Assembly (NCBI GenBank): GCA_965225855.1 | Contig: CBDDCK010000001.1 | Coordinates: forward strand, 201,995 to 265,994 | Direction of reading: 5' to 3' | DNA from: Spirochaetia bacterium | GTDB taxonomy: Bacteria > Spirochaetota > Spirochaetia > SP-2023 | DNA: 64,000 nucleotides | Part shown: positions 1 through 64,000 of the stretch, piece by piece | Layout: each line of letters begins with the position of its first letter | Position numbering within the stretch: position 1 is the stretch's first letter | The notes under the pieces: model-generated | What the model saw: the letters and a program-made list of their open reading frames with translations, nothing else | What the model was told of the DNA's origin: nothing | Database searches by the model: none | Translations under genes and position numbers: made by a program

Positions 1-2
1 CA

Positions 3-1526
3 GCACGGCATGAACATAGAACACCAAAGCAAGAAGCTGCTATCACACGGCGCATGGCAAGACAAGAACATCAAATGATAATACAGCAACAGCGACAAAA
101 AAAAGCTGCTGCTCGAATCAACCAAAAAACTTTGCAATTGCGCGAACGCACTATGGCACAACAACGCCGAAAAGCGAGGCAAACAACTGCTAGAGTCCAC
201 AACATGCAGCGTCTACGCTCACAACGGCAAGAACACTTACAATTGCTGTGGGCTCATTGGAACGACCGCTATGAAATCATTTTATCGCCATTTAAAAAAC
301 GAACTCGTAGTTGGTTAAAGTTTTATCGCAATCACCGAACAATTGCTGTTACCGCTATCAGTACCATCTCTTTTGCGTTGGTGGCCATTTTTTTCGTACC
401 AAACGAAATTTATAATGATTTGTGGAGAGCTGTTTGGAAAGTTACTCCGAATGCTTTAGAAAACGTTTGGAAAATGCCAACCAATATTGAGCAGAAATCA
501 TCTACCCAATTTTTGGTGATAAACCAATCAAAGCAAGATAATCCTAAAATTCAACCAGAAAAAGAACAAAAATCGGTAAAGCAAAAAAACATTGCCAAAT
601 TACAAAATACAAAGCCAACAAAAAATCCCAGTAGAGAAAATATTTCAAGCTCGGCACTTTCTCGCGCTGTTGCGCCACTTCAAGAAACAACTATAATTTC
701 CAAGCAAACCCCAAGCCCTGAAAATATTACCGCTTCTAAGCCTATTGATAAGGCAACAAATGCAACAACGGTTACGCCGCCAAACGATTCAACAAATCAA
801 GTGGCCCCTTCTGTCAATAAAAAAACTACTACTGAAATTATACTCGAACCGCTTAATGAAAGCCAACAAAAAAATACAAAACAACAAGTTTTCAATAAAC
901 CATTGATTGGGCAAACTTCCGAACTTGCCAAAAAAACAGAGCAAGAGCAGCAAGCCAATGAATTGAGCCAACAACCTATTGAGTCCACTCAAAATGATGA
1001 AAGTGAAAAAAATAGCCAAACAAACAAAACAGAACAGGCCAATACACAGGTGTTAGAAAAAACAACAGAAAGTACGGAGAATGAAGAAAAAACGTCTAAT
1101 ATAAAAAATGAATCTTCTACAAGTACAGAAAAAAATACAGAATCAACAACCGATAACCCGCAACCCACGAATAGCAATAGTCCAATTGAAAAACCCAACA
1201 AAAATCCTAGCCAAACAAATCAAACAGATAATAATCAACCCCAAACAGAAAAAAACATCGAGCAGCCGCAAACAACAAATCCAAGCCAACCTGTAGAGCA
1301 AAGCAACCAAGAAAACTTGCAACAGCAAGCAGCCCCAATAAATACTGCGCCCTCCGAAACAGAAAAAAATGCTAGCCCTAAAGCCATAGTTCCAGAAGAC
1401 AAACCCACAGACGAAGATAAAGAAAATGCAGATTCAAATACTGAACCCCAAAATCTCGAAAATCGCCAAAACAGCCCAAATGATAGCCAAGATGCAACCT
1501 CGGAAAAAACTAAGGATAAAAACTAA
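3..1526 (+). CDS. Membrane-anchored protein with long Q/N/T/E-rich low-complexity extracytoplasmic tail, probably 5'-truncated by the window edge
   Basis: Frame is open from position 3; basic N-terminal part, one hydrophobic helix (IAVTAISTISFALVAIFFV), then ~370 aa polar low-complexity sequence. Confidence 0.7.
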   Translation, partial: ARHEHRTPKQEAAITRRMARQEHQMIIQQQRQKKAAARINQKTLQLRERTMAQQRRKARQTTARVHNMQRLRSQRQEHLQLLWAHWNDRYEIILSPFKKRTRSWLKFYRNHRTIAVTAISTISFALVAIFFVPNEIYNDLWRAVWKVTPNALENVWKMPTNIEQKSSTQFLVINQSKQDNPKIQPEKEQKSVKQKNIAKLQNTKPTKNPSRENISSSALSRAVAPLQETTIISKQTPSPENITASKPIDKATNATTVTPPNDSTNQVAPSVNKKTTTEIILEPLNESQQKNTKQQVFNKPLIGQTSELAKKTEQEQQANELSQQPIESTQNDESEKNSQTNKTEQANTQVLEKTTESTENEEKTSNIKNESSTSTEKNTESTTDNPQPTNSNSPIEKPNKNPSQTNQTDNNQPQTEKNIEQPQTTNPSQPVEQSNQENLQQQAAPINTAPSETEKNASPKAIVPEDKPTDEDKENADSNTEPQNLENRQNSPNDSQDATSEKTKDKN

Positions 1527-1614
1527 AATCAGTCTTGGATCAATAAATGATTGCAATAATCCTTATAATAAATTATTGTTAGCCATCCTAGCCAACTATG
1601 AGGAGTATATCACA

Positions 1615-2316
1615 ATGCCTTTGATAATTTTGATAACAAAGATGAGCCAAACATTCAATCAATTTTGGCAGCAAAAAACTTTGCCAATTACTTGTAGCAT
1701 AATCTTTGGCATGAGCTTAGCTATCAACCTTACAGCTCAATTATCGCGCCCAGATGACCCTAAAGAATTTTTGCCCATTGAAGACAAAGATACCGCTACG
1801 ATATATTTGGACTTCACCAATAGCAGTTTAGGTCGTTCACCCTACCGGCGTTTGCGTTTCAACATTGAATTATCCGCCCTAAGCGAATATATGACTTATC
1901 CTGTAGCCGAACCTACTGGCTGGAGTACCGCTGTATTTGTTAGCGATGAAACAGAACAAAAATTGCGCATGAAGCAATTGCCCCTCTCCCCTTATATCAA
2001 TGATAAGGGTGGTATTTATTATCTACAGTATAAAGGGATACGTATTGTTTTTGGCCTAGAAGTTCCGCCTAAAAAAGTATTCGATATTATTGCAACAACA
2101 TATAAATATTTACCTAAAATCAATGAACAAGTAACAGAGTACTACAAAAATGGTTACACTGTCCGTATTTATGAAGCTGAAAATGTGTTGGATGCAGAAA
2201 ACCACATGATAAGCTATCCAGAGGCTATCCTAGCAGCCACGATTATCGGGGCTAAAGAACAATGGCTCTGGGGTATTCATGACGGACGAGACTTGTTGAA
2301 CCAACCTTTAAAATAA
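1615..2316 (+). CDS. Hypothetical exported protein
   Basis: ORF 1426..2316; GAGGAG at ~1600 precedes ATG 1615; hydrophobic N-terminal segment; no family recognised. Confidence 0.65.
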   Translation: MPLIILITKMSQTFNQFWQQKTLPITCSIIFGMSLAINLTAQLSRPDDPKEFLPIEDKDTATIYLDFTNSSLGRSPYRRLRFNIELSALSEYMTYPVAEPTGWSTAVFVSDETEQKLRMKQLPLSPYINDKGGIYYLQYKGIRIVFGLEVPPKKVFDIIATTYKYLPKINEQVTEYYKNGYTVRIYEAENVLDAENHMISYPEAILAATIIGAKEQWLWGIHDGRDLLNQPLK

Positions 2317-2421
2317 CTCAAGGGTTTATTGCAAACTAATTTTTGACTTAGTTTTCGCAAACTTTCTTGAGGCTTCTTGCCATTATTGGGGGGAATCCTA
2401 AATTTTTTGATCGTAACCTAA

Positions 2422-4494
2422 TTGGAGGACCTCTTGTCCAGTTTATTTCGCCTGCGCTACCACTTGCGCCGTCCCGGTGAAAAGCGGCCTTTATTGCTGC
2501 TTGAGCCGATTTTTATTTCTCGTAGGGCTTTTGGTGAATATTTTGAGTCTAAAACGGTTGAAAGTCTTTCTGAAAAACACAAGCAAAATGCTGCGATAAC
2601 CACTTTAAAATGGTACTTATACGCGGAAGGTGGTATTTGTAAAACGGTTGAAATAAGCAAATTACAAACAATATATAAATTGCAAGAACTGCTGCATGAA
2701 ATACGCACCCAAGGTTTCAGTAATAAGCAACCAACCGAATTGGCCCAAGAGCTAAAAAACTTATGGCAGTGCAATATCAAAGGTATTGCAACCAACCAAC
2801 TAGCCAAACTCCCTCGGGGGTCAATCATTGCCCCCGAGGGAGTTTGGCTAGTTGACGAGCGCAGCTTCTACAGCTTACTCCCTTGTCCTAAAGAAATTTG
2901 GCACAAACTGCGTGATAGCTCTGCAGAACAACATGTTCAATTAAAAGAGCGCAGTACAGGTTGCAGCTATCATGGCTGGTTAGCCATTGTTGAACAATTT
3001 TCTAGCACAGATGAAAAGCTATTGCTTTGCCGTTTGAGTTTAGAAAAACACAGCCTAATTTCACTAAAACAAACTGTATGGGGCGAGCAAAACTATCTTT
3101 ACAGCTTATCCTTTACCAAAGAGACCATGCCTAGCGATATGGAAATCTTTTTATTTTCTCCAGTAAATATCATTAGCAGTGGCTTTGCATTGCGCAAATT
3201 CTTGCATAGTCGCCTAGAAAACTGGAAAGGTTTAGAGCAAAACCTTGAATATTTTGAAGATATGGCCGCTGATTTTATTGGTTGGGGTGAATATAAACCT
3301 GCATTAGATAAGGATTGGCTCCCTTTAAATACGGGAATAAATTCAGGTGGTTGGCGCATACAAAAGCATTTATTCCAAAAACATGGGGGCTATATTTTGC
3401 AGCGGGCCCGCAATTTTGGCGGCTATCCCATTGAGAAATTGCTCGCAGAATTGGACGGTAGCCTGCCTCTATCTTTACTTAAAAGCCTGTTCGATTACCT
3501 TTGTGGCCACCCCAACAAAAATAAAATTGAAGAAGTCCAACAAACAAAAGATAACTTATGGGGTTCGTGCAAAAAAATAGAAAGCTATTTGCTCGCTAAA
3601 GAAATGCTATTTAACCCAGATTTAACTAAAGATGCGAACAATCCCCAAAGTGCTCCCCGCCAAATCTCACCACAGGGCCGCAAAATGTTACAAAAATTAA
3701 TCATTGCTGGGAAAAAAGGTTTGGTTTGTTATCATCTGAAGCAAGAGCAGCCAGAAGTTTTATCTGCTTTGCTGCGCAGTGGTTGGGCTGTGCAGAATCA
3801 ATCGCATTGTTATGCTGCCAATTTCCTTGAAAAAGCCCCTCAACAGCAAGCACAAACAACCGAAGATTTATTGTTATTGCTCAACCATTACAAAAAAAAG
3901 AACGAATTGCGTGGTGCCCCCTCTATTTCGGCTGCCTACGGAAATAGCAAAAATATGGAACGGGCTTGCTACCGCCGCCCAACAGAAGATAGACTAGAAA
4001 ACAGGCACGAGAATAAGCTCCCAAATCGCTCTTACATTTCTGGGCAAAATTACCGAGCCAAACACAACGATCAAAAAGAATTCCATAGAGGCAAGGCTTA
4101 CCAAAAAGAGCGCAATAGCAACTACGATAGTTACCAAAATGGTTACCAAACAGAAACGCCTAAAAAAAATAGAATTGCTTGGCAAGAGCACCCAAATTAT
4201 AACAGCAGAGGTAAGCAAGGAAGCCAAGGTGATCGCCAAAGGTTTGCTAATAGCTACCACGATAGTTATCAAAGGGACTGGCCCAAAAGAAATAGAAATT
4301 GGCACGAGAATCATTCTGGAGAAAGAAGAAATGCCGATAATTCAGGTTATCGGGGCAAGCAAAATCAATGGAATGATAACCCAAACGGTTACCACCGAGA
4401 ACGGTACTCTAAAAATAAGGCAACAAGCTCCGCAAGGAATAAGCACCACTCAAAAATTACCCAAATGACTAAAAAGCCAAGGCCCAATCAATGA
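2422..4494 (+). CDS. Hypothetical protein with R/N/Q/Y/G-rich disordered C-terminus
   Basis: 690-aa ORF; no family recognised. Confidence 0.65.
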   Translation: MEDLLSSLFRLRYHLRRPGEKRPLLLLEPIFISRRAFGEYFESKTVESLSEKHKQNAAITTLKWYLYAEGGICKTVEISKLQTIYKLQELLHEIRTQGFSNKQPTELAQELKNLWQCNIKGIATNQLAKLPRGSIIAPEGVWLVDERSFYSLLPCPKEIWHKLRDSSAEQHVQLKERSTGCSYHGWLAIVEQFSSTDEKLLLCRLSLEKHSLISLKQTVWGEQNYLYSLSFTKETMPSDMEIFLFSPVNIISSGFALRKFLHSRLENWKGLEQNLEYFEDMAADFIGWGEYKPALDKDWLPLNTGINSGGWRIQKHLFQKHGGYILQRARNFGGYPIEKLLAELDGSLPLSLLKSLFDYLCGHPNKNKIEEVQQTKDNLWGSCKKIESYLLAKEMLFNPDLTKDANNPQSAPRQISPQGRKMLQKLIIAGKKGLVCYHLKQEQPEVLSALLRSGWAVQNQSHCYAANFLEKAPQQQAQTTEDLLLLLNHYKKKNELRGAPSISAAYGNSKNMERACYRRPTEDRLENRHENKLPNRSYISGQNYRAKHNDQKEFHRGKAYQKERNSNYDSYQNGYQTETPKKNRIAWQEHPNYNSRGKQGSQGDRQRFANSYHDSYQRDWPKRNRNWHENHSGERRNADNSGYRGKQNQWNDNPNGYHRERYSKNKATSSARNKHHSKITQMTKKPRPNQ

Positions 4495-4513
4495 CCCAAC
4501 CAATAACAAGAAC

Positions 4514-5350
4514 ATGACCAAGCCACCAGTTGTTTTATTGGCAATACTATTGAGTTTTTTAAGCTGTAGTGGCCATAAACCGCAAATTGCCGAATTGCGC
4601 TGGCGGCTCAATATTCAGTTTACCCCACGCCCCAAAAACTCCCTCAAAGATAGCAGCACAATTGGTTCGGAAGCTCTATCTTTATTTATTCGGCCGATAG
4701 ATTATGATGGTATAGAAGACTTAGATTCATTGTATTTGATCAACCACGAAGCGGATTTGTTTTGGGCACTCAATGCCGACCAATGGCAAAACACCACCAA
4801 TGCCGGTATTTTTTGGGTAGGCAGTAATCAGTTTAACAGTGGTTATCTCAAACAATTGCCGCGCGGTGAATATTGGGTTCAGCTATACGATAAAGCCGGC
4901 GAATTTGCCCAACGCAACTTCCAATTGATCGAGCCCAATACTCAATTACTTGCAAGCCAAATTACTGTGCCAACCGTTGGCGATGAATTGCTATTGTTAC
5001 TGCCTGAAGATGTTTCTTTATACTCAATTGTGGGCTACGATGTGGCTAACAATATTTTGTTTACCGATGCAAATTACCAAAGCCTTATATCACTTAAAAA
5101 ATTAAAAGCCCGCAATGATGAATTGGATAAAGTGCAAATTTCTTTTATCTTCCCCAATTCCAATGTTATGGCTTTGTTGGGCCCCTATCTGGTACCCCGT
5201 ATGGGTACAGAAAATCAACAACCCAGTATACAACAAAAGATACAACAAAAGCTTGATGGGCAAAGACCCAAAAGCTCAAAAGAACCAGAGATTGCTATTG
5301 ATACTTATATCCCTACTAAAGAAGAAATTGAGGCTGCCAATAACCATTAA
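4514..5350 (+). CDS. Hypothetical lipoprotein
   Basis: Signal peptide with lipobox-like LLSFLS-C. Confidence 0.7.
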   Translation: MTKPPVVLLAILLSFLSCSGHKPQIAELRWRLNIQFTPRPKNSLKDSSTIGSEALSLFIRPIDYDGIEDLDSLYLINHEADLFWALNADQWQNTTNAGIFWVGSNQFNSGYLKQLPRGEYWVQLYDKAGEFAQRNFQLIEPNTQLLASQITVPTVGDELLLLLPEDVSLYSIVGYDVANNILFTDANYQSLISLKKLKARNDELDKVQISFIFPNSNVMALLGPYLVPRMGTENQQPSIQQKIQQKLDGQRPKSSKEPEIAIDTYIPTKEEIEAANNH

Positions 5351-5465
5351 AGCAAGGCTATAAAGGCTTTAACAGCAACGGCTCACTTTGTGTTGGGAAT
5401 TACAAGTGAGCAAATGATTTTTTGTAGCACTGCCCAAAAAATTTACCAGTAGCCTATTTACTAGC

Positions 5466-6195
5466 TACCACCCCACCCAATAACTGCCCCAGCCCAAACC
5501 AACAAACCGAAATAGCCATACAAACGCACATACAAACGCAATTGGGCAATTGGTTTGCCGATGCCAATCTACAAGTCATCGCCTGTCTTGCTGCAATATA
5601 GCTTTCCGCCTTGGTATAAAGTCTTGTTCCGCATTGGTGCAATATAGCTTTCCCACTTCGATCAAGGCCTTGATCCGCATTGGAGTAAGGTATTGATCGA
5701 AGGCGGAAAGTTATATCATAGCAAGGCACTAAAAACCATAAAAATAAGCAGGCCATAGACTTGCTAAAACCCAACAACATCGTAAAAAGCCAAAACTGGG
5801 ACGACCTCAAATAGGGCCAGTATGCCGATGCTTTGACCGTAGCCCACAGCGTCAATGCTGGCATTTTAGAAGTAATGGCACAATATCTGGCTATATATTG
5901 CGGGCCGATGACCCCAACTGCGATATATTGATACCGCCCAATGGTTGGCATGGTTGGGTTGGCACGGTTGGCATGGTTGGCGTTGTGCCTGCTATCGCAT
6001 ACCCTCAAGACTTTTGATTGGCATGGATTTTGAACCACCTTACAACACTAACACACAAAAAAAGTGCCCAAACATAAAAAAACTTACAAAAAGCTTGTAT
6101 AGGCCTTGACGCAACACCCCCCCTAGCAAAATGGGGATTTACAGACTAGCCCGTATGGGTTGGTTAATCTTTATCCATTGTTGGAGGTATTGCTT
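5466..6195 (+). repeat. Conserved ~700-bp non-coding upstream element of the modular lipoprotein family, copy 1
   Basis: Near-identical to ~25493-26217 and ~38271-39014; the proximal ~150 bp recurs inverted at 60879-61030. Confidence 0.9.
6106..6187 (+). promoter_or_regulatory. Candidate sigma70-type promoter (TTGACG, C7 tract, TAGCAAAAT) and GGAGG RBS of the lipoprotein family
   Basis: Same motif upstream of all four full copies, preceded by A-tracts; -10 assignment and spacing uncertain. Confidence 0.45.
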
Positions 6196-8388
6196 ATGTA
6201 TAAGCTCAAACTACTTTTATTGCCAGTAGCCTGGCTACTGGCCTTTATGGCCTTGGCCTGCGCCCCACCCGATGACGATGCGCCGTCTTCTGGGCCGTCT
6301 GGGCCGACTATCAAGAACGCCATGTACGATGTTGGCAAGGCTATCTTAACCGTACAAGGCACTAACTTAAGTCCTACAGAAGCCCAAATCCAAACTATCA
6401 CGGTAGCTGGCTTAGCCTTAAGTTCCTATATTGCAGATGCCAAACCCACTGGGCCAAATAGTAACAATCTGGCAAAAGGTAAGTACCGTATGAAAAGCGA
6501 TGGCACAGCGCTTTGGCTGAAACTTAAAGATGAACATAAAGCTGCTCTTGAGGCCAAGGTGGGTAGCAATGGTCTAAAAAAAGGCTTGCTTAGCGTTAGC
6601 TCTGGTGCTTGGGCGGGTTTAGATACAGCCAAAGACTTAACCGTTAGTAATGTACCCGATAAGCAGTCTAAAGTATCCGATGACAATCAGCCATCTAAGC
6701 AAACTGAAGAAGAGTCGCGTAAGCAAACTGAAGACGAACAAGCTGAAGAAGTCGAAGAGCAGTCGCCTAAGCAAGCTAAAGCCGAACAAGTCGAACAAGC
6801 TGAAGATAAGCAGTCGCCTGAACTACCCGAAGCCGAACAAACCGAAGAAGTCGAAGATAAGCAGTCTAAGACCGAAACCGAAGAGCAGTCGCCTAAAGCT
6901 GCAATTACCCGTGCAAGCTACAATGTTATTTCAGGCTTCTTAGAGATTACAGGTACTAATTTACCAGCAGCAGTTGCAGACTGGGACTTTAGCAAATTGA
7001 CGCTTGTATCCGGTGATGGTACTAATAGATACACATTACCCCGGCACTCAACAGGTCAAGAAAACAGAGCCATAGGTTTTGCAAATAGAAACACAGCCAC
7101 AGGTTCTGAAGCAAGTGCAACAAGCTTATATATTGAGTTAAGGGGTAGTGTAAAAGCCAAAGCCGAGAAGATACTGGTTAACGATGGTGTTCGTGATGCT
7201 AATGGTGCATACAACCTGGAAGCAGCAGCAGGCTTTGCAGGTGGTAGCGCTGAAGACACAACCAACCCTATTACCGTTATTGGGTATACAGCCAGCATCA
7301 CCAAAGTAGACTACGATGCTAATACAGGCGAGTTATTGATTCAGGGTATCAAGTTACCGAGAGCAGTTGCACGATGGGACTTTAGCAAATTGACGCTTGT
7401 ATCCGGTGATGGTAAGAAGAGATACCCATTACCCCAGCACGCAACCGCAGGTGAAAACACAGCCACAGGTTCTAGTGCAGGTACAACCTACTTATATATT
7501 ACTTTAAGCGGTAGTATAAAAGCGGAAGCCGAGAAGATACTGGTTAACGATGGTGTTCGTGATGCTAATGGTGCATACAACCTGGAAGCAGCAGCAGGCT
7601 TTGCAGGTGGTAGCGCTGAAGACACAACCAACCCGATTACCGTTAGTGGGTATGTAAGCCTGCTCGACTCCGTATTATACAGAACAACTGTAAGCCAGTT
7701 AATTATTAAAGGTAGCAGGTTACCGACAGCAGTTGCAGACTGGGACTTTAGCAAATTGACGCTTGTATCCGGTGATGGTAAGAAGAAATACACATTACCA
7801 CGGCACTCAACTGTAGGCGCAAACAGAGCCACAGGTTCTAGTGCAAGTGCAACAGGCATATCTATTACTTTAAGCGGTAGTGTAAAAGCCAAAGTCGAGG
7901 CTATACTGGTTAAGGTTGGTGATAGTGATAATAATGGTGCATACAACCTGGAAGCAGCAGCAGGATTTGCAGGTGGTAGCGCTGAAGACACAAGCAATAA
8001 CCCGATTACCGTTAGTGGGTATGTAAGCCAGATCACCAACTTAGTCTACAATTCACGTACAGGCGTGTTAACGATTAATGGTATTAATTTACCGTCAACA
8101 GTTGCAGAGTGGGACTTTAGCAAATTGACGCTTGTATCCGGTGATGGTAAGAAGAAATACACATTACCCCAGCACGCAATAGGTGAAAACACAGCCACAG
8201 GTTCTAGGGCATTTAACAACGTCTTATATATTACTTTAAGCGGTAATGTAAAAGTGGAAGCCGATGCTATACTTGATACGGTTGGTCTTCAAGATGCTGA
8301 TGGTTATTACAACCTTGAAGCAGCAGCAGGATTTGTAATGGGTAATCCAGCAGACACAAGCAATAACATTATTTATGTTAGTAATTAG
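6196..8388 (+). CDS. Modular repeat surface lipoprotein, copy 1 (A x1, Q/E linker, B x4)
   Basis: GGAGG then ATG 6196; signal peptide MYKLKLLLLPVAWLLAFMALA-C; one LAKGKYR domain and four WDFSKL domains. Confidence 0.9.
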   Translation: MYKLKLLLLPVAWLLAFMALACAPPDDDAPSSGPSGPTIKNAMYDVGKAILTVQGTNLSPTEAQIQTITVAGLALSSYIADAKPTGPNSNNLAKGKYRMKSDGTALWLKLKDEHKAALEAKVGSNGLKKGLLSVSSGAWAGLDTAKDLTVSNVPDKQSKVSDDNQPSKQTEEESRKQTEDEQAEEVEEQSPKQAKAEQVEQAEDKQSPELPEAEQTEEVEDKQSKTETEEQSPKAAITRASYNVISGFLEITGTNLPAAVADWDFSKLTLVSGDGTNRYTLPRHSTGQENRAIGFANRNTATGSEASATSLYIELRGSVKAKAEKILVNDGVRDANGAYNLEAAAGFAGGSAEDTTNPITVIGYTASITKVDYDANTGELLIQGIKLPRAVARWDFSKLTLVSGDGKKRYPLPQHATAGENTATGSSAGTTYLYITLSGSIKAEAEKILVNDGVRDANGAYNLEAAAGFAGGSAEDTTNPITVSGYVSLLDSVLYRTTVSQLIIKGSRLPTAVADWDFSKLTLVSGDGKKKYTLPRHSTVGANRATGSSASATGISITLSGSVKAKVEAILVKVGDSDNNGAYNLEAAAGFAGGSAEDTSNNPITVSGYVSQITNLVYNSRTGVLTINGINLPSTVAEWDFSKLTLVSGDGKKKYTLPQHAIGENTATGSRAFNNVLYITLSGNVKVEADAILDTVGLQDADGYYNLEAAAGFVMGNPADTSNNIIYVSN

Positions 8389-8451
8389 TTTGACTGCGCT
8401 TACCCAATAGCTCTTAAGCTCTTATAGCAGCTAATTGAAAGCTGGCGGGCG

Positions 8452-8506
8452 GCCAACCAAGCAAAATGGTTTTGCAAATGCTGCAAGCAATGCTTGGTTG
8501 GCTTAT
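8452..8506 (+). terminator. Stem-loop downstream of lipoprotein copy 1
   Basis: GCCAACCAAGCA (8452-8463) and TGCTTGGTTGGC (8491-8502) form an inverted repeat; a related hairpin with a T tail follows copy 4. Confidence 0.5.
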
Positions 8507-8757
8507 TGTTAGCCCTTGGAGCATACTAGTGGGCAAGTAACTCAGAAAAGATTTAGAGTACACTTTATCATCTATTGAAAATTTGCCCTAAATAAAATTT
8601 GAAAAACAAAGAATAAATACCTATCAAAAGTACTTGCAAGAATTAGCTGCATACTCTAATATTTTACTATACTTGCTAACGATGATTTTATATTTATTGA
8701 AAATTTTTAGAGTTGTCCTCGTAATTTTAGAGTAAGCTATATTTGAAAGGAGCTATT

Positions 8758-9351
8758 ATGGAAGCACAATTGGATTCGCTGGTTCGCAGCATAAAATCTG
8801 ATGGAATAGAAAGCGCGCGCAAGGAAGCGGCGGCTATTATAGCGCAAGCCAAAGAAGATGCCCGTAAGATTATTGCTAGTGCAGAAGAAAATGGTAGAGA
8901 CGCTTTATACAAAGTGGAAGAAGAAACGGCAAAGCTTAAAAAAACAGTTGAAGATTCTTTGCGCCAAGCTGCTCGTGATACAGTTTTAGCAGTACGAAAA
9001 GATTTAGAAGTATTGTTCTGCAAGCTTTTACAAGAAGATGTTGGTGAGATTTTAAATGGTGCCAGTTTAGAAAGAATTATTCTCGACTTAATGAAAAGTT
9101 GGACTGTCAGTGCCTCTTTTGACATACAGATATCCCCTGCAGATATGGAATTACTAGCTTCTAGCTTACTCAAGAAATTGAAAGATATAATGCAAGATGA
9201 TAAATTTACAATTAAACCTTTGGAAGGAATGAAAGCAGGTTTACGCATTAGCTTTCGCGATGGTACCGCATATTTTGACTTTACAGATCAAGAAATTAGC
9301 AATATCTTGGCACAGCTCCTAAGTCCAAAATTTGCTTCATATTTATCTTAA
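8758..9351 (+). CDS. atpE: V-type ATP synthase subunit E
   Basis: First gene of the V-ATPase operon; coiled-coil N-terminus, C-terminal YFDFTD motif; AAGGAG RBS before ATG 8758. Confidence 0.85.
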   Translation: MEAQLDSLVRSIKSDGIESARKEAAAIIAQAKEDARKIIASAEENGRDALYKVEEETAKLKKTVEDSLRQAARDTVLAVRKDLEVLFCKLLQEDVGEILNGASLERIILDLMKSWTVSASFDIQISPADMELLASSLLKKLKDIMQDDKFTIKPLEGMKAGLRISFRDGTAYFDFTDQEISNILAQLLSPKFASYLS

Positions 9352-9370
9352 TTTTTGCAAGGTTGTTACT

Positions 9371-9913
9371 GTGGCTGAATATATCTATTTTTGTGTTTCG
9401 CTACCTTTTTTGTATTATGGCAAAGAGCCTCCTCTTAGTTCCCAGAAATTCCTTCAATTAGCCTCAACAAATTTATCATATGCTGATTTCCAAAAAATTG
9501 ATGGTTTAGATTTTAGTTGTACCAATCAACGTATTCTTACATCGAGTTTCCTCCAAGATTATTACCGATGGGAAATTGCTTTGCGTAATCAAGTAATGCT
9601 GCAACGCTTGAAAACTGTTGAACAACGAAATGCAAAATTGCGCAATGGTGGGGTTGGTAGCACAATGCTAACAGCTTCTTTAGAGCAATTATTACAACAA
9701 GAACCACTAGCGATAGAGCAAGGATTAGATTTGCTGCGTTGGAATAAACTGAATGAGCTATGTGGTGCTCGTTTATTCGATATGTTTTTTATTGCAATAT
9801 ATTTTTTGAAACTAAAGGTTTTAGAACGTGCTGTTATGTGGCAAAAAGAATTAGGTAAAGAACAATATGAAAAGGTTAGCAAAGAATTAGTAGAAGAGGT
9901 AGGAGGAGTGTAA
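9371..9913 (+). CDS. DUF2764-type V-ATPase-associated protein (subunit C-like)
   Basis: Between subunits E and A; YIYFCVSLP N-terminus and YFLKLKVLER C-terminal motif. Confidence 0.75.
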   Translation: MAEYIYFCVSLPFLYYGKEPPLSSQKFLQLASTNLSYADFQKIDGLDFSCTNQRILTSSFLQDYYRWEIALRNQVMLQRLKTVEQRNAKLRNGGVGSTMLTASLEQLLQQEPLAIEQGLDLLRWNKLNELCGARLFDMFFIAIYFLKLKVLERAVMWQKELGKEQYEKVSKELVEEVGGV

Positions 9914-11712
9914 TGACGCAAGGAAATATCCAGGGCGTAAACGGCAACATGGTTACTGTTGTATTCGATGGTAAAGTCTCTTTAAATGAAGTAGCGTATA
10001 TTGCTGTAGGTGAAAGAGATGGTGAGGCTGTTTGCAAATTAAAAGCAGAAGTTATCCGCGTTCGTGGTAACTTAGCGCAGCTACAAGTTTTTGAACCAAC
10101 AAAAGGGTTGCAAATTGGTAATACTGTAGAATTTACCGATGAATTATTGGCCGTAGAGTTAGGGCCTGGTTTGCTAACTCAAATTTACGATGGTCTACAA
10201 AATCCGTTGCCCGAATTAGCAGAGGCCGCTGGTCATTTTCTCGAAAGAGGTATATATCTTGATCCATTGCCACGCGATAAACAATGGGATTTTACGCCAC
10301 AAATAGAGGTAGGAGATCGCATAACGGGTGGTGATACTCTGGGTACAGTTCCAGAAGGTTCATTCCAGCATCGCATCATGGTTCCTTTTAATATAATTAC
10401 AGAGTGCGAAGTACTTTCCATAGCTAGATCCGGACGTTATACCGTAAAAGAAGATATTGCTGAAATTCAAGATAGTAATACAGGTAAAAAACATAAATTG
10501 ACGATGATGTTCACCTGGCCAGTAAAACGCCCGATCACCCGTTATACCGAGCGTCTGAAACCCACCAAGCCCATGGTAACTAAAGTCCGCTTAGTCGATA
10601 CTTTTTTTCCTGTTGCTCTGGGCGGGACTTATTGTATCCCAGGGCCTTTTGGTGCTGGAAAAACCGTATTACAGCAAATTACTAGCCGCCACGCTGAAGT
10701 TGACATTGTAATTATTGCCGCATGTGGTGAGCGTGCGGGTGAGGTGGTAGAAACTCTCGTAGAGTTTCCTGAATTGACCGATCCTCGAACCGGTCGCTCC
10801 TTAATGGAACGAACTATTATTATTTGCAATACTTCCTCCATGCCTGTTGCAGCGCGCGAAGCTTCTGTATATACCGGCGTAACTTTGGCTGAATATTTCC
10901 GACAAATGGGACTCAATGTGTTATTGTTAGCTGACTCGACTTCTCGCTGGGCACAAGCTATGCGGGAAATGTCTGGCCGTCTTGAGGAAATTCCAGGGGA
11001 AGAGGCTTTCCCTGCTTATTTAGAATCTAGTATTGCGGCCTTTTACGAACGTGCTGGTATCGTGCGATTGAAGACAGGGGAAACTGGCTCTGTAACCATT
11101 GGTGGTTCTGTTTCACCCGCAGGCGGTAACTTTGAAGAACCGGTGACACAAGCTACATTAAAAGTAGTTGGGGCATTCCACGGTTTATCTCGTGAGCGTT
11201 CCGATGCTCGTAAATTCCCAGCAATTCACCCGATTGAATCTTGGAGTAAATACGAAGGAATTGTTCCAGAACGCAAAAGAAGCCATGCTAATCGGATATT
11301 GCACCGTGGATTTGAAGTTGAAGCGATGATGAAAGTGGTCGGTGAAGAAGGTACGTCTATGGCTGACTATGTCATTTATGAAAAAAGTGAGTTAATCGAT
11401 TCGACTTATATTCAACAAAATTCGTTCCATCATGTAGATGCAGCGGTATCCCCTAAGCGTCAAAATTACGTTTTTGATTTGTTATTGCATTGTTTGCTCA
11501 CAGAGTTTGATTTTGACAACAAAGATGAAGCACGGCAGTTTTTTAACAAATTGCGTATGTCATTGTTAGATATGAACGGTGTTCCATGGGAAGTTGACGA
11601 CCAGCCAAGTGTCGAATTTAACAATTTAGAGAAAGAAGTTATCGATCTGGTAAAATCGAAAGGTAAAGGATATCAGCCAGGTGCAAAAAATATCTTGGAG
11701 GCAAAAGCATGA
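9913..11712 (+). CDS. atpA: V-type ATP synthase subunit A
   Basis: Walker [28 protein letters not shown] and [10 protein letters not shown] motifs. Confidence 0.97.
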
Positions 11713-13022
11713 GTAAAATCATGAATAAAGTTTACAGCAAAATTGAAGCTATTGCCGGTAGTGTCATTACGGTTCGTGCCGATGGTGTTTCCTATGGAGA
11801 GCTTGCTGAAATTAAAACCCGTTTTGGGATTTCTTTAGCCGAAGTTATCAAATTAGATCGAGATATGGTAACACTTCAAGTTTTTGCCGGTGGGCGTGGT
11901 GTTTCCACTGGAGATGAGGTACGCTTCTTTGGTGATCCAATGCAAGTGTCTTTTTCTGAAAATTTATTAGGCCGTGTATTCAATGGTTCAGGAGAACCAA
12001 GAGATAATGGACCAACGCTTAAAGAAAATTTAATTACTATCGGTGGACCCTCTTTTAATCCGTCAAAACGTATTGTTCCAAAGCAAATGATTCGTACGGG
12101 TATCCCGATGATCGACTTGTTTAATACATTAGTTGTATCACAAAAATTGCCAATTTTTTCCATTTCAGGTGAGCCTTACAATCAGCTTTTAGCTCGTATT
12201 GCCATGCAAGCTGAAGTTGACCTAATTATTTTGGGTGGCATGGGCTTAAAATACGATGACTATCTATATTTTAGGGATACACTGGAAGAAGGTGGTTCAT
12301 TAAGTAAAACGATTATGTTTGTCCATACAGCTTCTGATCCTGTAGTAGAATGCCTGATGGTGCCTGATATTTCACTGGCTATCGCTGAAAAGTTTGCCTT
12401 GCAAGGTAAAAATGCGCTTGTACTACTTACGGATATGACAAACTTTTCTGACTCAATGAAAGAGATTGCTATTACTCAAGAACAAGTGCCTTCCAACCGA
12501 GGCTATCCGGGTGATCTCTATTCTCAATTGGCGTCTCGTTACGAAAAAGCTGTAGACATCGAAGGCAATGGTTCTATTACCATTTTAGCCGTAACTACTA
12601 TGCCAGGCGATGATGTAACTCATCCGGTACCCGACAACACAGGCTATATTACGGAAGGCCAGTATTATTTGCGTGGAGGACGCATTGAACCTTTCGGTTC
12701 TCTCTCCCGTTTAAAGCAGCAAGTCAATGATTCTATCCGTGAAGATCATCGTGCAATTATGGACGGAATGATCAAATTGTATGCCAATTATAAATCTTCA
12801 CTGGAAAAACAATCTATGGGTTTTTCAATGAGTAATTGGGATAACAAATTATTGAAATATGGAAACTTATTTGAAAGCCAAATGATGGACCTTTCTGTAA
12901 ATCTTTCTCTTGAAGCACAATTGGATAATGGTTGGGAAATTTTGGCTGAATGCTTTGCACCTGAAGAAACAGGTTTGCGTTCTAATCTGATCGAAAAATT
13001 TTGGCCTAAAATTGTTAGTTAA
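11709..13022 (+). CDS. atpB: V-type ATP synthase subunit B
   Basis: [33 protein letters not shown] motifs. Confidence 0.97.
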
Positions 13023-13052
13023 GTTCAAAAAGTCATTTAGGGAAATTTTGCC

Positions 13053-13691
13053 ATGACAAAAATTAAATTAACAAAAAATGAATTGAAAAAGCAGAAAGAT
13101 GCTTTGAAAATGTTTAAGCGTTATTTGCCAACGTTACAGCTTAAAAAACAACAGCTGCAAGTAGAGATTGCTGGGGTACAAGAAAAAGCCAATGCGATTA
13201 TGGCTGAATTAGACCGATTCCAAAAACGTCTGGATTCATGGGTTGCGCTATACGGCGAAGAATTTCCTTTTAAGCAGTATTTACAAATAAGAGAGTTAGT
13301 TACGGGGCTAGGAAACATTGCGGGTGTAGAGATTCCCGTATTTGAGAAAGTAACATTTGATATTTCAGAATATGATTTGTTTGAAACTTCTCCGTGGATT
13401 GATCACGGTATAAAAGCAATTCAAGATACTATTTCTCTACGTTTACAGCACAATATTTACCAAGAACAAAAACGTCGCTTGGAAACTGAATTACGCGTAA
13501 CTACTCAGCGGGTTAATCTTTTTGAAAAAGTAAAAATTCCCGAAACTAAGGCAAACATTAAGAAAATTGCTGTCTATATGGGCGATCAACAAACGGCAGC
13601 GGTTGTTTGTGGCAAAATTGCAAAAAAGAAATTAGAAGAGCGCAATGCGGCAGCAGATAAAGCTGCAAGTTCTAATAAGGGGGCTGCATGA
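13053..13691 (+). CDS. atpD: V-type ATP synthase subunit D
   Basis: LTKNELKKQK...LPTLQLKK and TTQRVNLFEKVKIP motifs. Confidence 0.95.
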   Translation: MTKIKLTKNELKKQKDALKMFKRYLPTLQLKKQQLQVEIAGVQEKANAIMAELDRFQKRLDSWVALYGEEFPFKQYLQIRELVTGLGNIAGVEIPVFEKVTFDISEYDLFETSPWIDHGIKAIQDTISLRLQHNIYQEQKRRLETELRVTTQRVNLFEKVKIPETKANIKKIAVYMGDQQTAAVVCGKIAKKKLEERNAAADKAASSNKGAA

Positions 13692-15577
13692 TTATTCCAA
13701 TGAAACGCTGCTTTATTTTGTTGCAAGAATGCCATGTGAAAAATTGTTTAGAACGAATTCAGCTATTAGGATTCTTACATATATCTCAGCAGCGTTATGA
13801 AACAGAGAAAATTGCAAAGCTGCATCACAAATTAAAAAACATTGAGGGAATTTTAGAACGTCTGAAGCTATTAGCCCCAAAACAGGGTTACCAAATTGTA
13901 TCCAATTATGATAAACCTAGGATTGAAAGTTTACAGGAAAGTTTAAATACTTTAATGGCTGAAGAACGCGAAAATAAAGAAGAGATTGATAATTTGCGTA
14001 ATAGTTCATCTAGTTGGTCTGTATGGGGTGAATTTGATCCTTCTTTGATCCATGAATTAAAAAACCATGGTATACAAATTCATTTGTTTGCAGTTAATGA
14101 GTTGCAGCTTTCCAGATTGAGAGAAAGTTCCATCGAATATTTTATCATCAATAAAGAAGCAGATAAAACTTTGGTTGCACTGATTGATAGGGGTTTAGCT
14201 TCAGATGAAGAACGAGAGGAATTATTTTCTCACTTGCCAATGGAGCTAGAGCTGCCTGAATTTTCTTCTAAAGGATTTGAAAAAAAGATTTTAGAACTAG
14301 GGCAGCGCAATGCGCATATTGAAAAAATATTACGAGATCGTCTTTATGAGCAAAATGCATTGTATGCATATTCTCAAGATTTAGCAGATCAGCTCGAATT
14401 TGAAAAAGCTTATAATAACCTAGAAGACCTTGGGGATGGGATTTTTTTACTCAGTGGCTATACACCAGAAGAAAATCTTAATGATTTGAAGTTTTTAGCA
14501 AAAAATTACTCATTTGGTTTAATATTGCGCGATGTAGATTTAGACCAAGGAGATCAAGCTCCAACTAAACTGAAGCAAAATTTTATTTCACGATTGATAA
14601 ATCCGATCATGTCTTTCTTAGAGGTAACGCCAGCTTATCATGAACCTGATATTTCGTTTTCGTTTTTTAGCTTTTTCACGGTTTTTGTGTCCATGATCAT
14701 GAGTGATGCTGTTTACGGTATTGCTATTATATTGCTGGGATTGATAACGCAGATTGCTACCAAAAAATTTAGTACCTTGACGCAAATGTTATATGTTCTT
14801 GGTTCGGCAACTTTTATTTGGGGTACTGCTTCGGGTTCATGGTTTGGCTCGCAGAGTATTGCAAATATGGAGCTGTTTAAAGCTTACAGCATATGGCAGT
14901 TATCTGTTTACCCCGAGTTATTTGGACATACGGCTAAAGAACAGCAAAATTTTATTATGTGGCTTTGTTTTAGTCTTGGAGCAATCCATTTGATTGTGGC
15001 GCATTTATGGCGTATGTTCCGTGAGCTGAAACAATTTGAACTAAAAGGTTTATCAAATCTTGGTATGATCGCCATGATAAATGGTTTATATTGGGTTCTT
15101 CTTTGGATGGTACGGATTCAAGATACCGTACCGAGTTATGCTTTGCCATCTTTGATTGCTGGATTGTCAATAGTCATTTGTTTTGGTCAACAAGAAAAAG
15201 GTGTAGATTTTTTCACAGGAATACTTCGAGGGCTAACGGGTTTATTCACTACATTCCTTGATACCGTCGGCTTATTTGGTGATATTATGTCTTACATTCG
15301 TCTGTTTGCAGTTAGTATAGCTTCATTTTCCATTGCTTCGAGCTTCAATGGCATGGGAAACGGTATCATTGAATCAGGCAATGGTTCATTAGGTATTATC
15401 CTCTTTCTAGCTGGCTTTTTGATTTTGGTAATCGGGCATTTGATCAACTTTGTGTTAGGTTGTTTGTCCGTAATTGTGCATGCCGTGCGTTTAAACATGT
15501 TGGAATTCTCTAACCATATTGGTTTAGAGTGGTCGGGTTACAAATATCAACCTTTTATTAAACGTCGTATAAAATAA
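13688..15577 (+). CDS. atpI: V-type ATP synthase subunit I (a)
   Basis: Soluble N-half and multi-TM C-half with DIMSYIRLFA and HAVRLNMLEF. Confidence 0.93.
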   Translation: MIIPMKRCFILLQECHVKNCLERIQLLGFLHISQQRYETEKIAKLHHKLKNIEGILERLKLLAPKQGYQIVSNYDKPRIESLQESLNTLMAEERENKEEIDNLRNSSSSWSVWGEFDPSLIHELKNHGIQIHLFAVNELQLSRLRESSIEYFIINKEADKTLVALIDRGLASDEEREELFSHLPMELELPEFSSKGFEKKILELGQRNAHIEKILRDRLYEQNALYAYSQDLADQLEFEKAYNNLEDLGDGIFLLSGYTPEENLNDLKFLAKNYSFGLILRDVDLDQGDQAPTKLKQNFISRLINPIMSFLEVTPAYHEPDISFSFFSFFTVFVSMIMSDAVYGIAIILLGLITQIATKKFSTLTQMLYVLGSATFIWGTASGSWFGSQSIANMELFKAYSIWQLSVYPELFGHTAKEQQNFIMWLCFSLGAIHLIVAHLWRMFRELKQFELKGLSNLGMIAMINGLYWVLLWMVRIQDTVPSYALPSLIAGLSIVICFGQQEKGVDFFTGILRGLTGLFTTFLDTVGLFGDIMSYIRLFAVSIASFSIASSFNGMGNGIIESGNGSLGIILFLAGFLILVIGHLINFVLGCLSVIVHAVRLNMLEFSNHIGLEWSGYKYQPFIKRRIK

Positions 15578-15605
15578 AAACTTAAAATATAAAGGGAGTT
15601 TGCCA

Positions 15606-16067
15606 ATGAACTTAGATATTGGAACAATGGGTGCTGCTGCTGCACTGGGATTAGCTGCTGCTGGGTCTGCCTTAGGAACAGGTAGCGCAGCCCAAGGCGC
15701 AGTTGGGGCAATGAAAAAATCTCTGCTTGCAGGGAAGATCGCGCCAACTATGCTAACAACATTTTCTGCCTTCCCGCTTTCGCAAACAATTTACGGTATC
15801 GTACTTTTGTTTACAATACTTGCAGCCCAAGGTGTAGCGGCCCCTGGTGCGTTATTTGGTGCCGGGCTTTTTGGTGGTTTAGGTATGGGTTTTTCAGCTT
15901 GGTACCAAGGCCGAGTTATGGCCGCTGCTTGTGATGCGTTTGTCGAAACAAATGGCAAGGGAACAGCTGGCTATATTTTATTGGCTGGTATTGTAGAATC
16001 TGTTGCTATTTTTGTATTGGCCATGTTGATTGTGGCTATTGGTCAGGCAGCTAATTTACAAACTTGA
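15606..16067 (+). CDS. atpK: V-type ATP synthase proteolipid subunit K
   Basis: Four-helix Gly/Ala-rich proteolipid with PLSQTIYG and conserved Glu in GIVES. Confidence 0.92.
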   Translation: MNLDIGTMGAAAALGLAAAGSALGTGSAAQGAVGAMKKSLLAGKIAPTMLTTFSAFPLSQTIYGIVLLFTILAAQGVAAPGALFGAGLFGGLGMGFSAWYQGRVMAAACDAFVETNGKGTAGYILLAGIVESVAIFVLAMLIVAIGQAANLQT

Positions 16068-16100
16068 ATTTCTAAGTCCTTCTTAAAAATTTTAGATTTA

Positions 16101-16132
16101 GGGATTGCAGTTATAATTGCTGCTCCCTTTTT
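16101..16132 (+). terminator. Probable intrinsic terminator of the V-ATPase operon
   Basis: Imperfect hairpin GGGA..GCAG / TTGC..TCCC followed by a T run. Confidence 0.4.
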
Positions 16133-16158
16133 CTAATATATATTAAGGCCGTGCTGCA

Positions 16159-16986
16159 ATGGCAGAATTAAAAGAAAGTCGAGTTCTTCACTTAAAAGTC
16201 AGCCTAGGGTCTTTTGTATCTTTCATCGATAAAATCTGTGCTTGGGCCTTAGAAAAGTCTGAAATTTTAGATAATTCAGGAAATATCCTTCCAAACAAAA
16301 GAAGTGGCAAATATGTATGTGTTGCCCCAGTTGCAGCTTGTATGGAAGCTTTTTGGAATACAGAGTTTCGCCGTATTTGCCAAGAGGCTGATTTAGTAAG
16401 CCCAGATGGGACACCTATTGTTTGGGCTCTGCGCCGTTTGGGTCATTCAAAACAACAAAGAATCTCTGGACCAGATTTAATGGCAGCCTTATGCCGTGAA
16501 GCCGCTGCACAAAATATTCCGATAGGTTTATATGGTGGAACTCAATTAGGGTTAGGCTTATTACAACAAAATTTACAGCAGCAATATCCTGAATTAAACA
16601 TAGCCTATGCCTATTCTCCACCATTTCGTTCTGTAGGTGAGGCTGAATCTGCAGAAATTTTAGAAGCAATACGGCAAAGTGGTGCTAAATTATTATTTGT
16701 CGGCATTGGTTGCCCCAAACAAGAAATTTGGATGGCTAAATACAAAGACCAATTGCCCTTAGTTATGCTAGGCGTTGGAGCCGCATTTTTATACCATTCT
16801 GTAAAGCTCCGGCGCGCACCAGTTTGGTTCCAGAATTGTGGATTTGAATGGCTATTTCGTCTTTTACAAGAACCCAAAAGATTATTTAAACGCTATCTAA
16901 AAACCAACTTAGCCTTTTTATGGCATACTCATCTACTTTCGGCAAGAAAGTTACGCAAATATTTACCGGAAAATATAGTACATTAG
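16159..16986 (+). CDS. WecB/TagA/CpsF-family glycosyltransferase
   Basis: ADLVSPDG, RISGPDL, LFVGIGCPKQE, RAPVWFQNCGFEWLFRLLQEPKRL motifs. Confidence 0.92.
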   Translation: MAELKESRVLHLKVSLGSFVSFIDKICAWALEKSEILDNSGNILPNKRSGKYVCVAPVAACMEAFWNTEFRRICQEADLVSPDGTPIVWALRRLGHSKQQRISGPDLMAALCREAAAQNIPIGLYGGTQLGLGLLQQNLQQQYPELNIAYAYSPPFRSVGEAESAEILEAIRQSGAKLLFVGIGCPKQEIWMAKYKDQLPLVMLGVGAAFLYHSVKLRRAPVWFQNCGFEWLFRLLQEPKRLFKRYLKTNLAFLWHTHLLSARKLRKYLPENIVH

Positions 16987-16992
16987 AAATAA

Positions 16993-17656
16993 TTACTGGA
17001 AAAATTCCATAATCTCTTGGGCATGGCCAGCGATACGTGTGGCACCACTGGAAAGCAATTCTTGCTTTGTGCCAAAGCCGTAAGTGACCCCAATACGCAC
17101 CCAAAAGTTAAGCTGTTTGCCAGCACTCATATCATACGATCGATCGCCAATAATAACGCTTTGTTCGGATTGGCAGCTATATTTTTGACAAAGCTCTTGT
17201 AATAAATCACTTTTTTGATGAGGGCGTTCATCTAAGTGGGCACCAATCAAATCACAAAGCATAGCATCATAATTTAGATATTCCATTACTTTGCGAGCAA
17301 TAGGTTCTGGTTTAGAAGTACAGATAAAAATGCGTTTGCCTTGATCATTCAATTTACGTAGCAATTCATCGACCCCATCATATATTAGGAAATCTTTGTA
17401 ATAAATTTCTTGATACGTTTTTTGGAAAGTCGAAATATATTCATCAACTTTATTTTTGTCTTCACTACCAATTAAACGTGGAACAGTAAGGCCCAGCGGC
17501 GGACCTATGGTCCAACTAAGGCCATCTTCTGCCAAAATTTTTAGACTATTTAGATAACCCAATTGTTCCAGAGAGGAAGTATGCGCACACAAAAGCCCCG
17601 GTTCTGAATTAATAATTGTACCATCTAAATCAAAGAAAAAGTTTTGTAATTCGCAT
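16993..17656 (-). CDS. HAD-superfamily hydrolase (phosphoglycolate phosphatase/5'-nucleotidase-like), N-terminus out of frame
   Basis: Motif I FDLDGT lies in frame upstream of the first in-frame canonical start (TTG 17592); IGPPL, TSK and IGDRSYD motifs follow; upstream ATGs at 17656 and 17674 are in another frame. Confidence 0.8.
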
Positions 17657-17709
17657 AGATGTAGGTTCGGCCATTATCAGCTGTAAACTAAGCGAATTTT
17701 TATATATCA

Positions 17710-18036
17710 CTATGGGCTATTTTGTATGCAGAAACGAACTTTGAGCACGTAAGGGTGAGGGTGTCCGGCTGCTTTCAAAGTGGCTTCCAAAGCAGGCAAC
17801 CATTGGTTTTGCCTTAGCTTTAACTCTTGTAAAAACACTGAATGAGGAACTGCAATACATAATTGTTTGCATTCTAAGCTGATGACTGAGCTGTTGTCTA
17901 CCAGTGTATCCAACCCTAAGTCTCGTAGGACTTGAGGCCATATAGCATAGACATTGGGTTCTTGTATCTGTGCTTGCTGGGCAATAATTGGTTGCTGGTG
18001 CAACAATTGATCTATGAGTTCTTTTGAGTTTTTCAT
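17710..18036 (-). CDS. DUF721/DciA-family protein
   Basis: Directly downstream of recF; W..V...LCIAVPHSVFLQELKL pattern. Confidence 0.7.
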   Translation of the reverse strand: MKNSKELIDQLLHQQPIIAQQAQIQEPNVYAIWPQVLRDLGLDTLVDNSSVISLECKQLCIAVPHSVFLQELKLRQNQWLPALEATLKAAGHPHPYVLKVRFCIQNSP

Positions 18037-18064
18037 TGAATACCTTCGATTAAGCTAATGATTA

Positions 18065-19189
18065 TTACTCTCTCAATCGTCCATTTTCTAGGTATAGTAC
18101 TTGATAATTGGTAAATGGATACGATTGATAATTCTCATTAGGTAATAATGTAAAGAATACTTGCTGGTGCAATGGTAAACTAGCTAAAAACAATTTACGC
18201 CTTAGGTCATCCATTTCGAGCAGCACATCGTCTAGCAAAAGCACACTAGAATACGCTGCCTTTTGTTGTAAATAATTAGCTTGCGTACTTTTTAAAGCTA
18301 AGGCAGCCAAGCGCAATTGCCCTGTAGATGCCAACTTAGTAAAGTCCAATGGAGCTTGATTCTCGCCTTTATACACCAAGAATTGTAGGCAATCGCGCTG
18401 GGGACCACTCTGACTAGAACCTAGTAAAACCTCGCGTTGCTGCCGTTGTTCCAAGTATTCCAAACAACGTTGTAATGCTTGTTCTTTGGTTTGATCGGTT
18501 TCTAACTGGGGCCAAGAAGCCTGATATTCAATGGAAACACGGTGCTCAAAGTTGGAAACATACTGGAACAATTCGGAAAATGTCTGGGAAAGCTGAGCTA
18601 TATGCTTTAGGCGGCGTTGTTGTATTTCTAGGCCCGACTCCACCATTTGCAGGGTATATGTAGCTAACAATGCAAGTTGTTTATCTTTTATAATTTTGTT
18701 GCGCTGCAGCAAACTGCGGTTATAACGGCGCGAAAGGTCTACATAGCTGGGCTCAAGCAAGCTAATAGTTTGGTCGATAAACTGGCGTTTATCCCGTGGA
18801 CTGCCTTTAATGTAAGCAATGTCTCCATGGGCAAAAATGATACTAGGCGCAATTTGCAACAGCTCTTTGCGGTCTTGCAGCTTTTTACCATCTAGGTTAA
18901 TCGTCTTTTTCCCAGCAGAGCTGCGTTCATACTGTACTTGAATCTCATATTGTTGGCTATCTTGTCGAACTCTTCCACTCAAGGCAAAAGGCTTGTCAGT
19001 TTGACGCAAACAGTGCTCTAATTGCTTTTCTCTAAATGAAGAACCATAGCTTAATAGGTACAATCCCTCCAGAAAAGAGCTTTTGCCTGCACCATTCTCG
19101 CCCACTAAATAGTAGACATCTTCGCTCAATTTTACTTCATTGTCCAACAGATTACGGAAGTTGTAAAAGCGTATACTTTGATAAGCCAT
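18065..19189 (-). CDS. recF: DNA replication/repair protein RecF
   Basis: NFRNL, GENGAGKS, GPQRD, STGQ, LLLDDVLLEMD motifs. Confidence 0.93.
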   Translation of the reverse strand: MAYQSIRFYNFRNLLDNEVKLSEDVYYLVGENGAGKSSFLEGLYLLSYGSSFREKQLEHCLRQTDKPFALSGRVRQDSQQYEIQVQYERSSAGKKTINLDGKKLQDRKELLQIAPSIIFAHGDIAYIKGSPRDKRQFIDQTISLLEPSYVDLSRRYNRSLLQRNKIIKDKQLALLATYTLQMVESGLEIQQRRLKHIAQLSQTFSELFQYVSNFEHRVSIEYQASWPQLETDQTKEQALQRCLEYLEQRQQREVLLGSSQSGPQRDCLQFLVYKGENQAPLDFTKLASTGQLRLAALALKSTQANYLQQKAAYSSVLLLDDVLLEMDDLRRKLFLASLPLHQQVFFTLLPNENYQSYPFTNYQVLYLENGRLRE

Positions 19190-19344
19190 TTTAAGCAATG
19201 TAAAGAGTGTTTCTTTTAAGCACAAGACTATTATTCCACCCTGCAAAACTAGAACAAGACAAGATTCTTGCCCAACGTTCTATACTGAAAGTTGAAAGAA
19301 ATCTAATATTGTTTTGCAAAACTGCTGAAATTGGGGAGAGCCTT

Positions 19345-20115
19345 TTATTTGTGCCCAGTGCGTAAGATAATAATATCTACGCGTTCTGCTTTGACATCTC
19401 TACCGGGAACAGGTTCTGTACGCCTCTCACCATTTTTATCCAAACCTAAAAAATGTTCTGGTATTGGGGCTTTATCAGCAAAACCAGCAACTTCAAAATT
19501 GTCATCGCGAATCCCAAGATTGACTAAATGCTGTAATACAACTACAGCTCGCGCAACGGAAAGTTCCCAGTTTGTGGCGTAAGGCTCATCGGGAGCTAAA
19601 CTGTTGGTATGGCCTTCCACACGGAAATTTCGGCTTGCCAATTCAGGGGAACTAAGCAAACTCGCTAACCGTTGTAAAATCGGCCTAGACTGGGATATAT
19701 CTAGTTTTGCTGTTTTACCGATAAAATATAGATCACCAGTCAAAGAGATGATTAGTCCTCGTTGATCTTGTGTAATCACTACCTGCTCTCTACGATTCTC
19801 CGTTTTAAAAATATTGACAGCTTTTTGACGAGCTTTATCTAAACGGCGCAAAGGCGTAACCGAAGGCAAGGCCATCACTTCATTGCCCAATTCAGCAAGA
19901 GGACCCGACTCTAAAGTATTACCACCTTGTAACACCCCCATATTGTTAAGACTAGCCATAATGAGTTGCAATCTTTGAGTTTCTTCAATTGGAGGGTTTA
20001 TTAAAAGGACGAAAAAACACAACAACAGAGTAACCATATCCCCATAAGTGGCCATCCACTCGGGTAACCCTCTTTTACATTTATGCTTTTTTTGTGGTAA
20101 ATCATCGTCATCCAT
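19345..20115 (-). CDS. motB: Flagellar stator protein MotB
   Basis: WMATYGDMVTLLLCFFVLL helix; OmpA-like domain VEGHT..NWELSVARA. Confidence 0.93.
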   Translation of the reverse strand: MDDDDLPQKKHKCKRGLPEWMATYGDMVTLLLCFFVLLINPPIEETQRLQLIMASLNNMGVLQGGNTLESGPLAELGNEVMALPSVTPLRRLDKARQKAVNIFKTENRREQVVITQDQRGLIISLTGDLYFIGKTAKLDISQSRPILQRLASLLSSPELASRNFRVEGHTNSLAPDEPYATNWELSVARAVVVLQHLVNLGIRDDNFEVAGFADKAPIPEHFLGLDKNGERRTEPVPGRDVKAERVDIIILRTGHK

Positions 20116-20148
20116 TACCCATAATCCTTTTTATTTATGCCTTTATAT

Positions 20149-20925
20149 TTAGAACTCTCCTAGATCACTGGGTCTCATGCTAGGAGCTAGAAACGAATAT
20201 AATTTCGTTTCCAAAATTTTAGGGTTCTCGCCACCAGCAATCCCCATAATACCTTCTACTATAATGTCGTATTTTAACATTTCATCGGCATTGCGATCTT
20301 CCAATTTATTTTGAAAAGGTATCAGCCAAGCGTTTGCCAAAATCGAACCATATAATGTTGTAATCAAAGCCACAGCCATGTTCGGGCCCAAAGATGCCGC
20401 ATCACTCAAGTTGGCAAGTAAACCAACCAAACCTAACAAAGTGCCAATCATTCCAAATGCGGGACCTAAAGATGCCCAGCGACCAAAAAAAGCAGCGCCA
20501 GAAGCATGCCGTTCTTCTGTCTTCGATTGTTGACAATATAGCATTTTTTTGACAATTGCTGAGTCTGTACCGTCAACGATCATACGCATACCATTACGCA
20601 AAAAAGGGTCTTCAATATCATTTACCACATCATCAAGAGAAAGCAAACCTTCCTTACGGGCAGTTTCAGCAAAACCTATCAATTGAGTGATGGTTACTTC
20701 ATAATTATTTATTTGTAAATTACTTGCAATTTTACAATACTGCATGAAATTTTTGGTAATTAATTCTAATGGTGAAGTGGTAATCATAGCAGCAAATGAA
20801 CCACCAATAACGATCAATACAGATGGCATATCGACGTATAATAAAATCGAGTTTCCACCAATTAAGATACCGGTAATCACTAAAGCAAAGGTTAAAAACA
20901 AACCAGCTAATGTAGCTATATCCAT
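20149..20925 (-). CDS. motA: Flagellar stator protein MotA
   Basis: ARKEGLLSL, GPAFGMIGTLLGLV, AVALITTLYG motifs. Confidence 0.95.
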   Translation of the reverse strand: MDIATLAGLFLTFALVITGILIGGNSILLYVDMPSVLIVIGGSFAAMITTSPLELITKNFMQYCKIASNLQINNYEVTITQLIGFAETARKEGLLSLDDVVNDIEDPFLRNGMRMIVDGTDSAIVKKMLYCQQSKTEERHASGAAFFGRWASLGPAFGMIGTLLGLVGLLANLSDAASLGPNMAVALITTLYGSILANAWLIPFQNKLEDRNADEMLKYDIIVEGIMGIAGGENPKILETKLYSFLAPSMRPSDLGEF

Positions 20926-21004
20926 GTAAATCCCCCTTAAAATCCCATACTTAATACTATTATAAAAACATAGCTAACTAATTTTTAATAAGTCTGCCAA
21001 AACA

Positions 21005-21235
21005 TCAAGTTTCATTTTTAAAAATACCGATGTTTCGGCGATATAAAATTATTCGCTTAATCACCGTTTCAACAGTTTCCATAACACGCAACCGCTTACC
21101 AGATAGCATAACCAAAGTAGGATTATGCTCATCTTTTTCAATATATTCTATTTGGTGCGGGTTGATAAATATCTCTTGTCTTTGAGTTCCCAAAAGCGTA
21201 ACTTTTACCACAGAAGTTTTTTCAATAGTATACAA
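21005..21235 (-). CDS. flbD: Flagellar protein FlbD
   Basis: INPHQIEYIE and MLSGKRLRVMET; located between flgE and motA; exact start uncertain. Confidence 0.85.
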   Translation of the reverse strand: MYTIEKTSVVKVTLLGTQRQEIFINPHQIEYIEKDEHNPTLVMLSGKRLRVMETVETVIKRIILYRRNIGIFKNET

Positions 21236-21267
21236 GAACAGAAAGAAATAATAAAATGCTGTATAAA

Positions 21268-22722
21268 TTAACGTTTAAGGGTCAACAATTCTTGAAGCAG
21301 CTGATCAGAAGTTTGAATCGTACGGCTATTAGCCTGAAAACCTCGTTGAGTCGTAATCATATCTACAAATTCCTGGGCCAAATCCACATTACTCATTTCA
21401 AGGGTACCCGAAGAAATACCTCCTTTACCTGCTGTTAAAGCCTCTCCAACCCTAGCTTCACCTGAATTGACTGTTTGCATAAAATTATTATTGCCTACTT
21501 TTTCCAAACCGCCAGGATTGGTAAAAGTAGCCATTGCAACTTGTGCTAGAGTTTTACGGATACCATTATCGTAAATACCCGTGACCACACCCCGATTGTC
21601 AATTTCATACTGTGTTAGGTAGCCCAATTTATAACCATTTTGACGAACCGCCTTGGAAGACCCAGCTGCACTATCTTGAGTAAGAGAATCATTAAAATCA
21701 CCTACATCTCCAGCATCAATCTGCATTACCTGGCGCTGCGGTGCACCCGCTGCATCGAGATTAGAATCTTGCACATCGTATGCCAATTGCAAACTTAAAT
21801 TGAAACCCGTAACAGGCGCCCCATTGGCATCAACCGCACCCTCAACAATATTTCCCGCCGGATCGGTAATTTGCTGAATACCACCACTATTATCAAATTG
21901 AACAGTAAAAGTATTTCCAGCCCCTGCAGCAGGAGGCGCAACACCAATACCAATAGCAGTATTGCCACCATCGGTAACAATACCTTGAGCATCAGTCGTT
22001 GGATCGATATAAGATGTAACCGTCCAATTGTTTGGAATTGAATTTCCAGCACCATCGAGAGAACGCGTAAAATCCATTCGCAAAGAATGCTCGGAGCCAA
22101 AACCATCATAAATTGTTTTCGATACCGACCAAGTTCCTTGGGCTACTTGATCTGCTGTCGCATTCGGCGGAATAATCGGCAAATTTTTATCTAAATTACA
22201 AGCTAAATCAACTTTACCCGTTGCTTGTGGTTTCAGCTTACCATATAAAGGTATAGAAATGGATTCTGGGGTAGCAGAATTGTTGATCTCCTCCACATCG
22301 TCAGCAGTCCAACCCAGAACTCGCATACCCGAAGCAGGATTGACCAAAACCCCATCGGTATCCACACTAAAGGCACCATCACGACTATACATCAACTGGT
22401 CACCTTGTTGCAACATAAAAAAACCGTTGCCTTTAATGGCTAAGTCAGAAGAAAGCCCTGTACCTTCAAGGCTTCCTTGAGTATGGATTGTATCAATCGT
22501 GGCCACACTCATACCAATACCAATTTGTTTGGGATTGATACCACCAATATTTTCATTAGGACGAGAGGCCCCCCCTTGAGTCTGGTAGATAATATCTTGA
22601 AAATTCACCCGATTTCTTTTAAAGCCATGAGTATTGACATTAGCGATATTGTTACCGATCACATCCATTCGTTTTTGGTAATTTTGTAGGCCAGAAACAC
22701 CTGAGAATAAAGAACGCATCAT
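21268..22722 (-). CDS. flgE: Flagellar hook protein FlgE
   Basis: MMRSLFSGVSGL..GNNIANVNT N-terminus and LEMSNVDLAQEF..QRGFQANS C-terminus. Confidence 0.95.
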   Translation of the reverse strand: MMRSLFSGVSGLQNYQKRMDVIGNNIANVNTHGFKRNRVNFQDIIYQTQGGASRPNENIGGINPKQIGIGMSVATIDTIHTQGSLEGTGLSSDLAIKGNGFFMLQQGDQLMYSRDGAFSVDTDGVLVNPASGMRVLGWTADDVEEINNSATPESISIPLYGKLKPQATGKVDLACNLDKNLPIIPPNATADQVAQGTWSVSKTIYDGFGSEHSLRMDFTRSLDGAGNSIPNNWTVTSYIDPTTDAQGIVTDGGNTAIGIGVAPPAAGAGNTFTVQFDNSGGIQQITDPAGNIVEGAVDANGAPVTGFNLSLQLAYDVQDSNLDAAGAPQRQVMQIDAGDVGDFNDSLTQDSAAGSSKAVRQNGYKLGYLTQYEIDNRGVVTGIYDNGIRKTLAQVAMATFTNPGGLEKVGNNNFMQTVNSGEARVGEALTAGKGGISSGTLEMSNVDLAQEFVDMITTQRGFQANSRTIQTSDQLLQELLTLKR

Positions 22723-22927
22723 ACTGCAAGTAACCTCCTGTAACAACTTCTGTTACTTTGTTATTTCAATTTACCCATCTATATAGCAATTATTCAAAAC
22801 TATTAAGGCTAGTTTCGGCAATGGGGCTATTAGCTTTAACCTTTTAAAATAAACTAAAAAATAATTGAAAAAATACCAATTTGCTAAATGTTATCCTAAA
22901 TATGGAGATATTGATTATTATCTAAGC

Positions 22928-24055
22928 TTAAAGGTCTCGAAACTGCGCAAAATATCGAACCAGCATCTTAGCGCGATTCTCTTCAAAAGGAATTTCACGC
23001 CAAAAAAATCTTCGCAATTCAGAATTTAAACGTATCTGCCCATGTGATTCATCGAGAATCCATTGACAATATGCATCAACAAAAGCTTGCTGTTCATTCT
23101 CTCCCGGCAAACGATGCTTACGATACAAATCGTAAAAGCCACCTGTAAGACCTTTTTCTAGCCAATAATTTCCTGCTGACAATTTTGCAGTCTCCCAACG
23201 ATAGTTTGCTAACGCTATCAAAACAGAACGATGTGTATTAACCGAATATAAAGGAATCACAACACGCCCACGACTCGTTGTACGTTCCAATCGATCATAA
23301 GCTTTCCAGCAAGTACCAAAATTAGAATAAGAAGGCACTAAAACAACATAAGGTTCCAATCTAATTGTTTCTTTTAATAATTTCCGCACAAATACTTGTG
23401 GGTCTATATTTTTTACCAAGTTGATAATTTTCTGCACAGCTTCCCGAGACGAAATCTGCTGGCTTATTTTTCTACTCAAATCATCTTTGTGCAAAAACGG
23501 AGTGGCCATGCATTTTGAAGCCGAGCATAACTTTGCCATAATTTCTTTAAGAGATGTGGCTTCATTTATTAATTTCAGATTGCTATTATAACCCGTTTTT
23601 TTCGCTGTTGATTTGATTTGAGTATCTTTTTCTGAGATAATATTAATATTACCATTAGCAACATTATGAAACCATTCATCAATATAATAAATCAAACTGG
23701 GACGTTCTGTATGCAAAGCCACTTTGGCTAAAGTTTCACAATCTTCTACAGAAATAGAAGATATATTAAATAAACCGTAACGCATAAACAAACGAAGGTT
23801 ATTCAGCTCGGCTTCACGAATATAGGGAAGCAGAATTTTCAAAACATTCTGCCAATAAACATTGAACAACGTAAAACTTTGCTTCCGTCGCTCACTTTTG
23901 CGATGTAAGGGTATCTGCTGATATTTTTCCAAACTTGTTTTTAAAATTTGGAGTTTTCCCAACATCTTTTGAATATCATTATCATATTCTTCATTGAATA
24001 AACCATGTGCCTCTGCACTAAATAATTTATTTTCTAAAACTGTATGCAAAGCCAT
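22928..24055 (-). CDS. Hypothetical protein
   Basis: 375-aa ORF with globular composition; no confident family. Confidence 0.7.
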   Translation of the reverse strand: MALHTVLENKLFSAEAHGLFNEEYDNDIQKMLGKLQILKTSLEKYQQIPLHRKSERRKQSFTLFNVYWQNVLKILLPYIREAELNNLRLFMRYGLFNISSISVEDCETLAKVALHTERPSLIYYIDEWFHNVANGNINIISEKDTQIKSTAKKTGYNSNLKLINEATSLKEIMAKLCSASKCMATPFLHKDDLSRKISQQISSREAVQKIINLVKNIDPQVFVRKLLKETIRLEPYVVLVPSYSNFGTCWKAYDRLERTTSRGRVVIPLYSVNTHRSVLIALANYRWETAKLSAGNYWLEKGLTGGFYDLYRKHRLPGENEQQAFVDAYCQWILDESHGQIRLNSELRRFFWREIPFEENRAKMLVRYFAQFRDL

Positions 24056-24735
24056 AAAAAAATCATCATTTATTGTCTAAAAATAACTGAGGAAAACTAA
24101 AACAAAGTAAAAATATGCAGGCGATGGTAAATGCATAATTTCTAATTGTCTAGGTCTAATACTCTGAAAAAATAAATCAATGCTTAAAAAACAAACCAAC
24201 CAATGTAGCAATGGGAATTTTCGGCAAGGAGTATGAATAACAATAATGCAAAGCCCCAAAAGGCAAAAATGATCAATGGCGAAGAATCTTTCTGTGCTAG
24301 AGGTTTAGCAACAAAACTTTGTAACAAAAATTCTGTTGCGATATTCCAGATGCGGACAAAAGAATACTTAGAACTATGAGAAAATCTGAAGGCATGTTTT
24401 ACCTCTATACTATATTTTTGCCAATCTGCCCAAAATAATGCTCAATGCTAAATTGGCTTTAGCTAAATTATGGTGAAATTAGAAATTGTACGTAATAACT
24501 TTTTATATCGTCCAGTATTTTGATGGGCTTTTTTATAAACTTATAATCAAATTTTCCCAAAATTTTCCCAAGTTTAATGTTTCAAATTTAATCTTTATTG
24601 GCCAATCAATTTGCAGTATCAAAATACAATTTTAGCATTGACAATAATCATCATTATTGTATCTTTGCAGCTTGCAGTTTGAGCCTTTCCTTTATTTATG
24701 TAAGGTAAGATAGCGATCGCTACAGGAGAATGATA

Positions 24736-24966
24736 ATGGCAAGAGTTTGTGATATTTGTAATAAAGGAACTACTTTTGGTAATTCGGTCCCTCGGAAGGG
24801 CCTGCCTAAAAAAGAAGGTGGGGCAGGTCAGCATGTTGTCAAGCGTGTTCCTCGGAATTTTAAGCCCAATTTGTTAAAAATTAAAGGCATATATAAAGGA
24901 AAGATACAGCGTATGAAGATTTGCACCCGTTGTTTAAAAGCTGGTTTGGTTGAAAAAGTTATTTAA
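24736..24966 (+). CDS. rpmB: 50S ribosomal protein L28 (Cys-containing form)
   Basis: MARVCDICNK...GNSV...FKPNL...ICTRCLK; AGGAGA RBS. Confidence 0.93.
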   Translation: MARVCDICNKGTTFGNSVPRKGLPKKEGGAGQHVVKRVPRNFKPNLLKIKGIYKGKIQRMKICTRCLKAGLVEKVI

Positions 24967-25166
24967 CATTATTTAACAAAGGGGAGGCCAACCAAAAAGG
25001 ATTTTGACGCAGAATTTTTAACGCAGAATTTTTAACAATATGGGATATAAATTGTTGCGTCTTTTTTGGTTTTATCTAATTTCTATAGAAATTAGAATTA
25101 TTGAGTCTTGCCCAACACCTTTTTATATCGTCTCCATAGCAGATAAATAATTAAAAAGCAACAATA

Positions 25167-25247
25167 GCCCCACCCCCAACCAACACCCCAAAGCAACAAA
25201 CCCGATCAACATTGTATTGCCAAAATTGTTTGCTTGAAGAGCCCCGA
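25167..25247 (+). repeat. Short dispersed repeat with a C-rich end
   Basis: CCCACCCCCAACCAACACCCCAAAGCAACAAACCC..TGTAT.GCCAAAATTGTTTGC.TGAAGAGCCCC recurs inverted at ~61078-61153, partly at ~61607-61650. Confidence 0.85.
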
Positions 25248-25416
25248 CTAAATAGTTGATCCGGGACATGATAACTGAACGGGATAAGACGCGATAACTC
25301 GGGATTTTTTTGGGGACAAATGGAAGGTAAAAATTGACTTACTTTCCAATGAGTCATTGTCGGCAGTAATTGGGCAACAATATGCTTTCAAAATATCATG
25401 GTAACGGGCCACGGTC

Positions 25417-25463
25417 TCAAAAAGCTAGTAAGGTTTTGACTGAAAACCTTACTAGCTTTTTGA
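25417..25463. repeat. Perfect 21-bp inverted repeat with 5-nt loop (REP-like)
   Basis: TCAAAAAGCTAGTAAGGTTTT-GACTG-AAAACCTTACTAGCTTTTTGA. Confidence 0.9.
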
Positions 25464-25492
25464 TTGGCAACCTAGGGATTTTCCAACAAACC

Positions 25493-26217
25493 CAAACCAA
25501 CCAGCCCAAAGCAACAAACCGAAATAGCCATACAAACGCAATTGGGCAATTGGTTTGCCGATGAGAATCTACAAGTCATCGCCTGTCTTGCTACAATATA
25601 GCTTTCCACATTGGTATAAAGTATTGTTCCGCATTGGAGTAATGCCTTACTCCGCATTGGTGCAATATAACTTTCCCACTTCGATCAAGGCCTTGATCCG
25701 CATTGGAGTAAGGTATTGATCGAAGGCGGAGAGATGTATCATAGCAAGGCACTAAAAACCATAAAAATAAGCAGGCCATAGACTTGCTAAAACCCAACAA
25801 CATCGTAGAAAGCCAAAACTGGGACGACCTCAAATAGGGCCAGTATGCCGATGCTTTGACCTTAGCCCACAGCGTCAATGCTGGCATTTTAGACGACTTG
25901 CACAATATCTGGCTATATATTGCGGGCCGATGACCCCAACTGCGATATATTGATACCGCCCAATGGTTGGCATGGTTGGGTTGGCACGGTTGGCATGGTT
26001 GGCGTTGTGCTTGCTATCGCATAGCCTTAAGCCTTTTGATTGGCATGGATTTTGAACCACCTTACAACACTAACACACAAAAAAAGTGCCCAAACATAAA
26101 AAAACTTACAAAAAGCTTGTATAGGCCTTGACGCAACACCCCCCCTAGCAAAATGGGGATTTACAGACTAGCCCGTATGGGTTGGTTAATCTTTATCCAT
26201 TGTTGGAGGTATTGCTT
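25493..26217 (+). repeat. Conserved upstream element of the lipoprotein family, copy 2
   Basis: Near-identical to 5466-6195 with small indels. Confidence 0.9.
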
Positions 26218-28623
26218 ATGTATAAGCTCAAACTACTTTTATTGCCAGTAGCCTGGCTACTGGCCTTTATGGCCTTGGCCTGCGCCCCACCCGATGACGA
26301 TGATCGATCTTCTGGGCCGTCTAAGCCGACTATCAATAACGCCATCTACGACTTTGCTACGGCGCTGTTAACCGTACAAGGTACTGACTTAAGTCCTACA
26401 GAAGCCCAAATCCAAACCATCGTAGTAGATGGCGTAGCCTTAAGTTCCTATACTGCAGATGCCAAACCCACTGGGCCAGATAATAGCAATCTGGCAAAAG
26501 GTAAGTACCGTATGAAAAGCGATGGCACAGCGATTTGGCTTAGACTTACCGATCCACATAAAGCTGCTCTTCAGACCAAGGTGGGTATGAATACCAATGG
26601 TCTAAAAAAAGGGTTGCTTACTAGCTCTGGTGCTTGGGCGGGTTTAAATACAGCCAAAGACTTAACCGTTAGGAATGTACCCGATAAGCAGTCTAAAGTA
26701 TCCGATGACAATCAGCCATCTAAGCAAACTGAAGACGAACAAGCTGAACAAGTCGAACAAGCTGAAGAGCAGTCGCCTGAAGCTGCAATTACCCGTGCAA
26801 GCTACCATGTTGGCACGGCGCTGCTAACTGTACAAGGTTCTAACTTAAGTCCTACAACTGCGACCCAAGCCCAAATCCAAACCATCAAAGTATATGACCT
26901 AGTCTTAAATTCTTATACTGCAGATGGCACAGCCACTGGGGCAGATAGTAGCAGTCTTGCAAAAGGTAAGTACCGTATTAAAAGCGATGGCACAGCGCTT
27001 TGGCTTTACCTTACCGATCAACATAAAACTACTCTGAATGGCAAGGACGGTATGGATAGCAATGGTCTAAAAGATGGGTTGCTTACTAGCACTGGTAGTT
27101 GGGCGGGTTTAGATACAGCCAAAGCCTTAACCGTTAGTGGAAACCCCGCAATTACCGGTGCAAGCTACCATGTTGGCACGGCGCTGTTAACCTTGCAAGG
27201 TACTCTCTTAGCTAGTGCTACCCAAGCCCAAATCCAAACCATCACGGTAGATGGGGTAGCTTTAGATTCCTATACTGCCACAGCCACTGGGCCAGATAGT
27301 CGCGGTCTTGCAAAAGGTAAGTACCGTATTAAAAGCGATGGCACAGCGCTTTGGCTTTACCTTACCGATCGACATAAAACTACTCTGAATGGCAAGACAG
27401 GTATGGATAGCAATGGTCTAAAAGATGGGTTGCTTAGCGTTGGCACTGGTACTTGGGCGGGTTTAAATACAGCCAAAGCCTTGGCCGTTAGTGGAAACCC
27501 CGAAGCTGCAATTACCGGTGCAAGCTACGATGTTGGCACAGCTCTGCTAACCGTACGAGGTTCTAACTTAAATGCTACCAGTGCGACCCAAGCGCAAATC
27601 CAAACCATCGTGGTAGATGGCTTAGCCTTAAGTTCCTATATTGCAGATGAGGATGCCACTGGGCCAGATAGTCGCGGTCTTGCAAAAGGTAAGTACCGCC
27701 TGCATAGCGCTGGCACAGCGCTTTGGCTTTACCTTACCGATCAACATAAAGCTACTCTGAATGGCAAGACAGGTATGGATAGCAATGGTCTAAAAGATGG
27801 GTTGCTTAGCGTTGGCACTGGTACTTGGGCGGGTTTAAATACAGCCAAAGCCTTGGCCGTTAGTGGAAACCCCGCACCCGCAATTACCAGTGCAACCTAC
27901 AATTTTACTACAGGCGTGTTAGTGATTACAGGTGTCAATTTACCGTCAAGAGTGGATCGCTGGGACTTTAGCAAATTGAGGTTTGTCGCAGGTAATGGTC
28001 GTACTAAGAGTCAACCATTATTAGAGCACAACCCAACAGCTTATGATATAAACAGAGCCACAGGTTCTGCAGCAAGTGCAACAAGCTTAACGATTACTTT
28101 AAAGGGTACTGAACAAAGGAAAGCCGATAATATACTGGTTAAGAATGGTAAAAGAGATGCTGATGGTGCATACAACCTGGAAGCAGCAGCAGGATTTGCA
28201 GGTGGTAGGGCTGAAGACACAAGCAATAACCCGATTACCGTTAGTGGGTATGTAGTCAAAATCAACACCGTACGCTACTATGCTGATGATGGCGAGTTAA
28301 ATATTTCTGGTATTAATTTACCGACAACAGTTGCAGAGTGGGACTTTAGCAAATTGACGCTTGTATCCGGTGATGGTAAGAAGAAATACACATTACCCCG
28401 GCACGCAATAGGTGAAAACACAGCCACAGGTTCTGGTGCAACTAGAAACATCTTACAGATTACTTTAAGCGGTAGTGTAAAAGCGGAAGCCAATAAGATA
28501 CTGGTTAAGAATGGTGTTCGTGATGCTAATGGTGCATACAACCTTGAAGCAGCAGCAGGATTTGTAATTGGTGGTTCAGCAGACCCAACCACTGCTATTA
28601 AAGTTTTTGGTGTTGGTAAGTAA
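26218..28623 (+). CDS. Modular repeat surface lipoprotein, copy 2 (A x4, B x2)
   Basis: Same signal peptide and lipobox; four LAKGKYR and two WDFSKL domains. Confidence 0.9.
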   Translation: MYKLKLLLLPVAWLLAFMALACAPPDDDDRSSGPSKPTINNAIYDFATALLTVQGTDLSPTEAQIQTIVVDGVALSSYTADAKPTGPDNSNLAKGKYRMKSDGTAIWLRLTDPHKAALQTKVGMNTNGLKKGLLTSSGAWAGLNTAKDLTVRNVPDKQSKVSDDNQPSKQTEDEQAEQVEQAEEQSPEAAITRASYHVGTALLTVQGSNLSPTTATQAQIQTIKVYDLVLNSYTADGTATGADSSSLAKGKYRIKSDGTALWLYLTDQHKTTLNGKDGMDSNGLKDGLLTSTGSWAGLDTAKALTVSGNPAITGASYHVGTALLTLQGTLLASATQAQIQTITVDGVALDSYTATATGPDSRGLAKGKYRIKSDGTALWLYLTDRHKTTLNGKTGMDSNGLKDGLLSVGTGTWAGLNTAKALAVSGNPEAAITGASYDVGTALLTVRGSNLNATSATQAQIQTIVVDGLALSSYIADEDATGPDSRGLAKGKYRLHSAGTALWLYLTDQHKATLNGKTGMDSNGLKDGLLSVGTGTWAGLNTAKALAVSGNPAPAITSATYNFTTGVLVITGVNLPSRVDRWDFSKLRFVAGNGRTKSQPLLEHNPTAYDINRATGSAASATSLTITLKGTEQRKADNILVKNGKRDADGAYNLEAAAGFAGGRAEDTSNNPITVSGYVVKINTVRYYADDGELNISGINLPTTVAEWDFSKLTLVSGDGKKKYTLPRHAIGENTATGSGATRNILQITLSGSVKAEANKILVKNGVRDANGAYNLEAAAGFVIGGSADPTTAIKVFGVGK

Positions 28624-28800
28624 GTTTTGGTTGTTGCGGTAAGCAAGGCTTGGTTGGCTTTTTTGTTGGGCTATTAGGCTGTATCTTGTTGTTGCAACGC
28701 TTGGTTGGCCAAAAGCAGCCTTGGTAAGTTTTTTTATCAAGGCTGCTTTTGCCAATTACAGCCTTGGTATAAAGTATTGTTCCGCATTGGTGCAATACAT

Positions 28801-28840
28801 CTTTCCGCCTTGGATCAAGGCCTTGATCCAAGGCGGAAAG
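28801..28840. repeat. Perfect 40-bp palindrome
   Basis: CTTTCCGCCTTGGATCAAGG|CCTTGATCCAAGGCGGAAAG within a downstream copy of part of the upstream element. Confidence 0.9.
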
Positions 28841-29232
28841 CTATATCATAGCAAGGCTAGAAAAATTTATTAAGGCTGCTTTTGCCAATTATAGCCTTGG
28901 TAAGTAGAAAAAAATCGAGTTATCATGTCCGATGGCACAAAGTTATCACGTCCTGCATCAACTTTTAACAGTCAGTGACTATCTATAGTCATAGATAGCT
29001 ATAACCTTGATTAGATGTAGCTACTAACTTTAGTAATAGGTTCTGAATAGAGCTAGTCACAATTTATCATAATTTAATATGGCATACAGCCATACATAAA
29101 CAACCAACTTGCTTGCCGCCTAAGCGTATGCTATAAGAGCTAAAAATAGGCCTCAAAGCCAAAAAGCTTTTCAGCGAAACTGGGCCGTATGGATAGATGA
29201 ATAATTAAATGCAATATAGGGGAACGAACATC

Positions 29233-29958
29233 CTACCAAGAAATAGCTTGCATGCCATGCTGTTGCAAGTAGGCATTACAGCGCGAAAACGGGCGCGAAC
29301 CGAAAAAGCCCCTATGCGCAGAAAGGGGTGAAGGGTGGGTGCTAGCCAGCAGTAAATGCTGGCTTTTATCAATGCAAGCTGCCTTTTTTTGGGCATAAGA
29401 ACCCCACAGTAAAAACACCAAATGCCTCCCTCGTTGGGCCTGCATGTGTGCCAAGCGTAAGATCACTTGGTCGGTAAACTCTTCCCAGCCCTTGCCCGCA
29501 TGAGAGGCGGCTTTGCCGTCTTCCACCGTTAGCACACTGTTGAGCAATAAAACCCCCTGCTGGGCCCACCGCCATAATTGGCCATCGGCTACGCCACTGG
29601 CCATATTCTGCGCTGTTGGGCTGTCTGGTAAATCGCTAGCCAGCTCCTTGTATATATTGATTAGTGAAGGAGGAAGGGCCTTGCCTTGTGGGACCGCAAA
29701 GCATAAGCCACAGGCTTGGCCCTCGCCATGGTAAGGGTCTTGTCCTAGTATAATTACTTTGGTATCTTGGGGTGCAAAAGCCCCAAAAGCAGCCAATATA
29801 TCGCAACCTTTGGGGTAGATGATTTTGCCTTGTTGCTTTTGGCTGCGTAGGTATGCACTTAACTGCTGCATAGGTGCTTGGCTAAATAAATCACCCAGTA
29901 GCTCCAACCAAGCGGGGCTTAGCTGAACGGGCCTCGGTTTATTCATGGTATGGCTCAT
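29233..29958 (-). CDS. ung: Uracil-DNA glycosylase (family 1)
   Basis: GQDPYH, QGVLLLN, HPSPLSAHRGF motifs. Confidence 0.97.
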   Translation of the reverse strand: MSHTMNKPRPVQLSPAWLELLGDLFSQAPMQQLSAYLRSQKQQGKIIYPKGCDILAAFGAFAPQDTKVIILGQDPYHGEGQACGLCFAVPQGKALPPSLINIYKELASDLPDSPTAQNMASGVADGQLWRWAQQGVLLLNSVLTVEDGKAASHAGKGWEEFTDQVILRLAHMQAQRGRHLVFLLWGSYAQKKAACIDKSQHLLLASTHPSPLSAHRGFFGSRPFSRCNAYLQQHGMQAISW

Positions 29959-29964
29959 TGATAT

Positions 29965-31221
29965 TTAATTTTCCAATAGGGTAATTTCTACTCGGCGGTT
30001 GCGTTTACGCCCTTGTTCATTGCTGTTGGAGGCAATGGGTTCGGTGCCCCCTTTGCCACGTATCACAATTTGTTCACGGTTGCGTATCTGGTTATCAATA
30101 AAGTATTGCCCCACCGTTGCGGCCCTGTTTTCTGAAAGGGTCTGCTGTTGTTCTGCGCTGCCCCAATTGGCCGTATGGCCAGTAACTAAAATATCCCGAT
30201 TGGGGTATTTTTGCAGAATCTTACTAATCTGCTGTAGCTTGCGTTCTTCACCCGCTAACATGCGTTCACTATTGGGGTAAAAATTAATGGAATCAATCGA
30301 AATGGATATGCCTTTATCATTTTGTTGCAGCTCTGCAGCAATGCCCGCATCGCGCAAACCCTGCTCTAATTCCTGTTGTATATCCCTGCGTTTCATAGGT
30401 TCGGCCTCGATAATTTTCCCACGGGAACGCCCGCTAAAGGCTATCTCATCACCGCTTTGCAATAGGTAGGATATTTGGAAATCTTCCTTTTGGAATACAG
30501 GCAAGCCTCGCTCACTATCCCAATAGAGATCGATATTGTGTTCTGCTCGAACCGCCCGTGGTATATCCTGCTGCCGCCTAGAATACGGCGAATTAGTAAA
30601 TTGCGATAGCTGCTGACTGACATCTTTATTGATAAGATAAAACAAGGTGATATGCTTGAGCTTGCGACCCTGCAAAAATTTTTGACCTCTGTAGATATAG
30701 TCTACAATAAAGGCAAAATGCAATTCGGTTGGTATGCCAAAGACCAAGCTTAAATCCTGCACTTCACTGGCCGGTGCGCGCCAACCTTCACCTACGCGCA
30801 GCTCCCGATTGGGGAAGCTAGGCACATTGCGTAAACTAGGCAAAGTCATCCTTGGCCCTATATTTAAATACAGCCCTTGGGGGGACATTTCAAATTGGGA
30901 GCTGCGTTCTTCGGCGCGGCTAAAAAATGCCCCATTGCTTGCTTGTTCGGAAACTTGATAGTGGACATCCAAAAGGGCATTGGGACCCCTCATAGCCTTC
31001 ACCGACACCGCAATGCGGTTGAGTATTGTGGTGCGGTAAATTACCTTGCGATTGCGCAAAACTTGTTCATCTACTTGGGCCACAATATGGTATTTTTGGC
31101 CCGAATAGTGGTTGTATGCCAAACGGACAGAGCCTTGTTCTTGGGCCCATAAAGCTGAAGTTAAAGCCGTAAAGTAAAATATATAGTATCTAGCGGTAGT
31201 CAATATTTTTTGGAAAGTCAT
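29965..31221 (-). CDS. OmpA-family protein (C-terminal peptidoglycan-binding domain)
   Basis: Signal peptide; C-terminal VTGHT..LSENRA..GRKRNRRVEI; start uncertain. Confidence 0.88.
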   Translation of the reverse strand: MTFQKILTTARYYIFYFTALTSALWAQEQGSVRLAYNHYSGQKYHIVAQVDEQVLRNRKVIYRTTILNRIAVSVKAMRGPNALLDVHYQVSEQASNGAFFSRAEERSSQFEMSPQGLYLNIGPRMTLPSLRNVPSFPNRELRVGEGWRAPASEVQDLSLVFGIPTELHFAFIVDYIYRGQKFLQGRKLKHITLFYLINKDVSQQLSQFTNSPYSRRQQDIPRAVRAEHNIDLYWDSERGLPVFQKEDFQISYLLQSGDEIAFSGRSRGKIIEAEPMKRRDIQQELEQGLRDAGIAAELQQNDKGISISIDSINFYPNSERMLAGEERKLQQISKILQKYPNRDILVTGHTANWGSAEQQQTLSENRAATVGQYFIDNQIRNREQIVIRGKGGTEPIASNSNEQGRKRNRRVEITLLEN

Positions 31222-31319
31222 AAGCGGTGCCAGTATACTGTAGAGAAACATCGATACAACAGCAATCTGCCACGAAAAAGGAAGACGATCATAGCCCCTT
31301 TAGGTATACTGGCCGACTA

Positions 31320-33443
31320 ATGAACAACCAGAAACAATCTAGTAATAACTATAAGCAAAAAACCGATAGTGGCCAAGCACAAAATATGCCATCGCTAGCA
31401 CCCTTACCCTATGCCCATATTGTATTTGTCAATGCTATTCAGCTAGGCCCTTATGCCCTGAAACCTTTGCAGTTTGGCCAGCATGCTTGGGAGCTTACTT
31501 TAGAAAAATTGGGCCAGTTACCCCATAAGCAGCTTCCCCACGCCATGGAAGGTAGCATAGATAGACTGCCTTGCATTTGTTTATTGCCCCCCCAGTCGGC
31601 TCATTTGCCCAATGATATAGCTACGGCCTTAGCACCAGAAATACTGCGCCAGCGGGGCTTGCATCCTTTGCATTTAAAGGACTATTCCGAAGCGGCTCTA
31701 ATTACGGCAATACGCCAAGGTATAGAACTGTTTTACCCCCAAGCTTTCCGCCCCGACCCTACGATAAAGGCCTTAGAAAAATATTTAGACTACTTGGATA
31801 AGCAAGAGGCACCAGAACAAGAACCTACAAAAACAAAAGTAGATGATGAAGCCTTCCGTGAAGATGTTGCACTGCCTTTAGCTATGCGCTTCGGCCCCGA
31901 GCAACTGGACAGTAAACAACTATTTTTGGCAGAGAATCTAACTTCCCGCCAAATTCATTGCTACTGGATTGAAGGCGATGCTCCATTACTTTCGCTAGAG
32001 CTAACCCAGCAACTATATGATAAACATCATAACTTTGCTGCCGAGTTTAGTTTTACAGATATCTACCCCCAGGGTTTGGTACCCATATTATTCCAAGCCG
32101 CTATATTGAGTCGCCTATGGTTTCTCAAGCGGGAACAGTATCCTTCGGGCATATCTTCAAGTATAAAGCCCCAGATTCCCACGCTCAATCCAGTGCCCAC
32201 TCTCAATATTGGGGAAATCGCCGAACGCGATTTAAATTTGTTTGCTGCCGAACCGTTGCTATGCTCTAAAGATTATCGTCTGCTGCGTTTAGATTTGCGA
32301 GCTAGCAACAAACGCCAGTACCAAATATTACAAAGCCTGTACCACAATCTGGCTTCAGATTTGCAACATTCAACAAGAACAAAACACCAAATACCAGTCC
32401 AAAAAATTCTGCATTGGGTGGAACATTCAGCTGAAAGTCTGCGCAGTTTGCCGCGTTATTTTCCCATTCAAATTTCTGCTACTTGCGCACAGCAATGTAG
32501 TTATTGCCCATATCCTCAAATCGCCGAGCCCCAGTTGTTTCCGCCGCAATCTTTGCGTGCTTTGCGCAAAGATGACAATCCTGCCAATTTTATGTCCCGC
32601 CCATTATGGCGCAAGCTACTAGCTGCCATCACTGAATTTGCCGGCGATGGGGTGCTCAATCTTTCTCCTTTAGGAGAGCCTTTGTTACACTCGGAATTTG
32701 TCGGTTTTATAGAAGATTTGCAGCCATATCCCTCGTTGGAATTAGTTATTGAAACCAGCGGTAGCCACTGGGAAACGCAGCCTATCCAGCGGTTGCAAGA
32801 ATATATTCAAGCGCACATGCCAGGGCGTATTACTTGGATTATTAGCCTTGATGCCTTAGACCCCAAGTTGTACCAGCAGTTGCGCTCTACAGAAGAAAGT
32901 ATTTCCCCATTGACGGGCATGACGCCTAGCCAGCAAAAGGCACATAGTTTAGTGGAATTATTATTAAATTATCATCAATCGGTTTACGTGCAAGCAGTCC
33001 GCATGCGCGACAATGAAGCGGATTTAGAGGCCTTTTATCGCTATTGGGCCGAAGGTTATAAACCTCAAAATGGGCTGGCAGCCCAAGCCCTGAAGGAGCA
33101 ACCCGTGCTAAAAACTTTTCCACAAGTGATTGTACAAAAATATAACTCCTACGCTGGCCTTTTGCCCGAACGCCAATTGCTTTCGCTAGAGCCTGTCGAA
33201 CGCTTCCCTTGCCGCCGCTTAGCCCGCGAAATGGTATTTGGAATCAATGGAGAGGCCTACCTTTGTGTTCAAGATTTACAGCAAAAACTTTCCAAGGAAT
33301 TAGAGCTAAGCCTAGGGGAATTCCCACAAAAAAGTTTAGAAGAACTATGGAGCGTTGGGCACAACTTGTACCAACAGCACATTAAAGCCAATTATCCTAG
33401 TATCTGCCAAAATTGTGATGAATATTATGTTTATAACTTTTAA
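31320..33443 (+). CDS. Radical SAM/SPASM protein, spiro-SPASM type
   Basis: CxxxCxxC (CAQQCSYC), GEPLLH, C-terminal SPASM cysteines (PCRRL..C..CQNCDEY) and a long N-terminal domain; start uncertain. Confidence 0.8.
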   Translation: MNNQKQSSNNYKQKTDSGQAQNMPSLAPLPYAHIVFVNAIQLGPYALKPLQFGQHAWELTLEKLGQLPHKQLPHAMEGSIDRLPCICLLPPQSAHLPNDIATALAPEILRQRGLHPLHLKDYSEAALITAIRQGIELFYPQAFRPDPTIKALEKYLDYLDKQEAPEQEPTKTKVDDEAFREDVALPLAMRFGPEQLDSKQLFLAENLTSRQIHCYWIEGDAPLLSLELTQQLYDKHHNFAAEFSFTDIYPQGLVPILFQAAILSRLWFLKREQYPSGISSSIKPQIPTLNPVPTLNIGEIAERDLNLFAAEPLLCSKDYRLLRLDLRASNKRQYQILQSLYHNLASDLQHSTRTKHQIPVQKILHWVEHSAESLRSLPRYFPIQISATCAQQCSYCPYPQIAEPQLFPPQSLRALRKDDNPANFMSRPLWRKLLAAITEFAGDGVLNLSPLGEPLLHSEFVGFIEDLQPYPSLELVIETSGSHWETQPIQRLQEYIQAHMPGRITWIISLDALDPKLYQQLRSTEESISPLTGMTPSQQKAHSLVELLLNYHQSVYVQAVRMRDNEADLEAFYRYWAEGYKPQNGLAAQALKEQPVLKTFPQVIVQKYNSYAGLLPERQLLSLEPVERFPCRRLAREMVFGINGEAYLCVQDLQQKLSKELELSLGEFPQKSLEELWSVGHNLYQQHIKANYPSICQNCDEYYVYNF

Positions 33444-33470
33444 TTGCTGCAGCTAATTAGAAATATTGTA

Positions 33471-35591
33471 ATGAAACAAGATGAAATGACCAAAGCTAAA
33501 AACTCGAAGCAAAAATCAAGGGATTTTCCAAAAGAGGCCAAGCAACAAAAAGCTCAAAAAACAATAGGAGAGAAAAAAGCCAAAATAGCCGACCCAAATT
33601 CAAGTTTTACTGCCGATTTACCGCCCCAATTGCAGCGCGATTTAGCCGAGCTTCCCGATAAGCCGGGAGTCTATTTAATGCATAATCAAGCTTCACAAAT
33701 TCTCTATATTGGCAAAGCAAAAAATTTACGCAACCGCGTGCGCTCTTATTTTGTTGGCAATAAAGACCTCAAAACAGAATTACTACGGCGCAAAGTAAAC
33801 CATGTAGAAATTTTGCTCTGTGCCAACGACTATGAAGCTTTACTTTTAGAAAATAACTTAATTAAAAAACATAAGCCCCGCTATAATATCAACCTCAAAG
33901 ATGACAAAACTTACCCGTTGATTTGCATCAGTGGGGACGATTTTCCACGTATTTTTAAAACACGACAAATCAGGCGGGACGGTTCACAATATTTTGGCCC
34001 CTATCCTGTGGGGGTGCAATTGGATAGCCTATTACAGCTTTTGAATGAATTATTCCCACTGCGGCGCTGCAAAAGCCCTTTAGTACTGCGTGAAAAGCCT
34101 TGTCTATATTACCATCTCAAACAATGCCTAGGCCCGTGCATTGGGGCCGTCAGCAAAGAAGAATATTCTGGCTATGTACACAAGGCAAAAAATCTATTGC
34201 AAGGTTCTAGCAAAAAGCTGCAGCAGGAATTGGAACGCAATATGCGCAAAGCCGCCGAGGAGTTGCATTTTGAAGAAGCGGCACGATTGCGCAATCAGTT
34301 ACACAATTTGCAAAATTTACGGCAAAGCCAGAGCATGGAATTACAAGAACGGCCAGAAATTTCCCGTGATTATCTGGCGATGTTACAATTGCAAGATTAT
34401 TATTTTTTCACTGTATTACTTTTACGTCAAGGGAAATTACTGGGCTATCACCATTTTTCTAGTCGCTATTTGCTAGAAGATCGTACTTCGCAAGATTTAA
34501 ATATAGATATAGCGCAAATAAAACGCGCTTCTTTGTTAGGGCAAGCAGGGCAACGCAAACAAGCATTGAATGCTGCGTTGGTCGAATTTTTGTGCCAGTA
34601 TTATTTGGAAAACGGCCATGAACTACCGCACGAATTGTATTTGCCCGAATTAGACTTAGACTGGGAAGAGCTGGAATTATTTTTACAATTACTTGCAAAA
34701 CAACGAGGTAAAGCTTTTAAGATTCAGCCTTTTAGCCGCACGCAACAAGCGGCGAATAACCGTCTCTTGCTACTTTGGGCCCATGAAAATGTAATTCGGC
34801 AGCAGCAAGTTTGGCTGCGCTACCAAGGGCGCAGCTTGATGATGGAAGAGCTGCGCAAGGCATTAGATTTGGAAGAACTGCCTGATCATATTGAAGGTTT
34901 TGACATATCTCACATAGGGGGGCAAGCTACGGTGGCTTCGCTAATTGTGTTTCGAGCAGGTCGGCCAGCAAAAGATGAATATCGTAGTTTTAATTTGCAA
35001 ACAACCGAAGGCCATATAGACGATTTTGCTTCTATGCAGGAAGCAGTTTCACGGCGCTACACTCGTTTGCTCAATGAAATGCAACCATTACCCGATTTAA
35101 TTATGATTGATGGCGGCCAAGGGCAGGTTAATTCTGCTGCTGCTGTTTTGCGTTCACTGGGTTTGGCCATTCCGATAGTGGGTTTAGCTAAACGCCAAGA
35201 AATTTTATTTTTCCCCAATCTAAGCTATGAAGATGGCATTAGCGATTCATATTCACAGGTTCGCGCTCCATTGGATTTGCCTTTGGGACACCCCGGGCTA
35301 AAATTGTTACAACAAGTGCGAGACGAAACTCACCGCCGCGCCCACGGTAGTAATCGCAAACGCTATCAAAAAAGAGTGTCTAGCAGTGTGCTAGAAAATG
35401 TCCCGGGAGTGGGAAAGAAACGGAGCCATAATTTGCTACAGCAATACGGCTCGTTAGAAACATTGAGCCAAGCGAGTGCCGAAGAACTAGCTAAAGCAGG
35501 ACAGATGGGGTTAGCGATAGCGGAAACTTTGGTAGAATATTTAGCCCGCCGCAACAGCAACACGGGAGGCAACACAGAAAATGCAAAATAA
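33471..35591 (+). CDS. uvrC: Excinuclease ABC subunit C
   Basis: GIY-YIG (PGVYLM..YIGKAKNLRNRV), IEGFDISH, IDGGQGQ and C-terminal HhH. Confidence 0.96.
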   Translation: MKQDEMTKAKNSKQKSRDFPKEAKQQKAQKTIGEKKAKIADPNSSFTADLPPQLQRDLAELPDKPGVYLMHNQASQILYIGKAKNLRNRVRSYFVGNKDLKTELLRRKVNHVEILLCANDYEALLLENNLIKKHKPRYNINLKDDKTYPLICISGDDFPRIFKTRQIRRDGSQYFGPYPVGVQLDSLLQLLNELFPLRRCKSPLVLREKPCLYYHLKQCLGPCIGAVSKEEYSGYVHKAKNLLQGSSKKLQQELERNMRKAAEELHFEEAARLRNQLHNLQNLRQSQSMELQERPEISRDYLAMLQLQDYYFFTVLLLRQGKLLGYHHFSSRYLLEDRTSQDLNIDIAQIKRASLLGQAGQRKQALNAALVEFLCQYYLENGHELPHELYLPELDLDWEELELFLQLLAKQRGKAFKIQPFSRTQQAANNRLLLLWAHENVIRQQQVWLRYQGRSLMMEELRKALDLEELPDHIEGFDISHIGGQATVASLIVFRAGRPAKDEYRSFNLQTTEGHIDDFASMQEAVSRRYTRLLNEMQPLPDLIMIDGGQGQVNSAAAVLRSLGLAIPIVGLAKRQEILFFPNLSYEDGISDSYSQVRAPLDLPLGHPGLKLLQQVRDETHRRAHGSNRKRYQKRVSSSVLENVPGVGKKRSHNLLQQYGSLETLSQASAEELAKAGQMGLAIAETLVEYLARRNSNTGGNTENAK

Positions 35592-35609
35592 AAGGAGCGT
35601 TTATTTTTT

Positions 35610-36404
35610 ATGGAAGGAATCATTATTGTCGGTTATGGCCGCATGGGTAAGGAAATAGAACAGCAAGCTGCCCAAATGGGTATTAGCGTTTGTGCGGTGG
35701 CCGACAACCGCAGAGAGCTTGAACAACTGGGAGTTCAATGGCAAGTTGATAGGCAGCTAAAGGCAGGGCGTATTGCCATAGAGTTTACCGGTGGCACAGC
35801 TGCTATAGAAAATTTGGAATATTTATTAAAACATGATATTCCCATCGTTTGTGGCTCCACCCCGTGGAATGAACAAAGCCATGCAGAGATACTAAAATTA
35901 CGCAGCGAACGCCAAGGCTATTTAATGTTGAGTAGTAATTATAGTATTGGGGTCAATATCTTTTGGCGTGTAGTGCGTGAAACCAGCCGCTTGATGAACC
36001 GTTTCCCTCATTACGATTTGGGCATTTACGAACAGCATCACAACAAAAAGGCCGATTCCCCTTCCGGTACGGCGGTAAGTGCTGGCAATATTGTCTTGCA
36101 AGAGGTGGAGCGCAAAATCCGCTTACTCTATGGCAAACCGCAAGATGCGCAAGGCCATGAGCGCCCTATTGATGCTGCTGAATTGCAAGTAAGCTCCCAG
36201 CGTTTGGGGCATATTTGGGGAGTGCACCAACTACTGTGCGATAGCCCAGAAGACTCTATCACTATTTCACATCAAGCGCACAATCGCACAGGGCTAGCAC
36301 GCGGTACGCTGATTGCTGCCCAGTTTTTACAGCAGCAAGTGGATAATAACAAACCGGGCTTTTTTTCTATGGGCGAATTGATGGATTATTTTTTACAATC
36401 TTAG
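35610..36404 (+). CDS. dapB: 4-hydroxy-tetrahydrodipicolinate reductase
   Basis: GYGRMG, NYSIGVN, EQHHNKKADSPSGTA, ISHQAHNR motifs. Confidence 0.93.
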   Translation: MEGIIIVGYGRMGKEIEQQAAQMGISVCAVADNRRELEQLGVQWQVDRQLKAGRIAIEFTGGTAAIENLEYLLKHDIPIVCGSTPWNEQSHAEILKLRSERQGYLMLSSNYSIGVNIFWRVVRETSRLMNRFPHYDLGIYEQHHNKKADSPSGTAVSAGNIVLQEVERKIRLLYGKPQDAQGHERPIDAAELQVSSQRLGHIWGVHQLLCDSPEDSITISHQAHNRTGLARGTLIAAQFLQQQVDNNKPGFFSMGELMDYFLQS

Positions 36405-36484
36405 CTCTTTTATGCAGAATTAACGAAAAAAGGCAAGCAAGGCTTGGCCAAAGTTTATCTTGTTACAAAAAATTCTTGTTAGTT

Positions 36485-36615
36485 ATTAAGAAATTCTGTT
36501 GTTGGGTATTAAGAAACTCTCTTGTTGGGCATTAAGAAACTCTCTTGTTGGGCATTAAGAAACTCTCTTGTTGGGCATTAAGAAATTCTGTTGTTGGGCA
36601 TTAAGAGACTCTCTT
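36485..36615. repeat. Tandem repeat of a 23-bp unit, ~5.7 copies
   Basis: Unit ATTAAGAAACTCTCTTGTTGGGC with minor variants, head-to-tail, no spacers. Confidence 0.95.
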
Positions 36616-36762
36616 AATTGTTATGCCAACGTTCTGGCAATAATTATTCAAAGCTATTACTAAAAAAAGTTTGTAGCCTTAATAAATTTTTCCAGCCTTG
36701 GTATTTTCTCCATACCAAGGCTGCAATAGGTCAATGCAAGCGTTGCAACAACCAAACCTTAC

Positions 36763-37021
36763 TTACCAACTTGTAACTTTAATACTAGTGGTTGGGTCTT
36801 TTGTGCTACCACCTGCAAATCCTGCTGCTGCTTCAAGGTTGCCAGCCTTAACCAGTATCTTATCGGCTTTGGCTTTTACAGTACCGCTTAAAGTAATAAT
36901 TAAGTAGGTTGCACTTGCTTCAGAACCTGTGGCTTTGTTTGCACCTGCAGTTGAGTGCTGTGGTAATGTGAATCTCTTAGTACGATCACCGGATACAAGC
37001 GTCAATTTGCTAAAGTCCCAG
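36763..37021 (-). pseudogene. Promoterless 3' fragment (C-terminal part of a B domain) of the lipoprotein family; possible silent alternative C-terminus
   Basis: Open frame WDFSKLTLVSGDRTKRFTLPQH...GNLEAAAGFAGGSTKDPTTSIKVTSW-stop; homology starts abruptly at the WDFSK codons; family 3' flank retained. Confidence 0.9.
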
Positions 37022-37039
37022 ACTTATTTCTAATAAGAG

Positions 37040-37957
37040 TTATAAAGTATTTAACTCGTCCAGGTAGGGAATAGAAGGAGCTGCCCCTACCCGCCCGACT
37101 GCCAGAGCTGCGGCACGGCTACCTGCCTTTAAAGCCTCAAAAAAATCTTCATCTTTTAGGATTGCAGCAGTATAGTAACCAGCAAATGTATCGCCCGCCG
37201 CGGTGGTATCCACTAACGGAACAGGATAAGCAAGCAGGGAATAGTCCTGTTGCCTATAGCTGCCCCAAACCCCATCTGCGCCTAAAGTTATCACCAAACG
37301 AGAATTTGGCATACGTCTTTTTAATAAATTAAAAGCAGTTTCAACCGAAGTCGCCTCCGCCAAGTCCATGGCTTCAGTTTCATTTACCAACAAAGTGTGA
37401 AGCTGGGTATAATCAATTTTTTGTAGGTCTGGACAATAGGGTGCTGCATTAAAAATCACCGGAATATGGTGCGTATGGGCACAGTCTAATAGAGCGGGTA
37501 AGCCGTTCATTTCATTTTGACATACTACAGCCGAATAACAATCAGGCGGAATTGTTGCAGATGTAAATAGCTGTCTTACAGCAGTATCCGTCCAAGAATG
37601 ATTGGCACCGCTATACAATACGATGCTGTTCTCGACTGTGCTGTTCTGGCCTTCACGCCCAACCTGAATCATTGCATGCCCTGTATGGTAACCTTCCCAA
37701 CATTGGGTAAAAGTACAATCTACCCCATTATCTTCCAAAAAGGTACGCAACCACAGGCCATCACTGCCAATACGCCCGGCATGGCACACCGACATTCCGG
37801 CCCGAGACATCGCTAGAGATTGGTTTAAACCTTTACCACCCGGATGCACGGCATAGCCTCCTGGCTCAATTGCAGCAAGCGTCTCACCAGGACGAACTAT
37901 ATGCTCTAACTGATACACATGATCTATATTCAAAGAACCAAAGGATAACACAGGCAT
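37040..37957 (-). CDS. rbsK: Ribokinase (PfkB family)
   Basis: GSLNID, PGGKGLNQ, NETEA, VDTTAAGDTF motifs; GGAG upstream of ATG 37957. Confidence 0.88.
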   Translation of the reverse strand: MPVLSFGSLNIDHVYQLEHIVRPGETLAAIEPGGYAVHPGGKGLNQSLAMSRAGMSVCHAGRIGSDGLWLRTFLEDNGVDCTFTQCWEGYHTGHAMIQVGREGQNSTVENSIVLYSGANHSWTDTAVRQLFTSATIPPDCYSAVVCQNEMNGLPALLDCAHTHHIPVIFNAAPYCPDLQKIDYTQLHTLLVNETEAMDLAEATSVETAFNLLKRRMPNSRLVITLGADGVWGSYRQQDYSLLAYPVPLVDTTAAGDTFAGYYTAAILKDEDFFEALKAGSRAAALAVGRVGAAPSIPYLDELNTL

Positions 37958-38109
37958 AATACTTTCTATCTTCTCCAATTGATCTTGCCATGCAAGCCAA
38001 AACCAAACCCAAACCAAACAACCAATCAATTCCGGTTGCTGAGCAACGGTCGCAGCCATTTTACCAACTTGTACGGCGGGCCACAACATCTGCGGTAGCG
38101 TTCAAAGCC

Positions 38110-38281
38110 AGCAATTAAAATATTACGGCCACTAGCCTCAATAATAAAAATTACGTCAGCCACAATAAGAAGTTACATTGAGAATATCTAAAGCATTTCC
38201 CAGCAATTGCCAGATCAACACCCCCTGTAACGTCCCAACGATTTTGACCGAACCACCAGCTAAACTGGTACCAACCAACAC
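38110..38281 (-). pseudogene. C-terminal remnant of a ribose-type ABC permease (RbsC-like)
   Basis: Minus strand from 38272 reads GTSLAGGSVKIVGTLQGVLIWQLLGNALDILNVTSY, matching the GGTSLxGGxG...GTLxG...NxLxLL pattern; lies just upstream of ribokinase. Confidence 0.7.
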
Positions 38282-39014
38282 CCCACCCCCCAAACCCACC
38301 CCACCTAATAACTACCCCAGCCCCAAAGCAACAAACCCAAAGCAACAAACCGAAATAGCCATACAAACGCACATACAAACGCAATTGGGCAATTGGTTTG
38401 CCGATGCCAATCTACAAGTCATCGCCTGCTTTACCACAATACACCTTTCCGGCTTGGTATAAAGTATTATTCCAACTTGGTGCAATATAACTTTCCGCCT
38501 TCGATCAAGGCCTTGATCCGCATTGGAGTAAGGTATTGATCGAAGGTGGAGAGATGTATCATAGCAAGGCACTAAAAACCATAAAAATAAGCAAGCCATA
38601 GACTTGCTAAAACCCAACAACATCGTAAAAAGCCAAAACTGGGACGACCTCAAATAGGGCCAGTATGCCGATGCTTTGACCTTAGCCCACAGCGTCAATG
38701 CTGGCATTTTAGACGACTTGCACAATATCTGGCTATATATTGCGGGCCTATGACCCCAACTGGGATATATTGATACCACCCAATGGTTGGCATGGTTGGC
38801 GTTGCGCCTGCTATCGCATAGCCTTAAGCCTTTTGATTGGCATGGATTTTGAACCACCTTACAACACTAACACACAAAAAAAGTGCCCAAACATAAAAAA
38901 ACTTACAAAAAGCTTGTATAGGCCTTGACGCAACACCCCCCCTAGCAAAATGGGGATTTACAGACTAGCCCGTATGGGTTGGCCAATCTTTATCCCTTGT
39001 TGGAGGTATTGCTT
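38271..39014 (+). repeat. Conserved upstream element of the lipoprotein family, copy 3
   Basis: Near-identical to copies 1 and 2, with fewer GGTTGGCAT-type units. Confidence 0.9.
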
Positions 39015-41045
39015 ATGTATAAGCTCAAACTACTTTTATTGCCTGTAGCATTGCTACTGGCCTTTATGGCCTTGGCCTGCGCACCACCCGATGACGATGA
39101 TCGATCTTCTGGGCCATCTTCTGGGCCGTCTATCAATAATGCCATCTACGACTTTGCTACGGCTCTGTTAACCGTACAAGGTACTGACTTAAGTCCTACA
39201 GAAGCGCAAATCCAAACTATCACGGTAGCTGGCCTAGCCTTAAGTTCCTATATTGCAGATGCCAAACCCACTGGGCCAAATAGTAACAGTCTTGCAAAAG
39301 GTAAGTACCGTATGAAAAGCGATGGCACAGCGCTTTGGCTGAAACTTAAAGATGAACATAAAGCTGCTCTTGAGGCCAAGGTGGGTAGCAATGGTCTAAA
39401 AAAAGGGTTGCTTACTAGCTCTGGTGCTTGGGCGGGTTTAGATACAGCCAAAGACTTAACCGTTAGCAATATACCCGATAAGCAGTCGCCTAAGCAAGCT
39501 GAACAAGCTGAACAAGCTGAAGAAGAGTCGCCTAAGCAACCTAAAGACGAACAAGTCGAACAAGCTGAAGAGGAGTCGCCTAAGCAACCTAAAGCCGAAG
39601 AGCAGTCGCCTAAAGCCGCAATTACCGGTGCAAGCTACAATGTTGGCACGGCGCTGTTAACCTTGCAAGGTACTGACTTAGGTAGTGCGACCCAAGCCCA
39701 AATCCAAACCATCGTAGTAGATGGGGTAGCCTTAAGTTCCTATACTGCAGATGACGATGCCACTGGGCCAGATAGTCGCGGTCTTGCAAAAGGTAAGTAC
39801 CGCCTACATAGCGCTGGCACAGCGCTTTGGCTTTACCTTACCGATCAACATAAAACTACTCTGAATGGCAAGACAGGTATGGATAGCAATGGTCTAAAAG
39901 ATGGGTTGCTTACTAGCACTGGTACTTGGGCGGGTTTAGATACAGCCAAAGGCTTGGCCGTTAGTGGAAACCCCGCAATTACCCGTGCAACTTACCATGT
40001 TGGCACGGCTCTGTTAACTGTACAAGGTACTGACTTAGCTAGTGCGACCCAAGCGCAAATCCAAACCATCGTGGTAGATGGCTTAGCCTTAAGTTCCTAT
40101 ATTGCAGATGAGGATGCCACTGGGGCAGATAGTCGCGGTCTTGCAAAAGGTAAGTACCGCCTGCATAGCGCTGGCACAGCCATTTGGCTTTACCTTACCG
40201 ATCGACATAAAACTACTCTGAATGGCAAGACAGGTATGGATACCAATGGTAGAAAAGTCGGGTTGCTTGCTAGCACTGGTGCTTGGGCAGGTTTAGATAC
40301 AGCCAAAGACTTGGCCGTTATTGGAAACCCACCCGCAATTACCAGTGCAACCTACAATGTTGCTACAAGTGTGTTAGTGATTACAGGTGTCAATTTACCA
40401 AAATCAGTGTATGGCTGGGACTTTAGCAAATTGAGGTTTGTCGCAGGTGATGGCCGTAAGAGTCAACCATTATTCAAGCACAGCACAACCGGTAAAGGTA
40501 TACACAGATCCATAGGTTCTGCAGCAAGTGCAACAAGCTTAACGATTACTTTAAGCGGTAGTATTCAAAAAGGGAACGCCAATAAGATATTGGTTAAGAA
40601 TGGTGATAGTGATGATGCTGGTGCATACAACCTGGAAGCAGCAGCAGGATTTGCAGGTGGTAGCGCTGAAGACCTAACCAACCCTATTACCGTTAGTGGG
40701 TATGTAATTTCTATCACTGGAGCATACTACAGTCCTAATAATGGCAATTTATTGATTCAGGGTACTAATTTACCGAGAACAATTGCAGAGTGGGACTTTA
40801 GCAAATTGACGCTTGTATCCGGTGATGGTAGTAAGAGATACAAATTACCCCAGCACTCAACCACAGGTGAAAACAGAGCCGAAGGTTCTAATGCAAGTGC
40901 AATAAGCGTATTGATTACTTTAAGCGGTAGTGTAAAAGCCAAAGTCGATGCTATACTGGTTAAGAATGGCAACCTGGAAGCAGCAGCAGGATTTGTACCT
41001 GGTAGCGCAGAAGACCTAACCAATAAGATTATAGTTTTTAATTGA
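39015..41045 (+). CDS. Modular repeat surface lipoprotein, copy 3 (A x3, B x2)
   Basis: Nearly identical signal peptide and lipobox; three LAKGKYR and two WDFSKL domains. Confidence 0.9.
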   Translation: MYKLKLLLLPVALLLAFMALACAPPDDDDRSSGPSSGPSINNAIYDFATALLTVQGTDLSPTEAQIQTITVAGLALSSYIADAKPTGPNSNSLAKGKYRMKSDGTALWLKLKDEHKAALEAKVGSNGLKKGLLTSSGAWAGLDTAKDLTVSNIPDKQSPKQAEQAEQAEEESPKQPKDEQVEQAEEESPKQPKAEEQSPKAAITGASYNVGTALLTLQGTDLGSATQAQIQTIVVDGVALSSYTADDDATGPDSRGLAKGKYRLHSAGTALWLYLTDQHKTTLNGKTGMDSNGLKDGLLTSTGTWAGLDTAKGLAVSGNPAITRATYHVGTALLTVQGTDLASATQAQIQTIVVDGLALSSYIADEDATGADSRGLAKGKYRLHSAGTAIWLYLTDRHKTTLNGKTGMDTNGRKVGLLASTGAWAGLDTAKDLAVIGNPPAITSATYNVATSVLVITGVNLPKSVYGWDFSKLRFVAGDGRKSQPLFKHSTTGKGIHRSIGSAASATSLTITLSGSIQKGNANKILVKNGDSDDAGAYNLEAAAGFAGGSAEDLTNPITVSGYVISITGAYYSPNNGNLLIQGTNLPRTIAEWDFSKLTLVSGDGSKRYKLPQHSTTGENRAEGSNASAISVLITLSGSVKAKVDAILVKNGNLEAAAGFVPGSAEDLTNKIIVFN

Positions 41046-41169
41046 TGTTGGTAAGTAAGGTTTGGTTATTGCTGTAAGCAAGGCTTGCATTGGCCAATTG
41101 CAGCCTTGGTAAGTTTTTTTATCAAGGCTGCTTTTACCAAGTTATAGCCATTCTGGAAAGTAGAAGAGT

Positions 41170-41214
41170 CGAGTTATCACGTCCGATGGCACAAAGTTAT
41201 CACGTCCTGCATCA
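41170..41214 (+). repeat. Transposon-like right-end motif downstream of copy 3
   Basis: CGAGTTATCACGTCCGATGGCACAAAGTTATCACGTCCTGCATCA; one mismatch to 28916-28960. Confidence 0.85.
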
Positions 41215-41662
41215 TAGAATGGCTCAAGATAGAACTTACATAAAGCAGTATAGACCACGAAGGGCCATTAGAAAACTGGCTAATTAAGCTTATGAATCTA
41301 CATAGAGTCTGGACAAGATTAGAGATATGCTTTCCTGCTGCGCCTCGGCCTTTTTACCTCGCACTCTGCTTTCCAAAATAAGATTGATCTACTTATATTT
41401 ATCTCGATTATTTTCTTGCGAATGTTAGCAACAATAGAATCGATGGGTAATTTCTTGAGATTTTGGTATAAACAACCGCATCTTTGTTGCTATGGTAATT
41501 TTATCTCTTTGTTGCTCAATATTGCATTGATAATCGTATAGCAATTTTGGATATTTTATCAACAAGCCCTTTTTGATCGGGGGGGCTTTGATAAGTAGTT
41601 TGTGTGTTTGCAATGGTTTTACTTACATGTACTTGTGAATGTTAGCAAAAAATTTATAAAAT

Positions 41663-43852
41663 CTAGCGATTCATTGAATCACTAAAATTTTGTAAAGAAC
41701 GCTGTTGTTGTTCTAGCTGATTTAACGCACCTTCCATTTGGCCATATTTACGTTTTAAACCAGACTCATAATCTTTTAAATAATCTTTATAATCGGCAAT
41801 TCTGCGCTCACTATCTTGGATATTGCGCTCTAAATCTTTTACTCTGTAGGGAATAGGCCCGTTTGGTTGTGTATAGCTACTACTGATTTTTTGTACTTCC
41901 AGCGAGCTGCCACTGTCTATGATAAAATCCCCATCGTTATCGCGGCCAAATAAATCCTGCACCATGATAAAATTATCTTCCATTGCTTGGCGGAATATTT
42001 CCGTATCAAATTCTAAATATCCGCGCAGCTTACTTTGGTCAATGCCACCTTGGAAGCCAGAGAGATTTCCAGAAATTCCCACATCAGATAGAACACGTGT
42101 GCCCAATTCGGTAGGGTAGCCATCGGAAACACTGCTTATCAAGCGATATTTCAAATTGATAATACTACTATCGCTGCGCATTAAACCCAGCACTTTGCGG
42201 GCCTCTTCTTCTTGCTTTTCGGTAAATGATGTTTTTTCGCGGATAATATTGTCATTTGTACTGCTAACCACGTTGACTTGAGTCATCAAATCATTATAAG
42301 AAGTGATAAACTCGGCTACTTTTTGAATTATGGTTTCGTAATCAGGTTCGGTGCGAATGATAATATCTTCATCAGGTTTGGCTTTTTTTACTTGTAATGT
42401 TAGGCCGGGCAGCAAATCATCAATATTATTATTGGCTCGTTCGGTTTCCACGCCCAAGTACGATATTTTGGCATTTTGGGCCATGCGAATAGGGTGGGCG
42501 CCCAAATAGCCATCTTTAATTTCTGTATTTTCAAAACGTAAATCACGCAGAACAATATTTTTATCGGGATTGGGGTTGCGGATGATTACCTCGTCAATAT
42601 TGCGTAGTTTGTCTATACTATCCAATGCCAATATTTCTTCATGGGCTATTGTCGATATTTGCACTTCGCCTTCTTTAGGGCCCGCAGCAATTCGGCGGTC
42701 TTGCTGCACAAAATAAAAATTGGCAACAGGATTAAACAAATTGATGGGTTGTTCATCTGGTTCCGATTTATTCTTTTTTGTTCTTTGTTTCAGGGGAGCA
42801 GGGGCGCTATCTTCTGCAGGGGGAAGATCATCGGGGGTAATGTGAATAAATGCGGAATCACTACCCGCACTGTCAATACGAATATCGTCTAACTCTGCAT
42901 AAGGTGGGGGCGGAATTTTACTGGCATCACGGCTACTAAAGCGGGAACGATTTTTAACTCCAAAATCTTCGGGCAGCTGTGGGCCTTCTTTTTTGGGCTT
43001 ATTCGGTACATTGTCTGGAGTATTGCTAATCAGCGGAAGTTTTTCGCTAGGGATTTCTATTTCATAGCGCATCACTCCACCAGAGCGCACCGTATAGTTA
43101 TTGGGCAAACTAATACGCAATTCTTGGCCGGGCCCAATATTGACTTTATTTTCTGTTTCAGAAAGTTTATAGTTAGAAAGTTTGTTGAATGGTTTAATAA
43201 GAGTTGTTTTGAGCAAGTCAAGCCGAAGGGAATCGGCATCGAGAATTAAACCCGTTTTTACAGCAAACTCTTTTCCAAGGTCTTTAAATTGAAGGCGATG
43301 TTCTGCTCCGCTTTTTACGGCACTAAATACCAAAACCCTGTTGGAACCTCGATTTTTAATAATATGAAACTGGGCTATACCCCTTAGTTGACGGTTGGCT
43401 ATACTTATAAATTGTTGCAGTACCCCTCCAGAAAATGTAAAAGATTTGGTATTTTCTCCTGAACCAAATGTATACTCTCCACTGGGTACCATATAATCAT
43501 TATTGATTTCATTGGAACGCAAGCTATCCGTTTGGGCCACTTGTAAAACCCGCACGGTGTATTCGCCATTTTCAGCCTGCCTGTTGTTACTAACTGTCAA
43601 TACATTTTCGTCAGAACTACTAGAAAATTTCTGGCGGAAAGGGTTATCTATGTTGTATAGGGTCCTCGAGCTATCTTCTAGTTTATTGGTCAAAATATTG
43701 ATGCTTTGCCAGACATTGCGTTTGAGCTCAAACTGGTCATGGTCTTCTTCCATTTGGTTGAGCTGGATTTCTTTGGCTTTGACCAAGCCACCAATAATCG
43801 TATCGGTTTTATATTTACTTTTGGTAATACCTGGAATACTTAGATCGGACAT
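41663..43852 (-). CDS. fliD: Flagellar filament cap protein FliD
   Basis: MSDLSIPGI N-terminus, NNIDDLLPGLTL, coiled-coil C-terminus LKRKYGQMEGAL. Confidence 0.9.
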   Translation of the reverse strand: MSDLSIPGITKSKYKTDTIIGGLVKAKEIQLNQMEEDHDQFELKRNVWQSINILTNKLEDSSRTLYNIDNPFRQKFSSSSDENVLTVSNNRQAENGEYTVRVLQVAQTDSLRSNEINNDYMVPSGEYTFGSGENTKSFTFSGGVLQQFISIANRQLRGIAQFHIIKNRGSNRVLVFSAVKSGAEHRLQFKDLGKEFAVKTGLILDADSLRLDLLKTTLIKPFNKLSNYKLSETENKVNIGPGQELRISLPNNYTVRSGGVMRYEIEIPSEKLPLISNTPDNVPNKPKKEGPQLPEDFGVKNRSRFSSRDASKIPPPPYAELDDIRIDSAGSDSAFIHITPDDLPPAEDSAPAPLKQRTKKNKSEPDEQPINLFNPVANFYFVQQDRRIAAGPKEGEVQISTIAHEEILALDSIDKLRNIDEVIIRNPNPDKNIVLRDLRFENTEIKDGYLGAHPIRMAQNAKISYLGVETERANNNIDDLLPGLTLQVKKAKPDEDIIIRTEPDYETIIQKVAEFITSYNDLMTQVNVVSSTNDNIIREKTSFTEKQEEEARKVLGLMRSDSSIINLKYRLISSVSDGYPTELGTRVLSDVGISGNLSGFQGGIDQSKLRGYLEFDTEIFRQAMEDNFIMVQDLFGRDNDGDFIIDSGSSLEVQKISSSYTQPNGPIPYRVKDLERNIQDSERRIADYKDYLKDYESGLKRKYGQMEGALNQLEQQQRSLQNFSDSMNR

Positions 43853-43868
43853 TGACTCTACATTCTCA

Positions 43869-44906
43869 TTATTTTTGCTCTACAGAGGGTATAGTTGAGT
43901 TGGGATTTTTCGCAGTTTGAGTTTGGGCTGGAGCTGTATAACTATTGCGGTACAGATTGCGTACATCCTCTGTTGTGAGCACTCGATCCCATAGACGGAA
44001 ATCATCCATTTGTCCAATTAAATTAAAAGTATTGTGGTCTTCTTTGATTTTACCATTTTTATCGGTACTGCGGTAAAGGGCCGTCATTAACAGCAAATCC
44101 GAAACATTTTTTTGGTAAAGTTCGTAGTTAATATCGGTTGAAAAAATGAGGCTGCCGTTGACGTATGCGTTAAGTTGTTGATTACCAAAACTAACTACAA
44201 CATGATTCCAAACTAAATTATTGGGGATAGCATTGTCTATAAGATAGGGGTGGTAACCACTATTTTGATCAACTAGAAAAATAAATAATCTCCCCCCTCC
44301 GTCAGAAGAATTGCCTACATTGGTATAGGCAATAGTAAATATGCCATCAGCAGTTTGGGTATTGGTATAAGCTGCTTTCCACTTGCTAACTAAGTATTGT
44401 GGGCGATTGGTATCGAAACTGCGGAACCAGAAGCTCAAAGTCAATTGCTTAAGTGTATTGAGAATAGGAGTCGTTCGGATACGAACATAGCTGCCCGAAC
44501 CTGTACTCAATACCGATTTTTGGGGCTCATTGCGAGGGTCATCACTAAAAGGTATGATGCCGTTGCTGGCAATCTCTAAAACTTCAGAACCTAAATTTTT
44601 GAAGTTTCTATCAAATGGCAAATGGATTAATGGTGGCCCACCGTTTCTTACAATATTGTCGGATGCTATTTCACTATTTGCGATACTTTGGCCAAAGCGC
44701 CCACCTACTACGGAAGTCTTTGGTATTCTTAGTTGGCTATCTGCTTGAGAATCGTAAAATACAATCGTCTCTTCATCCATAGAGAAAATTGAACCCCTAA
44801 GTATACGGCCATCGTTTAAAACCAAGGTGTCTTCTGCGTAAAGGGATTTTATCGCCAATTGGAACAACAGCACGGCTAGAAATAAGTTCTTTTTACTAAA
44901 AGTCAT
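43869..44906 (-). CDS. Secreted LamG/concanavalin-like jelly-roll domain protein
   Basis: Signal peptide; TLSFWF, WNHVVV, AYVNG, GQMDDFRLWDRVLT motifs. Confidence 0.8.
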   Translation of the reverse strand: MTFSKKNLFLAVLLFQLAIKSLYAEDTLVLNDGRILRGSIFSMDEETIVFYDSQADSQLRIPKTSVVGGRFGQSIANSEIASDNIVRNGGPPLIHLPFDRNFKNLGSEVLEIASNGIIPFSDDPRNEPQKSVLSTGSGSYVRIRTTPILNTLKQLTLSFWFRSFDTNRPQYLVSKWKAAYTNTQTADGIFTIAYTNVGNSSDGGGRLFIFLVDQNSGYHPYLIDNAIPNNLVWNHVVVSFGNQQLNAYVNGSLIFSTDINYELYQKNVSDLLLMTALYRSTDKNGKIKEDHNTFNLIGQMDDFRLWDRVLTTEDVRNLYRNSYTAPAQTQTAKNPNSTIPSVEQK

Positions 44907-45194
44907 TACTGTCTGTTTCTCGCATTTTCGTTTTTGTTTGAGCTGAAAAGCATAGCCTGTATTTTCACATAGATTGGGGTGCTTGTCCATAACCGAAAAC
45001 GAATTATGCTGTGATTGGCTTTGCAATGCAAGAGCAAGACGGATAGCTAATTTTACTTTCGTTATTAGATTCCAAACGAGATTACTTAAATCAACATATT
45101 TTGCTTTGTTCATAAAATAAGACTGAATAAGACTGACCCGAAAACTGAGGAGAAAAAGATCGTAGTTTGGGGACAGTTTTTACCTGTAAAAACT

Positions 45195-46535
45195 TTAGGC
45201 AGAAGGCTCAACCATAATGTCTTTTAATTTCGGCTGTTTGGCTAAGTCTTTTCCTAAGCCCCGCAGGCTTGCTGGGTTTTGATAACTGGCACTGGCAAAA
45301 TTATAGCAAAAATTCGTGTGGGCATCGTAGCGGTTTTCCAACAGAGCAACCGCATCTTCGGTCATAACCAGTTCTTCATCGGTAGGAATGACGAAAATTT
45401 TAATCGGGGAATTATGACTAGATATTTCGGTTTCGCAATTTCTTGTGCGGGAAATCGCATTTTTGTCTTGGTCAAGCTGGAAGCCCAATCTATCTATATC
45501 TTCGAGTATTCCCTTGCGATACTCTGGGCTCATTTCCCCAACGCCGGCGGTAAAGATTAAGGCATCAACACGGCCTAAAGAGGCTGCATAGGCACCAATT
45601 TGTTTGCGTACGCGGTAGCATTCCATTTCAAAAGCCAACTTAGCCCGTTCACTGCCTTCTTGATATTTGGCATAAACATCGCGGCGGTCGGTTAAACCTT
45701 CGGTTATTCCGAGGATACCACTTTGCTTGTTGAGCTTCTGGTCAATATCTTTGAGGCTACAGCTAAGGCGCTCTGCCATAAAGGGGATAATTGCTGGGTC
45801 TATATTACCAGAGCGGGTGCCCATCATTAAGCCCTCTAGTGGGGTAAGGCCCATAGTTGTATCAATACAAACCCCATCTTTTACGGCACACATACTAGAA
45901 CCATTACCAATGTGGGCTATAATGAGGTTTGTTGCTACAGGTTTTTTGCCCAATAATACAGCCGCTCTTTTGGCTGTATACAGGTAGGAAATACCGTGGA
46001 AACCATAGCGGCGCACTTGATAATTGCTATACCATTCATAGGGCAAGGGGTACATAAAGGCTTTAGCAGGCATAGTTTGGTGCCAAGCGGTATCCATAAT
46101 GGCACAGTGTGTGGCCTTGGGAAGGGCTTTTTGCGCTGCTTTTATGCCACTAATTTGGGGGGGCATGTGTAAAGGCCCTAAATAAGTTAAGCTTTCAAAG
46201 ACCTTCATCGCCTCTTTATCGATGATGGTGGATTTGGTGAACGCCTCGCCACCGTGGAGCACCCTGTGCCCTACAGTTTGAATTTCCGATAGAGGGATTC
46301 CAGAAGCTTTGATTTCTGCTATAATCCAAGATAGGGCTTGATCATGGTCAGTGCAGTCTTTGTTCTTTACCCATTCTGTACTATCGCTCAGGTGGACTTC
46401 CAGCCGAGTGTTGGGTTGGCTGATACGTTCTACTAAGCCAACTAATAGAACTTCTTTTATGGCCCAGTTATAGATTTGGAATTTTGCAGATGAACTACCA
46501 CAATTTAAGGTTAAAACAAGCATTTGTTTCTCCAC
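45195..46535 (-). CDS. ackA: Acetate kinase
   Basis: LNCGSSSAK, GHRVLHGG, RRYGFHG, GLTPLEGLMMGTRSG, FTAGVGE, IPTDEE motifs. Confidence 0.97.
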   Translation of the reverse strand: MEKQMLVLTLNCGSSSAKFQIYNWAIKEVLLVGLVERISQPNTRLEVHLSDSTEWVKNKDCTDHDQALSWIIAEIKASGIPLSEIQTVGHRVLHGGEAFTKSTIIDKEAMKVFESLTYLGPLHMPPQISGIKAAQKALPKATHCAIMDTAWHQTMPAKAFMYPLPYEWYSNYQVRRYGFHGISYLYTAKRAAVLLGKKPVATNLIIAHIGNGSSMCAVKDGVCIDTTMGLTPLEGLMMGTRSGNIDPAIIPFMAERLSCSLKDIDQKLNKQSGILGITEGLTDRRDVYAKYQEGSERAKLAFEMECYRVRKQIGAYAASLGRVDALIFTAGVGEMSPEYRKGILEDIDRLGFQLDQDKNAISRTRNCETEISSHNSPIKIFVIPTDEELVMTEDAVALLENRYDAHTNFCYNFASASYQNPASLRGLGKDLAKQPKLKDIMVEPSA

Positions 46536-47048
46536 GTATTTTTAGTGGGCCATACTAGCACAATTGGTGGAAAATATCAAGCATAAGAACTCTAACTACG
46601 ATAGCTATGGCCAGGTATTTTATTCTACAAAAAACGCCTTATCAATCTAAATATCCTCAAATGCATAGCTATCATTTATTTTTATCACGGCCCTAACTAG
46701 AAATTGTTTTATGCCTAGGTGATAACTATTGTAAGAATAAACAGTATCTAACTACTGGAAATACTAAGGTGTGGTATTCTAATAAAGTAAGTATCTATAG
46801 TAAAACTAGGCTTGTTAGTACTAGCAGATGTTATAGCCGTTACCTTTAGCCCTCTATCAGAGATACTCCACATTGCTGTTGTACACAGGCTTATCACCTA
46901 CATTGGCAAGCGTGAATCTTTCAGTTAGAAATATTCATGCCTAGATTGTTATTGATTAAAAGACGTTAGTACTTTATTAGTTTTGTTGTTCTTATTTGTA
47001 AATCCTAGTAGTTGTGCTAGATTAAAGCAATTGGTAAGAGAAAAGGAA

Positions 47049-47690
47049 ATGACTAAAAAAGAAAGAGCCTCTCATATAATGCAGGAGCTAAACAGAATAT
47101 ATCCTTCGGTTCCGATTCCGTTGGAGCATAAAGACCCTTATACTTTATTGATTGCAGTTTTACTTTCTGCCCAATGTACTGATGTTCGTGTCAACCAAGT
47201 TACACCGTATTTGTTTGCAAAGGCGGACAATCCCTACGATATGGTAAAGCTTAGCATTGAGCAAATCGCTGCGATTATTCGCCCCTGTGGGCTTGCTCTT
47301 AGGAAATCTCGGGGAATTTACGGTTTATCGGAAATCTTGCTTGCAAAGTATAAAGGCCAAGTACCACAAAGCTTTGAAGAACTAGAGGCGCTTCCTGCGG
47401 TGGGTCATAAGACGGCAGGCGTTGTTCTTGCGCAGGCTTTTGGAATAGCTACTTTTCCTGTCGATACCCATATCCACAGGCTTGCCCAGCGTTGGAGCCT
47501 AAGCTCTGGAAAAAATGTTGTGCAAACAGAGCTGGACCTAAAAACGGTATTTCCCCAAGAGGCTTGGAATAAGTTACATTTACAGATAATTTGGTATGGC
47601 CGAGAATATTGTAAAGCTCGAACTTGCTATGGCTTAGATTGCCCTATTTGCAAAGCGTTATTTCCCCAGAGGAAAATACAGGTAAAGTAA
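47049..47690 (+). CDS. nth: Endonuclease III
   Basis: LLSAQCTD, LPAVGHKTA, VDTHIHR and C-terminal Fe-S cysteine cluster. Confidence 0.95.
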   Translation: MTKKERASHIMQELNRIYPSVPIPLEHKDPYTLLIAVLLSAQCTDVRVNQVTPYLFAKADNPYDMVKLSIEQIAAIIRPCGLALRKSRGIYGLSEILLAKYKGQVPQSFEELEALPAVGHKTAGVVLAQAFGIATFPVDTHIHRLAQRWSLSSGKNVVQTELDLKTVFPQEAWNKLHLQIIWYGREYCKARTCYGLDCPICKALFPQRKIQVK

Positions 47691-47924
47691 AGATTTTTTA
47701 ATATTTCAGCTAGAAATTCCGAATATAATCAGTAGCCTATGCTGAAGGTGAATCGAGGAAAAGAATACAAGATTTCAATTATTGTAATTGAAGTCCTTTC
47801 ATGGGTGGATTATTATGGAATCCTATTTTAGATTTTTTCACTTTAGTTTTAAAAAGTTATTCCCTTTTACTTTGATTTATCATATAACTTCGTTATTAAT
47901 ATTTTTGCTGCGCTGGAGCTTGTT

Positions 47925-48899
47925 TTGAAGTCGGTATTGAAATTGCGTACTCTTTGGTCTTTTTGGTTGTTGTGTTTCTTCAGCCTTAATACAGCTAGTA
48001 TCTTTGCTGTCCAGTTTACTTTGGCTTACTTTGAAAAAGAATCATATTATACGAATTCTGAAATTCGTATTAAAGCCATATTGTTTAATGATGGCAATGA
48101 GGCTTTTTTCTTTCGTGCTGCGGACAATCGAATTTTCAATTTGAATGTCGATGTTCGTACTTTGGATAATAAAGCCCTGAAAGAATCGGCTAATCGTGCT
48201 ATGTTGCTCAATAGTACTAGGCCCTATTTTTATCGAGATATTTCTTTAGAACCGGGTGAGGAATATGCCTTTATTTTTACTTTGAATAACTTTGTTGAAA
48301 TTGATTCACCTGGGATATTTATTTTAGGGGCAAACTACAAGACGGATTTAACCTCACAAAATGTAATTGAATCGAATAAGCTATACTTAAATATTTATCC
48401 TCGGATTCCTGCTAAGCCGGAATATAATGAACGCATAGATAGTAAAACGAAAGAACTGTTGAGAGAACAAGAATTGAGTCCTGATCAAGTGGTTTCCAGT
48501 ACATTGAAATCTCTGTTAGAAGAATCTTGGAACCGTTATTTCTTGTATCTCGATTTAGAGTATTTGATTCGCCAAAGTAGTTACTACTACCGTCGTTTCC
48601 TTGCTTCTAATGAACAAGAACAACGCAGATTATTGAGTAATTTTCGTCAAGCCTTAATCGATGGCACTATTCCAGAAATGGCAGCGATGCTGGATAAGCC
48701 AGAAAAATTTGAAGTTATTCGTACCACATATACCCAGCAAGAAGCAGAAGTTATTGTCTCCATTACTTTTGAACGCAAAGGCTATACGGAAATAATGCGA
48801 TATACATATTATCTACATAGGAAATATAATCAAAACAAGGTAGGTAATATTTGGTATATCTACCGAATAGCGACTCAATTGGTTCGTGGTGATTCTTAG
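47925..48899 (+). CDS. Hypothetical exported protein
   Basis: Signal peptide; 324-aa ORF. Confidence 0.7.
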   Translation: MKSVLKLRTLWSFWLLCFFSLNTASIFAVQFTLAYFEKESYYTNSEIRIKAILFNDGNEAFFFRAADNRIFNLNVDVRTLDNKALKESANRAMLLNSTRPYFYRDISLEPGEEYAFIFTLNNFVEIDSPGIFILGANYKTDLTSQNVIESNKLYLNIYPRIPAKPEYNERIDSKTKELLREQELSPDQVVSSTLKSLLEESWNRYFLYLDLEYLIRQSSYYYRRFLASNEQEQRRLLSNFRQALIDGTIPEMAAMLDKPEKFEVIRTTYTQQEAEVIVSITFERKGYTEIMRYTYYLHRKYNQNKVGNIWYIYRIATQLVRGDS

Positions 48900-49077
48900 A
48901 ATTTATGTTTTTGATGATTGTTCCCTAAATTATATTGAACTATAAACAACCAAAATTCAGTAATGCCTTTATAAAGGCAGGTGAAAATTTACGAACTGTT
49001 GTTAAATTTATGTCTGCTGGAAATAAAAAACTGCGAACTTTAGCAATATTAGCGTTTATGATTTATATTTATGGGTA

Positions 49078-49731
49078 ATGTCTGTGTATCGATTCCGAAT
49101 ATTTTTTAGTGTTTTGTTGTTGTTTGTACCAATAGAGTTATTGGCACAGAGAAAATCTGATTCTGCTCCAAAGATCAAGACATTTGGCGGGCGTTATCAA
49201 GGAGATTTAGGGCTACAAGTAAATGGCTACTTATGGGCACCATTATTCGATATAGACCCAAACGCCGGTAAAACAAAAAATCCCAACTTGAGTTTAGGCG
49301 GTGGGGCAGACCTTGCTTTTGTATATTATTTAACATCTACTATTGGCATAGGTGGCTTTTTGGATTTGGGGATTTCAGCTCCCGCAAATCAAGACCCTGT
49401 TCAAGATTATCTTTTGGCTGTGCTTTTAGGGCCAAGAATTTCTTACGATATAAATATCTATACTATAAAGTATACTTCTCATCCATTATTTAGTTTCCCT
49501 TTGGGTTTTGGGCTGGCCATATCTGCGGTGAAATTTGGCAGTATCACCAATATAATTCCCGTTATAAAATTTGATGTGGGTGCTTATGTCAATCCGTTTA
49601 ATCAGCCAGAATGGGCTTTCGGGCTTAGTTTGCATTATTGGTTTGTACCAGAATTTACCATCACAGATTTGTCCCGCATAGGCAACTATTTGATGATAGG
49701 AATTGGTTTTAATTTTCATTCTGGTGGATGA
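49078..49731 (+). CDS. Small outer-membrane beta-barrel protein (TP0733/OmpW-like)
   Basis: Signal peptide; alternating Gly/aromatic amphipathic strands; C-terminal IGIGFNF. Confidence 0.6.
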   Translation: MSVYRFRIFFSVLLLFVPIELLAQRKSDSAPKIKTFGGRYQGDLGLQVNGYLWAPLFDIDPNAGKTKNPNLSLGGGADLAFVYYLTSTIGIGGFLDLGISAPANQDPVQDYLLAVLLGPRISYDINIYTIKYTSHPLFSFPLGFGLAISAVKFGSITNIIPVIKFDVGAYVNPFNQPEWAFGLSLHYWFVPEFTITDLSRIGNYLMIGIGFNFHSGG

Positions 49732-49762
49732 TAATTTTAAAGAGATAATTTAGAGAAATTAA

Positions 49763-50824
49763 ATGCAATATTATAAGTATTTCATTGCTTGGCTATTTAG
49801 CTGTGCCATATTCTTTTCCCAAATCTCTTGTTCGGACACAGGAGTATTGGCCACAATAGAAGGAATAAAAGAAATATCCGATGGCGAATTGAGTAATAAT
49901 TTATTTGCTCATAGTATAATTGAACTTAATTCGGTAGTTTATCTTGGTAGTAAATTTGTCTGGAAAAAAACTTCCAGTGGAAGCGAGTGGCAAAAAATTT
50001 CCTTACCTGATTATTTAGACCCAAATGAGAATCCTGTTGTCAGTATTGCCACAGATGGCAGCAATTTATTTTTGGCAAGTAATAAAAAACTTTATACGCG
50101 CAACAAAAGTGGGTTTTGGGAAAGAACAACTAAAACTTTGTCTTCTAAAGAATCTTTCCCTTTTTATGCTCTTAGAGGGGTTGACGGTAAAGTTTTAGCG
50201 GTTGACGACAATAATACTATTTACCGCCATACAACTGCTGGGGAATGGGAAGTCTTTTTGAGAGATACGGCAATGAATGATTTTACTAAATTCCAAAATC
50301 ACTATTATTTGGCTTCGGGAAAAAATTTAATAAAAGGCAGAAACTTAAATGAATTGAAATCAAATAAACAAAGTAAAAAGCAAAAACATGAGATTACCAA
50401 TTTGCTAAGCGTAAGCTATTCTAGTACAGAATATTTTTATATGTTAGCTAATAGCAAATTATATCATTCTCAAGATGGTACTTCATGGGAGCTTAAAGAT
50501 GGTTCGGAATCATCGGGAGACTATATCTCTTTGGTTGAAATTGAAGGGAAATTGATTGTTGGTCGTGTCGGTGCTGGTTACCATATTTATAATATAGCTA
50601 GCGATAAATGGCAAACTACCACTTTTAGTGATGGTTTTACCGATACAGATAGTATTAGGAAACTTTCTTCTGGTATATCTATTATGGATTTAAGCTTAGG
50701 AATTTTTTTGTATTTTGATGCTCTTGATAATAATAATGACCGACTATATTCAACCACTGTAGGAAACTTTGGTGTTTTTGCGGCTAAACGCAATGCTAGT
50801 AAATGGGCTTGGGCACCAGAATAA
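49763..50824 (+). CDS. Lipoprotein, probable beta-propeller
   Basis: Lipobox-like SQIS-C; repeated short beta-strand units ending in W (e.g. SQDGTSW). Confidence 0.65.
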   Translation: MQYYKYFIAWLFSCAIFFSQISCSDTGVLATIEGIKEISDGELSNNLFAHSIIELNSVVYLGSKFVWKKTSSGSEWQKISLPDYLDPNENPVVSIATDGSNLFLASNKKLYTRNKSGFWERTTKTLSSKESFPFYALRGVDGKVLAVDDNNTIYRHTTAGEWEVFLRDTAMNDFTKFQNHYYLASGKNLIKGRNLNELKSNKQSKKQKHEITNLLSVSYSSTEYFYMLANSKLYHSQDGTSWELKDGSESSGDYISLVEIEGKLIVGRVGAGYHIYNIASDKWQTTTFSDGFTDTDSIRKLSSGISIMDLSLGIFLYFDALDNNNDRLYSTTVGNFGVFAAKRNASKWAWAPE

Positions 50825-50842
50825 AAGTTTAGGTCAAATTGA

Positions 50843-52288
50843 ATGGAAACTATTTCACGTATATTGCTAGGCCTTCTGGGCCTTTCTTTGATCGTATTGA
50901 TACATGAGCTGGGGCATTTTATCGCTGCAAAATTTTGTAGAGTGCATGTGGAAAGGCTTAGCTTATTTTTAGGTAGGCCACTATTTTCTTGGAAATGGGG
51001 AGCTAGCGAGTTTGCCATAGGTTGGTTGCCATTAGGTGGCTATTGCAAAATGAAAGATGAAGGCCTAGTTCTTCAAGATTTCGGCAACGATTTTGTAGAT
51101 AAAGAGTCACCTAAGGCACAATTTGAGAAACAATATAAACTACAGCAAAATCCCGAAGTTCAATCTATATCGGAGCCTGTTGTCAAAGATTGGTTAACTG
51201 ATGGCAAAAGCTTTCAGGAAATTAGTGCTTTACAGAAAATTTTTATTATATTGGCTGGCCCGTTGATCAATATTTTATTTGCTTTGTTTGTGTTATTTTG
51301 TTTTCAGTTGGGTGGTTATCCAGAGATGGAAAATAGTAACCGAATAATTATACCAAATAACAAACAAACTTCCAAAGATAGTCCATTTCCAGCAGGCCCT
51401 AGCCCCGCACAAAAAGCAGGGCTTCAATCTGGTGATACCATTATTCAGCTTGGTGGCAATACTATAAATAATTTTGCAGATCTGCGACTCACTATTGCAT
51501 TAAGTGCTGATCAAAATTTGGAATTAGAATATTTACGAGATGGCAATATTGTTCAAGGTCAACTAAAACCTATTGTAAATAACGAAGGTCGTGGTTGGAT
51601 TGGGGTTTTGCCTTGGAGAGATCTAGTGTTGCAACGCCCCTATAACAATGGGTCGGTGGAAATCTTGCCCGGTGCGCGCTTAGAGAAAATTAATGGGCAA
51701 TCAGTTCATAATTGGTATGAGCTGCTAGAATTTTTGAAAGGAATTAGCCAAGAAGAAAGTATACAATTACAATGGAGCAGTACCACTGGAGAATTATTAG
51801 AACAAAATAGTATACTGGCAGAGGTAATCCGTTTAAAATTTTTAGCAAAAACTTGGGTACGCAGCCCTAATTTTTGGCATGCGATGATTGCTTCCAGTAA
51901 TAGATTACTCGATATGTTTTCCATGCAGCTCAAGGGGATAGTCCAATTATTGAGTGGTCGCCTACAATTGCAGGGAAATTTGGCTGGCCCTATCCAAATA
52001 TCGGATCAAATAGGGCAAGTTATGGCAGGTTATGGTGCTAGTTTTGTTGAGCGATGGTATAATAGTTGGCTATTTTTAAGCTTCATTAGTTTTATGATTG
52101 CCTTAGCCAATTTATTGCCATTGGCCGTTCTCGATGGCGGGCAAATTTTATTGTATAGTATTGAGCTTATTTCCCGTAAACGTTTGCCAAAAAAATGGAT
52201 AATGATATACCAAGCCGTGGGCAGTTTTGCCGTTATGGGCCTAATGGTTATTGTTTTAGGTTTTGAGCTAATTCATTATATTTTTTAG
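50843..52288 (+). CDS. rseP: RIP metalloprotease RseP (site-2 protease with PDZ domains)
   Basis: HELGH, LPLGGYCKM, AGPLIN, SPAQKAGL (PDZ), NLLPLAVLDGG motifs. Confidence 0.93.
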   Translation: METISRILLGLLGLSLIVLIHELGHFIAAKFCRVHVERLSLFLGRPLFSWKWGASEFAIGWLPLGGYCKMKDEGLVLQDFGNDFVDKESPKAQFEKQYKLQQNPEVQSISEPVVKDWLTDGKSFQEISALQKIFIILAGPLINILFALFVLFCFQLGGYPEMENSNRIIIPNNKQTSKDSPFPAGPSPAQKAGLQSGDTIIQLGGNTINNFADLRLTIALSADQNLELEYLRDGNIVQGQLKPIVNNEGRGWIGVLPWRDLVLQRPYNNGSVEILPGARLEKINGQSVHNWYELLEFLKGISQEESIQLQWSSTTGELLEQNSILAEVIRLKFLAKTWVRSPNFWHAMIASSNRLLDMFSMQLKGIVQLLSGRLQLQGNLAGPIQISDQIGQVMAGYGASFVERWYNSWLFLSFISFMIALANLLPLAVLDGGQILLYSIELISRKRLPKKWIMIYQAVGSFAVMGLMVIVLGFELIHYIF

Positions 52289-52319
52289 AGAAATTTTTCG
52301 TAATTTTCAAGTTTCTTGT

Positions 52320-53516
52320 TCAGGAAGAATGATTACTTAAAACAGCAACCGTCTTGCTGTCAAAGTTTGATACTGGGTAATTTTTCTTTTCTTCTTGCAT
52401 TTTTATTTTATCATGTTCGCTTTCAAATTCATAAACAAAAGCTGCAATCAAATTGCGGTCTTTATAGGTGATTTTTTCAATACGATTTTGTAAAATAACG
52501 GCATTGATGTTTGTGTTTCGGAGTTTGGTGTAGCCTACAATTTCTGAAACAAAATGAATGGTTTGACTATCATAAGGGTTTAAATAACTAACTCCTATTA
52601 AAGATTTTTTGGGAAGCTGAACATGGGATAAGATACCACAACCTGTAGTGGAAATATCACAAAGCAGAGCATTGATAATAGACCCATCGACTTCTAATTT
52701 ATTTTCAACTTGAGCTAATGGGATAATCGCTACAGAAACTTGGAGTTGTTTGCGTTTATAGCGGCGGGCACCAAAAATAATTTCAGGTTTTCTTCTGCAG
52801 TGCTCTAATGTTAATAGTTTCTTATTTTTTGTATGCTGATGTTTACGGGTCTTACTATACCCTCGAACTTTGCTGCTATAAATTGCCCTATCGCCAGTCT
52901 TAATGATTTCAATTTTACTATCGCTCCCTTTCACGACTTGACTGGGACTGCCATTTAAAAGCTGAATTTCAAAATAATTTCGATGGTTTGAATAAAGTTT
53001 TCCTACAAAACGAAATTGTTGAGGTTTGTCTTCGGAGTTTTGCACAATTGTATTTAAGTAAAAGCGAGAACCTCTGGGAATTTTGCGAGTGCTTTTAACA
53101 AAAACACTTTTATGTAGAGAATTTTCTATTTTTTGAGTAATACTGAAAATATAAAAGCGAGCCTCCTCAATATCGCCAACGAAGTTTTCAGGTTGAGTGA
53201 ATGTAGCTCGGTATATCTGGCGCATAATGCTTTGGTTAAATTTAGCATGGTAAAAAACATCTAAAAAGCGAGGTATTGGATTATTTTTAAGATAATTTTC
53301 AAAAAAGAGACGTTCTTTTTCCGTAAATTCTGCATTTAAAGCAAGCTCTCGGTATTTCTTGGAAGAAAATCTATAATTAGAGAGACTTCTTACTTGCTGC
53401 CAGAGATTCAAATAATGACTAAGTAAAATAATAATTGCGATAAGCCCTACACAAGTAATAACAATTAAAAATGCAATAGCTTGGCTATTCGGCTGTATCG
53501 TTGGCAATACGTTCAT
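52320..53516 (-). CDS. Membrane-anchored PilZ-domain protein
   Basis: N-terminal TM helix; RRYKR and DISTTG c-di-GMP-binding motifs. Confidence 0.8.
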   Translation of the reverse strand: MNVLPTIQPNSQAIAFLIVITCVGLIAIIILLSHYLNLWQQVRSLSNYRFSSKKYRELALNAEFTEKERLFFENYLKNNPIPRFLDVFYHAKFNQSIMRQIYRATFTQPENFVGDIEEARFYIFSITQKIENSLHKSVFVKSTRKIPRGSRFYLNTIVQNSEDKPQQFRFVGKLYSNHRNYFEIQLLNGSPSQVVKGSDSKIEIIKTGDRAIYSSKVRGYSKTRKHQHTKNKKLLTLEHCRRKPEIIFGARRYKRKQLQVSVAIIPLAQVENKLEVDGSIINALLCDISTTGCGILSHVQLPKKSLIGVSYLNPYDSQTIHFVSEIVGYTKLRNTNINAVILQNRIEKITYKDRNLIAAFVYEFESEHDKIKMQEEKKNYPVSNFDSKTVAVLSNHSS

Positions 53517-53527
53517 ATCCTGCTTCC

Positions 53528-54667
53528 TTAAAACTTATGCTTTTCTATTGAGACCAGCTCGGCCAATAAATCTATAATTTGCTGTATCAAAGGGATTATT
53601 TCATATTCTACTAAATCTCCAATATTTACAGTATCGGTTTCCTCTATTGCATTGGCTAATTCTTTTAAAAAGGGGGTAATTTGGTTAAATACCGTTTCCA
53701 GTTTTTTATTCCCTTGAATTTCTTGTTGCTCGATCAGCTGCTCTAGTAATAATGATAATTCTGATACATAATAGAAAATTTGTTGCGTTTGGCCGCTCTG
53801 TAACTGAACTAAAGCTTCTTCCAGCTCTTGACTTTTTTGTGTCAATTGTTTTTGGATTTCAGTAATATTTATATCACAAAATAAGGCGGGCTGGGCAAGC
53901 TCAACAACGGAAACTTCTGCCTGCTCTTGTGTATTTAATTTATGTTGTTCAGGGCGCAATAGCCAAGTTGTATAATGCTCATGCAAATCTTTGAGTAAAA
54001 GTGGTATAGCTTTTAGTATCTCATTCATACGATTTTTATCAGTGCGAATGGCATTTTTATTCCATAACTTTATTGCTTGAGCATTTTGCTGATGATCTTG
54101 AAAATAATTCCAAATAGAGAGGCAAGCCTTCAATTCTGTGAGCAAAGAGTTTTCATGATTTTTGTATTGTTTGGGGTCGCATTCTGCTTCGCTATGTTCT
54201 TGCCATAAAATAGTTTTTACTTGCTCAATACTACGTTGTATTAATTCAAACAAGGGCTTCGAGTCACTAAAGAAATCTTGTAGAAAGACAAATCGACGGT
54301 TTTCAAAAGCATTTTGGATAATTTGGAAATAATCGCTAAGAGTTTTGAGGGACTCTAAAATAGTGTTCTCACTTTCTGAAATTAAATTTTTGTGAACTTT
54401 GTTTAATTCTAATTGCTGATATGCTTGCATTGGACTGCTGAAAATTTCCAATTTTTCAATTTGTGTGAGCTGATGTTGAAAGAAATCAAAATCCCACTCC
54501 CCTTTGGGCTGCTCTTGTATGAAATAATGAGTTCCATCTAAAATGAATTCTTTTAAATAGTGTGAATCTGATTCGATCCAATTTGAGATACCACGCAGTA
54601 CTTCAGCTAGCAGTTTTTCATTTTCAAGCTGGATATCTAATTCTTCATCATTTAATAAAATTTGCAT
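53528..54667 (-). CDS. Hypothetical helical protein
   Basis: 379-aa ORF; C-terminal DTVNIGDLVEYEIIP motif. Confidence 0.7.
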   Translation of the reverse strand: MQILLNDEELDIQLENEKLLAEVLRGISNWIESDSHYLKEFILDGTHYFIQEQPKGEWDFDFFQHQLTQIEKLEIFSSPMQAYQQLELNKVHKNLISESENTILESLKTLSDYFQIIQNAFENRRFVFLQDFFSDSKPLFELIQRSIEQVKTILWQEHSEAECDPKQYKNHENSLLTELKACLSIWNYFQDHQQNAQAIKLWNKNAIRTDKNRMNEILKAIPLLLKDLHEHYTTWLLRPEQHKLNTQEQAEVSVVELAQPALFCDINITEIQKQLTQKSQELEEALVQLQSGQTQQIFYYVSELSLLLEQLIEQQEIQGNKKLETVFNQITPFLKELANAIEETDTVNIGDLVEYEIIPLIQQIIDLLAELVSIEKHKF

Positions 54668-55090
54668 GGAAATGACCCCAAAATCGGCTCAAAATTTTCA
54701 TAAAAAATCCAGAAAATTATACAAAAAATTTATATTCTATTAAAATTTTAAAAGGTTTGCTTTTTATAAAATTTTTTCAAGTGATTTTCAAATTGAATAT
54801 TCACAAATATATGAAAATTATATTTATAATCAAATATCTAAAGTTATTATAGTTTATGTTTTTGACTTGATTTTTATGCAATTAAAATAAAAAAGAACAA
54901 CAATTATAAAGATTATGTATAAAAATATATCTCATCTCTTTATATTTTTATACAGAATCTTTATATTTTTATACAGAATAAAGAGCTTTAGTGTTGCTAT
55001 TGTCTATTTCTTTAGGATTAGTTAAGCTGCTGGCAGAATTATAAATCTCAACATCAAGTTAAATATTTTTGAATGTTAAGGACGGTATAT

Positions 55091-55948
55091 ATGGCTGTCG
55101 ATTGGCTAGATTTAATTCAAGCAGACTTTGTCAATATACAAAAACAATTCAGTAGTAAAGAAGAGCTTCTGGAATTTTTGGCAGCTCAGTTTAGCCAAAG
55201 CCCAAAGCTTTCAAAATGTAAGCCCAATGATATTTTGCACTCTCTCAAAGAACGGGAAGCGCAAAGTTCTACTGGTTTGGGCGGTGGCGTTGCAGCACCA
55301 CATTGCGGTTTGAAAAAAGCTGATGGTTTTGTCATTATCATTTTAACTTTGGCGCAAGGCTTAGATTTTGCTGCTTTTGATTCTCTACCCTGTAATTTGA
55401 TTATTGCGATTGTCGGCCCATTAGCAGAGCGCAGTCAGCATGTGCAAATTTTAGCTTCGTTAGCTTCTGGGCTGCAAAAAGAAGAAGAAGTTCAGGCTTT
55501 ATCGAGTTGTCAGGAACAGAATGAAGGTCTACAAATTTTGGGCCGCATGTTCTCAGTTGATTTCCTTGCGGGCAACAGCAATGTAGCAGAACCAAATAAA
55601 ACGGATTCTTCAAAGATTGGTTTTAGCCGTCTGACAATGCTGGTTCAAAAAGAAAAGTTTTTTGTATCCTTACTGGAAGAAGCGGTACGGGCTTCTGAAA
55701 GTTCGGTAATGGTTATTGAAGGCCATCATGTTGCCGAGTACCTTCAGCGAATGCCCTTATATGCATTTGTGCTCAACAATAGCAAAATGAATAAATTTTT
55801 TCGTTGTATTGAAGCGATTGTGCCGAATAAAGAATTGACTTCTATCTACGATACCGTCCGCCGAATTGACAAAAAAATAGAAAAAAACCCTGGACTATTG
55901 GTATTCCATCAAGAAATTCATGGCATGTTGGGGAGCTTGGATTGTTAA
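55091..55948 (+). CDS. PTS EIIA (Fru/Ntr-type) domain protein with C-terminal extension
   Basis: EREAQSSTGLGGGVAAPH phosphorylation motif and H..ILA. Confidence 0.85.
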   Translation: MAVDWLDLIQADFVNIQKQFSSKEELLEFLAAQFSQSPKLSKCKPNDILHSLKEREAQSSTGLGGGVAAPHCGLKKADGFVIIILTLAQGLDFAAFDSLPCNLIIAIVGPLAERSQHVQILASLASGLQKEEEVQALSSCQEQNEGLQILGRMFSVDFLAGNSNVAEPNKTDSSKIGFSRLTMLVQKEKFFVSLLEEAVRASESSVMVIEGHHVAEYLQRMPLYAFVLNNSKMNKFFRCIEAIVPNKELTSIYDTVRRIDKKIEKNPGLLVFHQEIHGMLGSLDC

Positions 55949-56045
55949 AAATCTATTTTTTGACTACCGTTAAATTTCTTTTTTAGACACAGTATATAAA
56001 CAGTATTTCTGTTAGTAGTTCTGAATTTTCAAAAGGTATAAAAAA

Positions 56046-57347
56046 GTGGCGCAAATTTTTGTAGATTATTGGCAATGGAGCCGTAGTTTAAATCTTTCTG
56101 TCCCTCTGATGTTGGGGATTTTTATCATTGCAGGTCGTTTGTTTGCCATACTTTTTGAGAAAATGCGCCTACCTTCAATTGTGGGTTTATTGATTGGGGG
56201 TGTGCTATTGGGCAGCTCTGGCTTTAATTTAATTGATAGCCAAGACATTCAGCAACTTTCATTTTTGTCCAATTTAGCTTTGGCCTTTGTTGCATTGAGT
56301 TTGGGGCTGGAATTTAAAGCTGTAACGATTCAAAGCCTCGGTATCGGGATCAGTGTTTTGATAGTATTAGAGTGCCTTTTGACCTTTTTCTTGATAGGGG
56401 CTGGAATGTGGCTTATTAGTGGCAGTTTACCTTTTGGACTGGCGGCTGGAGCGGTGGGGGCAGCTAGTGCGCCTACTGGAGCTTTAGCTATTGTCAGTGA
56501 ATTTAAAGCCAAAGGCCCGCTAACGAGTACAATTTTTGCCATTACTGGTTTTGATGATGCCATCAGTATTATTATTTTTAGTTTTGCCAGTACCTTGGCC
56601 GTAGCTTTGTATGCTAAGGAAATTGGCTATGTTGGGGAACATAGCTCCAATAGTTTACTGTATGAATTACTTGTTGAGCCTTTACTTGAAATAGGGTTAT
56701 CTATCTTGATAGGTATCGTTTGTGGCTATCTATATCGTTTGTTGACGCAAAAGACCAACGATGGAAGTATTATGTTGCTTTGGATAATGGGCATGATGTT
56801 TATCATAGAAGGGCTCAGCTCTATTTTCCATTACTCACTGATTTTATCGAACATGATTATGGGTGTGGTGATTATCAATTTAATTAGCTCTGCCAAAGGG
56901 GCAAAATTGCTAAAGACTTTGGAAACTTTGATGCCAGCTATTTTTGTGTTATTTTTTGTTTTCACGGGGGCTCAAATCGATATTCGTCTGAGACCTTCTA
57001 TTGGTTTGGCCGGAATGCTTTATATTATTTGCCGCATTTTGGGTAAATGGTTGGGCGCTTTTACTGGTGCTAGCATTGCGAGGCTCTCGCCTAATGTTTG
57101 CAAATATTCATGGGCGGGGCTGTTGTCGCAAATAGGGGTAGGGCTTGGTTTGGCCATCGTGCTGGTTGAGAAATTTCGGCCTTTGGGAGCGAGTGCCTTG
57201 GCTATGGGGCAGGAAATATTATTGATTGTTACTGCAACCAGTATTGTCTTTGAAATTATAGCCCCTATTTTGACTAAATGGGCGTTGCTGAAAGTGGGAG
57301 AAATTCGCGATAGTATTCCTACAGATGAATTGGTTGAAGATGATTAA
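56046..57347 (+). CDS. Cation:proton antiporter (CPA family)
   Basis: About 12 TM helices; LPSIVG, GFDDA, RILGK, LLSQIGV motifs. Confidence 0.88.
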   Translation: MAQIFVDYWQWSRSLNLSVPLMLGIFIIAGRLFAILFEKMRLPSIVGLLIGGVLLGSSGFNLIDSQDIQQLSFLSNLALAFVALSLGLEFKAVTIQSLGIGISVLIVLECLLTFFLIGAGMWLISGSLPFGLAAGAVGAASAPTGALAIVSEFKAKGPLTSTIFAITGFDDAISIIIFSFASTLAVALYAKEIGYVGEHSSNSLLYELLVEPLLEIGLSILIGIVCGYLYRLLTQKTNDGSIMLLWIMGMMFIIEGLSSIFHYSLILSNMIMGVVIINLISSAKGAKLLKTLETLMPAIFVLFFVFTGAQIDIRLRPSIGLAGMLYIICRILGKWLGAFTGASIARLSPNVCKYSWAGLLSQIGVGLGLAIVLVEKFRPLGASALAMGQEILLIVTATSIVFEIIAPILTKWALLKVGEIRDSIPTDELVEDD

Positions 57348-57373
57348 AAATTTTAGGAGGCCCAAAGCCGGAT

Positions 57374-58660
57374 ATGCTCCTGCTTATAAGTAGCATTACA
57401 TTGGCAATACTGTTCATTTTTGGTGCTTTCTTTTCTGCTGCTGAAACGGCTATGACGGGTCTTAGCCAAGTTGATGTGGTTGCCTTGAAGGAAGCCCACC
57501 CGATTTTAGGGAAGAGAATTGAGTATTTGTTAAAGGAACCTGATAGGTTAATTGCTTCTTTGCTAATTGGTAATAATATTGCCAATGTTAGTGCGTCTGC
57601 CATTGTTGCTTATATTACTAACTTGTATTTGGGTGGAATTTTTATTGCTTTAAGTACTTTTGTTCTGACTTTGGTAATCATTGTTTTTTGTGAAATTGTT
57701 CCCAAGCAGATTGGTTTAATTTATAAGCGTACAATTGTTTTGGCATTGGTTGGGTCGGTTACTTTTTTTTATGTTTTATTTTCTCCAATATTGAGCTTGA
57801 CTTTATGGTTTTCCAAAATTGTATTCCCTTTTTTGAAGAAAGAGATTGAAAAAGAAAACTTGGAAAAATCTTTGGAACATATGGTAGATTTGGCTTGTGT
57901 CAATGGTTTTATCGATCACTATGAACGGGAATTCATTAACAATGTACTCGATTTGAATGATAAAACGGCTAAGCAAATTATGACCCATCGTAAGAATATT
58001 TTTTCCATTGAGGCTACTGGGAAATTGCGGGATATATACCCGATTATTGTAGAAAATTCATATAGCCGAATCCCCGTCTATAGGGAAAATCAGGAAAATA
58101 TTGTCGGTATTTTGTATCTAAACGATATTCAAAAACTGTATGTGTCTGTCCCCCCCGAGCAGTTTGATTTGCAGGAAAATGACTATGCGATAACCGCTGC
58201 AGAAATTATGAAACCAGTAGGGGTCCGCCCGGATAATGTTCGGGTTTCTGATTTGTTTTTTTATTTCCGCCAGAATGAGGGCAATTTGATTGTGATTTTA
58301 GATGAATACGGTGGCTTAGCAGGTATAGTGAGCCAAGAAGATGTACTAGAAGCCGTATTTGGTAAGCTTTATGATGAAGACGAAACGGATTCTGCTCTGT
58401 ATATCCAAAAGATAGATAGTGCATTTCAGTTTTCAGGTATGCTAAGCATTCAGCAGTTTAAGGAATATTTTGATATCGAAATTAAAATGAAAGAAAGTGC
58501 CCGTTTGGCAACCATATCGGGTTATATTTGTGATGTCTTTGGTTCTATACCAGAGCAAGGCAAAAGAATTGAAATTCCCGAAGGTGTATTTTTTGTCCAA
58601 GAGAGTGATGGCCAAAGGGTTATCACAGTATCTTTTACGCCTATGCAAAACACTCCCTAA
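57374..58660 (+). CDS. HlyC/CorC (CNNM-CBS-CorC) family protein
   Basis: FFSAAETA, LLIGNN, EIVPK, YSRIPVY, DEYGGLAGIV motifs. Confidence 0.92.
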   Translation: MLLLISSITLAILFIFGAFFSAAETAMTGLSQVDVVALKEAHPILGKRIEYLLKEPDRLIASLLIGNNIANVSASAIVAYITNLYLGGIFIALSTFVLTLVIIVFCEIVPKQIGLIYKRTIVLALVGSVTFFYVLFSPILSLTLWFSKIVFPFLKKEIEKENLEKSLEHMVDLACVNGFIDHYEREFINNVLDLNDKTAKQIMTHRKNIFSIEATGKLRDIYPIIVENSYSRIPVYRENQENIVGILYLNDIQKLYVSVPPEQFDLQENDYAITAAEIMKPVGVRPDNVRVSDLFFYFRQNEGNLIVILDEYGGLAGIVSQEDVLEAVFGKLYDEDETDSALYIQKIDSAFQFSGMLSIQQFKEYFDIEIKMKESARLATISGYICDVFGSIPEQGKRIEIPEGVFFVQESDGQRVITVSFTPMQNTP

Positions 58661-58761
58661 CGCAAGGTATAAATGGTAAAAACCATCTTATTGGTTAGTT
58701 AGAGAGTCTAACTGGAAAATACTTTATTTAAAAAGCTTACTCTAAACGGGCTTGAACTATG

Positions 58762-58806
58762 TGATGCAGGACGTGATAACTTTGTGCCATCGGACGTGAT
58801 AACTCG
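58762..58806 (-). repeat. Transposon-like right-end motif downstream of copy 4
   Basis: Reverse complement of 41170-41214. Confidence 0.85.
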
Positions 58807-59000
58807 ACTCTTCTACTTTCCAGAATGGCTATAATTGATAAAACAACTTACCAAGGCTTGGCCAAAGTTTATCTTGTTACAAAAAAGCCAACCAAGCATT
58901 GCTTACCGCATTTACTTGGTTGGCCTGCCTGCTAGCTTTCACTTAGCTGCTCTAAGAGCTATTGGGCAAGCGTTGCAATAACCAAAACCTACTTACCAAC

Positions 59001-60878
59001 TTATAACTTGAATATACTATTGGTTAGGTCTTCTGGACTACCAGGTACAAATTCTGCTGCTGCTTCAAAGTTGTATGCACCATTATTATCACTTTTACCA
59101 TTCTTAACCAGTATAGCATTGACTTTGGCTTTTACACTACCGCTTAAAGTAATCAATAAGCTTGTTGCACTTGCTTGAGAACCTGTGGCTTTGTTTGCAC
59201 CTTCGGTTGAGTGCCGTGGTAATGTGAATCTCTTCTTACCATCACCGGATACAAGCGTCAATTTGCTAAAGTCCCAGTCTGCAACTGCTCTCGGTAACCT
59301 GCTACCACTAATATATAACTGGCCTGTATTAGCTATGTAGGTTACGGAGTCGATCTGGCTTACGTAGCCCCTAACGGTAATCGGATTGGTTGTGTCTTCT
59401 GCGCTACCACCTGCAAAGCCTGCTGCTGCTTCCAGGTTGTATGCACCATTATTATCACTATCACCAGTCTTAACCAGTATCTTATTGGCTTCCGCTTTTA
59501 CATTACCGCTTAAAGTAATCTTTAAGAATCCTGTATTTGGACTAGAACCTGAGGCTGTATTTTCACCTGCAGTTGAGTGCCGGGGTAATGGGTATCTCTT
59601 GTTACCATCACCGGATACAAGCGTCAATTTGCTAAAGTCCCATCCTGCAACTGTTTTCGGTAAACCGCTACCCTCAATATCTAACACGCCTGTATTAGCA
59701 TCGTAGGTTGCTGTGTCGATGCTGGCTACATACCCCCTAACGGTAATAGGGTTGGTTGTGTCTGCTGCACTACCACCTGCAAATCCTGCTGCTGCTTCCA
59801 GGTTGTATGCACCATTAGCATCACTATCACCATCGTTAACCAGTATCTTATTGGCTTTGGCTTTTACACTACCTCTTAACTCAATAAATAATTTTGTTGC
59901 ACTTGCTTGAGAACCTATGGTTGTGTTTCTACCTAAAGTTGAGTGCTTAGGTAATGTGAATCTCTTACTACCATCACCGGATACAAGCGTCAATTTGCTA
60001 AAGTCCCAGTCTGCAACTGCTGCTGGTAAATTAGTACCTGTAATCTCTAAGAAGCCTGTATTAACATTGTAGGTTGCACGGGTAATTGCGGGGTCGGGTA
60101 GCTTAGGCGACTGATCTTCGGCTTGTTCGACTTCTTCAGCTTGTTCGGCTTTAGGTTGCTTAGGCGACTCCTCTTCGGTTTCTTCGGCTTCGGGTAGTTT
60201 ACGCGACTCCTCTTCGGTTTCTTCGGCTTCGGGTAGCTTAAGCGACTGATCTTCAGTTTCGGTCTTAGACTGCTTATCTTCGACTTCTTCGGTTTGTTCA
60301 GCTTGTTTGGCTTGTTCAGCTTGTTCGACTTTAGCTTGCTTAGGCGACTGCTGTTCGGTTTGTTCGGCTTGTTCGGCTTGCTTAGATGGCTTATCGGGTA
60401 TATTGCTAACGGTTAAGTCTTTGGCTGTATCTAAACCCGCCCAAGCACCAGTGCCAACGCTAAGCAACCCTTTTTTTAGACCATCGCTACCCACCTTGGC
60501 CTCAAGAGTAGCTTTATCGTCATCGGTAAGTTTCAGCCAAAGCGCTGTGCCATCGCTTTTAATACGGTACTTACCTTTTGCAAGACCGTTACTATTTACA
60601 CCAGTGGCATCCTCATCTGCAGTATAGGAACTTAAGGCTACACCATTTGTTCGGCTTCCTACCCTGATAGTTTGGATTTGCGCTTCTGTAGGACTTAAGT
60701 CAGTACCTTGTACGGTTAAGATAGCCGTAGCAAAGTCGTAGATAGCGTTATTGATAGTCGGCCCAGACGGCCCAGAAGGCCCAGAAGATGGTGCATCGTC
60801 ATCGGGTGGGGCGCAGGCCAAGGCCATAAAGGCCAGTAGCCAGGCTACAGGCAATAAAAGTAGTTTGAGCTTATACAT
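59001..60878 (-). CDS. Modular repeat surface lipoprotein, copy 4 (A x1, long Q/E linker, B x3)
   Basis: Same signal peptide and lipobox; one LAKGKYR and three WDFSKL domains. Confidence 0.9.
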   Translation of the reverse strand: MYKLKLLLLPVAWLLAFMALACAPPDDDAPSSGPSGPSGPTINNAIYDFATAILTVQGTDLSPTEAQIQTIRVGSRTNGVALSSYTADEDATGVNSNGLAKGKYRIKSDGTALWLKLTDDDKATLEAKVGSDGLKKGLLSVGTGAWAGLDTAKDLTVSNIPDKPSKQAEQAEQTEQQSPKQAKVEQAEQAKQAEQTEEVEDKQSKTETEDQSLKLPEAEETEEESRKLPEAEETEEESPKQPKAEQAEEVEQAEDQSPKLPDPAITRATYNVNTGFLEITGTNLPAAVADWDFSKLTLVSGDGSKRFTLPKHSTLGRNTTIGSQASATKLFIELRGSVKAKANKILVNDGDSDANGAYNLEAAAGFAGGSAADTTNPITVRGYVASIDTATYDANTGVLDIEGSGLPKTVAGWDFSKLTLVSGDGNKRYPLPRHSTAGENTASGSSPNTGFLKITLSGNVKAEANKILVKTGDSDNNGAYNLEAAAGFAGGSAEDTTNPITVRGYVSQIDSVTYIANTGQLYISGSRLPRAVADWDFSKLTLVSGDGKKRFTLPRHSTEGANKATGSQASATSLLITLSGSVKAKVNAILVKNGKSDNNGAYNFEAAAEFVPGSPEDLTNSIFKL

Positions 60879-61146
60879 AAGCAATACCTCCAACAATGGA
60901 TAAAGATTCGCCAACCCATACGGGCTAGTCTGTAAATCCCTATTTTGCTAGGGGGGGTGTTGCGTCAAGGCCTATGTAAGCTTTTTGTAAGCTTTTTACA
61001 AGTTTTTTTATGTTTGGGGTACTTTTTTTGTGTTAGGGTACTTTAGCTTGGGCTATATGGGCTTTTGGGTATTTAGCTGGGGCTCTTCACGCAAACAATT
61101 TTGGCCATACAGTGTTTTGGGTTTGTTGCTTTGGGGTGTTGGTTGG

Positions 61147-61311
61147 GGGTGGGAAAGTGTAGAATTGAATAAAATACTTGATTACACTATGGGGCAATCT
61201 CCAAAAGGTGAAACATTAAAAGGTGAAACATTTAATGAAAATGAAAACGGGATATTATTCTTTCAGGGGCGTTCAGAATTTGGCCAACGATTTAAGATGA
61301 TTGTTGTATAG
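61147..61311 (+). pseudogene. Fragment of a type I restriction specificity subunit (HsdS-like)
   Basis: GWESVELNKILDYTMGQSPKGET(LKGET)FNENENGILFFQGRSEFGQRF resembles the HsdS TRD start (GW..L.....MGQSP...N..G.PFFQG..EFG); internal 15-bp duplication, early stop. Confidence 0.7.
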
Positions 61312-61362
61312 GTCGTGTATTATGTGCCGATGTAGAAAATTTCATTAAAGACTAGGGTATCA

Positions 61363-61479
61363 ATAGATGGGAGGTAAATCTATTGATAGATTTAGGTCAA
61401 TTCTATTAAATAGGTGGGAGGTAATTCTATTGATAGATTTGGGTCAATTCTATTATATAGGTGGGAGGTAATTCTATGG
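61363..61479. repeat. Tandem repeat with 47-bp period (alternating 23/24-bp subunits), 2.5 copies
   Basis: ATAGRTGGGAGGTAAWTCTATTG alternates with ATAGATTTRGGTCAATTCTATTAW. Confidence 0.9.
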
Positions 61480-61768
61480 TTAGAGGGGGCTGGCTACTTT
61501 AATTAGATAATGATAAGTCGATGCCCCAATTTGTGAATCTGCTTTTTTTATCTGAAGCCCTTTGGCCTTTACCTTGCGGCTCTTCTGGGTATATAGCGAA
61601 AGCGCTCGTTGCAAACAACTTTGGCCATACAGTGTCGATCGGGTTTGTTGGAAAATCCCCAGGTTGCAAATCAAAAAAGCTAGTTGAGACCATTGTCTTA
61701 ACCTCTGCTTTGAAATTAGCCTTAGATGATCAAATATTCATCGATGGCAATAAGACGATTATCTTGAA

Positions 61769-63997
61769 TTAAGAAACTCTATTCAAAGAGCGTACAAAAT
61801 CCAGGACGCCCTCTGCAAGCATTTCCGTATCTTCTTGGCGCAAATCAGCATTGCGAATAGCCCAGCTATTGCGTGAATAAGCAATATTGCGCAATTCAAC
61901 TAACACAGCATACCGTGCAGGATTTCTGCGAATTACTGCTAAATTTTGGCCACGCATACGGGCATTGGGCCCCAAATTAGAAACTAAAGATTCTGCGAAT
62001 TGCTGGCCTAATCTATCTGTACTCAACGGGTCTTTATAAAATAATACTAGACGTCCATCTTTATCCCGTGGTGAATTATCATTGTGCAATGAAATAAAAA
62101 TTCTTTTATTTTTGGCTATACCGTTATAAAAACTTTCTGCCACTTCAACCCGTTTGTGTAAACCTGCAGGCGTACCAATCGGCCAGCTTTTATACTCACC
62201 ACGCTGGTTGATAAATGGAGAGTTATACACTTCATTTTTCTGGCTGACCAAAGTACGCGAAGCATCGGGGGAGTCAATAATTAAGTGATTGGGGCTCAAT
62301 ATGGTCAAGCCCACATGGGCTCCATTGCGTTTCAGCTGGCGATATAAACGCAGGGCATAATCGTAATTGTATTCATCTTCAATAATATACAGTGGGTTGC
62401 CGTTGCCATCTTGAGATTGGCTGTTAAACCCTGGGTCAAGCCCACCGTGGCCTGGGTCTATCAAAACCGAATAACCGGCTAAATCATTGCTAAGTTTAGG
62501 CATATTTTCAATTTCTCGGTCAAACTTTGCCATCAATTTGCGCGCAATCTGGTAGTTTTCCAGCGGGTCGTCCGTAAATTCTTCATAATAAGAAATATTG
62601 GGTTGGCGTGGCACGCGCGGAATAGCACTGCTAAAATAATTTCTTAACGCAATTGGACGTTTTTTATCTTTAGGTGCCTGTGGCAGACTGGCTGGTGGAA
62701 CCAAATTCTTTATTTGACGCTTGCGAATTTCGAGCTGCTGATAGTCCAATTCAGCTTGATTGGCGCGCTCTTCTTGCTCTGCTTCTTCTTTTGACTGGTA
62801 GAGGCTAGGCAAAGCATTTTCAGGAAGTATTTCCAAATTTACTGTAACGGGTTTTCTTACTTTTATGGTTTGCCCAGGGAATAATGTCGGGGTAAGGTTT
62901 GGGTTATAGTTTTGTAATTCCGTAACATTCAGGCCAAATTGGCGTGCTATAGACCAAAGGGTATCGCCCTTTTTGACGGTATATTCATTTGTAGATGGAT
63001 TTTTTGGAAGAGATACAACTAATTGTTTTCCAATACGAAGTTTGTCAACATTGGTTATTTTATTCCAGCTTTGTAATTGCTTGAGCGAAATATTGAATTG
63101 GCGACTGATCGAACTTAGGGTGTCGCCTTTTTTGACAAAGTAAGAGCTTTTTTTTTGGTATTTTTCGTTTTCACGACTTTCTTGATTTTTTAGGTTTCCT
63201 TGATTTGCTTGGCGATTGTTTGCAATGGTACGCACAGTTTGTTCATAGCTGCTAATACGCAAAATTTGCCCCACTTGGATATAATCATCTTTTAACTGGT
63301 TTAAGGCCCGAATCACACCAATACTCACTTTTATTTTGCGGCTAATTCCCAAAAGAGTATCGCCATCTTCCACTGTATAACTGGCTTCGCCTGTTTTGTC
63401 ATCTGGCTTTGCTGAAGTATTGAAAGCTGGTATCCGCAATGTTTGCCCAATGCGTATTTTATCGGAATCCAATTGATTCCATTTTCTTATATGGATTGCA
63501 TCAATGCCAAAACGAACAGCTAAGAGCGAGAGCGTATCGCCTGATTGTACTTTATATTCTGTATATTGGTTAGCTGTAGCGTTTGGATTCTCAATTTCGT
63601 TGGGGCGGCTTAGGTTTGGCTGTGCGTTGGGCTCAATATTAACAGGAGTATCCTCTGAAGATGGTTTGGGTGGTTGTTTGATAGGCGCACGAGCTAATTC
63701 AATTTTTGGCTTAGAAGGCTCTGTTTCAATACCTTGCTCTCCAACAGAAGCAAACACAATATCGGATTCAGGTATTAAAATGCTTTGACCACGGACAATA
63801 TTTTGTTGCGCTTGTTCCAGATTTTGAAAGCGGTTTATTTTGATGAGAGAGGCAATTGAAACTTTAAAACGTTCTACAATACTTTCCAGCGTATCGCCTT
63901 CTTCGATTGTATAAATGAGCGTTTCGCCATAAAGCTGGCTTGCTCCCGTTACAATGGGGAAAATGAATATAATGCTAACAGCTATAAAGTATGTCAT
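61769..63997 (-). CDS. LysM-repeat N-acetylmuramoyl-L-alanine amidase
   Basis: Five Y-x-V/I-x-x-GDTL LysM motifs; amidase_3 motifs IDPGHGG, ISLH, LVEL; start lies at the window edge. Confidence 0.9.
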   Translation of the reverse strand: MTYFIAVSIIFIFPIVTGASQLYGETLIYTIEEGDTLESIVERFKVSIASLIKINRFQNLEQAQQNIVRGQSILIPESDIVFASVGEQGIETEPSKPKIELARAPIKQPPKPSSEDTPVNIEPNAQPNLSRPNEIENPNATANQYTEYKVQSGDTLSLLAVRFGIDAIHIRKWNQLDSDKIRIGQTLRIPAFNTSAKPDDKTGEASYTVEDGDTLLGISRKIKVSIGVIRALNQLKDDYIQVGQILRISSYEQTVRTIANNRQANQGNLKNQESRENEKYQKKSSYFVKKGDTLSSISRQFNISLKQLQSWNKITNVDKLRIGKQLVVSLPKNPSTNEYTVKKGDTLWSIARQFGLNVTELQNYNPNLTPTLFPGQTIKVRKPVTVNLEILPENALPSLYQSKEEAEQEERANQAELDYQQLEIRKRQIKNLVPPASLPQAPKDKKRPIALRNYFSSAIPRVPRQPNISYYEEFTDDPLENYQIARKLMAKFDREIENMPKLSNDLAGYSVLIDPGHGGLDPGFNSQSQDGNGNPLYIIEDEYNYDYALRLYRQLKRNGAHVGLTILSPNHLIIDSPDASRTLVSQKNEVYNSPFINQRGEYKSWPIGTPAGLHKRVEVAESFYNGIAKNKRIFISLHNDNSPRDKDGRLVLFYKDPLSTDRLGQQFAESLVSNLGPNARMRGQNLAVIRRNPARYAVLVELRNIAYSRNSWAIRNADLRQEDTEMLAEGVLDFVRSLNRVS

Positions 63998-64000
63998 AAA

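Follow-up and report, generated by a model that had tools for sequence, protein, structure and literature searches.

The stretch of genomic DNA analyzed here (the window, 64,000 nucleotides) carries, at positions 25257 to 28960, a predicted lipoprotein gene enclosed between two inverted ends. The left end (L; 25257-25349, plus strand) is phage-derived DNA that opens with a TGA tip and contains two 12-bp sites (25265 and 25288), and its segment 25268-25349 shows 91% identity with the left end of a prophage elsewhere in the genome. The right end (R; 28898-28960, minus strand) has its TGA tip at 28960, likewise contains two 12-bp sites, and is 95% identical to the prophage right end across 63 nt. 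The sole long open reading frame between these ends is the cargo gene (26218-28623, plus strand), and there is no transposase inside. Upstream of it lies a region (25350-26217, plus strand) whose sequence is conserved in the family, with palindromic repeats and a promoter-like site of predicted function: TTGACG (26128-26133), a C7 run (26139-26145), and TAGCAAAAT (26146-26154). A promoter-like site with a C run precedes the family genes in general, the run being mostly 6-7 long, with extremes of 5 and 9. The outer left flank (25168-25256, plus strand) is a repeat typical of the regions upstream of lipoprotein genes and ends in AATAGT, unlike the ACTTTT of the outer right flank (28961-28966, plus strand), so that this copy has no target duplication, as an earlier note on this DNA had observed.

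That note had also described the ends themselves, and its description holds. The ends whose tips lie at 25257 and 28960 align without gaps, with 29 of 35 positions identical outside a 10-nt spacer, and a T7 run lies directly inward of each. Paired sites 23 bp apart occur four times in the window (25265, 28918, 41172, and 58770), whereas none of 100 shuffled sequences gave any match. The two further sites belong to right ends that follow other family copies, namely copy 3 (locus 10; 38979-41045, plus strand; end at 41170-41214, minus strand) and copy 4 (locus 11; 59001-60914, minus strand; end at 58762-58806, plus strand), both of which have a right end only. The three right ends are alike up to TGCATCA and diverge at once outside it (ACTTTT, TAGAAT, and CATAGT); copies 3 and 4 have no T7 run at their right ends. 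At the left tip of the window unit, unlike at the right ends, similarity among copies continues outward. The window also holds copy 1 (locus 7; 6160-8388, plus strand), with phage-end DNA on neither side, and a 3′ fragment of a family gene (locus 9; 36730-37020, minus strand).

The 801-aa cargo protein has a signal peptide, an ALA-C lipobox with its cysteine at position 22, and repeats of ~120 aa. No Pfam family was convincingly over the cut-off; a CrtC match was rejected, as it had no passing stretches and lay far from the best fold evidence. Beyond its own genome and four ENA contigs (6 proteins), only three of 94 matches remained, all of them weak, and these were large proteins with fn3, Ig-like, or SWM repeats. 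Folding the single sequence gave an unusable model (pLDDT 50). Foldseek returned antibody matches only, at low TM. A model of the last two repeats built from 28 paralogues reached a pLDDT of 88.9 and consisted of Ig-like beta sandwiches, with a domain of the S-layer protein SbsC as its best structural match (Z 8.5, rmsd 2.8 over 95 residues) and many Ig-like domains matching as well. A surface location and a role in adhesion are predicted for the cargo.

The earlier note had proposed a search for an autonomous transposase with the same ends, and an element with these ends and a transposase is present: the same end motifs bound a prophage of ~36.1 kb at C5:~1257688-1293766. Its head and packaging genes encode Mu-type small and large terminase, portal, F, protease I, and major head T, and it further encodes sheath, baseplate, GemA, Mor, a repressor, an AAA_22 ATPase, and a 586-aa transposase. 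The transposase is the sole rve-family match in a profile search of the assembly, which is 94% complete; it retains D144, D238, and E274 and is 31% identical to the B3 transposase. Among the 25 of 69 records listed, it shows 28-37% identity with transposases of B3, BcepMu, and their relatives, and these 25 phage matches, B3 and BcepMu included, are annotated at the match as transposase or integrase or not at all. Pfam Mu-transpos_C had no match anywhere, controls included. Judged from its sequence, the C5 element is a damaged member of the B3/BcepMu-type transposable prophages, and the ends of the lipoprotein units are of phage origin.

Related prophages are present in two of three sister genomes. 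In G002, both termini of the prophage read TGA, then five bases, then two sites 23 bp apart, and a cassette left end is identical to the left end of the prophage of the sister species G001 at 44 of 58 positions. The cassette tips are accordingly genuine phage tips. G002 served as a control, its only two end motifs genome-wide being those of its own prophage. The earlier note had placed the ends among DDE elements such as IS21-, Mu-, and Tn7-like ones; the DDE, Mu-like assignment stood, in the form of a transposable phage; the IS21-like one did not, and the Tn7-like one does not seem to fit either. IS21 was rejected as a parent because no IstB match exceeded the cut-off and the only rve match in the assembly, 94% complete, was the phage gene. 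Tn7-like elements carry a TnsA/TnsB/TnsC set and make 5-bp duplications, whereas the duplications found here are of 6 bp, with none at 5 bp.

Genome-wide, there are 64 end motifs, of which 57 face a lipoprotein gene in fixed orientation (30 L motifs upstream and 27 R motifs downstream, all facing the gene). Two break this rule and five lie far from any gene, three of the latter being prophage right ends. One of the 64, at C5:1875763, is probably a chance match. The phage DNA adjoining the motifs measures 52-349 nt, and L and R together enclose a gene in 17 paired units of 2.35-3.7 kb.

Five of these 17 units are flanked by a perfect 6-bp target duplication, compared with none of 272 non-cognate pairs of flanks. 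When lengths from 3 to 9 were checked, matches appeared at 6 only, and flank composition predicts 0.024 duplications (P about 3e-11). Whole units have thus been inserted with a 6-bp duplication, the length that phage B3 generates according to PMC8705779. The remaining 12 pairs have no target duplication. At the target flanks, T and A are preferred at the two central positions. Rejoining the flanks of the 17 pairs revealed no convincing interrupted gene, with two short open reading frames crossing a junction, and the insertions appear to be intergenic. As a possible trace of rearrangement, the left flank of one copy shared its 6-mer with the right flank of another in 3 cases against 1.1 expected, which is not significant (P about 0.10).

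We also found an empty site. In X6, a related strain with about 99% identity in the flanks of the unit at C5:1722378-1725605, a contig skips 3234 nt, which equals the 3228-nt unit plus one 6-mer, and six letters fit either side of the joint. The two strains therefore differ at this site by exactly one unit and one copy of the repeat, as seen in a single contig of depth 7.6 with 34 letters on its shorter side, from one of two samples; the three runs of the other sample do not cover this junction. Within the genome itself, the unit at C5:1449578 has a paralogous target that stands unfilled, at C5:1441005. The two sites have in common the 6-mer, 6 nt to its left, and 40 nt to its right; further left, they diverge. 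Exact empty joins of the five duplicated sites were absent from the genome at up to 3 mismatches. For the window unit, the earlier note had suggested looking for an empty rpmB-ung site in relatives; the genes downstream of ung differ in all three congeners, which leaves no synteny for the comparison, and among 15 listed of 49 joints none connects the rpmB-ung flanks.

The same-ended element with a transposase, the fixed orientation, the 6-bp duplications, and the empty site support the earlier proposal of a DDE-type, transposase-less cargo element moved in trans. The observations that the note had named as speaking against it, namely a motif never linked to a transposase, no consistent orientation, and no empty sites, did not materialize. 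We consider it very probable that the locus is a natural mini-Mu unit, a lipoprotein gene between B3-type phage tips that was likely copied by a prophage-supplied transposase acting in trans. Given insertion scars at several sites, together with the scar-exact absence in a related strain, the enzyme of the phage likely helped to scatter a family of about 100 genes.

The first unit, with L, promoter, gene, and R, could have arisen when a phage inserted beside a lipoprotein gene and then lost its interior. Transposase A would bind the paired 12-bp sites and cut at the CA-3′ tips, and A and the B ATPase would join the tips to a target with a 6-nt stagger. By analogy with Mu (PMC3145075), the mode was probably replicative. 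Later recombination and gene conversion among some 100 similar cargo genes, along with Mu-type adjacent deletions, may then have swapped flanks and stripped ends, producing lone ends and mismatched pairs like the window copy. Each copy would constitute a self-contained expression unit for a predicted Ig-like surface protein. Several features of the window copy bear on this scheme. Its left junction recurs in four other copies. Over 3.1 kb, its body matches an end-less copy at 93.6% identity, and two end-less copies have a 5′ segment that is the same as its own in the aligned columns. It is likely a recombinant, in which the left arm of one insertion would be joined to the right arm of another.

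How much of the family was dispersed in this way is a separate matter. A tblastn search located 115 family loci in the genome; after a filter that dropped 16 of them (fragments, contig edges, and divergent starts), 99 intact genes account for 202,164 of 2,712,625 bases, or 7.5% of the genome. By similarity, phage-end DNA adjoins 19 of the 115 loci on both sides, 14 on the left only, 8 on the right only, and 74 on neither side. Because of these 74 loci, phage-driven jumping has been demonstrated for only part of the spread, and the earlier note's view that the family spread as cargo is borne out for a part of the family. An alternative explanation builds on this, namely that the family was already large, dispersed by recombination or by an older element with different ends, and that the phage ends captured a minority late. 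A second terminal motif (TGTAA...) gave 21 matches, compared with none in the reversed genome, and 17 of these have a family gene no more than about 630 nt away, which suggests that another element also took part. For these ends, however, no duplication-flanked pair was found, and rve and IstB profile matches in the genome provided no transposase for them. The left junction of the window unit falls within the upstream repeat of a lipoprotein gene, which indicates that end-less genes predate its insertion. In G002, moreover, an unrelated family of lipoproteins has expanded (123 matches) with no phage ends involved. Most of that family stands in tandem (a neighbor lies within 3 kb for 45 of the 54 closest members), whereas here only 2 of 108 loci longer than 1 kb have a neighbor within 2 kb, a dispersal that fits jumping; copies without ends are also explicable by loss of the ends through recombination. 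Expansion as such thus characterizes the genus, and what distinguishes the present genome is the dispersal by phage ends.

In trees of cargo segments from both gene ends, built without the 16 excluded loci, end-bearing copies were interspersed, with 24 changes against shuffled means of 26.1 and 24.0, and with bootstraps unsettled the trees gave no order of capture versus loss. GC skew showed no significant break at the cassettes (r = 0.00, n = 72; control range -0.09 to 0.41). A family search of 30 related genomes with the query used gave no match, and the end patterns had no exact match in metagenome and viral contigs. We regard late capture as quite possible, if somewhat short of probable; it is compatible with the mini-Mu reading, from which it differs on the share of copies moved and not on mechanism.

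Mobilization by the C5 transposase in particular is what we infer, and here a second alternative arises: a related phage, now lost or unassembled, would have moved the units, the C5 prophage being only a relative of the true helper. The C5 prophage is indeed damaged, with a left tip that is not conserved, an intact right tip, no 6-bp flanking duplication, and split tape-measure and baseplate-J genes. The left tips of the cassettes come in several variants, TGAAAGAG (18), TGATCCGG (6), and TGATACGG (4) among others, and in view of both facts, ends and enzyme may have come from other copies of the phage. Further prophage pieces reach contig ends at C4:334779-343005, at C3:1-774, and possibly at C5:2030137, and a second assembly (ENA) has phage-like genes between two family members. 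On the other hand, the right ends of the cassettes show 92-99% identity with that of the C5 prophage, in which genes A and B run their full length and the catalytic residues are intact, and a damaged tip would be no bar to supply in trans. We think a vanished helper possible but rather doubtful.

It is very improbable that the ends are mere remnants of separate phage insertions flanking resident genes that never moved as units. Phage fragments do occur near several genes and most pairs have no duplication, but five exact 6-bp duplications surround whole units, the orientation of L, gene, and R is fixed, and the empty site, where gene and ends are missing together, contradicts it. An assembly artefact is hardly credible: contigs break at repeats and the element is unspanned by short-read contigs, but each site has its own flanks and its own duplication, a separate assembly also has several dispersed family members, and the end design is common to the sister phages.

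The arrangement resembles known systems and departs from each of them. Closest are mobile insertion cassettes (MICs), above all the TALE-gene MICs in Xanthomonas (PMC4337579), which have the ends of the Tn3-family transposon TnXax1. Like these, the present units carry a passenger gene within transposon-derived inverted ends, lack a transposase of their own, show duplications on some copies and solo ends on others, and have amplified a repetitive multigene family; inverted ends, the absence of an internal transposase, a same-ended transposase elsewhere, and a duplication or empty site are all found here, the last of these not at the window copy. They differ in that the ends come from a transposable phage rather than an IS or Tn3 element, the duplication is 6 bp instead of 5, copies are singly dispersed, and the cargo, predicted to be a surface lipoprotein, matches no Pfam family over the cut-off. 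We would accordingly call them a variant of MICs rather than plain members, since their ends match a transposable prophage and not an IS or Tn3 element. In engineered mini-Mu(LR) and mini-D3112 (PMC3145075 and PMC8705779), phage L and R ends surround foreign DNA, transposase and ATPase act in trans, and the constructs are used for chromosomal gene amplification. The present units share with mini-Mu(LR) both phage ends and the lack of transposition genes; unlike the engineered elements, they are natural, multi-copy, and loaded with a host gene, with B3-type ends that have two detectable sites each.

The helper is comparable to B3/BcepMu-type phages and to the transposable prophages of Leptospira treated in PMC8705779, with which it shares a size of 36 kb, within the 36-39 kb of the group, a B3-like transposase, GemA, Mor, and a contractile tail. 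The TG...CA tips and the 6-bp duplication of the group are likewise shared, the duplication as seen at the cassettes and the tips intact on C5 at the right end only. Those prophages, as presented there, are whole, whereas the present genome has about twentyfold more ends than phage, with a host gene between them. The Erp, Rev, and Mlp families of Borrelia cp32, in the portion available of PMC10016077, offer another parallel, a phage-linked multiplication of surface lipoprotein genes in a spirochaete-type host; there the genes sit on whole plasmid prophages, and here on phage-free chromosomal units. In the full-text literature, a coverage that leaves subscription journals outside, we found no natural multi-copy phage-ended cassette with host cargo.

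Transposable phages mutate and rearrange their hosts, and mini-Mu is a laboratory tool. The natural phage-free units described here carry a host gene, have entered many sites, and differ between strains, and they offer a route to large, variable surface repertoires that we did not find described in the full texts searched. As a tentative and perhaps unlikely extension, the host may have converted a transposable phage into a permanent amplifier of genes, a system of surface variation whose units might even travel in phage heads. If so, the retained transposase would keep seeding copies, recombination would shuffle them, and strains of one population would differ in the copies that they carry. 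The native ends and enzyme could provide a transposon tool for a little-studied bacterial group, and the system allows a direct test of whether the transposase of a defective prophage is kept because it is useful to the host.

Besides the left and right ends that match the termini of the B3/BcepMu-type prophage, the genome that holds the window (G000) carries a second motif family that has the look of termini: TGTAA...AATGAAA, containing internal repeats. A pattern search returned 21 matches in G000, compared with none in the reversed genome; examples lie on contig C5 at 1708243 (minus strand), 463886 (plus), 1158566 (minus) and 1149479 (plus), with 17 further matches. Of these 21 motifs, 17 are near genes of the predicted Ig-like lipoprotein family, and those 17 mostly sit on the 3' side of the gene. 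The motifs look IS21-like; a search of G000 for IstB gave no match over the cut-off, and no duplication-flanked pairs were found among the 21 matches. Orphan motifs related to this family occur in the sister genomes G001 and G003.

In G000, a span of 14.1 kb between a left and a right prophage-type end (C5:1027022-1041147) contains an ABC transporter operon and a MATE-like gene in addition to two family genes and fragments of phage. Its outer flanks match except at one base (CTTTGC and GTTTGC), and it is possibly a larger composite unit. At C3:774-928, part of the phage repressor gene directly abuts a prophage right end, as if one prophage copy had inserted into another. Two right ends bracket one family gene at C5:1594979-1598895.

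Within the window, 23-bp tandem repeats (36463-36623) adjoin a family gene fragment, and related palindromic repeats of 22-23 and 46 bp were detected in cassette flanks and within prophage genes. A C run (26139-26145) lies between predicted promoter-like boxes; its length among family copies is 5-9, mostly 7.

In the sister genome G002, an unrelated predicted lipoprotein family of ~290 aa gave 123 matches, most in tandem arrays (C1:257938-274472 and elsewhere), one of them directly next to the left end of the prophage; G001 has 18 weak matches to it. By its gene list, a second, ENA-held assembly has ~19 kb with three Ig-like family genes, which bracket two blocks, one of sugar metabolism and one phage-like.

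Two divergent family members in G000 lack the standard start (C5:571730-574798 and 353730-357551). The closest relative of both, at 37-40%, is a distant one in another assembly, where it adjoins housekeeping genes. These two loci are candidates for the ancestral gene.
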